Shown piece after piece: positions 1 through 64,000 of a stretch of 64,000 nt of DNA. Both the position numbers and the translations under genes were made by a program. Location: contig OZ024755.1 of assembly GCA_964016885.1 (NCBI GenBank), positions 22,134,001 through 22,198,000 on the forward strand. The letters are read 5' to 3'. This DNA is from Eledone cirrhosa (Eukaryota). The stretch's first letter is position 1. Each line of letters begins with the position of its first letter. The notes beneath the pieces are model-generated. The model was not told where the DNA came from and did not search any database. It was given only the letters and a program-made list of their open reading frames with translations.

Positions 1-593
1 CAATTGCTGAAAGACAGTTACGATTTGCAGGACATTTGATGGAGGAGTAAGCAGGAAGTTATACACAAGTATTAATAGTCAACTTTAATTAACGGAAATT
101 AATTCCCCACAAAGAGGATAATGCTTATTAGTTAATTAATATTCTATAACTACATGGGAGGATCAAAGTACATGGTTAGTCATAAGTAACCAGGCAGTCA
201 ATACATTCTTTATTGCAAGGTTCAGATAACGTTTTGAACATCCGCTTATTTGTGTGTGATCAGCCATGGTTATATTTTTAAAACGACTTTTGTTTGATGT
301 ATTTATAATTTCGTAATGTATAACCAGAATTTTAGTAAATATTATCATTTGAAATATAAATGTTGGACTGCCCGGTTCCTTATGACTCACCATGTAGAGT
401 GAAGTGAAGCTTCTGATGAGCCAACTTCACAAACCAGTTTGGACTGCCGTTTCTATTCCAACAGATTAGAAATTTAAATATAATGAAAAATGAAAATGAA
501 TAATAACCTACTTGATAGTAACAAAATATTGCTTTAAAACTGAATATAAATTTCGTAAAATTATACAATAATTATGCAATAAATATTCCTATA

Positions 594-792
594 TACGAGG
601 ATCGGTTGAAAAGTTCATTGGCTGACTATGAAGGAATGATGCTAGAGCTCTGAAATCTTGCATGCATTAATTTCAACTCTTCCAATTAATAACTGCATTG
701 TTTCTTTTCATAGACTATGTTGAAAAATAAACCTCATTTGGTCAGTCCATGGGAGTATCTTGGTCAGCCTATGAAATTTTCTACTGGCCGTA
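594..792. mobile_element. Mariner-type MITE
   Basis: Degenerate TIRs TACGAGG.TCGGTTGAAAAGTTCAT.GGCTGAC / GTCAGCCTATGAAATTTT; related copies at 2237-3090 and about 42177-42260. Confidence 0.65.
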
Positions 793-1101
793 TTCTGACT
801 TCTGGTAAAACAGAAGAATTTTGGCTATAGAAGAGTTCAATGCAATGTAACGAGAGTAATTGTTTATGAGACTGTTCAATCAGACAGACGATATCGTTAT
901 CAAGTGCCACTCCAAGGCAGACGACGGAGTCTGATATCTGTTTCAATGGATTTACATATATAGTTTAATGATTCATTAGATCATTCAACGCAACAGTTGA
1001 TTCAAGAAAGGATCTTGTTGAAAAGATTATATTAATATGTTCACTTGTTTTTAATTACTGCTCTAAATTTTTGAGTTTAGACCTTTCAGGCACCCGTACA
1101 T

Positions 1102-1519
1102 GGTGGATTGCCAGTATCGGTAGAGGATCGGACGCCATGCTTTGACGCATAGAGTTACGGCCCTTGCCAATCTGAGTTCAAATCCCGCCGAGGTTAACTT
1201 TGCCTTTCATCCTTACGAGGTCGATAAAATAAAGTACCAGTAATGCACTGCGATAATTGCTGGCCTTGTGCCAAAAGTAGAAACCATTATTACGTAAGAG
1301 TTAAATATATATATTTAACTACTTCAACAAAATAATTGTTTCTACTTTTGGCACAAGGCCAGCAATTACCCAGTTCATTACTGGTACTTTACTTTATCGA
1401 CCCCGTAAGGATGAATGGCAAAGTTAACCTCGGCAGGATTTGAACTCAGAATGGCAAGGGCCGTAACTCTATGCGTCAAAGCACGGCGTCCGACCCTCTA
1501 CCGATACTGCCAATCCACA
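1102..1519. mobile_element. Two tRNA-derived SINE (family A) copies, tail-to-tail
   Basis: A-box-like TGGCAGTATCGGTAG, B-box GAGTTCAAATCC, central TTTGCCTTTCATCCTTACGGGGTCGATAAAATAAAGTACCAG, (ATT)n tail; more than 25 copies across the window. Confidence 0.88.
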
Positions 1520-2261
1520 GTGCCTTTTCGTGGGTATTTGAATCGTAAAACTAATTAAAGTCGGATTATTCTATATAACTGTACAGTTGATTTAACAAAG
1601 TGTTGTGAATGTTATAGACGCCATGATGTTTTTATAATTGTTTGAACTTCGTAGCTTGAATTCATTGTTGTTACACTACTAATTTTGCTAACAACTCACC
1701 GTACTATATCGTGAGTTTCTAGATAATAAATTCTATTAGTAATAAGATGAAATGACTGTTTATATCTCCCTAACAGACAGAACCAAAATAAAAAATAACT
1801 AGAACCTTGTAGCAATCACATCTTAAATAAAGCAGACAAACTAGAAAAACAAAAGCAAACCTAATTAGTTTGTCAGTTATTTAAAGTATAATAATTGTTT
1901 CTACTTTTGGCACAAGGCCAGCAATTACCCAGTCTATTACTGGTACTTTATTTTATCAACGCCGTAAGGATGAAAGGCAAAGTTATTTAAAGTATAATAA
2001 TGTTTTCACATACTGGGACTAAATGGTTTCTCTCTTCAGGTTAGTTTTATAGCTTGGGAATTAGAATCTACCTTTTAGTTTATCCAGTGCCGAATATATG
2101 TATAGCTTAGGGACCCACAAAAGCTAAATCCCACACTGAAATCATCTCATTTATAATCTAGCATATTATATATCTTATTATCTTAATTATGGAAGAAGTA
2201 TATTAGTTTAGTTTACTTTAAAACAAATATATATTTAAGGGTCGGTTGAAAAGTTCATAAA

Positions 2262-2915
2262 CTTCTTTTCTTCACCCACTTATTCCTGAGAGGGTCATGG
2301 GGGAAGATTCCTCAAACACTCGCTCCAGCGCGTCCTGACAGAAGCAACCGTCTCCAACTGATCCCCAAGAGTGAGCAACCAAGCTCATCTGATCTGTCTG
2401 GCGATTCATTCCTGAAACATTCTAACCACATGCCCATAGTATCGGAGCTGTAATCTCTCGATTCGGAGAAGTGGTGGCTTTACCTGAAGTGACTCTCTGA
2501 TCCACAAGCTACGCATTTTATTGAATAACGTTACTCCAAAGACCCTTCGGAGGAACCCCCTCTTCTATTCGCGATCATATTCTTTCGGTCATTACCCAAG
2601 ATCCATGACAATAGCTAAGGGTTGGCACGAAAAACGAATCGAAGACAGCGAGTTTGGCTTTTGCGCCTACCTCCCTTCTTCTGATAACTGAATGCTGAAG
2701 CTGGCGCAGTAATGAGCCAGCTTTTGCAATTCTTGCACTTAATTCAGCCTCCTGCGTTCCATCACTCGTGAACATGGCGCCGAGGTACTTGAACTTTTCT
2801 ACCTGCTTCAGTGGAACTCCATTCACATGTAGCGTGCACTGCACAGCTTCCTTGAGAGGACGAGTGTCTCAGTTTTCGCAGCACCGATTTTCATTCCAGC
2901 CATGCAGCACTCGGC
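2262..2915 (-). mobile_element. RTE-like LINE 3' fragment nested in a mariner MITE (2237-3090)
   Basis: ORF 2575-2844 has VEKFKYLG (RT thumb); homologous to 12150-12880; MITE halves on both sides. Confidence 0.8.
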
Positions 2916-3292
2916 TGGCTGACTATCAAAAGGTAATGTAAGAGCTGTGAAATCTTGCATGCATTAATTTCAACTCTTCTTATTAAATAACCGAAATGTT
3001 TCTTTCCAGGGACTATGAAAAATATACCTCATTTGGTAATTCCATGGAAGTATCTTGGTCAGCATATGAACTTTTAAGCCAACTGGCGTATATAATGTGC
3101 GTATATATATATGATGTGTATGTACATATATATATATATATATATATATAAATATATAAGCAAAAGGGATATTTAACCTGTTGGTAATTCAACAAATATA
3201 TGTTTATAACTGATTCGAAGCACTCGACAGATTTCTGGAGTATAATATCAATGATATTAAATAAATGGAAACTATATTTATAAAACCATATT

Positions 3293-3354
3293 TATTCTAT
3301 TATATATATTTCAAGGGTACCAAAAATTTGGTCCCACTCTCATCAGATAAAATA
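3293..3354 (-). ncRNA. Hammerhead motif family A, mirror copy
   Basis: Inverted-repeat counterpart of 3507-3565 with intact CTGATGA/GAAA and a slightly diverged helix II. Confidence 0.62.
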
Positions 3355-3506
3355 CAAAGTTTGTTTTATAAATATTGACATATCCAGGAAGAAGATCTTA
3401 ACGGTTCAAGTTTTTCCTGGATAAGTTTATCAAGTTTTATCCAGGAAAAACTTGAACGGTTAAGATCTTCTTCCTGGATATGTCAATATTTATAAAACAA
3501 ACTTTG

Positions 3507-3565
3507 TATTTTATCTGATGAGAGCGTACCAAAGTGTTGGTACCCTTGAAATATATAATAGAATA
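3507..3565 (+). ncRNA. Minimal type I hammerhead ribozyme motif (family A)
   Basis: TATTTTAT-CTGATGA-GAGcGTACCAA agtg TTGGTACcCTT-GAAA-TATA-TA-ATAGAATA: helix I, core, helix II and a palindromic helix III are all visible. Confidence 0.72.
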
Positions 3566-4143
3566 AATATGGTTATATATATATATATATAATTTAGTAT
3601 ATCTACTAACATATGCGTACAGATGTACGCTAATGCCAGCAAATACACAGGTTATGTCATAGTACCTAGGTGGTTCAATGCAGGAGGATGCAGAACAATA
3701 ATATAAAAGACGTAAAATAAGAAAATTTAAAAAAAAAATTTTTTTTTTAAATTAACTTACTTACTTAAATTTATATATATAATTTTTGAATTTGTTTTGC
3801 AACATTTCTTATCTGAAAACGTGTGTTGAAACAGATATTGTTGTAGTTTGGGAGGGTCATGCTGCCAATGAAAATACACGCACCTTTATTATAAATTTCC
3901 GGTAAGTTAGTTGGTTCGATTACTGCAACACACAAAAACAAGATGGTGTAGGACAGAACAAAAGAGAGACCCAAAATAAAAACCTAGCCACTGAGGAGGT
4001 CACAGAATGTGTGACGAAAGAGCTTTGACAATATATAAACAACCCTCCGGTTATCGAACCAACCAATCAACCGGAAATTTTTAATAAATTGAAGTGAAAA
4101 TAAGCAGGTGCATGTGTTTTTACCCTTAAAATTATATATTATT

Positions 4144-4209
<66 letters not shown>

Positions 4210-4292
4210 AAGGTATATATATTGATTTAGGAACTCAAAATAGTCTCTTACAACAAAATAGCTCTAAGAAAGAGATATTTCCGAGCCGTATA

Positions 4293-4743
4293 TTATAATA
4301 GAATATAAAAGAGAAACGAACACAGATATATACATATATGTGTTCAAATCGTAAGGGACCAGATTCTCTAAGGTGAAAAGAATACTAACTATAGACAATT
4401 GGGTTTACTTGTCTCAATTTAAGAAAAAATCAAGAAAATAAATACAAACCGGAATTGTGGTAACTATCAATCACCCAGACAATTTGTTGTTGTTTCGCAA
4501 TGAGCTTGAATTGGTAATTCTATTCACAATTAACATTGCGAAACAACAAGTTGTCTGGGTGATTGATAGTTACCACAATTCCGGTTTGTATTTATTTTCT
4601 TGATTTATTTTCTTAAATTGAGACAAGCGAACCCAATTGTCTATAGTTAGTATTCTTTTCACCTTAGATAATCTGGTCCCTTACGATTTGAACACATATA
4701 TGTATATATCTGTGTTCGTTTTTCTTTTATATTCTATTATAAT
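4293..4743. repeat. About 450-bp inverted repeat (fold-back element)
   Basis: About 210-bp arms with few mismatches and a roughly 30-bp spacer; ends in (TA)n. Confidence 0.92.
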
Positions 4744-4937
4744 TATATATATATATATATATAGGAACGAGTAGGACCCCGACGGCTGAGCTCAAGCCGT
4801 TTCGACGGCTAATTCTGGACTAATTGAGTCCAGAATTAGCTAATTCTGGACTCAATTAGTCCAAAATTCTGGACTAAGTATTGAGTACTTTGGTGCGTTA
4901 TGGTCCACCTGGTTCCTTACCACATTTCCTTCGTTAT

Positions 4938-4988
<51 letters not shown>

Positions 4989-6694
4989 TGGTACACAAAT
5001 ATACTTTTTTCAACAAGGTAGCTAGTAAAATATTTCGTTACTATTGTTGTATCCCATCGCTCCAGACACTCTCCCTCTCCAAGAAACCGATTCCATTATT
5101 GTGTTCCTTCCTTCCGTGAAATATTTATGTAATTAAGTATCGTATATATTATTTGTATGTATATTTTCATTCTGTAAGAATTATAAACAATCTGTAATGT
5201 TATTTATACAACTGTGAATACGTAAATATATTTGAGGGAATTTACCAATATGCACTCTAACGTCAGCAACCCGTCTGAGGAAGGAACCCCGCGAGGTGGG
5301 ATGGCTGTTGTAGCGGGTGTCTGCGGGAATGCTTTTGCGGTCTTGTCCGCGGGGCGCAGCCCTAATACCGTCGCACACTAAGCCTAGAGCCCCTCCACAC
5401 CCCATTCCCCCTCCACATTCTTCTGTGACCCTAGAGCCCTTTCCTTTCCTTTCCTTTTCCGTTTTCATAACCACAAAAGACACTTGGACAATGTAAAATG
5501 TAATGGAAAATGAATAAACTTAATTAAAGAATTTATGAAACTGCAACAAATGAATCTCTCTATCTTTCTTTCTATCTATCTACCTTTTTCTTCTTTTTTT
5601 TAAACTTTCGTTCTCTCTTTCTTTCGTTTATTGTTGTTTTTAAGTCACACCCATAACATTAAAATGTCGTCTGCATAAAAAAAATAAAAATTGGAATATC
5701 TTACATTTTCAGAACTTTTCTTTGCATCTCCTTTACTCTTAGATTAAAAAAATCAGAGCAATAACCTTAATGAAGTAAAATCTATCGGTTAAACAAATAT
5801 GTTTATTTAAATAAATTCAGGTGTTAAATTTGTGTCAACAGAATTTAGCCCTCGTTTCTGACAACACATATTTATTATTTTTAACAAATCCCGCCGAGGT
5901 TAGCTTTGCCTTTCCTCCTGACGGGGTCGATAAAATAAAGTACCAGTAACAACCTGGCGTCGATTTAATCGACTTTCCCCTCTTCCCCAAAATTGCTGGC
6001 CTTGTACTTAAATCAGAAGCCATTATCAGCGGATTGGTAGTATCAGTAGAGCGTCGGACAACATCATCCGCAGCATAGAGTTACGGGCCTTTACGTTCTG
6101 AGTTCAAATCCTGCCGAGGTTAGCTTTGCCTTTCATCCTTACGGGGGTGGATAAAATAAAGCACCAGTAATTCACCGGGGGTTGATTTAATCGACTTTCT
6201 CCCCTCTTCAAATTTCCGGCTTTGGGCCTGAAGTAGAAACAATTATTATTACAATATTACTTTTGTCACATTTTATATATTACTGCTTATCGTAAATTGA
6301 TCTTTTTAGGCATTTTCATGACTAAATTTTAAAATGTATCTTTGGAAAATTATACAGAATAATTTGAACGGAAGCTTCAAATAAAATAAAATAAATGGTG
6401 ACATATGTTTATATATATTGATATGTAACAAATATATAAGATGAAATAGAAGTACATACATATAATCTATTAACTATTGCTAGGGACCTTATAAATAAAA
6501 TACAAAAATATATAATCAAAGTGGGAGAAAAAAAACAAAAAAGCATCTATTCGAAATAAATTAAATAAAATAAGTTTCTAATTAGTTATGGAATCTTTAA
6601 TTAGTTTGATAATTATACCTGTAATATCCGTGAAAGTCCGTAGTTTTCCGTGGAAGTGTCAATGATGAAACCGAGGCCGTTGCAGCAAGCGAAC

Positions 6695-6844
6695 ATGGCT
6701 CATCACTGTTGTGTACCTATGTGTAAAAATGATGCACGATACGACCAAGATAAAATACTCTCCTTTCACAGCTTTCCAAAAGATGAAAACCTTCGTAAAG
6801 AATGGACGAATAAAATAAAAAGAGACGAAGGACCTCTTTTCCGA
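6695..6844 (+). CDS. THAP-domain protein, coding exon 1
   Basis: ATG at 6695; MAHHCCVPMCKND...SFHSFPKDENLRKEWTNKIKRDEGPLFR matches the THAP N-terminal half (CxVPxC, FP, W); ends at donor CGA|GTAAGA, phase 0. Confidence 0.9.
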
Positions 6845-7588
6845 GTAAGAACTGCCTTAAATGTTTATTTATAAACAATACGATACAGTGCATGTGTAAT
6901 GGTGTATCCATTTCTAATAATTGACAATATATATATATATATTATATAATAATGGTTTGTGGTTTAGGCACAAGGCCAACAATTTTATGGGAGGGGAAAG
7001 TCGATTAAATTGACGCAAGTGTGTTACTGGTACTTCATTGTATCGACTCTGTAAGGATGAAAGGCAATGCTAACCTCAGCAGGATTTGAACTCAGAGCGT
7101 AAAGGGGGAAAAAATCATTGCTTACGTTGCAGACGATTTCATTCGAAAAAAAGAAAAAAAGATAATTATGAGACTTTACTTATTTTGCTAAGATGATTGT
7201 TTATTATCATAGAATTTCCATGTTTCTCCTGCTAAAATCTTATGCTAATTAATTTAAGAAGAACTTTATCTTTCGTGAGTCTTCGAACAAGGAAGCGCTG
7301 TTGCATTCCCAAAATGTAGTAAGAGGTAAAAACTCAAAATTTTACATTTAAAATAAATTTGTTTTTCATTTTTTGCTCTATATTTTAAAAATTTAAATTG
7401 TAGATTTATTTTGTCTGTATTGTTTATTTGTTGTTTTTATCATTATAAATACTGTTAATTGCAATGTGTTAGCCTAGAGACAAACACGTTTACGCACACA
7501 CATAATCAGCAACTTCCTCTTCTATAAACAGTTGTTGACGTTCCTTGTCAGAAATATAAACATAATTCTTTAGTGTATATTTATATAT

Positions 7589-7708
7589 ACAGTGAAATTC
7601 CGTTATAACAAAATTCACAGGGTATAAAAAAATTCGTTATAACGAAAAATTCTTTATAACGAGATTGACCGAAACGAAGAAAAATTCGTCATAACGGAAT
7701 TTTACCTG
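7589..7708. mobile_element. Small pogo/Tigger-like MITE
   Basis: TA|CAG-TGAAATTCCGTTAT...ATAACGGAATTTTACCTG|TA terminal inverted repeats. Confidence 0.68.
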
Positions 7709-8487
7709 TATATATATATTATACATTCCAATTATTCACACAGACACCAAGTAAATATATCACCTGTTGTAATTAATTAGACACAAGTCAACCCTGATTG
7801 AGAAAAAAAACCCTATAATTAAAGGCTGTTTTAACATTTTCTATATCAAGGACTACAGTCTCCAATATACCCTTATTTTTGTTGTTGTTGTTTTAAATAC
7901 TCTAGCGTAATTTAATGGTATGTAGCTGTTATTTCTAGCAAGTGGAACGACCCAATAGAGGTTCGTTCGTCGGTTCCTGTCACATTAAAAACACCGATTG
8001 TCGACTTAACTAAGACAGGGCGGGGATTCTTTAATGATAAAACTACGCGTCTTTAATTATGAAGAAACTGATTCCGACGTTGAAAGCCGCTTTATGGTCA
8101 GAGAAGTAAACAGTGTTGCTTATTGTTGTTGTTGGTGGTGTTGTAAGGAGTTGTGGTAGTTTAGCCGTGAATTTTCAGCAAATTAAGTCCACGGTTTAAT
8201 TTCAATTCTTAGGTGCTTTTTACAAGATATAAACTTCTTAACAACGTAGCAAATCATCATCATCATCATAATCATCGTGGATTAGTAGAATCGGGAGAGC
8301 GTCGGACAAAAAGCTTTGTAGTATTTAGTTACATCCCTTTACGTTCTGAGTTCAAATCCTGCCAAGGTCAGCTTTGCCTTTCATCCTTACAGGGGCGATA
8401 AAATAATGACACCCTCACACACTGGGTGCAATTTAATCGACTTCCCTTTTGACCCCAAATTGCTGACCTTGTGCCTAAATCAGAAAC

Positions 8488-8523
<36 letters not shown>

Positions 8524-8524
<1 letters not shown>

Positions 8525-8853
8525 AGGCATATGGCTTAGTGGTTAGAGCATTGGGCTTGCAATCGAAAGGTTGTGAGTTCAATTCTCAGACTGGGTGATA
8601 TGTTGTTTCCTTGAGCAAGACACTTTATTTTACATTGCTCCAGTTTACTCAGCTGTAGAAATGAGATGATAGAACAGGGGTCCCTATCATTCCACTGCAA
8701 AGTGGACGTGGAGGTGTCATGGAAAAAAAGCAACCAGCACTCACTGTAAATGAGGTTGGTGTTAGGAAGGGCATCCAGCTGTAGAAATCAAGCCAAAATC
8801 AGTTCCCGTCCCATCCTTGTAAGCAGGGAAAAGCGGGCGTAAAATGATGATGA
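8524..8853 (+). mobile_element. tRNA-derived SINE family B
   Basis: TGGCTTAGTGGTTAGAGC A-box, GAGTTCAATTC B-box, CCTTGAGCAAGACACTTTATTT core, (ATG)n tail; relatives at 13020-13346 (-), 27188-27530 (-), 46921-47367 (-), 50140-50385 (+), 59015-59243 (-). Confidence 0.85.
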
Positions 8854-9378
8854 TATATATATTATATATGTATGGCGTCATGCATTTGTACAGAAGACCT
8901 GACTGCCATTGCATACAAACCTACAGTCAGTAGGCACCTCTTAACCCAATGTACACCCTGCCCCCACACCCTAGCCCATCCTCCCTCTCTCGTTCCATCC
9001 ACTGTGTCGATGACACAACAGTCCACGCTGTAAGGTGGCCATGTAGGAGACATGGTGAAAAGGCTCCCAGTCCATACTGTAAATGTGGTTGGTGTTAGGA
9101 AGGGTATACAGCTGTAAAAAAAAACCTGCCAGAGACGCTTCCATGCGAGCGAGACATGGTCTCCCGACCATTCCCGCATCAAATGGAACAAAACTGTCTA
9201 ACCCATGCTAGCGTGGATGATGGACATTAAACGATGATGATGATATATGAGAGAGAGATCAGAATGGAAGCGGTAAAATCTGTTAGACAAATGCTCATGA
9301 GATCTATCTGTTGAAATGGCAGGAGCTCAGCCGTCGGTGTTTCGAATTTTTCATTATATATATATATATATATATATA

Positions 9379-9822
9379 CTAGCCAAATTACCCGCGCCTT
9401 GCTGCGTTTCACACATTTTTTTTGTAAGAAAATGATGATTGATTTTAAATCAGTGATATAATTTATGAAGAAAAACTCTGCATTTCAATATTACTCATTT
9501 AATTTTTGTGTAAAGCATTATTTTATTTGGGCTTCCAAAATTTTCACTATAGGGGGTTTAATATTATTGAAATTTGCTGAAATTTTGTGAATAGGCATCA
9601 TATCTTGTCATTTACCTATGGTTTAAATTTCATATAAATCGAAAGGAAAAAATTTTCAGCAGGCTTTTGTGTCCCATTTTATTAAAATGAAATAGACTTA
9701 TCCAAGCACCCTGGGCAATGTAGTTTCAGAATATATATATAGTTATGGGGGTATATCTCCAAAACCATAGGAGGAGTTCATGAACAAACAAACAGACAGG
9801 AACTACAACTTTATATATATAC
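9379..9822 (-). mobile_element. Non-autonomous Helitron-like element
   Basis: On -: 5' end with CTGT/TTGT microsatellite; 3' end with GC-rich hairpin CGCAGCAAGGCGCG followed by CTAG|T. Confidence 0.62.
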
Positions 9823-10131
9823 ATATATATGGTTTTCACCATATCATATGGTTTATAAATTACTATATCCTATGGCTTACATATGGTATTGTTTGTACCT
9901 TGTCAGTCACATACTTGAACAATTTGTGCACAAATCTGGTTTTATTGAGTAATATTATGGTTTGTTCCCTTCTGAACCCTCTTTGGGATCTCGGGGATAT
10001 ACAATATTTGTGCGTCCATCCCATGCCTTCAAGGACGGGTCACAGGCCCATCACCAGTCTTTTTTAAAAATCTATATTAACCAGACAAAATTAAGAATAA
10101 CAAGTAAATAAATACAATTATTTTGTCTTTT

Positions 10132-10375
10132 TATAGTATATAGTATATTTTGCTTTTTATAGTATATTTATATAAAATATTTTTATAGTATATTTATATA
10201 ATATATTTTTATAGTATATTTATATAATATATTTTTATAGTATATTTATATAATATATTTTTATAGTATGTTTATACAGTATATTTCATATAGTGTATTT
10301 TACAGTATATTTTTATAGCATATTTTTATAGTATATTTATGTAGTATATTTTTATAGTATATTTATACATATATT
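10132..10375. repeat. AT-rich minisatellite
   Basis: Repeated TATATTTTTATAGTATATTTATATAA. Confidence 0.85.
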
Positions 10376-10424
10376 TTGTCTCTTTATACCTGTCATATTT
10401 TCTTATTTTATTCTAACCTTCTAG

Positions 10425-10618
10425 ATTAGAAAGCACACTAAAGTTTGTAGTGCACATTTTAGACCTGATGACTTTAAACGGACCTTGACAGGAAGACGGG
10501 ATCTACGCAAAGGAGCCATTCCCTGCATATTTAGATGGACTATAAAATCCAAAGACAGCCAAAATAACAGTAAATCTACACACAATTTGAAGTCACTGAA
10601 CAATAGGCAGCTAGAAAG
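10425..10618 (+). CDS. THAP-domain protein, coding exon 2
   Basis: Polypyrimidine tract + TAG acceptor; IRKHTKVCSAHFRPDDF...LRKGAIPCIF completes the C2CH finger (CxxHF) and AVPTIF-like box; donor AG|GTAGAA, phase 2. Confidence 0.9.
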
Positions 10619-11499
10619 GTAGAAATATATTTTATTTTAACTTATATTTTCATTCATTATCAAATTGTTATATTCTTCTGTTCAATGCTCTGCAGGGGTT
10701 ACCAACTTTTTTGGCATCATCACTTACTTTCACATGGAAACATTTTCCACCGCCCACCTGTATAGTAAATATTCAAAAGCATATGTTTGGTAAAATTTTG
10801 TTGCTGGGTTCATTATTCCCATTTAGCCTCCTGTTTTTTTATACAGATTCTTTGCATATCTCCTTTGAATATATTTGTTTTCGGGTAGTTTATGTTGAAA
10901 TACCTTCTTAATACTCTAAATCCTATATTGTCCACCAAAATTTCCATCCACCCACCATTTTCTCTTCAGTTGCTCATTGCTCATTGTCTTATCTGCAGTG
11001 ACCTTTACACACTGAGATGTAATAAAGTTTAATTAAGAGTACAGAGATAATTTCATTTAATTAAATAGTGGGAGAATCATTCACAATCATCACCATCATC
11101 GCCGTTTAATGTCTATTTTCCATGCTTGCATGGGTTAGATCGCCTTTTGGTACCATTAATAGAGTTTACTTTATTGTCCAGTTTAACACCATCACCTGGC
11201 ATTGGGCTACCTTTAGTGGAGTCCATTCTATAGAGTGTCCCCAAAAATGTACTTGCATTTTGCTTCCCCATAAGTCATCAGATTGTTTCTAACTCAATAA
11301 ACGATATATTTATTGTCATTTAAAAAGTGTATATATTTTTGGGATCCAGTCTATAACACATTCTGACAGCCGGGGGCTTGTGAGTATCCCTATTCCTGCT
11401 TGTGCAGTTGTTTCCATCCTCCATCCATATCTACAGTATCAGATCCACAAACCCGCGAAGACTAGGCTTATTTAGTGACGGCCATTACTCACCTTGTCG

Positions 11500-12886
11500 T
11501 AGCTACATCACTGGGTTCTGAGAGTTTTCTTGGGAGCTGCAGGTGTCACCCATTGCGGTGACTAATCTCTCGGAGGCTGAGGTCACAAGAGCAGCTAAAG
11601 AATTCAAATGTGGCAAAGCCACTGGGGAAGATGAAATCTGGCCCAAGATGTTAAAAGCCTTAAATAGAGAAGGTATTCTCTGGCTGACTTGCATGTGCCG
11701 GGTGACCTGGATCTCTGGAAGGGAACCCAAACAATGGAAATCGGGAGTGGTAATCCCAATTTTCAAAAAGGGAGACAAGAGAGATTGTTCCAATTACAGT
11801 GGGATCTCCTTGTTAAGCCTTCCCAGTAAAATCTATGCTACGTGGAAGTCTGTGCAGGAGTATGGGATTGATGGTTAGCTTCTTGCTACCCTAGTGTTGC
11901 TATACGAATGCCTGAGTATTTATGTTTAGATAAATGGTGCTAAATCTAAGCCATTCAATGTGTGAGTCGGACTCCACCAAGAATGTGCACTCTTACCACC
12001 TCTCCTGTTCATTATTTACATGAACAGGATAGACATGCACAGCCGGGTTGGAAGTAGTATCATGACTGTAACGTGTAAAATAAGTCAGCTGGAATTTGCA
12101 GACAAGAAGATCTTTGACTTGCATTTGATAGGTTTGATATCGAGTCATGCTTGGCTGGAATGAAAATCAGTGCTGTGAAAACTAAGATACTCGTCCTCTC
12201 AAAGAAGCCTGCACAGTGCACGCTACATGTGGAGTTCCACTGAATCAGGTAGAGAAGTTCAAGGGGCCGTATTCATGAGGGATGGAAGGCAGGAAGCTGA
12301 ATTAAGTGAAAGAATTGCAAAAGTTGGTGGAGTAATGTGCCAGCTTCAGCATTCGGTAATCAGAAGGGAGGTAGGCGCAAAAACCAAACTCGCTATCTTC
12401 AATTCGGTTTTCATGCCAACCCTTACCTATGGTCATGAATCTTGAGCAATGACCAAAAGAATATGATCGCGAATAGAAGCGGCCGAAATGGGATCCCTCT
12501 GAAGGGTCTTTGGTGTAACGTTGCTCAATAAAGTGCGTAGCTCAAAGATCAGAGAGTCACTCTAGTTAGAGCTGCTACTTCTCCGAATTGAGAGATCACA
12601 GCTCCGATACTATGGGCATGTGATTAGAATGTCTCAGGAAAGGATCGCTGGACAGATTTTATGTGCAAAACCAACCAGCAGGAGACCCAAGAGTAGACCC
12701 CCAAGCAAGATGGTTGGATAACATCCATGAGCTTGGCTGGTCACTTTTGGGGATCCAGCTAGATCAGTTGGAGACGGTTGCTTCTGACAGGACCCCCTGG
12801 AAGGAGTGTTTGAGGACTCTGCCCCCACGACCCTCTCAGGAATAAGTGGGTGAAGAAGAAGAAGAAGAAGAAGAAGAAGAAGAAAA
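11500..12886 (+). mobile_element. Decayed RTE-clade LINE (RT region, (GAA)n tail)
   Basis: GKATGEDEI...IPIFKKGDKRDCSNYSGISLLS RT motifs with frameshifts and stops; GAA-repeat tail; many shorter 3' copies (19250-19590, 26390-26690, 33970-34300, 38716-39150, 53730-53890). Confidence 0.88.
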
Positions 12887-13824
12887 AGTATATTTTGGTG
12901 GGTGCAATCATTCAGGCTAAATTTTTAGTTTGAGGATACCTTCCTCCATTTCACCAGTTTCAGAGTTCCTGAAAAGGGGTTATGGGCATTATTCTTTCCT
13001 CTCTCACTTGGTAAAGACCCCCTTCGGTCACGAATGACCATGGGATTTGCACCTAGAAAGTTCGCCTCCGTGGCACAAGTCGGGGCAAGATTGTTTGTGG
13101 AAGACCAGCAGTCGCCCATGCATACCAGCCTCCCCTCTCCACGCCACCGATGTTTTCCAAGGGAAAGGCAATGGTCGATACAGTTTGGCACTAGTGATGT
13201 TGCAACTCATTTCTACAGCTGAGTAAACTGGAACAACGTGAAATAAAGTGTCTTGCTCAAGGACACAACGCATCATCCAGTCCGAGAATCAAACTCGCAA
13301 CCTCCTGATTGCAAGCCCAATGCTCTAACCACTAAGCCATGCGCCTTGACTTAACAGGCAGCAAATTGGCAAAGTCATTAGCTCTGCTCTCTGAGTTCAA
13401 ATCCTGCAGAGGTTAACTTCATCTTTCATCCATTCAAGGTCAATAATAAAAGTACCAGTCTAGTACTGTTGATTCTTCCTCTATATCTTTTTCTCTCTTC
13501 CATTCTCTCATTCTCTATCTATCTTTCTCTGGAAAAATTCTGCTATATTCAAACCTGGAGAGGAGATGGGCTCCATCAGGTTTCAAAAATACTCTAGAAA
13601 CACTGCATGTCAATATGGCGCCCCTATGACTCTCTCAGGAGTGACGGGTTCATACTATATCTTGACTAAACAGTAAAAAAGAAAAAAGGGGGCGGGTGTT
13701 ATAAGGTGTCATATACAAATATTAAATCATTATATCTAAAATTTTAAACCTATTGAGCAAATTAAGAAAGAAAGTCATTTCTTGGTAAAGTTTCTGAAAA
13801 TAATATCTTTATTCTTCTCCTTAG

Positions 13825-13948
13825 TAGGAAAGAAGGTGTACTGGTTGAAGCCCATGTTGACCATAGTTATACGCCACCCAGTGGATTTCGTGAGGAATTT
13901 GAAGCTGCCCTGAGTCTTATTAAATTCTCAAAACTTGAATTTTGTTAA
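13825..13948 (+). CDS. THAP-domain protein, terminal coding exon
   Basis: Acceptor tctttattcttctccttag; phase-2 reading gives SRKEGVLVEAHVDHSYTPPSGFREEFEAALSLIKFSKLEFC*, including DHSY, the [DE]HxY HCF-1-binding motif typical of THAP proteins. Confidence 0.8.
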
Positions 13949-14218
13949 GTTTCTTCAACACAAAAGAAATCCTTCAATTTTAGAGTAGTCATGTGACTCA
14001 AATGCTGAATTCTCATTGGCCAAATTCACACTACATCAAAACTTCAAAAGATCTCAAATGTAAATTTGTTGTAATGAAATATTTTCTATATTCATGTTTG
14101 ACCAGAACATTATTTCCATGATTTTATGTTTGTTTACCATAAAACAGAAAAAAAAGAAATAATAACTCACATCCTTCTGTTTTTTTTGTTTTTTTGTTTT
14201 TTTTTCAAACATCTTTAA

Positions 14219-14438
14219 CCCTTTAATGTTCAAACTGGCCAAAACCGGCCAGAATCCTCTACCTCTTTCTGTTGAAACTGGCTGTAACCGGTCGTTCAAA
14301 CTGATGTTAAGGTATTGTTCTCGAAATAAATACTTTCAAAATCTCATAGATTCAATATTATGTGAGATAATTATGCAAGGAAAAGCCTTTACCATGAAAA
14401 TATAATAGTATATATAGAGTAATGTAAATGCTAAAGGG
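14219..14438. mobile_element. piggyBac-like MITE
   Basis: TTAA flanks and CCCTTTA/TAAAGGG ends; collinear with 23436-23656. Confidence 0.75.
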
Positions 14439-15877
14439 TTAACGCCTTGGATAAGGCAGCGAATTGGCAAAGTTATTAGAATGTTTGATAGAATGCTTTG
14501 TGCCAACTCTTTGCTGTCTCAGTTCAAATCCTGTTGAGGTCAACTTTGCCTTTCATTCATTCAATAAGTACCAGTCTAGTACTGGGCTTGATTCTTCCTC
14601 TCTGACTCTCTCTCTCACTTTCTATCGTTCTCTGGAAGAAATTTGCTGTACTCAGGCCTGGAGAAGAGATGGGCTCTGCCAGGCTTAAATTGCCGAATAA
14701 ATACCATTTGTAAATACAGCGCCCCTCCGACTCAATCAGGAGTTATTGGGGACAAAGAAGAAGAACCCCTTCAACACCAAACTGCCATGGGCTTATTATA
14801 CCAAACAATTAATTATTGCTAGGAACCTTATAAATATAATACACAGAAATATATAATCAAAATGAGAGGGAAAAAAACAACAAAAAAACCCCATCAATTC
14901 AACACTAAGACCATCAATCAGTCACACACCACAAAGGTCATCAGAAATTTTTGATGTAAAACTATTTATTTTAAAGTGTACATATTTATCGAAAAACCTT
15001 CCATTAGAATTATATATAAGAATGATTTAAGATGATTCCAACATCAGATTAATAATTACAAAATTTGTTATATTACTAAATCCTTCCGAATTCTTCAAAA
15101 TGATTTGAAAATCATAAGTAGTGTTATTTTGTTAGAAATATGCTGGAAAAATAGTTTGTCGATAATTCCTGATATTTTACTGAATTAATTGAAAAACTTT
15201 GATAATATGTTAATGAAAAATATAATCCTGATAGTTGTAGGTCTGCTGGAATTGACAGACCAGCAACTTAGACATTTTAGTTAAAATCCATTGGAAAAAA
15301 ATGTTTTCTTGTTAATACATTTGAAAGAATTATCTCCCTTAAAAACTAACTCTTGCACAGCACAACACTTGTCAGAATGGAGATGCTTACACACTGACAC
15401 ATTTTGATATCTGGGAGGGCCCCTCAGTCATGTTAAGGACATGATAGCCTCTCTAGTGTTTGTGGTCTACTTGATAAATGCCCCCAGTACACACTGTAAA
15501 GTGATTGGGGATAGGAAGAGCATCTAGATGCCAAAAGCTTGCTAAACAAAGGGGCAGGAGGACCCTTCAGTCCTGTCAATGAAATGACAAACTGTTATGT
15601 GCACTCTGTAGAATGTGAGACCATACATAAGCAAAATGACAGAGCCCCTGCTTCAGTACTGACTTGGTCTATGTAGACCCATCCAACTCTTGCTAGCAGG
15701 GAAAGCGGACAATAAATGAGTGCTGTAAAGTTAAATTTCAGTTTCCATTTTGAGTCATTTCACAAATTAGAAAAATATATCTATATATCATCATTTAACG
15801 TCTATTTCCTTTTGCAGAAAGTGTGTTTTTCTATTGATATAATCGTATTACATATTTCTATAGTGAGTGTTTGTATG

Positions 15878-16283
15878 TAGTGGAGTCTGTGCTGCTGTAT
15901 GGGTCTGAGACTTGGACACTGACCAAGAAGCTCACTCAGATGGTGGATGGGTGCTACACGAGAATGCTGAGGATGGCTCTGAACATTAATCAGTATACAC
16001 TGAGGATGAAAAACTCAGAGCTGTATGGGAGCATCCCAAAAGTCAGCTCAAAAGTGACACAGAGGAGACTGAGGTTGGCTGGACATGCTCACCGACATCC
16101 AGAGTTGACATTGCACTCAGTGCTCCTTTGGGAGCCCCTACATGGACACACTAGAAGAGGAAGACCAAGGTTAACGTATATACTGGTCTGTTGGAGATGC
16201 AGGACATGGCAGCGATAATGAGGGACAGAGACCGCTGGAGAGAACTCGTCCATGGATCTCGGGAATTTGACCCGCCTTAAATA
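15878..16283 (+). mobile_element. LINE ORF2 3' fragment
   Basis: VESVLLYGSETWTL...RRLRLAGH...RRGRPRLTY, typical RTE-group C-terminus. Confidence 0.8.
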
Positions 16284-16829
16284 GATATATATATATATAT
16301 ATATATATATCATCATCATCATAATCACCATTTAATGTCCATTTTTCCATGCTAGCATGGGTTAGACAGGTTGTCTTGTTTGAGGCAAGTTGGGTCAGGT
16401 GACCATGTCTTGCTCACACAGAACTGTTTCTGGCTTGGTTTCTACAGCTGGATGCCCTTCCTAATGCCAACCACATTTACAGTGTGTGCTGGATGCTTTT
16501 TGCTGTGATTCCTACATGATCACTTTACATTGTGGGCTGGGTGGATTTTGTCATGATACTTACATGACCACTTTATAGTGTAGGCTGGGTGCTTTTTGCC
16601 ATGTCGTAAAGCCATCACGACCACTTTACATTGTGGGCTGGAGGCTTCACTGGATGTATGCTACAGCCTGTTCTCATGAGAGATGCATGAGATGGTGCAT
16701 ACTATATATATGTATGCTTCAGTGTTGGCCTGTGCTCATGGGAAGGTGGGTCTTCCAATTCCTCTTATGCCTAGTTTCTCTCTTAGTTCATTTATGCTTT
16801 GCCATTCATGTAAATTACTATTACACATC

Positions 16830-17832
16830 CAGTGGAGCATGCAAGCAAGCTTCATTTCTTTCCAATCTACCCAAGTCTTCTGCACACAGCGCTAGGTATC
16901 ATTACCATGAAACATTGCTGTTCGTATACACGCATCATACAGTAAGCCTTTTGTAGCTAGCAGTGGTAGTAACTTTCTGAACTTCTTCCATCCCATTCTC
17001 ATTCTGGTTACTGTACTTTCAGAACACCCACCTCTGCTGCTAATTTTGTCACCCAGATAGCAGAAGCTATCTACTGAGCCTTCTCAGAATTTGATAGCGC
17101 TTGTTTCCTGTGGTCGTTTGCTGCTTACTGCCTTGGTGCAACTGTTACATGTAAAGTCTACATTCTTAGCTAAAGTTCCTGAGATCCCACTACATCTCTT
17201 GAGTATCCATAGTTTGTATTTGGGACAGAGGATGGAATTTTTACCTACACCTTTCCTACACGCTGAACAAGGCCATTTCCTCGAGGGGATCAGGGCTCTG
17301 TTTTCTATTCTACTTAGCAGGACCTTAAAATCAGGTTGATTTTAAGACCCCTTGTTTCTAGGCCCTGCTGCCATGCTTGGAATTTCCTCTCTAGTTCCAC
17401 CATAGACTCCGCTGAGTGTAAGATCATCCACGTACAGGAGTTCCCATGGGCAGCCAGTTGTAGACTCCTCTGTTATAGCCTGCCATACGATAATAAACAG
17501 GAGAGGGCTAAGAACAGAACTCTGGTGGATGCCAACCTGTATGCTAAATTCCTCGCTATAGTCATGGTTAATCCTAACTTTGCTGACTGCTCCCCTATAC
17601 ATGGCTTGTACAGCCTTCACAAGCCACTCATCTACTCTTAGTTTTCTAAGAGCCCACTGGATTATGGCTCAGGGCACTCTGTCAAAAGCTTTTTCCAGAT
17701 CAACAAATGCCAGGTAGAGCAACTTACTTTTAGCTTGGTACTTTTCCTGCAACTGCTTCACGAGGAAGAGAGCATCTGTTGTGTTCTTGCCTAGTATAAA
17801 TCCAAACTGCATCTCATCTAGATAACTCGTCC
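16830..17832 (-). mobile_element. Decayed LINE reverse-transcriptase fragment
   Basis: VGIHQSSVLSPLLF...LLYVDDL (RT Y/FADD-like) in ORF 17342-17620, with an upstream FVDLEKAFD motif. Confidence 0.82.
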
Positions 17833-18301
17833 TTTCTAACATTTCATAACTTCAAATTCATGAACTTGTTTCCAACAGTTCATAACTTCAAAGCTAGATG
17901 GAGTTACTAATTTATTGATGTGATATTTGTCAATCAAAATAGTCATTTTACTGAAAAAAAAAAAAAAAAAACTGGGCACAGCAACTGTAGCTGTATAAAA
18001 TATACACAGCAGTCAACAGGTTAAACAATTTCTAGATAAACATGTGAAATTCAAAATGAACTGCATCATACAAGAAGCATCATCAAGTTAAATTGCAGTT
18101 TATTTTCCAAATCTTATAGAAAAACAAAGGACATTTATGATTTTTCTTTTTAAAGGTATTTTTTCTGGATAAATAAATATAGAATAATTATTTCTGCAGG
18201 AATTAATCTAAATTCTTGAAATTTCTTTCTACAGAAATATCTCTGGACGAAAACAATAAGAGCAATAATAATATTTTGTTATTATCAATAATGATGTCTT
18301 T

Positions 18302-18540
18302 TTTGGTAGATGCAAACTGTACAGATGCCCACCATATCTTTGTGTGTGTGTAGTGTAGTTATAGATATTTGGTAGATGCAGACTGTACAGATGCCCAACA
18401 TATGTGTGTGTGTGTGGGGGGTGGGGGGACAGTCATAGATATTTTTTAGATGCTGACTTTGCAGATGCCCACCGTGTGTGTTTGTATTGTGTAGTCATGG
18501 ATTTTGGTAGATGCAGACTGTACAGATGCCTACAGATATC
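18302..18540. repeat. Degenerate tandem repeat in the predicted PXDN 3' UTR
   Basis: TTTGGTAGATGCAGACTGTACAGATGCC x4. Confidence 0.75.
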
Positions 18541-18891
18541 TGTATGTGTGTGTGCATTTTTACGCACACATGTGGACATAAAGTGTGGACCAGTATGTTC
18601 ACTTTACATTTTGCATCTTATGGGAATGCTGAAATAAAAAATAAAAAATAAAAAATACAAAAAAAAAAAATGAAACAGACAATGTTCCAGCATGGCCACA
18701 GTTCAGTTACTGAAACCAGTAACAAATATAAGAATATAATATAAAAGGATATATGCACAGATGAATTTTGTGGAAAAAATGTATTTGTCAATTTAATTAA
18801 AAAAGATGTGAAAGAAATATGAAGAATACCAATTCTCCAGAGTTTTGGGGTTTTTTTAACCAAAGAATTTTAAATTCATTTTGTTTGTTTT

Positions 18892-18984
18892 TTAACACAT
18901 TGAACAGCAGACACCTGGAACTTTTTTAGGATTGCTGCAAGTCACCAAAGGACAAATTTCTTTCTCACATTCCACTTGACCATT
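18892..18984 (-). CDS. PXDN: PXDN terminal exon, VWC second half and stop
   Basis: TTACAG| [30 protein letters not shown] (TAA at 18894-18892). Confidence 0.92.
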   Translation of the reverse strand, partial: NGQVECEKEICPLVTCSNPKKVPGVCCSMC

Positions 18985-21900
18985 CTGTAAATAAATAAAA
19001 AAAAAAAAGAATCAATTATATCGATTGAAGGGTCTTTGGAATAACATTATTTGATCGGTGGATTGGCAGTATCGGTAGAGGGTCGGACGCCATGCTTTCC
19101 AGCATAGTTACGTCCCTTTACAATCTGAGTTCAAATCCCGCCGAGGTTGACTTTGCCTTTCATCCTTACGGGGTCGATAAAATAAAGTACCAGTAATGCA
19201 CTGGGTAATTGCTGGCCTTGTGCCTAAAGTAGAAACAATTATTTGATAGGGTGCATAGTTCAGAGATCAGAAAGTCACTCCAGGTATAGCCGTTACTTCT
19301 CTGAACTGAGAGATCACATCTTTGATATCATAAATATGTGGTGAGAATGTCTCAGGAAAGAATCACTGGACAGATTTTATGGGAAAAACCAACTAGTAGG
19401 AGAACTGAGAGTAGACTCCGAGTAAGATGGTTGGATGACATCCAGGAGCTTGGCTGGTCTCACTTGTGGAGTCAGCCAGATCAATTAGAGACGGTTGCTT
19501 CTGACAGGACCTGCTGGAAGGAATGTTTGAGGACTCTGCTGCCCCAACGACCGTCCCAGGAATGTATGAGGAAAAATGAAGAAGCAGAAGAATAAGAATT
19601 ATACCGATTGAATAGAATTGATAGCAAAGTTTGCCAACACAAAATTTGTTTTTTTATTGACATTATATATAAGACTGAATATAAATATTGGACATTCTTC
19701 TATTAGTTTTAGTAATTTGGTTGAGCCGGAACAATCCCTTCAAGTGTATAATTGATTATATTGTCCTCACTAGAGTAACTGGTACTTAATTTATTGATCT
19801 TAGGAGGTTGAAAGTCAAATTTCACCTGGCATGGGTTGGAAAGGTCCTCATGGTTCAGGACTAAATTGGTCAGATAACTACATCTGTTTGAGACCCAGGA
19901 AGACTTGGGATGAGGTGATGAAAGCAGACCTTGCCCAATTGCACCTCTCAAAGGTGATGACACAGGACCGAGATCTTTGGCGTTATGCAGCAATACGGAA
20001 GACCTGACCTCCCACGGACACAGGCCAAAGCTGAAGCATATATACTGTATGCCCCACACTCCCACTGTAAAGTTGTTGTGTAGGTGTCATAACAAAAAGC
20101 ACTCAGTCCACACTGTAAAGTGGTTGTGTAGGTGTCATAACAAAAAGCACTCAGTCCACACTGTAAAGTGGTGTAGGTCTCAACAAAAAACACCCCAGTA
20201 CCTACTGTAAATGAAGTTAAATCCAGCTGTAGAAACCAAGCCAAAATCAGTTCTGTATGAACAAGACATGGTCACCTGACCTATCATTGCTCACAACAGG
20301 ACAACTTGTCTAACCCATGCTAACGTGAAAGAATGGACGTAAAACGGTGATGATGAGGATGATGATGTACTCTCCCGTCGATTTGACATATGAGGGTTCA
20401 ACAGTCTTTTCAGTTCATTGCTTTATTTTTATGCTTCATATGGCACTTCAATCCAGCTGCTGATTTACACAGCAATCCACATTCTGTGCAGGTGACAGGA
20501 TCTCGAACAGAGCAGGCTGGAATGTCTGACCAGACTTTGGTGTTAGATCTTAAGTTATGGAGGTGCGCTAAACGAGATTTCTCAAAGTTCATTATACCTT
20601 CATGACAGACAGTTCTCCATTTTTTACAGTTGGCAGTCATGGCTTCAAACAAAGAAAGATGTACATTGACAGACTTACGATTGTATTTCATTTTGTCCTT
20701 ATATCGGAGTAGTGGCCTGCTCAAACTATGCATGCCATCCTGGAGCTGACTGTACAACAGTACCTTAGGTGTGCAGTTCTCAGACATCCGTAGGGCATGA
20801 CCAGTCCATCTGAGTTGGGATTGCATCAGAAATGACTCAATCCCACCCATATATATATATTGAGCAAGACACTTTATTTCACATTGCTCCAGTTTACTCA
20901 GCTGTAGAAATGAGATGATAGGGACTGGGGTCCAAATCATTCCACTGCAAAGTGGTCGGTAGGTGCCACGGCAAAAAAAGCACCCTGCACTCACTGTAAA
21001 TGAGGTTGGTGTTAGGAAGGGCATCCAGCTGTAGAAATCAAGCCAGAATCAGTTCCCGTCCCACCCTTGCAAGCAGGGAAAAAGCGGACGTAAAATGAAA
21101 TGAATGATGATGAATGATATATGTATGTATACACACACACACATACATATATATCCAATCCAGAGCCTTCTCACTCCCTGGTTGACCTCCACTGCTTTCT
21201 GTTTGGATTTGCTCATGTCAGATGTGTAGTTGTACTCATCACACTTGGCCAGTTGCAGGTTGGTGAGGCTATTTAACCCATAATTGGGGTCGATGGCCGT
21301 TGACTCTGAGGAGTTCATCTGCCTTTTTTAGTGCTCTTGTATATCCAGTTTAGAATAGATACACCCTACTTTTGTGTGTCATAAGAAGCAACTAAAAAAG
21401 TTAGTACCAGAAAAGCAGATATTATTACATTGCCTCAAAAGTCCTGTCTGACCCATGCCAGCAAGTCAACGTCAAAACGATGATGATGATGATATAAATA
21501 TATAAAGAGAGAGTGAGATTGTATGTGTATGTGCGTGTATATATATGTGTGAGTGTAAATTCCTCCCTAAATAGATGACCACTCGGCTAGTGAATCAAAT
21601 GAATAGATTAAGTACTGGGGGATGATATGACTAACTGAAGTCATTGGAGACGGTGCCCTAGCATACTGTATTTCAATAACTGAAACCAGTAAAAGAATAT
21701 AAATACACATAGATCAGTTAAGGAAGAACACATTGATCATTTGTTTTTGTTTTGAAACATTTCTGTTTCACATTTAAAAAGAGGGTTTTAGCCCTGAAAT
21801 ATTGTGTTGAAATATACTGGGTAAAACATTACTTTTTGTTTTATTTGTCATCCTTTGCCCTTTATATATTTCTACCACATTGTACCGGCTATTTGAAACT

Positions 21901-24900
21901 TATCAGTCATTTATTAAATATCTCACAACGCTTTGTATTAACTACACTACTTTATAGAATTAAACATTTCTTAGTTAAAACATATAGTCCAACACCTACA
22001 AGTGGCTATGAATTTGTGCGTCCCTGGTCAACACACATATACCAATAACTAAGATGTGTAGTCAGATCTCACCAAATAAATCTTTGGAAAATATAGTTTA
22101 CCTTGCATTTACACACTTGGCAATCATTCACTTTCCATTCTTCAGAGTTGGAATATTTTTTGCCATCAGCTCCTAAACATGTTGAAAGACTTGATTGTTG
22201 CTTTTGCAATCCAAATACCTGAAAAATAAAACATATTTTTTCAAAACTGGTTTCTGATTTAGGTTTTAAGCTATAGCTTATTTAGCTTATAGGAAAATCC
22301 AGCACTGGCTACACAGAGGCCCCCAAGGGTGTGTGGACCTAAGCTATAGCTTATCTATCAGTCCAGCACTAGTTACACTGAGGCCCCCGAAGGTGTGTGG
22401 TCCTAATTCTAGTTAAGTTCAGCACTGATTTCACTGTGAAATTACGTCAATAATCCCTTTTAATATCTTGGTAGTAAATAAATTAAATAACTCATTGAGG
22501 GAAACAGCTCTCTACCATACATATTTACAACTATTAAAAACTAGTCAATAAAAAAAAAAAAGAGAAAAGGCCTTTACATTGCTGATAGGCCTGCTAGAAA
22601 TAGGGAAGAGTTAAGTACTTGCCTTTAAAAGCTATGAGATTCTAGAGCCATTTATAATATAAATTGTTAAAAATAAAGAGATTTGCAACAATATATGTCT
22701 AACACTTGCAGACATGCTCACAAAATCAGAAAACAGTACAGCTCCCATGACTTTCGGAAACATTTTTTCATGCTCAGAGTTAGTGAAGCATGGAACAAGC
22801 TACCTGTATCAGTTGTTAGCTGTCGGGACACTGCATCCTTTAAAACTTCTATGCTTCCAGAAATTCGCCAACACTACTCCTGATATTTCCCCTTCATACA
22901 CATGCGCGCGTGTCTGAGTGTAAGTGTGTATATATGTGTTTGTGAGTGTATATGTATCATGGCTCATACACTGTTCACTTTCCTGACTTTTGTACATTAT
23001 TCTATGTGCTATACATGCACCTTTGATGAGTTGTAGTGCACCTCAGCACTGTACACAATAAATTTCATATTATAGTGAATAACAATTTCAAAAACAATAA
23101 GTCAGTACTTACTTGTTTTCTGAGTTTACGAACCATCCTATCAAGCTTCTTAATAGTATTTTCCATACCTTCTACCCGAGTATCAAGGTGTTTAGATTTC
23201 TGGTTACTGCTGTAGAAATAGCTAGAATTAGCTGGGCTTACTGGTTGGTCATTTAACAACTGAGAATCTCTGAGCAAATTTGAAGATAAAAATTCCCGTC
23301 TGTCTTCAGGATAACTGTGAAATGACCGACGGCTGCGATAATAACTTGTAATAGATTGGAATTCACCAGACTTTTGACAATCTGAAATACAATGAAACAA
23401 AATTCATTTATCATGAATGTAAAAATTAAGATTAACCCTTTAGCATTTAAACTGGCCATAACCAGCCAGAATTCTCTCACCTCTTTTTGTTCAAACTGGT
23501 CGTAACTGGTTGCTCATACCAATGTTAAGGTATTGTTCTCAAAATAAATAATATCAAAATCTCGTAGATTCGATATTATGTGAGATAATTATGTGAGATA
23601 AAGTGTTTACTGTGAAAATATAATAGTAAATATAGAGTAATGTGAATGCTAAAGGGTTAACATAAAAATTGCTAACTGTCACTAGAGTATTAATTAGTGG
23701 TGAAGCATGTTGTATGGTTATTATTGAACTGGGAGGTGGATTAACAGTATCGGTAGAGGGTCGGACGCCATGCTTTCCAGCATAGTTCCATCCCTTTACG
23801 ATCTGAGTTCAAATCCCGCCGAGGTTGACTTTGCCTTTCATCCTTACGGGGTCGATAAAATAAAGTACCAGTAATGCACTGAATAATTGCTGGCCTTGTG
23901 GTGCCTAAAGTAGAAACAATTATTGAACTGGGTGAATAAATATTTATGAAAATCAATCACAACCAAATCATATGCTGAGCTAGGACATACTGTAACTTTT
24001 ATTATGGGAGCCCACTAATGTGAAACACAAATGCTGCAGATCTCTTAAGACATTAAAGAGCATCACTGAGGAAGATAGAGAATTATCCAGTAAAGAACTG
24101 AAACAGTTAATGTTGGATCATGTGAGATGGAAAGATTTTATCATGTCATCACAAAGATGTGGATGAATTTAGTAGTAGTAGTAAAGCTAGTGTGAGCAGG
24201 ATGGAATATATTTACAATCAGGCACACCAAATAAACATGATCTAAATATGTTAGACATAGAAAGAGAATGGCATTAGCAATAGTGTATGTATGTATGAGC
24301 CCATAACTTCTGAGGGGTCATAGGGGCACCATTTTGACATACAGAGTTTCTATGGCATTTTAAAACCTGGCTCTGAATACAGCAGTTTTTTTTTCCAGAG
24401 CAGGATAGAGAAAGATTGAAAGAATGGAAGTGTAAAAAAGATATAGAGGAAGAATTGACCCCAGTACTAGATTGGTACTTTTTTTATCAAGCTTAAATGG
24501 ATGAAAACAATAGGGTACAAACTATCAATTTATCACCTAATGGTAAATTGAGTATTAACATGATAGAATTAATACAATTTTTTTTTTTACCAAAGCAACA
24601 ATCGGACCACATCTTGATGTCAATTTTAGGAATTTGCTCGCATCGTAGATAATCTGATCCATTCTTGACAATTTGGAAAACATTTCTCTGAACCTGATCA
24701 ATATTGTCACTGTTGTCACATATGATGCGAGCTAGTGTTACTTGTCTCAGCTGTGTTAGTTGGTCAGCAGTAAACACACCAGGGTTTTCATACCAAAATC
24801 TGAAAGTCAAATGTTAAGAAATCTGTAACACAAGGTTAATAGTTCATCGAAATAAATTTAGTCCAGTCATTGTTTTTTTTTTTTATTTTTAGTTTTTTTT

Positions 24901-27900
24901 TGTTAGATCCCAGATCTCATTCGCTTAGAAAGGGTTTATCAAAAATGTTACCAGAAAAAAAAAAAAAAAAGAAATAGAGAGTTAAGAGACAAACCTGTCA
25001 CCATCCCGAAGTCTGCGGAATTGATCAGCAATGATACATAAAAATGTTGGTCCCACTTTTGAATTTCTTATGGGAGCTTCACTTATTCCACCAACAAACA
25101 GATCAATGTTATCTACAAGACACAATGTTATTGGTAAGAAATATATACTTTTGGTGTTTTGTGGCAATGTTTTCATTTTTAGTTACTCCCCACTTTGACA
25201 GTTAGATATGAAATTTATTATGAATATAAATACAGTGTACCCACAGCATTCGTGGTCCTGGTTATTCACGGAACTTTCCTTAGAACCTAATTAAAATAAT
25301 TGTTCGTGGAAACCACTGTATATTCACTGAATCATAAATATCTTCTGCGATTTTTTTTTATGGCTTTTTTTTTGTAGCAATATATATTTTTTTTAAAACT
25401 AAATTATTAATAATATACCGTATTTGCTGGCTTATTAGACACCCCCTCGCATAAGACGCTACCTCTTTTTAAAATTATATTTTGCGTTATATTTTGACGT
25501 ATATAGGCATTTTTATGGACCACATCCAATTTTCATGGTTTTTCATTCTTCGCGAGTGGTCTAGGGACGTAACCCCTGTGAATACTGGGGCGACAACTGT
25601 ATATATATGAACAGATACCTCAGTACATGTTGGGTTACAGCACTGATATAGTGTCAGGAGGACTCTACATGGACATGACAACTTCACTAGTGCTTGTGCT
25701 ACAATAAAATGTATCCAGAGTACTCTGTAAAGTAATTGCCATTAGCATTCCCTTTAAATGGCATTAATCTCTCAGAGATGTGTGACATTAAATAATAATA
25801 ATAATAATAATAATGAAATTATTGTGTAAAGTGCTCAGGTGCACGACAACTCATCAAAGGTGCATGTATAGTACATAGAATAATATACAAATGTCAGGGA
25901 AGTGAATAGTGTAGGAGTCATGATATACATATGTGTATGTGTATGGAGGGGGAACATTAGGTGTAGTGTTGGCGAATCTCGGGAAGCATGGAGGTTTTAA
26001 AGGATGCAGTGTCTCGACAGCTAACAACTGATGCAGGTAGTTTGGTCCAGCAGATGCAAGACAAATATTCTTCTGAATAAGATGCCAGGCTACTGAAGAC
26101 AACTTTTTTTTGATGGAAAACTTAAACGTAGTGCTGCAAGTCAGTAAAGGCCAAATTTACAGCTACGTACAACAGATGCATGCAACAGGCCATTATACCA
26201 CCATAAGGGACCTATATACAACGGGCCATTGTACTCCCTTGAGGTACCTACATACAATATGTAATTATACCAGCTTGAGGTACCTACATAGAACAAGCCA
26301 TTATACCAGAGGTACCTACCATACCAACACACAAGCTTTGTAAGCCTCCTTCTTTCGAGTAATGTTATTCATTAGATTTGTATAGTTTGGAGATCAGAGA
26401 GGCACTCCAGGTAGAGCCGCTACTTTTCTGAATTGAGAGATCACTGCTCTGATACTATGGGCATGTGGTTAGAATGTCTCCGGAAAGATTTTACAGGCAA
26501 AAACCAACTGGCAGGAGACCCAAGGGTAGACTCACGAGCAAGATAGTTGGATAACATCCATGAGCTTGGCTGGTCTCACTTTGAGATCCAGCAGGATTAG
26601 TTGGAGATGGTTGCTTCTGACAAGACCCACTGGAAGGAGTGGTTGAGGGCTCTGCCCCATGACCCTCTCAGGAATAAGTGGGTGAAGAAGTACCACCAAT
26701 ATACAGCTAAATGTTTTCATCTATGGCTAAGACAATGCTAGTGACAGGATACAAACCTTTCATTCTTCACTTTGTTCCTTGTTAACATGTCAACGAGATT
26801 ATCTATGTTGTTTTTGTTACCATTCCCATTTACATGGATTTAGCCAGCCTCTTATGGATGGTCTCTCGGTGGAAGGGGGAGGAACTTGAACTCAGGATGT
26901 ACACAGAGAGAGAGAGCACATATACTGCATGTCTGATGCTCTAACAATTCCATGAATCCACCATCTTGGACTGGTACTTTACTTATCAGTGTCAAAAAGG
27001 ATGGAAGGCAAAGTTGACTTAGGAAGGATTTGAACTCAGAATAAAGTTAGTTAGAACAGATACCACAATTCATTCTATCCAAATCTCTAACAGCTTCCCA
27101 ATTAAGTTATCTATGTTCTAATGTGGTAAGAACTCTCAGGAGAGCTGGACAGCAGAAAGTCTTCAGAGAAGAACATCCCCTTCAAACATCATCATCATCA
27201 TCATTATCATTTTACGTCTGCTTTTCTCTGCTTGCAAAGGTGGGACGGGAACTGATTCTGGCTTGATTTCTACAGCTGGATGCCCTTCCTAACACCAACC
27301 TCATTTACAGTGAGTGGTGCGTGCTTTTTTTCCGTGGCGCCTACACGACCACTTTGCAGTGGAATGATAGGGACCCCTGTTCTATCATCTCATTTCTACA
27401 GCTGAGTAAACTGGAGCAATGTGAAATAAAGTGTCTTGCTCAAGGAAACATCACATCACCTGGTCTGAGAATTGAACTCACAACCTTTCAATTGCAAGCC
27501 CAATGCTCTAACACTAAGCCATGTGCCTCCATAAACAAGTATTTTTATATATGTGTGTGTGTGTGTGTGTGTGGTAACAAACTCACAGGAGAGCTAGTCA
27601 TCAGAAGGTCTTCACAGAAGACCTCCCAACCACCACCTCAAGCATGTGTTTTGGCCCTTAATAATTATCATAATATGGCAATAGAAGGAAACATCACTTC
27701 TAGTAAGCAATACTAACCTGGATGTCTATAGAGAGTTTCTAGATGAGATCGTATCTTTGAATCTGGAATTTCTTTTTTTAACTGAATGAACGACTTGGCT
27801 TTCTTCATCCCACAAAAACCTCTGTATTCATTGTAGCTGGGAAGGCCATGATCTCTGCCTCGTTGAATGTTTAAAGAAGCTAGGTCTTGTCCAACTGAAT

Positions 27901-30900
27901 TAGCTAAAGCAAATAACTTTTCGGTCAGTTCAAAATTAAACATTTCTTTAGGTAATTGTTTTTTTGCAGGAACAGCGAAAAGACCCCTCAATAAGGGATC
28001 GATTCCACCTTCTTCCACAACTCTGTAAGGAGAAAAGAAGGCTTTATGTAGCGGTAAATTTCCACTTCTTATTGGCTGGAAAAGTTTATTCAGTCGATAA
28101 ATGACTGGTTGAATGAGCGTGTGTCCTACACGAAAAGCTGCAGTTGAAAATTCATTCGATATTGTAGGATTAACTTGAGGATCATAACCTTTATATTTTC
28201 CAAGAAGTTTCATGCCTTTAGGACCAAGAAAATCAGGAAGCCAGTGTTCATATGTGATGTGCTGCATCATGGCACCAATTATTTTTCTGCTTTCATGATA
28301 CAAGAGAGTTCCATCCCAGTGTGGATTCAGCTGGAGTAACTCTGTTGCAATCTTGTTGTGTTGACGGAGCCACAAAGTATGCATTGCAGTGAGAGCTAAG
28401 TGTTCATTGGCTCGATGATCACCGGCAAGAAAACATGGAAGATGTCGTTTTGTAGCTTCCAGCTGACAGTCAACATTTGCTAATAAGCCATTATTATCAA
28501 ATGGTAACAGAGCTTTTCCTTCTGGTGAAGCTCCGACTTGGAGTAAACCTCGACTTGATGTAAGGTCCCGCAGAGCAGAAGCATCATCAAAAGTACTACC
28601 ATAGACATTGGACCCATCTATAAAAGCTGTTATAGCATTCAACTGTTCACGTGGAGCAAATGTGTTGAAGAAAATTGATGTTCCGCCTGAATTACAAATA
28701 GCACTTGATCTAGAAAATCCCAAACATACGCGATTTCGAATACGCTGGTCACTCAAAGGGACTGGAATAGGAAAGCAAGGGTAATCATTTTCACATGTTT
28801 CGTTACATCCTCTGCCATCACTAAAACGAGCATTACTGATAGATTGGGGAGCCAGATCCATATCATGATCTATAAATTGACCCCACTGCATCAACATATG
28901 TGTGCTGAGGTTATCATTAGTCACATGGTTTGAACCAATCAGAACAGAGGACACAAGTCTAGGGCTTGGTAATGGAATGCCATTATATTCTTTTGATGGA
29001 TTCCAGCCTAGAAAAACACAAAAAAAAACCAGATAAATTAAAACATTTTAACTTTAAATTTCACAATATAAATGCAATAGATTAAAAAAAAAAATTGCAA
29101 AAATAGGGAAATTTTAAAAATTAAACCAAATAAGGAAATGTTATTACCTACTGGCGTATTGAAACCATTTTCATAGCGAGGGGGTAGAAGGCGGCGAAAA
29201 GCTTGGTTGGAAGCTCCGTATGTTGGATTCAGCAGATTGTTACATGTACCATCAAAGGAACGGTATTTCTTTTGGAAACACATATCAGAACAGTCAATAT
29301 TTGGGGAACGACGAAGACAACCAGACAGATTTGCAATCAAATGAATATGTTCAGGTGACAACAACTCTTGATAAGTTAGTTCTGGAAAATTGAAACAAAT
29401 GCAGATGACTTTTAGCTATTAAAAGTTTGAGAAACTACAACTGTTAGATATGCTCATGTATTAATTTGGATATAACGGTTTCTGATTTAGACACAAGGCC
29501 AACAATTTGGTGTGTTGCTGGTACTTTATTTTATTGACCCTGTAAGGATGAAAGGCAAAACTAACCTCGACCCATACAGTCTAATAATAATGGCTTTTGA
29601 TTTAGGCATAAAGCCAGCAATTTTGGGGAAGGAATAGTCAATTAAATCAACTCCCAGTGCATTACTGGTACTTTATTTTATCGACCCTGTAAGGATGAAA
29701 GGTAAAACTAACCTTTGTTCAGCCAGTCTGATAATAATTGTTTCTACTTTTGGCACAAGGCCAGCAATTACCCCAGTGCATTACTGGTACTTTATTTTAT
29801 TGACCCCGTAAGGATGAAAGGCAAAGTTAACCTCGGCGGGATTTGAACTCAGTCCATAAAGGGACGTAACTGTGCTGCAAAGCATGGTGTCTAACCCTCT
29901 ACCGATACTGCCAATCCACTGCGTCTGATAATAATGGTTTCTGATTGAGGCACAAAGCCAACAATTTTGGGGGAGGAGAAAATTGATTAAATCGACCTCA
30001 GTGCATTACTGGGACTATATTTTATCGACTCCATAAAGATGAAAGGCAAAGCTTGATGATGAGAATGTTCAAATTTACTTTACTCAGCATATACTGCTTT
30101 TTTCTTTAATCTCCATTAGCCACCTCAGCATATAGGCATAGGCTCATACATTAGCATTACTTACTATTGACATGTCTGTTTGATATCATATCTGGATAAA
30201 AAAACAAAAGACTTACCATAATCAATGACATTGTATTTATATCCTTCTTTGACATGTTGATAAATGATATCTAAAGTTTGTTCAAATATTTCCTCAGCCT
30301 TTGCCAGTTCAAGGGCCTCAGCTGATGGATATCTGACAACTGAAAGTAAGTCCCTTATAGTGTAAGTTTTCCCTTTTTTAAACAAATGATTGTATGTATA
30401 GTTTGCAGCTACGTTAATTCTGTTGATAGCTTCGTCAGTTGAACTTGTGACAAGATGGTCATTAATAGACACACTTCTTCTAGCTGAAACAACATTAAAT
30501 AGAGGAATGAGAGTTTAAAATAAGAAAACAAAACAAATATTATCTACCATACATTCTTCAAAAACAATGTTATTAATAGCAAACACCAACTTAAATATAT
30601 AACTTCAGACCTTACAAATTAACAAGAGAGGCTCTATATGGTTGGTTAACAGTGTTGTTCTTACCTATTGGCTAAATAAGCTATAGCTTAGGACCTCACA
30701 CCCTTGGGGACCTCAGTGTAGCCAGTACTGGACTTCAAAGCTAAATAAGCTCTAGCTAAAGGCCACACACCCTTGGTAACCTCAGGGTAGTCAGTGCTGG
30801 ACTTACCTATAGGCTAAATAAGCTATAGTTTAGGACCACACACCCTTGAGGACTTCAGTGTAGCCAGTGTTGGACTTATCTATAAGCTAGAGCTAAGGGC

Positions 30901-33900
30901 CACACACCATCGAGCTCCTCATTAAAAAAATATATATATTAATCATTAGTTTTTATTCTTTAACATTAAAACGTCAAAAATTATTTATAATTGTTTTACT
31001 CAAATTCTTTTGCCTCAAACTGCATAGAGCTTAGGGCCTGAGAAGGTGAAAGTCCAGCCCTATAGGTTGACCATCTAAAAAATAAGGAACTAAATCTTCC
31101 ACAAATCACATTTTACTATCTTTAAAAAAAGGGAAGGATGGATTAAATAAGTTAGTTCTTGATAACTCTAAAAAATGGTTTGGTTATTGATTAGAATATG
31201 GTTAATACGCCCAATGGACTTTGGACTGGAGTTAATAAAGATGTAAAGAAAACCTACCCACAACAGAAAGGTAGAAAGAATTTCTATCAATTCCTTCAAT
31301 ATTTTCAGCAATACATTCATACTGCCCAGCATCATTAAACAAAACTCTTTGAATCACTAATGTATTCCCTTCACGTCTGATTCTGTTGTCTGTCTGCAAA
31401 GGTAGACTGTCTTTTTCCCATCGGTAATTTGGAGTTGGCTCCCCATTAGCATCACAAATTAAAGTCACCTGGCTGTTAATATTCACTTCTCTGTCCATCT
31501 GACGATGAACAAAGGAAGGGGCAGCTGAACATTAAAAAATAAAATAAAAAATTAAATATAAAGACATTATTCACATAAAAAATATTAAAAAAAATAATTT
31601 GTATGAGGTTCAGGTAGGATTTGAACTAAAATTATTTGGATTCTGGTTATATATTAAAATTATTTGGATTCTGGTTAAATATTTTCTAGATCCAGCTTCA
31701 TCATAGATTTTTCTTTGTCTTTTTCCTTTTAATATAAACATTTAATATAAGCATGTATGTAAGTAGACAGTGTGTCCCTAGCATTCGCGGTCCTGGTTAT
31801 TTGTGGAATTTTCCTCAGAACCTAACTGATAATTGTTTGTGGAAACTACCGCATATTTGCAGAATCATAAATATCTTCTGCAATTTTTTTAATGGCTTTT
31901 TTCATGGCAATATATATTTTTTCATTCTTTTTAACGCTAACTTATTAATAACAATATACCATATTTGCCAGCCTATGTTTTACGTTTATAGGCATTTTTA
32001 TGGACCGCATCCAATATTCGCGGTTTTTCACTTTCCGCGGGTGCTCTAGGAACGCAACCCCCACGAATAGTAAGCATGGGTTCCATTAATCTGTAGTGAT
32101 AGCAACCTGTCTAGGAGAGCAGATACTCCAAATAAAAACTAATACAGGGTGGAGAGGACTCTTGAGTTTTGTAAGATAACCTCTCTAGTGCTGCTGATGG
32201 CATGAATAATGTACCCAGTCCACACTGTAAAGTTGTTGATGATAGGAAGAACATCCAGCAAGAAAAACCCTGCCAAAATATGAACAGCATTCATCATTCA
32301 TCACGTCCAACCCATGCAGGCATGGAAAAGTGGACGTAAAAATGATGATGATGATGATTATGTGTGTGTGTATGTATAAATAAGCAGATACATATAAATA
32401 TAGTTCTTTACAGTTACAGAAACTTCTACTCCTACCAATTCACATATAATGGTTTTTTATATAGGCACAAGGCCAGCAATTTTTTTTTGGGGGGGGGGAG
32501 TCGATTAAATCGACCCCCAGTGCGTGACTGGTACTTTATTTTATCGACCCTGTAAGGATGAAAGGCAAAGTTAACCTCGGCGGGATTTGAACTCAGATCA
32601 TAAAGGGCCGATACTGCCAATCATCTGCCCTTACCAATTCACATATAATTGTTTCTACTTTTGGCACAAGGCCAGCAATTACCCAGTGCATTACTGGTAC
32701 TTTATTTTATCGACCCCGTAAGGATGAAAGGCAAAGTTAACCTTGGCGGGATTTGAACTCAGAATGGCAAGGGACGTAACTCTATGCGTCAAAGCATGGC
32801 GTCCGACCCTCTACCGATACTGCCAATCCACCGCCCTTACCAATTCACATATAATGGAATCTAGTAATACGATGTATAAGAAATCTCGATGTATAAGAAT
32901 AAATCACTGAATAACTTACTTCTTGGACTTACAGCCAACTGAGCAGTCGCTTCTCTGTAACCAGCAGTGTTCTCAGCACGACATATGTAAAGACCTCGGT
33001 CAAATAAAGTCACTCGTAGAATCCTTAGTTCATTAGTTGTGATTATATAACGACCATTGTTTGGTAAAGCTTCACCTGTCAGTAAAGTTTGGTTTATAAC
33101 ATATCTTTTAAGAATCAACATCAACAATAACAATAGTTTCTTATATAGGCACAGGGCCAGCAATGTTTGGGTGGGTGGTGGGGGTGGGTCGATTAAATCG
33201 ACCCCAGTGCGTGACTGGTATTTTATTTTATCAATCCCGTAAGGATGAAAGGCAAAGTTAACCTCGGCAGGATTTGAACTCAGATCATAAAGGGCCGTAA
33301 CTCTATGCTGCAAAGCATGGCATCTGACCCTCTACCGATACTGCCAATCCACCACCCTAACATCAACATCAACAATAATAATGGTTTCTGATTGAAACAC
33401 AAAGTCAACAATTTTGGGGTACGGGGAAGTCAATTAAATCGACCCCACTGCATTACTGGTACACTGTAAATGTGGTTGGTGTTAGGAAGGACATCCAGCC
33501 ATAGAAACCAAGCCAGAAACAGTTCTGTATGAACAGGAGTCAGTCACCTGATCTGTCTTGTTTCATAATAGGACAACTTGACTGACCCATGCTAGCGGGG
33601 AAAATGGATATTACATGGTGATGAGGTGAATGATGATGATAACATACCTCCTTTCGACCAAGTGATGATTGGAACTGGATTGCCTTGAGCACGACACCTA
33701 AAATTGACTGTGGAACCTTCTGGCACAGTTTGGTCTCTTGGAGGTTCAAAGAAAGCTGGTGGAACTGAAATAATTATTGAAAGTGATAAAAAAATAATTA
33801 TTGAAAGTGATAATTGTTTCTATTTTAGGCACAAGGCCAGCAATTACCCAGTACATTACTGGTACTTTATTTTATCGACCCCGTAAGGATGAAAGGCAAA

Positions 33901-35961
33901 GTTAACCTCGGATAATATTGAAAATGGTAATAGTCAAAAATACGATTGCACATACAAGTGGCTGAAATAAGGTTCTTCTGAAGAGTCTTTGGAGTAATGT
34001 TACTCAATAAAATGCAGAGCTCAGAGATCAGAGTGTTGCACCAGGTAGAGCCACAACTTCTCTGAATTGGGAGATCACATCTCCAATATCATGAATATGT
34101 AGTGAGAATGTCTCAGGAAAGAATCACTGGATAGATTTTATATAGAAAACTACCTAGCAGGAGACCCAGGGGTAGACCATGAGTAAGATGGTTGGATAAG
34201 ATCTATGAACTTGGCTGGTCTTGCTTAAGGATCCAATCAGATCAACTGGAGACAGGACCCCCTGGAAGGAGTGTTTGAGGACTCTGCCCCAACAACCCTA
34301 TTCCCGTGGTTCCAAATTCCTTTTTTTTTTTGTTTTTATGATAATTTCAAATGTTTCTCAGACATTCTACATTGGTCACAAGATTGGTGATATTAAGTTT
34401 TGGGACATTTCATTCCTTGGACTACCATTCAACCTACCATTATCTTGTATTTAATATTGACTACCTTAGTCTACCTAATAATGTATGTGTGTATGTGTAT
34501 GTTGATTTATGCTATGTGTGTGTGATATGGTTTATGCTATGTATGCAAGTGTGTGTGTGTGTAAGAGTAAGTGAAAGGAAGATAGAGAGGAAGAGAAAAT
34601 GTCAGATTGAAAAAGTGTAACAAAAGTAACTTGTCACTGTGATTAAATTATTCTCTAATGACAATAACATGCTTCTTACTTTGTATGGTTATTTGTAATT
34701 CTCTGACAGAAATGCCAGAACTGCTAGAAGCTGTACACCGATAAATGCCTTGATCTTCTGCTTGGATGTTTACAATGACAAGAGAACCAGTTGTTGACAA
34801 AGTTATGTGGTCAGGAGTTGACAAAGGCTGGTCATCTTTAGTCCAGCTAATTCTGGCAGAACTATCTATATTTTCTCCACATTGAAGTTCTATTTGATCT
34901 CCTAATTTAGCCATGACATCCAATAGTCTTCCTTGAAAACCTCCCCTGACTGGAAAAAGCAGAAAGTTTATTTGATATTTAGAATTCATTAAACATATTT
35001 TTGTTACACAGAATAAAAATGAGTGTAGAAAAAAAAAAGGGCTTGGACTCTCCCTCAATTAGACATTGTAACGATGTTGTGGCCCTTTAAAGGTTTTTGA
35101 GGCAACTCATAATAATTGTTTCTACTTTTGGCACAAGGCCAGCAATTACCCCAGTGCATTACTGGTACTTTATTTTATCGACCCCGTAAGGATGAAAGGC
35201 AAACTTAACCTCGGCGGGATTTGAACTCAGACCGTAAAGGGGCGTAACTCTATGCTACAGAGCATGATGTCCGACTCTCTACCGATACTGCCAATCCACC
35301 GCCCTAAAAGAAAATAATAATTGTTTCTAATTTAGGCACAAGGCCAGCAATTACCCAGTGCATTACTGGTACTTTATTTTATCGACCCCGTAAGGATGAA
35401 AGGCAAAGTCAACCTCGGCGGGATTTGAACTCAGATCGTAAAGGGACGTAACTATGCTGGAAAGCATGGTGTCCGACCCTCTACCGATACTGCCAATCCA
35501 CCGCCCCTAAAAGAAAATAATAATAATAATTGTTTCTCCTTTTGGCACAAGACCAGCAATTACCCCTGTGTATTACTGGTACTTTATTTTATCGACCTCC
35601 TAAAGATGAAAGGCAAAATTAACGTCAGTGGGATTTGAACTCAGAATTAAAGGGCCATAACTCTATGCAACAAAGCATGGTGTCTGGTACTCTACTGATA
35701 CTGCCAATAATAATAATAATTGTTTCTACAATTAGCACACAAGGCCAGCAATTTGAAGGGAAGAGGGGAAAGTCAATTAAACCAACCCCAATATGTTACT
35801 GGCGCTAAACTAATAATAATGAACAGAAAATTAAAATTAAGAAGTAAAGAAAATGTTTGTTTTACCGATTTGCCTAGCAGGAAATCTTTGCGAACTTGGA
35901 GGGAAATTTCTCCGTGCTGTATAAAGAAACAAAATGTATTTATGTATTAACATACATACGA

Positions 35962-36023
<62 letters not shown>

Positions 36024-38282
36024 AATTAACGAAGATCACTGCTGGCCAACATCCCGCTCACTCCATGAATCTGCCAATTTGCAGTAATGCAGCTGCAATC
36101 AGCTGTTCAGAGTGCACCACACATTTAGTTAACAACAGATACGGTGGTTGTGCTTTGGTAGAGAGAAAGATGTATATATATATATATATATATATAATGT
36201 AGGAGGTGAGTTTTATTGTAGTACAATAAAGCAATGCAGATATCGGATAAGAAGCACTCTACAATTTGTAGGACTGGAGTATGCATAATATAAGATCAAA
36301 AGATGGTTAAAGGAGTTCCATGTATTTTATTATGCGCATTTCAAAAACAAACATCATCATGCAATAATATTTGTGTTTTCATCAGATAAAACAGGAGAAC
36401 ATGATATGAAGGCTAAAAAACACTTGTGGATAGTGCAGTTTTAAATCAACATATGTTGATATCATGTTCTCCTGTTTTATCTGATGAAAACACAAATATT
36501 ATTGCATGATGATGTTTGTTTTTGAAATGCGCATAATAAAATACATGGAACTCCTTTAACCATCTTTTGATCTTATATTATATATATATATATATATTCA
36601 TCTATATATATATATTCATCCTCCTCTACTACTATCTCTTTACCTTGCCTTGACCCTCACCCCACTTCTCTACACTTCCGACCACCACTAACATTGGATT
36701 CTACACCACCCGGCATCTCTCCAGCCATCCACTCCATAACATGGAAAATATCCAGCATCTCTTCTCACACTCGATGGAACTACCTCGGAACTTACCCACG
36801 AACATATACTCACATTTTTTTTCGCACCACGCCACCCACATATAAACAAACACACACGTGCGTACCCCCACATATACACACTCAACCTCCGGAATCCACC
36901 CCCCCCTCTGACCCCCCTCCTGCCACACGCACGCACACACTGACTTAAACCCTACCTCATGCACACACCTTTTTCTGAACATGGAACCTCGTCCTTCTTC
37001 TCACATACACACACACTCACGTACACCTACACACATACACAAACACCACCTTCAGCCTTCCCTGCTTCGACCCCCCGCCTCCCTCGCCCAACTCCACCCA
37101 CCACCACCCTTACACGCCTCACACCCTTCCACCACTTGCTCATCTTATTGTTTATTTTTACGCTTATTTTTATTTTTATTTGTTCTCCTTCCCCCTTTTT
37201 TCTAAATGTATTTCCACACACCCTCGGAACTCTCTTCCTAACCTATTTATCCTGAAGAAGGTCTTATGCCCGAAATGTCCCCCCTCCCACTCTCAAGAGC
37301 GTGAACCTAATAAACCTTTATTTGTCTGCCTTCCTGTTTTGTTCCTGTCTACATTTGCACTATATATATATATATAGATGTGTTTGTGTTTTTTTTTTCC
37401 ACAAATTTTTTCTTCATTCTTTCCTCTTCCCACTATCTTTCTATTTTATCTTTTATTTCTCATTCTATCTTCTGATGAAGGACTAGTGAAGAAACATTAA
37501 GACTCTTTTCCTATTATTTCAAGTGTTAAACTAATATATTTTTTCATTGTACTGTGTTGTCTGCTTTGTTAGTTCTGTTTACTTTTCACACACTCAAACA
37601 TTCTTAATTTTTCTGAAGAAAAGTTTCTATAACCATATCAGTTTACACTTTGTTGATGTAAAGACTGTTTCAAATAAAATAAGCAGTTAGTAAATAATAT
37701 TTCAGTATAACATGTGAATAATATATATATATATACAGTATATATTTTGAGTTTATGTTGGTTGTATACCAACACCTCAGTATGCAGGCTGGAGCACTCG
37801 ACGAAGTGCGCCGGTTGGTTTGGTTACTCCGGAGTAGTGTAAAATAAAGTTAAATAAAAGTCAAATGATTAAAATTTAGCTTCGTTTATTACTGCTATAT
37901 ATATTTCAGTGACAGCCATCTTTGGCTGTGACCTCTTCAGGCAGTTTGAATTAGTATGGTATAGACAAGTACATATGTTGTTTAGGTGTATGATATTGTC
38001 AATACTCTGATATGCCCAGTTCCTTGTTGGGTTGTTAATTCACTGGGGAACTGGAGTCATATGACTCCAGTTCCCCAGTGAATTAACAACCCAACAAGGA
38101 ACTGGGCATATCAGAGTATTGACAATATCATACACCTAAACAACATATGTACTTGTCTATACCATACTAATTCAAACTGCCTGAAGAGGTCACAGCCAAA
38201 GATGGCTGTCACTGAAATATATATAGCAGTAATAAACGAAGCTAAATTTTAATCATTTGACTTTTATTTAACTTTATATACA

Positions 38283-38332
<50 letters not shown>

Positions 38333-41300
38333 AAACCATAGAAAACAATCATCTACTGTAGACTTTAGGAAACTATACATATGAGAGAAATGGGAGCAAT
38401 TTTAAACAGTCAAAGAAAGGATTGAAGGAAAGATGTAGAAAAATAGGAATGAGAAAGAAAGAAAACCTCAGAGAAAGTAAAAGATGAGATGGAGGTGGCA
38501 GAGAGAGAGGGAGAAGGGATAAAGAGGGAGGAGAGACAGGGAGAGAGAAAGAGAGGGGTGAGAGAGAGATGGATCGACCCCAGTGCATTTCTCATACTTT
38601 ATTTTATCAACCCCGTAAGGATGAAATGCAAAGCTAACCTCGGTGGGATTTGAACTCAGAACGTAAAGGCTTGTAACAACTCGCTGCAAAGCATGTTGTC
38701 TGATGCTCTACCAATTCATGAATCTTGGGTAATGACCGAAAGAATACAATCACGAATACAAGCGTCCGAAATGGGATTCCTCTGAAGGCTCTTTGAAGAA
38801 ATGTTACTTGATAAAGTATGTAGCTCGAAGATCAGAGAGTCACTCCAGGTAGAGCCGCTACTTCTCCGAATTGAGATATCACAGTTCTCATACTATGGGC
38901 ATGTGGTTCAAATATCTCAGGAAAGAATCGCTGGACAGATTTTACGGGTGATAACCAACCGGTAGGAGACCCAGAGGTAGACCCTGAACAAGATGGTTGG
39001 ATAACATCGATGAGCTTGGCTGGTCACGCTTGGGGATCCAGCCGGATCAGTTGGAGATGGTTGCTTCTGACAAGACCCACTGGAAGGAGTGTTTGAGGAC
39101 TCTGCCTCCACAACCCTCTCAGCAATAAGTGGACAAAGAAAAGAAGCAGAAGAGTTAAACAATGTAGAAATTATACATTTTCTAAAAAGAATAAATGTAA
39201 AAATGAAGAACAGCCTAAAAACATGGAAACTTGAAGTCTCTGAATGTTCTTTCAACAAGAGTTGACAAGGTTGCTGTAAAAGATAAGATCAATTTATACT
39301 TACAACTTATTGGTGGTGGAGTTCTTATTGGGGCTTGAGTGGCACGGGGACGATCTAGTGAGAGAAAAATAACAACCATAATTGTTTCTACTTTCGGCAC
39401 AAGGCCAGCAATAACCACAGTGCATTACTGGTACTTTATTTTATAGACTCTGTAAGAATGAAAGGCAAAGTTAACCTTGGCCGGATTTGAACTTAGACAG
39501 TAAAGGGCCGCAACTCTGTGCTGCAAAGCATAGCATCTGACCCTATACTGGCAGACTGAATAGAGAGAGCGTTTCCCCGGACGAAAATGAGGGAGATGCG
39601 CTGGAAGAGACATTTCAACTCGCGAAGCACACACCTGTGGGAAGCCAACTCTATGCCGATGGTGGTGAGTAGGGACGTGGCTCTAGGGCCAAGGGCACTA
39701 GAAGTCTCCACTCCCATGGGATCGACTGCAAACTTGTCGGAGAGCGATTGATATTTTATTATGTAATTAGTGTAACTAATAATTGTTTCTACTTTTGGCA
39801 CAAGGCCAGCAATTACCCCAGTGCATCACTGGTACTTTATTTTATAGACTCTGTAAGGATGAAAGGCAAAGTTAACCTCAGCAGGATTTGAACTCAGACA
39901 GTAAAGGGCCGTAATTCTATGCTGCAAAGCATAGAGTCTGGCCCTCTACTGATACTGCCAATCCACCGCCCTATTAAGTAACCACCACAATGTATTACTC
40001 GGTACATTTTGATGAATTGTTAACTAATTAGATAGTCTGGCTGCTTCCTCTTTGCACCGGTTGTTTCTTTTTACTTTTTCTCCACCCAATGATGAGCAGA
40101 CCATGAAAAACATGGGCGGGGGTGGTGAGAGCAGACCTCAAATTGCTGAAACTCATGGTGGAGATGACGAAGGACCGTGACAAGTGGAGAGATGCTGTGC
40201 TGAATAGGACCCATCCCACCCTTGCAAGCAGGGAAAAGCGGACGTAAAATGATGATGATGATGATTGATGATGATCATCATCAATATGAATTACATATCA
40301 CAGTCTATCACCTTAGTAAAATGGAGACATTGGGTTTATGGTGACAAGCTGCCAATATCATATGGTACAACTTGTTAGTTGAAGCCACATTCTGGTTGAA
40401 TTAATGCAAGAAATTAACAGATTAAAAAATGAACAGAATTTTCCCCTCAAACTGCCAGACTTTGGAACACTCTTCCATCTCATTGTTTTCTTCCTCCTTC
40501 TTAGGCATCTACCATACTCTGAACGCCTTGCTTGGCATGGATACATTGAAGCCCCGACATCTGGCAACTGACTTGGTAAACACCCACAAAATTGTTAACC
40601 ATCTTGCCAACAACAGCGCTGAGCACTGTTTTGGTTTCCATGTGTCTAACACACGTGTGCAAAGTCAGAAAACAGCACAGCTCCCATGACTTTCAGAAAC
40701 ATCTTTTCACGCTCAGAGTTGCTGAAGCATGGAACAAATTACCTGCATCAGTTGTTAGCTGCCGAGACACTGCATCCTTTAAAACCTCCATGCTTCCTGA
40801 AATTCGCCAACACTACACCTAATATCCCCCCTCATACAGACGCACACATGTATATCATGACACATACACTGTTCATATTCCTAACATTTGTACATTATTC
40901 TATGTACTGTACATGCCCCTTTGATGAGCACCTGAGCACTGTACACAATAATTTCATTATTATTTTATTATTCCTTTCCTTTCCTTTCCTTTCGTCTTAA
41001 TTTCTCCTTCTTCATAATTCCTTACACTAAGTAGCTTCACACCTTGTTTTGGATTTTTCTCCTTCTTCTTATGACCTGAACTCTTTCAAGTAAATTCATT
41101 CTTTTCATCTTAATTTCTCCTTCTTCATAATCCCTCATACTAAGTGGCTTCATGCCTTGTTTGGGACTTTGAAATAAAAATAAAATGTATATAACCATTG
41201 AAATGATTTGGAAAGAAATATGTTATTAAACTTTAGAAACTCACTTTCTGGTATTTGTGATTGTAAGAGTGCTGATCGGGAATGTTCCTGGCCAGCAGTG

Positions 41301-42676
41301 TTACTAGCCACACATGTATAAGTTCCGGTGTCAGATTGTTTAACATTTTGGATCATTAAACGTTTTACAAAGCTATCATCCCAAAAAGTGATGCTTGCAG
41401 ACTGACTGATAATTTCACTGAAGAAAAGAAACAAAACAAAATATAAAAAATATAAAAAAAGGTTAATAAAAGGTTAATAAGAAATGGGAACACTTTTAAA
41501 CAGTTAAAGAAAAGAATTTAAAGGAAAGTTGTAGAAAAATAGGAATGGGAAAGAAAGAAAAACTCAAAGAGAAAGTAAATGATGAGAGGGAGGGAGAGAG
41601 AGACAAACAGTTAGACAGACACACAAATAGAAATAGCATAATAATTGTTTCTACTTTAGGCACAAGGCCAGCAATTACCCAGTACATTACTGGCACTTTA
41701 TTTTATCGACCCTGTAAGGATGAAAGGCAAAGTTAACCTCGGTGGGATTTGAACTCAGACTGTAAAGGGACGTAACTATGCTGGAAAGCATGGCGTCCAG
41801 CCCTCTACCGATACTGCTAATTAGAATAATAATTACTTCTGATTTAGACACAAGGCCAACAATTTTGGGAGAGAGGAAAGTCAATTAAATCGACCCCAGT
41901 GCGTTTTTCATACTGTATTTTATCGACCCCGTAAGGATGAAAGGCAAAGCTAACCTTGGCAGGATTTGAACTCAGAACATAAATATTTCTTAAATTGTGT
42001 AGTTATCATAACATTTCCTTATAACTATGTCATAACTTCACTACTATCATAACATTACTTTATTACTATATGTCATATCTTCACTACTATCAATACATTA
42101 TAACTACACCACTATCATAACATCTTATAGATATGTCATAACTACACTTCTATCATAATCTTTGAATTATAACTATGCAAGGGTTAACTGAAAAGTTCAT
42201 AGGCTGACCAAGATAATCTCATGGAATGACCAAATGAAGTTTATTTTTTTAACATTAGTCATGGATGTTCGTAGGGAGACATTTTTTGTAGCGAGATATG
42301 ATCCAGGTCTCATTTTTAAGGGGGACTCTGGTATTTTTGTAATTAATATTCATCAAGTCCTACGGATTCACCTGGTAAAGAAAGTTCCCCTAACATTCCA
42401 GTATTTGAAATAGAGATATCTTACCCATTATGTAGCCAGCTAATTTCTGGTTCAGGATCACCTGTTGCAGCACAGGTAAACTGCATTGTAGTTCCAATCT
42501 CCAACAGCATGTCTTGTGGCTCAACTGTAAACTGAGGTGTACCTGACAAAACAATGGTTTTTAAATCCATCAAAAATTAGCTGAAAAAATATGCAATTAG
42601 GAATTTTGGTTAAATATTTTTTGTTTTATTCTTTTCACTTTGCAGCTTGAAATTTTAAATAGATAAAACTAATATG

Positions 42677-42714
<38 letters not shown>

Positions 42715-44655
42715 ACAATGTCACTGGACCGAGACCTTTGGCGGTACTCAGTAATAGAGAAGACCCGCCTTACCTAAATACAAAGTAAAACCTACTACAG
42801 TCAGTAGGCATCTCTAACAAAATACACCCCCCGTCCCACCACCCCCACCCCATCCACACCGCCCCTTTCAATGTAAAGTTATGTTGGTGCCACAACATCC
42901 AGGCCAAACAAATGAGATCGTGTAGGTGTCACGACAAAAAACACACAGTCCACGCTGTAATGTGGCCGTGTAGGCAACACGGTAAAAACCTCCCAGATCC
43001 ACACTGTAAATGTGGTTGGTGTTAGGAAGGGCATCCAGCTGTAGAAAACCCGCCAGATAGTCCTCTGCGAGCAAGATAACCACTCTTGCCTCAAGTGGGA
43101 AAACCCTCCGTCCAAACCCATGCAAGCGTGGAACACGGACGTTAAACGTTGATGATGATGATATAGGCATGGTCAGCCGACCGGCTACTGCCCACAACAG
43201 AACAACCCGTCTAACCCATGCTAGCGTGGAAGAACGGACGTAAAACGGTGATGATGATGATGATATATATATATTTGTTTTAATAGACTATATATATATT
43301 TATCAATCAATCAATAATAAACATTGATAAACATTGATTGCCAGATAAATTAACTATGGAGATATAAAAGATACAGAAGTGAAAACCAACCAAAACCAAA
43401 CAGGGAGTGTGTTCAGTTATTATTTCTGGCAATATTATAACATTATGACCCTCCCCAAATATAACAATATATATATATAAAAAATTCAGAACCCCAAAGG
43501 CTGAGCTCCAACCGTTTCAACAACTAGATCCGAATTTAGTTCGGACCTAGCTGTTGAAACGGCCAGGGCTCAGCCGTCGGGGTCCCAAACTTTTCATATT
43601 ACCCACACTGCTATATCAAGTATTGAGTACTCTGGGGAGTAATGGTCAAACTGGTTTTTACCATTTCCATATATATATATATATATATATATATATCCAT
43701 GCTAGCGTGGAAGAACAGACGTAAAACGGTGATGATGATATATATATATATATGTATGTAAAAGGTAAACAGAAATAACAACACAATCGGTACAGTATAT
43801 GGAAGGGATATATTAGGTTAACACCTGATATAACAGGAAGATGGTCTTAACGTTTCGGATGCTAGTCCTTCATCAGAAGAAAGAATGAGAAAAAAGATAG
43901 ATAGACGGGTGGGTTGGAATTGGAAAAAGTGTCTTTAGATAAAAATAACAGGTCCATTCATGTTGACATCTCTTGCAAAACTATTGGTGAAGAAAACTCA
44001 TCGCTAGAACAGCCATTAAAACTGTAAATGCTGTTAAAGATAGCGATGGACAAAAATGCCTCTGAGGACACAAACCAATGGCCTGTGGTCAACAAAGACA
44101 ATCCACAATCTTGTCTATATTTCATCTGCCTGTCACCCACCCTATAATATAGATGAAAGTCTCTCTGTTAACCACGGGCCACCAGACTCTGTCTTTGACA
44201 GCAATTAGCCACTTGAACAGCTGATCTAGTAATGAGTTTTTCTCATTTTTATATCTATTCAAATACACTCTCGCTTCGTCTCGATCAGAGACAACATTGG
44301 TGGTGGTGGTAACAGCAACAGTAGTAGTAGTAGTAGTAATAGTAGTAGTAGTCGTGGTAGTAGTAGTAGCAGCAACAACAGCAGTAGTAGTCATAGTAGT
44401 AGTAGTGGTAGTAGCAGCAGCAGTAGTAGTAGGAGTAGTAGTAGGAGTAGTAGTAGTAGCAGCAGCAGTAGTAGTAGTAGTAGTCATAGTAGTGGTAGTA
44501 GTAGTAGCAGCAGCAGTAGTAGTAGTAGTCATAGTAGTAGGAGTGGTAGTAGTAGTAGCAGCAGCAGTAGTAGTCATAGTAATAGTAGTAGTAGTGGTAG
44601 TAGTAGCAGCAGCAGCAGTAGTAGTAGTCATAGTAGTAGTAGTGGTAGTGGTAGT

Positions 44656-44687
<32 letters not shown>

Positions 44688-47600
44688 TAACAGCAGCGGT
44701 AGTAGTTGTTGTTCTCTTGATGCTTGGAATTAATTAAAAATAATTCTAAAATAATCAGACACATGGGTGCCATAAAACTAATCCTTCACAAGGACATTGA
44801 GAAGACAAGATTCCAAATTAAGGGTTAGAAAAAAAAACTTTTAAAAACAGGAAATTAGGCAAATGAAAAAAAAAAAAAGCAAATTCTTAATGGCATGTAT
44901 TTTGGAAATATTCACAAATTTAATTCTTTATATTTTACCATTTTATTTACCATTTAATTCTTTATTTAATTTAATTCTTTATATTTTACCATTTTATTTA
45001 CCATTTAATTCTTTATTTAATTTAATTCTTTATATTTTACCATTTTATTTACCATTTAATTCTTTATTTAATTTAATTCTTTATATTTTACCATTTTATT
45101 TATTCTTCATTTGAAGGGAAATTAAGGACATTATTAAAAAGGTAATACACTGGCATAATTGCTGGCCTTGTGCCAAAACTAGAAACAATTATTAAAAAGG
45201 TTATTAAGGACATAATTAAAGGGCGGGGGATTGGCAGAATCGGTAGAGGGTCGGACACCATGCTTTGCAGCATAGAGTTATGTCACTTTACGATTTGAGT
45301 TAAAATCCCACCGAGGTTAACATTGCCTTTCACCCTTAAGGGGTCGATAAAATAATCCACTAGTAATGTACTGGGAAAATTGCTGGCCTTGTGCTAAAAG
45401 TAGAAACAATTATTAAAAAGGTGAAATAAAATCGGTTTGGAACTGGAAAAATCTATATTTTATTGAAGTAAATTAGTTTTGATGACATCTAATGTATTGG
45501 AATGATGCACAAATGGCAGACTTTACAATATATCTTCCAGCGTTAAGTTTTAACCATTTGTATTCTGATTTCAAATGTTGGTGATATTGATAATTGATTT
45601 TAGTGATTGATTGATTTATTTTTGCTTCTTTTCAACTTTACAGCCATTTAGAAACTATATGAGATCTTTATATGTTATGCCTTAACCCTTTTGTTACCAA
45701 AGGCCAAAACTGGCTCTGGTTTTATGAAATAAAGCCACCCATTTTAAAGGTTTCTAATTTAAATTAAAATCTTCCAACATAATTTTATATAAGAACCTTA
45801 CATTAAGTTAATATCTTAGTAATGAAATAATTAATAAATTTAGTCTCTCAAAATTCTTCATTAATTAATTGAAACAGTGTATTTCATTAGAAATGTGGTC
45901 ATGAAAGGGTAAAAAAAAAAGAACAGAATGCTAAGGTCATACCCAGAACACTTCTCATCAGATATTTGTTTAATCCCTAGCTGAAACAGGTTTTTGTAAA
46001 TAGTCTATAGATTAGTCTCCTATTGAGATAAGCTGAGGTCGGTTTCAGCAAACCTTGGCTCAAGCTAAAGCTAGATTGGTCTCTTAACTGCTTGCCATCA
46101 AGAAATCAGAATTTAGCATTCAACTTTTAAAAAAAGCTCTCAAAATTTAACAAATATTTAAATTTTAATAATGTAGTCCTAGATTCACTATGCCAGAATA
46201 AAAAAAATGAGATCTGCACAATAAAGACTGACCTGGGACCAAACAATAACAGCAGCAGCAACCAATCTGCAATAGTTATAACTACAACCTTACCTATACT
46301 AAATTGTACCTACTGTTACCAAATTAAGAGTACTATGAAGGTGGGTGGCTTGGTGGTTAAAGAATTGGATTTGCAATGGTGAGCTTGTGGGTTCAAAGCC
46401 TGGGCTGGATGATGTATTATGTTCTTGTGCATGACACTTTATTTCATGTTGCTCCTTCTGCTAGGAGCTGTAACTGGTAGATAGTATCAGCAATGGAAAC
46501 ATTGTTTCCTTGGTCCAATTTCACGAGTTCTACCTCAATCGGTAAGCAAATGAAGTCTAGGAGTTTGTAGATTGAAGAGTATTAACCGTGAAACTGTGAA
46601 AATGGCCCACTTACTCATTCCTAGATTAACTAATGGAAGAAAATAATTTAGTTGACAGGTCTATACTTACGACATAGGAACTGCTCAGGGGAGAGTTCTG
46701 CCACTAATTTCCCTGAAACACTGGCAGGTGATTCACAGGTGGCAGTTGATTCTTCAATGAGAACACTTAGTCTGCCTGACAGCCAGCTCAGTTTACAGTC
46801 ACATATCAATGGATTACCATGTAGGTAGCTACAATATAAAACATATACCAATGGATTACCATGTAGGCAGCTACAATATATAACATAATATACCAATGGA
46901 TTACCATGTAGGTAGCTTCAATCATCATCATCATCATCATCACTGTTTTACCTCCACTCTTCCACGCTAGCATGGGTTAGACGGGTTGTCCTGTTGTGGG
47001 CAGTGTCCGATCGGCTGTCCTTGTCTTGCTCATACAGGAACTGATTCTGGCTTGATTTCTACAGCTGGATGCCCTTCCTAAAACCAACCTCAGTGAGTGC
47101 TGGATGCTTTTTTTTCCATGGTGCCTACAAGACCACTTTACAGTGTGGGCTGGGTGCTTTTTTTGCCGTGGCACCTCCACAACCACTTTGCAGTGGAATG
47201 ATAGGGACCCCAGTCCCTATCATCTCATTTCTACAGCTGAGTAAAAACTGGAGCAATGTGAAATAAAGTATCTTGCTCAAGGAAACAACACATCACCCGG
47301 TCCGAGAATTGAACTCACAACCTTTCGATTGCAAGCCCAATGCTCTAACCACTAAGCCATGCGCCTTCACTACAATATATAACATAATATACCAATGGAT
47401 TACCATGTAGGTAGCTACAATATAAAACAATATACCAAAGGATTACCATGTAGGAAGCCACAATATAAAACAATATACCAATGGATTACCATGTAGGTAA
47501 CCACAATATAAAACATATACCAAAGGATTACCATGTAGGTAGCTACAATATATACCATAATATACCAATGGATTACCATGTAGGTAGCTACAATATATAC

Positions 47601-49853
47601 CATAATATACCAAAAGATTACCATGTAGGGAGTTACAATATATAACATAATATACCAATGGATTACCATGTAGGTAGCTACAATATAAAACATATACCAA
47701 TGGATTACCATGTAGGGAGCTACAATATATGGATCAGTTGGAGACGGTTGCTTTTGACAGGGCCCACTGGAAAGAGTGTTTGAGGACTCTGCTCCCATAG
47801 CCCTCTATAAGGTGAATAAGTGGGTGAAGAAGAAGAGGAGGAAGAAGTATATTTTTTTTTGGGGGGGACACCCTGTATTGCAATCATTCAGACTAAATTT
47901 TTGTTTGAAGGAGTATTTAAGGACTCTGCTCCCATGACCCTCCCAGGATTAAGTGGGCAAAGAAGAAGCTGATATAACACATGGGGACACAATTTACTTA
48001 GGGAAAATGCCCATATAGTCTAATGATAGTTTGTAGAGGAGATTGGAATATGAACAACAATGGCATAGCCATTGTGTCTTGCAAGCAATGACTGCTATCT
48101 CTTTATTGATAATAAACAGATTGATGTAATAGCCCTGAGGACAAATATACTTGTCATAGAGACTTGAAAATGATGCTAGTCTGATATTTTTATATATATT
48201 GTAAAGTATTTGTTGTTGCAGTAGCAGCAATGGTAGAAGTAGCAGCAGCAGCAGCAGCAGCGGCGGCAGAAGTAGTAGTAGTGGTAGTGGAAGTAGTTGC
48301 AGTAGTAGTAGTAGTTGCTGTAGTAATAGTTGCTGTAGTACTAGTAGTAGTAGTAGTCGTAGTTGCTGTAGTAGTAGTAGTAGTAGTAGTAGTAGTTGTA
48401 GTAGTAGTAGCAGTAGTAACAACATTTTTGAATATTTAAGTGGACTCTTACAGGAGATCCATTGTATTTAGTATTCATACTAGCAAACTAGCAACTAATA
48501 CACAAACAGTAATACTAACAGTAATACTAAGTTCTGAAAAAAGTATCGGAGAAAAAAAATAAAAAAGAGTCGAAAGATTAATGCACAGAGACATTTTGAA
48601 TATCATATAGTATTGTACAGAATGAATGTGAGAAATAACATGTATAAATGATGAGAATAACATATTGTGTTGTAATTTAGTTCCTTAAGATACAGCCTGG
48701 TCATAATAATAGCTGATATAACCTCAAAACTGAGAAAAGTTTAAATTGAGAAGTCATTTATGGAAGCAATGCTTAGCATTCTAGCATATATTACACAAGA
48801 ACAATATCTGTTGGAATGCTAAATATCAATAAGTTGTAAAATGATATCAACTACAAATGTTTAGCCTTTTGCACTAGTAACTCCTACTGCATATTTGGGA
48901 GTGATGTATATAACTGTGATTCTCAAAAGTTCAGCAACGGGCCTCTCTGAGATCTGTGCCCTTGGAAGCTGCTGAGTTGACCTTAATGGTAACACCAGCT
49001 CTATATAAAACTGTGATCCTTAAAGGTTCAGCAACATGCCTCTCTGAGATCTGTGCCCTTGGAAGCTGCTGAGTTGACCTTAATGGTAACACCAGCTTGA
49101 TATAAAACTGTGATCCTCAAAGGTTCAGCAACATGCCTCTCTGAGATCTGTGCCCTTGGCAGCTGTTATGTTGACCTTAATGGTAACACCAGCCCTGGCT
49201 ATATACTATATAGGATCGACTACAATGGAATTACAACAAATGTCATCATCATCATCATCATCAACGTTTAACGTCCGTGTTCCACGCTCGCATGGGTTTG
49301 GACGGAGGGTTTTCCCACTTGAGGCAAGAGTGATTATCTTGCTTGCATAGGACTATCTGGCGGGTTTTCTACAGCTGGATGCCCTTCCTAACACCAACCA
49401 CATTTACAGTGTGGGGCTGGGAGGTTTTTACCGTGTTGCCTACACGGCCACATTACAGCGTGAACTGTGTGTTTTTTTTGTCGTGACACCTACACGATCT
49501 CATTTGTTTCGGCCTGGATGTTGTGGCACCAACATAACTTTACATTGAAAGGGGTGGTGTGGATGGGGTGGGGTGGGGTGGGGGGGGTATTTTGTTAGAG
49601 ATGCCTACTGACTGTAGTAGGTTTTACTTTGTATTTAGGTAAGGCGGGTCTTCTCTATTACTGAGTACCACCAAAGGTCTCGGTCCAGTGACATTGTATA
49701 TATATATATTTAATTAGAAAGTGAACAATACAAAATATAACTGGGATCCAGAAACGTTTGGTAATAGAGTAGTTATATTTTGTGTTGTTCACTTTCTAAT
49801 TAAATAGTTCTGTTCTATACATAGAGCACTCTTTTTTCCTTCGGAATTACCTA

Positions 49854-49885
<32 letters not shown>

Positions 49886-50107
49886 TGTTATACTTTGGGA
49901 GGGTCATGTTGCCAATAAGAAACACACGCACCAACCGGAGATTTATAAATTTTTTTTTTTTAATTTATAATTTAATTTATAAAAATTGGAGTGAAAGCAA
50001 CTGGTGCATGTGTTTCTTATTGGCAAAATGACCCTCCCAAAGTATAGCAATATCGGTTTCAACACACGTTTTCAGATAAAGAATCTTGCTAAACAAATTC
50101 AGAAACG

Positions 50108-50144
<37 letters not shown>

Positions 50145-53100
50145 TTAGTGGTTAGAGCATTGGACTTGCAATCGAAAGGTTGTGAGTTCAATTCTCGGAC
50201 CGGATGATGTGTTGTTTCCTTGAGCAAGACACTTTATTTCAAGTTGCTCCAGTTTACTCAGCTGTAGAAATGAGTACCGGCCTGCCCGCCCAGCCAGTGG
50301 GATGGCGTTATCTTATGACTAAAACAGCACAACGTGCTGTGACCAGCAGCGGTGATTGGCGCCCGACAGACTGGTCGGTCAAGATGTATATATATATCAA
50401 ATGTATCATAATGTATATATATATCAAATGAAGCAACGGAGTAAAGGACTCGCATTGTTCCCTGGTGGTAAAAATACCCTGTAATGAAAAAGCATGTTCT
50501 TTTTATGTATTCTCTCCTATATATATATAAACAATGATTGGAATTTACTTACAGTTTACGCAATTTTCGTAAGCCAGCAAAAACTCCAGCAGATAAAGTC
50601 TTAATTGAGTTATTTTGCAAATATCTAAAGATGAAAATAGGAAACCATTACTTAGTTTTTCAAAATAGTGATGGCAGTGATGATGATGGCAATGGTGATG
50701 ATGATGGTGGTGATGATGATGAGGACGACAACTGTGATGGTGGTGGTGGTGGTGATGATGGTGATGGCGGTGATGATGATTATGGTGGTGATGATGGTGA
50801 CGACAATGATGCTGGTGGTGGCGGCAGACATGGTGATGATGGAGGAGGTGGTGGCAGTGATGATGATTATGATGGTGATGGTGGTGGTGATCATGATAAT
50901 GGCGGTGATGATGATGGTGATGATACTGATGATGATGATGGTGGTGGTGGTGGTGGTGGTGGTGGTGGCGGCGGCAGACATGGTGATGATGATGGTGGTG
51001 GTGGCAGTGATGATGATGATGATGGTGATGGTGGTGGTGATGATAGTGATGATGATGGTGGCAGTGATGGTGGTGGCGGTGGTGGTGGCAGTGATGATGA
51101 TGGTGGTGGTGGTGGTGGTGGCAGTGATGATGGTGGTGGTGGTGGCAGTGATGATGATGGTGGTGGCAGTGATGATGGTGGTGGTGGTGGTGGCAGTGAT
51201 GGTGGTGGCAGTGATGATGATGATGGTGGTGGTGGTGGTGGCAGTGATGATGGTGGTGGTGGTGGTGGTGGCAGTGATGGTGGTGGTGATGATGATGATG
51301 ATGGTGGTGGCAGTGATGATTAACACATGGTGATGTTAAACATGATTAAATAACTTGAATCAGGCTCGGATTAAAATGAAAAATGGGCAGAAAATACATG
51401 AAAGTGAGAACATTTATAAAAGACGTGAATATAATTGTAAAATATATTTTATACAACTTACAAGTGTTCCAAATTCGCGAGTTCATTGAAAGTTCCAACT
51501 TGTATAGTTTCAATTTGGTTATTGTATAAGTAACTTCAGAGGAAACCCCAAAAAAGAAAAAGAAAAAAATATATGGTTTTATAAATATAAGGAAAAAAAC
51601 CTGTCCTGTGGTAATGGCCAGGGCTGTCTTAACACATGGGCACTCTGGGCAATTGCCCCGGGGGCCCCACGAGGATAGGAGACCCATTTGTATTTTTTTT
51701 ATTCCTGTGAGTGGTTGTGTAGGTAGGGGCCCCAGTGCTCTGCTTTGCCTGGGGGCGGGGGGCCTAAAATGCTGTTAAGACGACCCTGGTAATGGCTGTA
51801 ATATATTCTGCAAATATATACATTTATATACATCCACACACTCTCTCTTTCTCTCTCTCGCCCTCTCTCCCTTGCCCTCGCTCACACATTCACACACATG
51901 CACAAGCACTATGTATGTAAGCTAGGAAAAATGGTTGAAATATATATATCATCATCATCATCATCACCATCATCACCGTTTTACGTCCGTTCTTCCACGC
52001 TAGCATGGGTTAGACGGGTTGTCCTGTTGTGGGCAGTGTCTGGTCGGCTGACCATGCCTTGCTCATACAGGAACTGATTTGGCTTGATTTCTACAGCTGG
52101 ATGCCCTTCCTAACACCAACCTCATTTACAGTGAGTGCTGGGTGCTTTTTTTCCATGGCGCCTACACGTCCACTTTACAGTGTGGGCTGGGTGCTTTTTT
52201 GCTGTGGCAACTCCACGATCACATTGCAGTGGGAGGGTGTGGGGGCATATTGTCTATATACTTCAGCTTGTACCCATGGGAGGTCGGGTACTCTGTATTA
52301 CTGCGTGACGCCAGAGGTCACAGTCATGTGTCATCGCCTTTGAGAGGTGTAGTTGGGTAAGGTCGGCTTTTATCACCTCATCCCAGGTCATCTTGGGTCT
52401 CCCCACTCCGCGGTTTCCATCAACTTCTAGTGCTCTGCACCTTTTTATGCAGCTGTCATCCTTCATACGCATCACATGTCCATACCAACGCATCCGCCTC
52501 TCCTGCACACAATATTTGATTCCTCTTATGCTCAGTCTCTCTCTCAATTCATTTATGCTTTGTATATATATAATAAAAGAAGTGTGGTAAGGAACCAGGT
52601 GGACCATAACGCACCAGAGTACTCAATACTTAGGATAGTAGAGTGGGTAATAGGAAAATGTTCAAGACCCCGACGGCAGAGCTCAAGCCATTTCGACGGC
52701 TATTACTGGACCGGAAATAGCCGCCGAAACGGCTGGAGCTCTGCCGTCGAGGTCTTGAACATTTTCCTATATATATATATATATAGAGAGAGAGAGAAAG
52801 AGAGAGAGATCTCAGACCTCAGATGTTACTTGCTTATCAAGTGGGGTGAAACTCATTAGATCAGATCCAAAGAAACAATGTTTCTGTTGGTCTTTCCATT
52901 GCTCATATTAATAATATTAATAATTAATATTAATAATGAAATTATTGTGTAAAGTGCTCAGGTGCACCACAACTCGTCAATATAGTACATAGAATAATAC
53001 ACAAATGTCAGGGAAGTACATGTGTGTATTTGTTAGCTGTAGTGTTGGCGGATCTCGGGAAGCATGGAGGCTTTAAAGGATGCAGTGTCTCGACAGCTAA

Positions 53101-55476
53101 CAACTGATGCAGGTAGTTTGTTCCATGCTTCAGCAACTCTGAGCGTGAAAAAATGTTTCCGAAAGTCATGAGAACTGTGCTGTTTTCTTACTTTGTGGGC
53201 ATGCCCACGTGTGTTAGACACATGGAAATCAAAAAGGTACTCAGGGTTGTTGTTGGCAACATGGTTAACAATTTTGTGGGTGTTTACCAAGTCAGTTGCC
53301 AGGCGTCGGAGCTTCAATGAATACTATCTCCCAGTCACAACTCCTGGCAGAAGGAGCAACATGAAATAAAGTGTCTTGCTCAAGGACACAATGCCTGGCC
53401 TGGGAATTGAACTCACAAGCTCATGATTGGGAATCCAATCAGATGTACCCATAACTAGTAAGTGTGCCAAAAAACCTGGCAGAGCCCATCTTCTCTCCAG
53501 GTCTGAATACAGCAGATTTCTTCCAGAGAAAGATAGAGAGACTGAGAGAATTGAAGTGAAAAAGATATATAGAGGAAGAATCAACCCCAGTACTAGACTG
53601 GTACTTTTTATAGACCTCGAAAGGATGAAAAGCAAAGTTGACTTTGGCGGGATTTGAATTCAGAGAGCAATGAGCTGGAATGAACACCACAAAGCATTCT
53701 GTTTAACGCTCTTATGACTCTGCCAAGATGGATAACATCCATGAGCTCGGCTGGTCTCGCTTGGGGATCCAGCTGGATCAGTTGGAGTCAGTTGCTTCTA
53801 ACAGGACCTGCTGGAAGGAGTGTTTGAGGATTCTGCCCCCCCCCCCCCTCCTCATGACTCTCTCAGGAATAAGTGGGTGAAGAAGAAGAAGAACTGCTGA
53901 ACGATATACCATATTTGGTGCATTTCTTTTCCCCAAAATATATTCTAAAATCTTTCCTGTGTCCAATACCCCTGTATCATTGATGGGAGGCCAAACAGAG
54001 GGTCAGGACAATCATGGTTAAAAAAATTTAGTTAGTTTTACTATTAGTATTACTAATACAGTGATGCAATACAATTTATATAAGCAAAATGATATTGACT
54101 TATATAAAAGTTTCTGAAAGAACAATGAAATAATTTTTAATAAATTTATGAAGTAATATACTAAAATTCTTTTTCTCAAAATGTCCTTGTAAAACCAGGG
54201 GTGTCTTATACTAAGGGTCATCCAATAGGCCAACAAATACAGTACTTTACTTACAGTTCTCGTAATGATGGCAACCCAACAAAGGCATTTCTGTTTAGGA
54301 CATCTAATTCATTGTGATTCATCAACCTGGAACACAAACAAATAACATCAAATTAATTAAATGGTGCTCTGAAATAGCGATGTATATATGAATGTATATA
54401 TAGTGTATTTTGCAATACACTCTATGCTTAATTAAAAGTATTTTGAAGACCATACAATATTGTTTTAAAATAGTGACAATGTCACTTATTTAAATTTTTT
54501 TTTTTGGAGACAGTACTTCTTGATACACCAAACATTTCGGTTGTTTTCGTTACGCTAGCACCTGCCATACGAGCACCAACAATTTGACCTCTTTGAAAGT
54601 CCGATTGATCTGTCATTTTAATGAATTCTAATTACCTTTTTCTGATGATATCTGAAAATAAACAGCAATTTTAACAAAACATATTAAGCAACACTAATAA
54701 TAAATAAAAAAAAACATAAAAATAAACAAGCTTTTGATTGTTTTATAGATATTTCAAAATTATGATACTATGATGCTAGGTGTTTCCATTATTTTGTCCA
54801 ACCCCTGTTTATATTTATATATATATATATATATTTATAATATAAGATCAAAAGATGGTTAAAGGAGTTCCATGTATTTTATTATGCGCATTTCAAAAAC
54901 AAACATCATCATGCAATAATATTTGTGTTTTCATCAGATAAAACAGGAGAACATGATATGAAGGCTAAAAAACACTTGTGGATAGTGCAGTTTTAAATCA
55001 ACATATGTTGATTTAAAACTGCACTATCCACAAGTGTTTTTTAGCCTTCATATCATGTTCTCCTGTTTTATCTGATGAAAACACAAATATTATTGCATGA
55101 TGATGTTTGTTTTTGAAATGCGCATAATAAAATACATGGAACTCCTTTAACCATCTTTTGATCTTATATTATGTATACTCCAGTCCTACAAACTGTAGAG
55201 TGCTTCTTATCCGATATCTGCATTGCTTTATTGTACTACAATAAAACTCACCTCCTACATATATATTTATATATATATATATACTGTATATATATATATA
55301 TATACATATATATACTGTATATATATATGTGAGAGAGTTGGGGGAGGTGAGTGTGAGTGTGAATATGGATGGTTATACAAATGTATATAAGTGTATAGGA
55401 ATATATATTAAAGAGAATCTATGTATGTGTGTGAAACAAAGTGCATTCATATGTGTCTATGAGGGGGAGATATGTA

Positions 55477-55512
<36 letters not shown>

Positions 55513-55589
55513 AGGGACTGATAATGACTGAATAAGGAAGTGTGTGTATGAATGTGTATGGGAGAATTTGTGCAATAAGATATGCCCAT

Positions 55590-55632
<43 letters not shown>

Positions 55633-55985
55633 AATTTATGGTGGTATAACATTAAAAGCCATAAGTGAAAAATGAGTAACTTTATAAGAGATATTTTTTG
55701 CCCTAAATTCACCCAAGAATTCCAGCATGGCAACATCTCGTACATGAACATCTTATACCAAAAACATAACAGTGTGACTTTCATTGTAACCATTGAAGTG
55801 TTCTATTACAAAAGACTGTTATTTAAATCAGATCAACTAAAGTCTTTTCTGTTTTAGAATCTCTAAATTTTACACACACAAAGTACCAGGGATGTGTAAA
55901 ATATTGGAAGACATTTTAGTTGTATATTCCTTTTGATATGTCAGTGATATGTTGGTTAGTAGCTTTAGAATGTACACCAAATATA

Positions 55986-56018
<33 letters not shown>

Positions 56019-58478
56019 TAATTTAATATATCAACTAACATAAGCGCACAGATGTACGCTAATGCCAGCAAATACACAGGTTATGTCATAGTACCTAGGT
56101 GGTTCAATGCAGGAGGATGCAGAACAATAATATAAAAGACGTAAAATAAGAACATTTTTTTTTTTTTTTAAAGTTTAAAAAAAAAAAAAAAAAATTTTCT
56201 TATTTTACGTCTTTTATATATATATATATATATATACATACATGAAAATGTACACCAAATATAGCCTATATACACATTAGAATGCACACCAAATACAATG
56301 TATGTATATAAATATTAAAATATACACCAAATACAGTCTATCATCATCATCATCATCATCATCATCATCGTTTAACGTCCATCTTCCACGCTTGCATGGG
56401 TTTGGACGGGAATTTTCCCACTTGAGGCAAGATTGGTTGTCCTGCTCTTATAGGACTGTCTGGCGGGTTTTCTACGGCTGAATGCCCTTCCTAACACCAA
56501 CCACGTTTACAGTGTGGACTGGGAGGTTTTTACTGTGTTACCTACACGGCCACATTACAGCGTGGACTGTGTGTTTTTTTTGTCGTGACACCTACACGTC
56601 TATATATACATTAAAATATGCACCAAATACAGTCTATATATACATTATAATATACACCAAATACAGTCTATATATACAATAAAATGTACAATAAACACAA
56701 TCTATCTCATCAGTCAGTGGATTCAATTGTTCTTGTAGAAAATATACAATGAAGAAATTTTGGCTAATTCAGAAAAGATTGTTATCTTACTAAACAAATT
56801 TTGAATCCTAACACTTAAAATCCAGGGTTTGCTGCAATTTAGGGCTGAGGAGGATAAACGCTCCAAATATCAGTCACTCTCTGACAGGTTTGAGGTCGAG
56901 CTCATGGCAGTGGAGACTTCTGGTGTCCTTGGCCTTTGGATCACCTCTCTACTCACCACCATTGGCACAGTGTTGGCTACCCGCAGGGGTGAGCCTTGCA
57001 AGCTAAAATGGCTCCTCCAATGCATTTCCCTCACGAACCTTTGGGGAAATGCCTTCCCTGTTCTGTCTGCCACAGCCAAGGGGTGACCAGTGTGTGGGCT
57101 CCCGTTTGCTTATAATAGTGAGAGATGGGGAGAGAACACCAACACACACACACACACACTTGATAAGACACAAATAGATTTTACAGGAAGGAATATCTTT
57201 AAAAAAGCAATATAAAATGAGGCTTAACACTTAAGCAACACCCGCTAACACTAAGCAACACGCTCTAGGATGGTTAGGTACTGCTGATTAATCACTTCAC
57301 TTCCTTTGGCAATAATGACACACTCATACACACACACAGTTTTTTTTTGCGTATAATATGAGTTGAGTAAATTACGACCTCTGTTTCTGAAGCTAAACAT
57401 GACCTCAGAGTATAGCCATGTCTATTATTTAATCCATTGTTTAATACAAATATCAGAATCGTTAGAACGTTGGATAAAATGCTTTGTGGTATTCATTCTG
57501 ACTCTCTGCTCCCTGAGTTCAATTTCCCCCGAGGTTAACTTTTCTTTTATCCATTTGCGGTTGATACTAAAATGTACCAGTCTAGTACTGACACCGATTC
57601 TTCCTTTATATTTCTTTCTCACTTTAATTCTCTCACTCTCTGACCTTCTTTTGAAGAAATCTGCTGTATTCAGACCATGAGCACTATCACTAGAGAGGTT
57701 GTTGGTCATAGTCCCAACTGAAGAGCCCTAACTTAATGGTGTTAAGTTAAGTTCATATGGTTGCTTTTCACCTGGATAGTTTGTCAGTTTATTGCAGGTA
57801 ACAACTCTGGTACATGTTCTTGATAACTTAAAATACCAAGGCAATGTTTAAAGAAGGACACTGCCTCCAAAACACAATAAAATTGTCTGTTGTGGGTTTC
57901 AAGACAGTCATGCCAACTGGTTTTCTAATATTTTTATATGCTTAGCTGCTTCCTTTCCTTCTATTCACCTTTTCCTTTACTAATACAGATAACTGAAGGA
58001 AAGTTTGGGGAATGAATTTGGTTAAGGAGATAATAACGATGGGATTCTTATCAGTAGAAACCAGATTTTACAACACAGTTCACAGAATTTAATTGAATAA
58101 AATAGTTGCACCCTAATAAAATTACAAGTTATATACCCCAGCCTATATATAGAACAGTATGGTACAAACATACATTTCTTTCTTCTTTCCCCTTCTTTCT
58201 CTCTTTCTCCCACCCTCTCTCTCTCCTTCTTCCCTTTTCTCTCTGTTTTTCTCATTCAAATAATCTATTCCAGTTTCAAATTCTTATAGAGAACTTTGTT
58301 ATGTTTCAGAGTCTGTGAATAATAGGCCTACTTTGAGTAGTAGTAGTAGTAGTAGTAATGCGGGTGTGTGATGGTGCTAGTAAGAGTTTTGTGTGTTATA
58401 CCATTACTATACACAGGGTGTGTTAATTTAAAGTGAACCATGATTTCTGCAATATATCTGTAGGTTACATATGGATGC

Positions 58479-58521
<43 letters not shown>

Positions 58522-60515
58522 ATAGTAGAACACTAGTGGGTTATTTCTGTAGTAGTAGAGCACTCAGTCCATGGGATGAGTTTGCTAGAAGTAGTTCCAC
58601 AACAGTTAGTTCACTATTACCGAGAACAATTGTTTCATCTTATTTGAATCATCCGCTCGGTTTAAATGAGGTTATACGGAAAAGGAAAAACAATTGTATA
58701 AATACGCATGTGCAGAAACAATGGAAAACCAAAGCAAAAGCATAGAATTTTTTTTAGTCCACTCCCTTGCACCCACTTGGAAACATAACCTTTTACTCAT
58801 TTTTGCTGTCTGATGAAATCATGATATTGATCGTCATTGAAATATGTATCACAGCTTTATTAACAAAGAACTCTTTAACATCTACAACTTTGCATTTTCC
58901 TCATTCTAATTATATTCCATATCTTGAAGAAGATACATGACGTTGAGTGCTTGATTTGAATTACATCCTTATCTATCAAATGTATATATGAAAAAAAGGG
59001 TACCCCCCCCCCCTTTAGTCACGAATGACCATGAGATTTGCACCTAGTAAGTTTCCTTCTGAGGCACAAGTCCGGGCAAAGTTGTTTGTGGAAAACCACC
59101 AGTCACCCATGCATACCAGCCTCCCCTCTTCACGCCACCGATGATGTCCAAGGGAAAGGCAATGTCTGATACAGTTTGACATCAGTGATGTCGCAACTCA
59201 TTTCTACAGCTGAGTACACTGGAGCAACGTGAAATAAAGTGTCTTATTATTATATCATCATCATCATCATCATCATCAGGTTTAGCGTCCGTGTTCCACG
59301 CTTGCATGGGTTTGGACGGGGGTTTTCCCACTTGAGGCAAGAGTGGTTGTCTTGCTCGCATAGGACTGTCTGGCGGGTTTTCTACAGTTGGATGCCCTTC
59401 CTAACACCAACCACATTTACAGTGTGGGGCTGGGAGGTTTTTACCGTGTTGCCTACACGGCCACATTTACAGCGTGGACTGTGTGTTTTTTTGTCGTGAC
59501 ACCTACACGATCTCATTTGTTTCGGCCTGGATGTTGTGGGACCAACATAACTTTACATTGAAAGGGGCGGTGTGTATATATATGTATGTATATATATACA
59601 TATGATAATAATAATAATGCTTGCTTTATTTATTTATAATAATAATAATAATAATAATAAAGCTTTCTTTATTAACCACAATGGTTTACACAAAGTAGAC
59701 ATTAAGGACAGTACAGGACAATACAGGACGGTGCAAATGGGCATTTCTGCATGTAAAAAACAAAAAAACAGAGGATATGAAATTATTATATACACTGCTC
59801 AGGTGCACTGCAACTCATCACAGGTGTATGTATAGTACATAGAATAATATATATAGAATTAGAATTTAACTTCAGAACTATACAACAATAACAATTAAAA
59901 AAACAACAGCAACAATAATAACAACAACAAAAAAAGCCCCCCCCCCCCCAAGGAAAATCACCATCATCATCATCATCATCATCATACGTCCGCTTTTCCC
60001 TGCTTACGGATCCTATTCAGCACAGCATATCTCTCCATTCGTCATGGTCCCTCGTCATCTCCTCAGTGAGCTTCAGCGATCTGAGGTCAGCTCTCCTGCC
60101 TCCACCCATGATTTTCGTGGTCTTCCTCTACTGCATCTTCCTTCTTCTACTGGGATTTCTTGGCATTTCTTTACCCAATGGTCATCCTCCATGTGTATCA
60201 CATGTCCATACCAATGCAGTCTTCCATCCTGCACACTACAGCTTATCCCTCTTATACACAGTTTCTCTCTCTCAACTCATCTATTCGTGGTCATTCATGC
60301 ACATTGACATTGCACATCCAGTGGAGCATTGCTTGCTTCATTTCTCTCCAGCCATCACATATCCTCTGCAGTTGCTGCCCATGTCTCACTAAAAGAGAAT
60401 GGAAATGTTTTAAACGGAAAACAAAATCCAAGAATGTACTTACAGTTTTTCCAGATGCCGTAGATTTGAAAATGTACCAATGGCAATATTTTTTATTTTG
60501 TTTGATCGAAGATCT
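18892..60515 (-). CDS. PXDN: Peroxidasin, spliced CDS span (21 exons in window, 5' end not found)
   Basis: Manually joined exons total 4246 nt with consistent phases; domain order LRR-LRRCT-Ig x4-animal haem peroxidase-VWC is diagnostic of peroxidasin. Confidence 0.96.
19058..19242 (+). mobile_element. tRNA-derived SINE family A, full-length example
   Basis: Same structure; other copies near 5890-6250, 6950, 8280, 23735, 32450-32835, 33135, 38575, 39780, 41640-41980, 45220, 60742, 61360, 63841. Confidence 0.88.
20375..20848 (-). mobile_element. RTE-like LINE 3' end with C2H2 finger
   Basis: [11 protein letters not shown]...PKVLLYSQL...[20 protein letters not shown]. Confidence 0.78.
22102..22218 (-). 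CDS. PXDN: PXDN VWC domain, first half
   Basis: [26 protein letters not shown]; CAG/GTAAAC. Confidence 0.9.
23113..23381 (-). CDS. PXDN: PXDN linker exon with furin-like site and amphipathic helix
   Basis: DCQKSGEF...YRSRRSF...[25 protein letters not shown]; CAG/GTAAGT. Confidence 0.9.
23436..23656. mobile_element. piggyBac-like MITE
   Basis: TTAA|CCCTTTAGCATT...AATGCTAAAGGG|TTAA; sibling at 14219-14438 and relative at 45686-45909. Confidence 0.78.
24591..24799 (-). CDS. PXDN: PXDN peroxidase C-terminal exon
   Basis: [10 protein letters not shown]...[12 protein letters not shown]...W-SDCC. Confidence 0.95.
24995..25112 (-). CDS. PXDN: PXDN peroxidase exon
   Basis: [12 protein letters not shown]...[21 protein letters not shown]. 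Confidence 0.95.
25233..25599. mobile_element. pogo/Tigger-like MITE
   Basis: TA|CAGTGTACCCACAGCATTCG...GAATACTGGGGCGACAACTG|TA; related copy at 31768-32070. Confidence 0.62.
27718..29007 (-). CDS. PXDN: PXDN large peroxidase-domain exon (1290 nt)
   Basis: [10 protein letters not shown] (distal Gln/Asp/His), AGDHRANE (distal Arg, haem-ester Glu), AAFRVGHT (proximal His), NIQRGRDHG. Confidence 0.97.
29148..29381 (-). CDS. PXDN: PXDN peroxidase N-terminal exon
   Basis: IANLSGC...[20 protein letters not shown]...[15 protein letters not shown]. Confidence 0.95.
29474..30052 (-). mobile_element. Cluster of SINE family A copies
   Basis: Four partial or complete head-to-tail copies in one PXDN intron. 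Confidence 0.85.
30217..30483 (-). CDS. PXDN: PXDN pre-peroxidase helical (propeptide-like) exon
   Basis: [27 protein letters not shown]; CAG/GTAAGT, phase 1-1. Confidence 0.92.
30663..30910. repeat. About 65-70-bp tandem repeat family
   Basis: CTAAATAAGCTATAGCTTAGGACCACACACCCTTG...GTAGCCAGTGCTGGACTT x3-4; reverse-orientation relative at 22265-22430. Confidence 0.75.
31258..31524 (-). CDS. PXDN: PXDN Ig4 exon
   Basis: [20 protein letters not shown]...[11 protein letters not shown]; CAG/GTAGGT. Confidence 0.93.
32920..33075 (-). CDS. PXDN: PXDN Ig3, second half
   Basis: [23 protein letters not shown]; CAG/GTAAGT. Confidence 0.92.
33648..33764 (-). CDS. PXDN: PXDN Ig3, first half
   Basis: [38 protein letters not shown]; CAG/GTATGT. 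Confidence 0.92.
34680..34949 (-). CDS. PXDN: PXDN Ig2 exon
   Basis: [10 protein letters not shown]...ISWTKD...[11 protein letters not shown]; CAG/GTAAGA. Confidence 0.92.
35111..35820 (-). mobile_element. Tandem array of SINE family A copies
   Basis: Three full copies plus one partial, separated by AAAAGAAAATAAT or (AAT)n. Confidence 0.88.
35866..35916 (-). CDS. PXDN: PXDN 51-nt linker microexon B (putative)
   Basis: ttttgtttctttatacag acceptor, G|GTAAAA donor, phase 1-1, open: [17 protein letters not shown]. Confidence 0.62.
36323..36393 (-). ncRNA. Hammerhead motif family B, mirror copy
   Basis: Reverse complement of 36473-36543; sense to the PXDN pre-mRNA. Confidence 0.75.
36473..36543 (+). 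ncRNA. Minimal type I hammerhead motif (family B)
   Basis: TGTTTTAT-CTGATGA-AAAcACAAATATTAT..ATGATGTTTGTtTTT-GAAA-TGCGCA-TA-ATAAAATA. Confidence 0.75.
37891..37945 (-). ncRNA. Hammerhead motif family C, mirror copy
   Basis: Left arm of palindrome 37844-38277. Confidence 0.78.
38176..38230 (+). ncRNA. Minimal type I hammerhead motif (family C)
   Basis: ACTGC-CTGAAGA-GGTcACAGCCA aaga TGGCTGTcACT-GAAA-TATATA-TA-GCAGT. Confidence 0.78.
39304..39354 (-). CDS. PXDN: PXDN 51-nt linker microexon A (putative)
   Basis: ttttctctcactag acceptor, GTAAGT donor, phase 1-1, open: [17 protein letters not shown]. Confidence 0.7.
41245..41417 (-). CDS. PXDN: PXDN Ig1, second half
   Basis: [23 protein letters not shown] (DxGxYxC motif); CAG/GTGAGT. 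Confidence 0.92.
42425..42542 (-). CDS. PXDN: PXDN Ig1, first half
   Basis: [39 protein letters not shown]; CAG/GTAAGA boundaries. Confidence 0.92.
42716..43155 (+). mobile_element. (GAT)n-tailed retroposon, near-identical to 49243-49697 in inverse orientation
   Basis: Same 5' boundary ACAATGTCACTGGACC in (TA)n; further partial copies at 56340-56598 and 59255-59572. Confidence 0.8.
43845..43880 (-). ncRNA. Minimal hammerhead-like motif (family E)
   Basis: On - strand: TCTT-CTGATGA-aGGA ctagca TCC-GAAA-CG-TT-AAGA; a degenerate copy of the same family lies at about 37468-37503 (+). Confidence 0.6.
44297..44712. repeat. (GTA/GCA)n trinucleotide microsatellite
   Basis: Directly visible; a similar tract lies at 48215-48420. 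Confidence 0.95.
44917..45102. repeat. 54-bp tandem repeat, about 3.4 copies
   Basis: AATTTAATTCTTTATATTTTACCATTTTATTTACCATTTAATTCTTTATTT unit. Confidence 0.9.
46671..46828 (-). CDS. PXDN: PXDN LRRCT exon
   Basis: TAG|C TAC CTA CAT GGT AAT CCA; [16 protein letters not shown]...TCESP...FLC; donor GTAAGT. Confidence 0.92.
46806..47730. repeat. 42/45-bp minisatellite derived from the PXDN LRRCT acceptor and exon start, split by a SINE (46921-47367)
   Basis: Unit TACCAATGGATTACCATGTAGGTAGCTACAATATA(T)AACAT(AAT)A, about 11 copies. Confidence 0.92.
48908..49193. repeat. About 97-99-bp tandem repeat, 3 copies
   Basis: TATAAAACTGTGATCC...GACCTTAATGGTAACACCAGC repeated. Confidence 0.9.
50553..50624 (-). 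CDS. PXDN: PXDN LRR exon (72 nt)
   Basis: TAG|...|GTAAGT; [24 protein letters not shown]. Confidence 0.9.
50667..51320. repeat. (GAT/GGT)n compound microsatellite
   Basis: Directly visible; intronic, between two LRR exons. Confidence 0.95.
51462..51533 (-). CDS. PXDN: PXDN LRR exon (72 nt)
   Basis: AAG|...|GTAAGT; [24 protein letters not shown]. Confidence 0.88.
51619..51788. mobile_element. hAT-type MITE
   Basis: TIRs CAGGGCTGTCTTAACA / TGTTAAGACGACCCTG with a perfect 8-bp target duplication GTAATGGC. Confidence 0.88.
52930..53318 (-). mobile_element. CR1/L2-like LINE 3' end
   Basis: [11 protein letters not shown]...[21 protein letters not shown]; further copies at 22695-23070 (+), 40520-40965 (+) and 25800-26045 (-). 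Confidence 0.8.
54255..54326 (-). CDS. PXDN: PXDN LRR exon (72 nt)
   Basis: CAG|...|GTAAGT; [24 protein letters not shown]. Confidence 0.9.
54506..54616 (-). pseudogene. Tc1-like transposase N-terminal HTH remnant
   Basis: [37 protein letters not shown], then truncated. Confidence 0.7.
54875..54945 (-). ncRNA. Hammerhead motif family B, second locus mirror copy
   Basis: Left arm of palindrome 54837-55172. Confidence 0.75.
55064..55134 (+). ncRNA. Hammerhead motif family B, second locus
   Basis: Same sequence as 36473-36543. Confidence 0.75.
56845..57086 (+). mobile_element. RLE-type (CRE/NeSL-like) non-LTR element C-terminal remnant
   Basis: EEDKRSKY...AVETSGVLG...LLQCISL..WGNA resembles the KxxKY...ETxG...QRGNA restriction-like endonuclease tail; second copy at 39545-39755 (-). 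Confidence 0.6.
58805..58855 (+). ncRNA. Minimal type I hammerhead motif (family D)
   Basis: GCTGT-CTGATGA-AATcATGAT attg ATCGTcATT-GAAA-TATGTA-TC-ACAGC; predicted cleavage after AUC. Confidence 0.78.
60444..60515 (-). CDS. PXDN: PXDN LRR exon (72 nt)
   Basis: CAG|...|GTAAGT; [24 protein letters not shown]. Confidence 0.9.
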
Positions 60516-61651
60516 CTGAAGGAAAGAAAAATAGGGCAAGAAAAAAAAATTACTAAATGAATGAAATTTACTGTGGAATGAATTACAAGGGATTTTTTTT
60601 TTCATTTCTTAGTATTTTTTTTTTTAATTCACTAGAAAAAGACCTGCAAAGGTTAGAAAGAAATTAAGTGGGCATGCTCTGGTGGATGTGTAATGTCAGT
60701 GAACCATGTGGTATAAGTGAGCTGAGAGTTAGTGTGTATCTAATAATTGTTTCTACTTTTGGCACAAGGCCAGCAATTATCCAGTGTATTACTGGTACTT
60801 TATTTTATCGACCCCGTAAGGATGAAAGGCAAAGTTAACCTCGGCGGGATTTGAACTCAGATCATAAAGGGGCGTAACTCTATGCGTCAAAGCATGGCGT
60901 CCGACCCTCTACCGATACTGCCAATCCACCGCCCTAGTGTGTATCTAATAATATTGGTTAATAGAATGTACATCTTTTCACTACATAACACCAAACCTAA
61001 AGTTTTATTTAGCACCAATTTATGGAATAAATGTTTTGAATCGACAACAAATTTAGACAATTTGCTTTGAAATAAATCTACAGCAAGTGTTTATTTTTAC
61101 ATTAGTTTTTTTTATATCAAATCACCTGAAAATGCCCCAAGTTGCCACTGGTAAATAGTATCAACGATGGAAAGAGCAATGGAATTATTGTTTCCTTGGT
61201 CCAATCAGTACACAAATGTCTGAGGTCTTGTTGATTGATTTGATTGATCGAATATTTATCTAAATACTTTCCCTAAGAACCTTTGTTAAGTTATGTTCCA
61301 AAAAAACATTTGTTAATTATGTTTCAAAGAACATTTGTTATGTTCCAAACAGCAACTTAATAATTGCTTCCACTTTTGGCACAAGGCCAGCAATTATCCC
61401 AGTGCATTACTGGTACTTTATTTTATAGACCCTGTAAGGATGAAAGGCAAAGTTAACCTTGGTGGGATTTGAACTCAGACTGTAAAGGGCTGTAACTCCA
61501 TGCTGCAAAGCATGGCGTCCGACCCTCTACCGATATTGCCAATCCACTGTAGCTTAATAATGAAGAAAATTACATATTTTACTAAACCGTACCAAATTCC
61601 TGATTATTTTTTTAATTATTTGAAAATCATAAGAATGCTTTTAATTCGATA

Positions 61652-62150
61652 CATAGTAATGAAATAAGGAATAGGGGTACTTTTAGAGATATAGTAATGA
61701 AATAGGGGTACTTTTAGAGATATAGTAATGAAATAGGGGTACTTTTAGAGATATAGTAATGAAATAGGAGTACTTTTAGAGATATAGTAATGAAATAGGA
61801 GTACTTTTAGATATATAGTAATGAAATAGGAGTACTTTTAGATATATAGTAATGAAATAGGGGTACTTTTAGAGATATAGTAATGAAATAGGGGTACTTT
61901 TAGAGATATAGTAATGAAATAGGAGTACTTTTAGATATATAGTAATGAAATAGGGGTACTTTTAGAGATATAGTAATGAAATAGGGGTACTTTTAGATAT
62001 ATAGTAATGAAATAGGGGTACTTTTAGATATATAGTAATGAAATAGTAGTACTTTTAGATATATAGTCATGAAATAGGGGTACATTTAGATATATAGTAA
62101 TGAAATAGGGGTACATTTAGATATATAGTAATGAAATAAGAGTATTTTTC
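61652..62150. repeat. 29-bp minisatellite, about 17 copies
   Basis: Unit ATATAGTAATGAAATAGGGGTACTTTTAG. Confidence 0.95.
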
Positions 62151-64000
62151 ATTAGAAACATAGCAATGAAAGGGTTAATTCTACATTACTTCAGTTCATG
62201 TTATTGTTTGAAACAAGCAGCAGATAATTTGTAAATATTATGTTGTTTCCAGCAGAAGATTCCTCTCTTATCTATTTTATGATTAGTACTGACCCTTAAA
62301 AGTATCTTGCAACTTAAGACTTAATATTTACATTTTTATATACTACTATGAGTAAGAAACGCAGATATTAGGTTCTTGGTAAATCATGTTTCTGACCCAG
62401 TTTTGATTCGTTGCTGAAGCCATTTCACTTCACTTACATCATTAATGACTGCTAAGAAAGGCAGAATGATGACAACTTACCACATTTTACACTTTCTCTC
62501 AAAGTTAATATTACAGGTCAAATTTCACTGTAACCCCTTCATTATCAACATAACTAATGAAAGACATAGCCTATGGTTTACAAATATTATTTGCCTATCA
62601 TCAAGAATTTATAGGTAACAAAACTAACTTTTGATTATTAGGTTACAGTTTGGAGCATTACTTAAAGGTGGTGGTGGTGGTGGTGGTGGTGGTGGTGGTG
62701 GTGGTGGTTCTTCTTCTTCTTCTTCTTGGGAGGGTTGTGGGGGAAGAGTCTTCAAATACTCCTCCCAGTGGTCCTGTCAGAAACAACTGTACAGTGGGCT
62801 AGTCTCCTTGTCCTTATCCTGTTTCACCCACTTTGTTCTGAGGGCTTGCTCCTCTGCAGCCAGTAGCATTCCCTCTGTAGCTTTTTTTTAAGGTCTCCTC
62901 TTTTTAACCAGCCCCATGTCTGTGATCTTTACTATCACCAACCACTTTACAGAGTGCACTGGGTACATTTATCATGGCACCAGCACTTGAGGGATTGCCA
63001 AGTCATGACTGGAGGGTCTTCTCAACACTTTTTTTGCATGGATTCTATTACTGGAAGCCCTTACTAACATCAACCACTTTACAGAGTGTACTGGGTACAT
63101 TTTAGTATTGTATCAACAGTAGGGAGGTTAATGGTCATTGACTTCAATGAAGAGACCTCATTACCTTATGGGGCCCGGATAGGAAATATACCATGAGAGA
63201 GAGAGGGAAAGAGGGACAGAAGTCGATGAATAGATAAGAAACAGGAAAACACATATAAATATATATATATTTGTGTGTGTGTTATGATAAGTATATGCCT
63301 CTGCTCAGGGTTATAATTTATGTGTCGCTAATGAATTAATATATATATGTATGTTTACATTGATAGAAACTAGGGCTCCCCAAATATGCTAAACAATGAA
63401 GATTTCTAAAACAAAAGAGTAGTGTAATTGTTTGAGAACTTGGATTCAGGAGAAGAGAATCAAGTTTTTATCAGAGAGAGGAAAAAATGTGTTTTTTCTT
63501 TCTTTTTTGTTTGTTTCTTTCTACTAAAAGAAAGTTTTATTAGCTTGATATATAAAAACAAACATTTCCCACCACATTCTACCAATATCTAACACACAAA
63601 GATATGGTGTTGGAAATAACTGCTGCTGTTTACAATGGGAATTGAATTCACAATTGTGAGGTCGCGAGTTCGATTCCTGGACCAGGCAATGCATTACGTC
63701 AAGAAAGAAGATACTTTATTCCATGTTGCTTTTTCTGACTTGAGTTGTAATGAGTAGATAGTATCAGCAATTAGAAAGACCAATAGAAACATTGTTTCCT
63801 TGGTCCAATTCGATGAGCTCTACCCCATTCGGTAAGCATATAATAATTGTTTCTACTTTTGGCACAAGGCCAGCAATTACACAGTGTATTACTGGTACTT
63901 TTTTTTATCGATCCCGTAAGGATGAAAGACAAAGTTAACCTCGGCAGGATTTGAACTCAAAATGGAAAGGGCCGTAACTCTTTGCGTCAAAGCATGGCGT

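Follow-up and report, generated by a model that had tools for sequence, protein, structure and literature searches.

Recurrent head-to-head joints at a probable RNA 5′ end in a Hydra-type Penelope-like retrotransposon of Eledone cirrhosa

Two palindromic sequences within 64,000 nt of Eledone cirrhosa DNA (the window; contig OZ024755.1, positions 22,134,001 to 22,198,000) are almost certainly the 3′ end of a Hydra-type Penelope-like retrotransposon, comprising a pseudo-LTR, a type I hammerhead and a tail of ~88 nt. Each is likely to be a separate, truncated head-to-head insertion, joined where two separately primed cDNAs ran off the 5′ end of the RNA. The family is real, young and very abundant. 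Elements of this class, their hammerhead and their inverted architecture are already known, and the value of the finding lies in the statistics of the junctions.

The palindrome at 54837–55260 (copy A) and the reverse complement of that at 36197–36582 (copy B) can be aligned over their whole length, the only differences being two substitutions, both located in the tail, and a single gap of 39 nt. Positions are numbered from the A of an ATATG sequence, so that +1 is window position 55003. Copy A is a perfect palindrome with arms of 168 bp about a centre at 55004/55005. Its tailed arm (55003–55259, forward strand) runs from +1 through the pseudo-LTR to about +168, and then through the tail (55171–55259) to +257, the putative first start site of reverse transcription. 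From +1 to +255 this arm is identical to the 3′ end of a long genomic copy (L041), and it has a 97% match to the 3′ end of the parent element (L031). The inverted arm (54837–55006, reverse strand) matches the tailed arm perfectly over 168 nt, from +1 to about +168; it has no tail and passes directly into (TA)n, making the palindrome asymmetric. The self-complementary ATAT at the joint (55003–55006) is common to both arms. Copy B has the same centre (36452/36453). Its tailed arm (36198–36454, reverse strand) extends from +1 to +257, while the tail-less arm (36451–36582, forward strand) comprises +1 to +10 and +50 to +168, with +11 to +49 skipped between GTTGAT and CTTCAT. This junction was found once in the whole genome. 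Both copies are bounded by (TA)n, remnants of the target, at 54810–54836 and 55260–55328 for copy A and at 36165–36197 and 36583–36615 for copy B, and target-site duplications are unreadable within these tracts. The first-pass annotation of the window had described two near-identical, inversely oriented, (TA)n-flanked copies with a common fold-back point, a 39-nt deletion in one arm of the 36-kb copy and hammerhead motifs on both strands, and in all of this it was correct, but the tail on one arm, and with it the asymmetry, had been missed. It had named a segmental duplication including the flanks as the alternative; the 3 kb flanks share only scattered repeat fragments of 71–86% identity, and that origin is rejected. 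Its view that the fold is neither a one-off event nor an assembly error also holds, assembly error being excluded solely through the recurrence of the same fold (629 loci) and the variety of the joints.

Genomic copies were counted by exact sequence patterns. In the 3.0-Gb genome a 33-mer from the tail is matched exactly 10,593 times, and a 35-mer from the hammerhead 8,091 times. The matches occur as diverging pairs about 100 to 6,000 bp apart, and the wide pairs, with the same arms, enclose an ORF that reaches 821 codons in L031. The hammerhead palindrome had been thought to constitute a family of its own, and is instead the truncated end of this autonomous element, whose unit length is 3,732 nt and whose last 257 and 168 nt are the copies in the window. 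The tail is followed by a TA-type microsatellite in 95 of 100 cases and by the leader of the ORF in five; direct junctions of tail and leader form tandem copies in L034, L035, L048, L135 and L097. Pseudo-LTRs in partial tandem or inverted arrangement, with the tail on one end, are also present.

The protein encoded by L031 has the reverse transcriptase (RT) motif YRDD, and DKT in place of DKG (HSDKTNN, in a column conserved in the aligned homologues). These are followed by a CxCx5C linker (C680-C682-C688), and by CxxC (C780-C783), the catalytic E786 and N799, and CxH (C808-H810) in the endonuclease part. The C-terminal LIYEC...FTYFGST belongs to a GIY-YIG-type endonuclease. Near the N terminus the family has RWT or RWI where most homologues have RWK or RWR. 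The homologues are 31–42% identical and nearly all are without a name; the motifs are kept (8 of 25 aligned). The protein was not recognised in Pfam and PDB sequence searches, while its atlas neighbours at 0.95–0.98 include GIY-YIG/RVT_1 clusters. Placement in the Hydra clade is based on the motifs, compared by eye with published Hydra references. The linker between the RT and the endonuclease carries an Asn-rich insert. The 3′ UTR of ~1 kb contains tandem repeats of ~220 and ~111 nt, the number of which varies by subfamily (L031:3800-4790; L034:1160-1650). Fragments of other RT ORFs adjoin family copies (L039:2190-4419, L169 and L176, of YVDD type in the last two), which suggests shared (TA)n targets or nesting.

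The Hydra clade of Penelope-like elements with a C-terminal endonuclease, with an octopus member Hydra-1_Obim, was described by Craig et al. 2021 (PMC8557442). In the available part of that account its members share with the present family an RT followed by a GIY-YIG-type endonuclease, the DKT, CxCx5C, CxxC and CxH motifs, a hammerhead in the pseudo-LTR, (TA)n targets, an inverted 5′-truncated partner and a tail on one end. The unit here is longer (3.73 kb, whereas Hydra elements are generally <3 kb, a typical rather than diagnostic length), as is the tail (~88 nt against 30–40), RW-T/I takes the place of RWK, and the copies number about 10,000. The same part of the description makes no mention of a joint fixed at one base.

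A motif scan finds CTGATGA...GAAA-TGCGCA-TA at 55072 and 36481 on the forward strand and at 54937 and 36385 on the reverse. This is one motif occurring once per arm, since each copy is a palindrome. The minimal type I hammerhead of copy A (55064–55134, forward strand; mirrored in the inverted arm at 54875–54945, reverse strand) would comprise stem I, CTGATGA at 55072–55078, a long stem II, GAAA at 55115–55118 and the palindromic TGCGCA of stem III. With the core constrained it folds at −11.7 kcal/mol, the unconstrained z-score being −1.18, and in a dimer fold the 2-bp palindromic stem III pairs better. The core is kept in 10 of 11 aligned copies. No hammerhead family was matched in Rfam at E≤1, with only miRNA-hairpin look-alikes below threshold, so that it is the core motif and the constrained fold that point to a hammerhead. 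Cleavage is predicted after 55126 (+124) in copy A and after 36535 in copy B.

The hammerhead cut was considered as the fold point and rejected, as only two of 100 tailed arms start at +121 to +128. At most it is a minor second break point. Arms that deviate right after the predicted cut product number 225, against 125 at a control 2 nt upstream. Among fetched loci judged by eye, 17 of 30 were true breaks at the cut and two of 10 at the control (21 and 4 by a cruder script), giving estimates of ~128 and ~25 breaks from small samples and one control position. One perfect palindrome (L199/L200, G000:C1 about 244,900,725) is centred on the predicted cut, and in L209, L210 and L217 an arm ending at the cut is joined to an arm starting at +1. 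The excess of breaks and the palindrome at the cut hint at a minor use of cleaved RNA as template, self-cleavage itself being predicted.

At the fold point the parent reads TTTTC-ATATG. The exact fold of copy A occurs at 629 loci genome-wide. A further 2,198 arms stop at +1 and are followed by C (in the sense of the cDNA) and 2,266 by A or T, while 4,864 read through; thus ~54% of the arms that reach +1 stop there, an approximate figure since the counting patterns differ in length. Among the first 100 tail matches, the tailed arm starts between −2 and +3 in 28 and >200 nt further upstream in 33, with the rest spread. The fold point is therefore reproducible and belongs to a mobile family, as had been proposed, although most copies of the family join their arms elsewhere.

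The base at which the arms fold is, judged from the joints, probably the 5′ end of the RNA of the element, and an RNA starting there would likely be capped. The genome predicts G as the next base after the end of the cDNA, so that the extra C at the joints is not genomic. Reverse transcription can copy the G of a cap as C. This base accounts for 49% of the imperfect (C, A or T) joints, compared with 22% of the non-G bases of the element; many of these Cs, for example in L106, L107, L128 and L068, are at the same time part of microhomology with the partner arm, which weakens the count. In L030 both arms have the extra base, and it also follows tail-less arms that end at +1. TTCATA at the fold point presumably corresponds to the metazoan initiator consensus. 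Tandem re-copies of the first 8–46 nt are found at the joints of L121, L144, L057 and L060, resembling repeat addition at the end of a template and consistent with an RT located there. A Penelope pseudo-LTR promoter with a fixed start is described for Drosophila virilis in the available part of PMC2377424.

The same site could instead be a pause of the RT or a hotspot of DNA breakage, arising from local RNA structure or from the CATATG palindrome naturally present there, rather than from an RNA end. The parent does have this 6-nt palindrome, and a weak hairpin is predicted with +1 paired at its base. Yet most stops at +1 bypass the palindrome (4,464 joints with C, A or T compared with 629 perfect folds), the genome does not supply the extra C, and L199/L200 has a perfect fold at a further predicted RNA end, the hammerhead cut. 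Such an origin is highly improbable.

A second Hydra-type family is located at 37743–38277, with perfect arms of 217 bp and a tail of ~98 nt on the left. Its hammerhead has a TATATA stem III, and its fold site is again TTC-ATATG, with a CCAAT box upstream; exact matches number 1,323, and L162 contains an endonuclease fragment. Its protein is 46% identical to the parent over 145 amino acids of the endonuclease part. By eye, the break lies no more than about 8 nt from the TTC-ATATG in 18 of 30 arms, which adds to the case for an RNA start at this base.

The fold very probably arises again and again, rather than descending from a single master copy. On a tree built from 82 tailed arms (shallow, with unsettled bootstrap) the 20 perfect-fold rows require 17 changes, where the shuffled mean is 17.3 and 285 of 500 shuffles are as low. 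Several of these rows are identical to arms of long copies; copy A corresponds to the arm of L041, while copy B groups with L018. The fold copies are thus scattered among long copies, as expected for a recurring fold. In 39 copies the arms differ by 1.2 changes within a copy and by 3.5 between copies. The suggestion that the fold-back is a heritable feature is not supported, the fold copies being polyphyletic and the junction of copy B unique.

These data bear equally on the possibility that the palindrome is a non-autonomous family, similar to a retrozyme or MITE, that propagates, fold included, by means of the parent's enzyme. The 629 loci with an exact joint would be in keeping with this, and a promoter downstream of +1 could work in the stub, so that some second-round copying is possible. 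Against it, the fold rows form no lineage of their own and have arms identical to those of long copies, the joints are mostly private, and the read-through RNA is predicted to fold into a single hairpin of −286 kcal/mol that buries the ribozyme. There is also no tandem array running from hammerhead to hammerhead, a head-to-tail array of such units being absent from both loci in the window. The available part of bioRxiv 10.64898/2026.07.22.740005 describes non-LTR retrozymes that are likewise short, non-coding, derived from Penelope pseudo-LTRs and equipped with a type I hammerhead; those are head-to-tail arrays cut from hammerhead to hammerhead, whereas the arms here are head to head and start 124 nt upstream of the cut. 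Self-copying of this kind is largely refuted and very unlikely.

Among 48 short copies, the tail-less arm extends further 5′ than the tailed arm in 24, falls short of it in four and starts within 10 nt of it in 20. These 48 are the copies, out of 100, in which an adjacent tail-less inverted arm was resolved (19 had no resolved partner and 33 were not followed to the joint), and choosing copies by their tail biases the sample towards short tailed arms. Of 24 long loci mapped, 10 tandem or complex ones were excluded. By eye, the remaining 14 simple copies have a longer tail-less arm in seven, a longer tailed arm in four and near-equal arms in three, and the excess of the tail-less arm reaches 1.9 kb in L032. 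Each arm can thus hold sequence that the other lacks, so both require an RNA template unless there was later deletion. In three of the 14 long copies both arms break within 40 nt at arbitrary places, and hence the arms are not fully independent. In L012 and L189 the tailed arm consists only of 13–29 nt of the end of the tail, joined to a full tail-less arm.

We favour double priming as the likely route. A promoter in the pseudo-LTR would start the RNA at the A of TTC-ATATG, and the RT/endonuclease would nick a (TA)n tract on both strands, with one nick priming at the end of the tail (+257) and the other at the UA-rich end of the pseudo-LTR (+168). If the template were the upstream pseudo-LTR and tail of a tandem RNA, or a short RNA made from any 3′ pseudo-LTR, the two cDNAs would run out at +1, having reached only 257 and 168 nt, and priming on the downstream tail would give the long copies. 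The ends would be joined by microhomology, annealing through the self-complementary ATAT; a perfect palindrome would result where both cDNAs were complete, and otherwise an asymmetric joint. The hammerhead would be cargo on mostly uncut RNA. In the twin priming of L1, cDNA is started from both nicks of the target, and microhomology links the two products to give an inversion; the second primer anneals upstream, giving two pieces without overlap. Here, in contrast, both pieces would cover the same pseudo-LTR and give an inverted duplication.

A single cDNA could alternatively extend from the tail to the 5′ end of the RNA, snap back on the ATAT, be copied to +168 and join the TA target, with the asymmetric joints left by later deletions of an unstable palindrome, as they could be. 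In that event the arms within a copy should be near-identical, as they are, and the tip deletion that copy B resembles, together with the near-symmetric long copies L037, L044 and L045, would find a ready explanation. In L060 a private 20-nt re-copy is mirrored in both arms, which is easier to generate by DNA-templated fold-back than in two independent cDNAs, and self-priming is proposed for palindromic joints in the available part of PMC3846280. However, snap-back gives a tailed arm that is at least as long as its partner and unbiased deletion would not reverse this, yet the tail-less arm is the longer by 24 to 4, with the excess of up to 1.9 kb in L032, and the extra C follows tail-less arms that end at +1. 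As the general route, which the first-pass annotation had offered as one option, snap-back is thus not borne out and we regard it as unlikely, although local fold-back at the joint is seen in one case (L060). A mixed route, in which one cDNA folds back locally before annealing to the other, would cover both L060 and copy B.

Double priming has parallels in the Poseidon element PAc of Anolis (Frangieh et al. 2024, PMC11167929), where the Penelope protein in vitro nicks and extends both strands, RT starts at two internal sites bounding the tail, targets are AT-rich, uncut RNA is the main template, and hammerhead cleavage is not needed. PAc belongs to another clade and its hammerhead overlaps the start of the ORF; the account, in the part available, leaves inverted arms and a fixed 5′ stop unexplained. 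Insertions in Adineta vaga also have head-to-head pseudo-LTRs, a palindromic joint, a tail on one arm and an initiator-like motif in the pseudo-LTR (PMC3846280, available part), but these are few copies, and the explanation given for them, self-priming with an antisense template, is not favoured here by the asymmetry of the arms or by the cap-like base. Inverted partners, tails and palindromic joints are therefore already published for Penelope elements in what is available of PMC8557442 and PMC3846280, the former naming the origin of the inverted structures as an open problem; PMC13282606 adds, in its available part, nothing further on structure.

On balance the junctions may be read as a fossil record of Penelope double priming, in which two cDNAs begun at the sites bounding the tail reach one capped RNA end, copy the cap and join head to head. 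If so, the inverted repeat plus tail that marks the whole class would be explained without an antisense template, and transcription starts and ribozyme cuts could be read from DNA alone. Hydra elements may then share the TTC-ATATG start, the self-complementary 5′ end favouring the join. A young family of ~10,000 copies with a fixed joint provides the statistics to decide between snap-back and double priming, and the predictions are exact to the base: the RNA should begin with a cap at 55003, reverse transcription should be initiated near +168 and +257, and a minor cut product should appear at +125.

Several other repeats were observed in the window. A third head-to-head hammerhead element (CTGATGAG...GAAA-TATATA) lies at about 3270–3600, with an imperfect centre and a nested inverted repeat, and ends in (TA)n. 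An abundant dispersed repeat of ~200 nt, presumably SINE-like and partly tandem or inverted, is found at 1102–1520, 19056–19243, 35109–35708, 60738–61579 and elsewhere. Weak tRNA-like Rfam matches at 8530–8593, 13278–13341, 27465–27521, 47302–47359 and 50141–50198 are probably the heads of a tRNA-derived SINE. A 48-bp perfect palindrome lies within a short repeat at 4816–4863, and a 31-bp satellite of 15.5 copies occupies 61670–62149.
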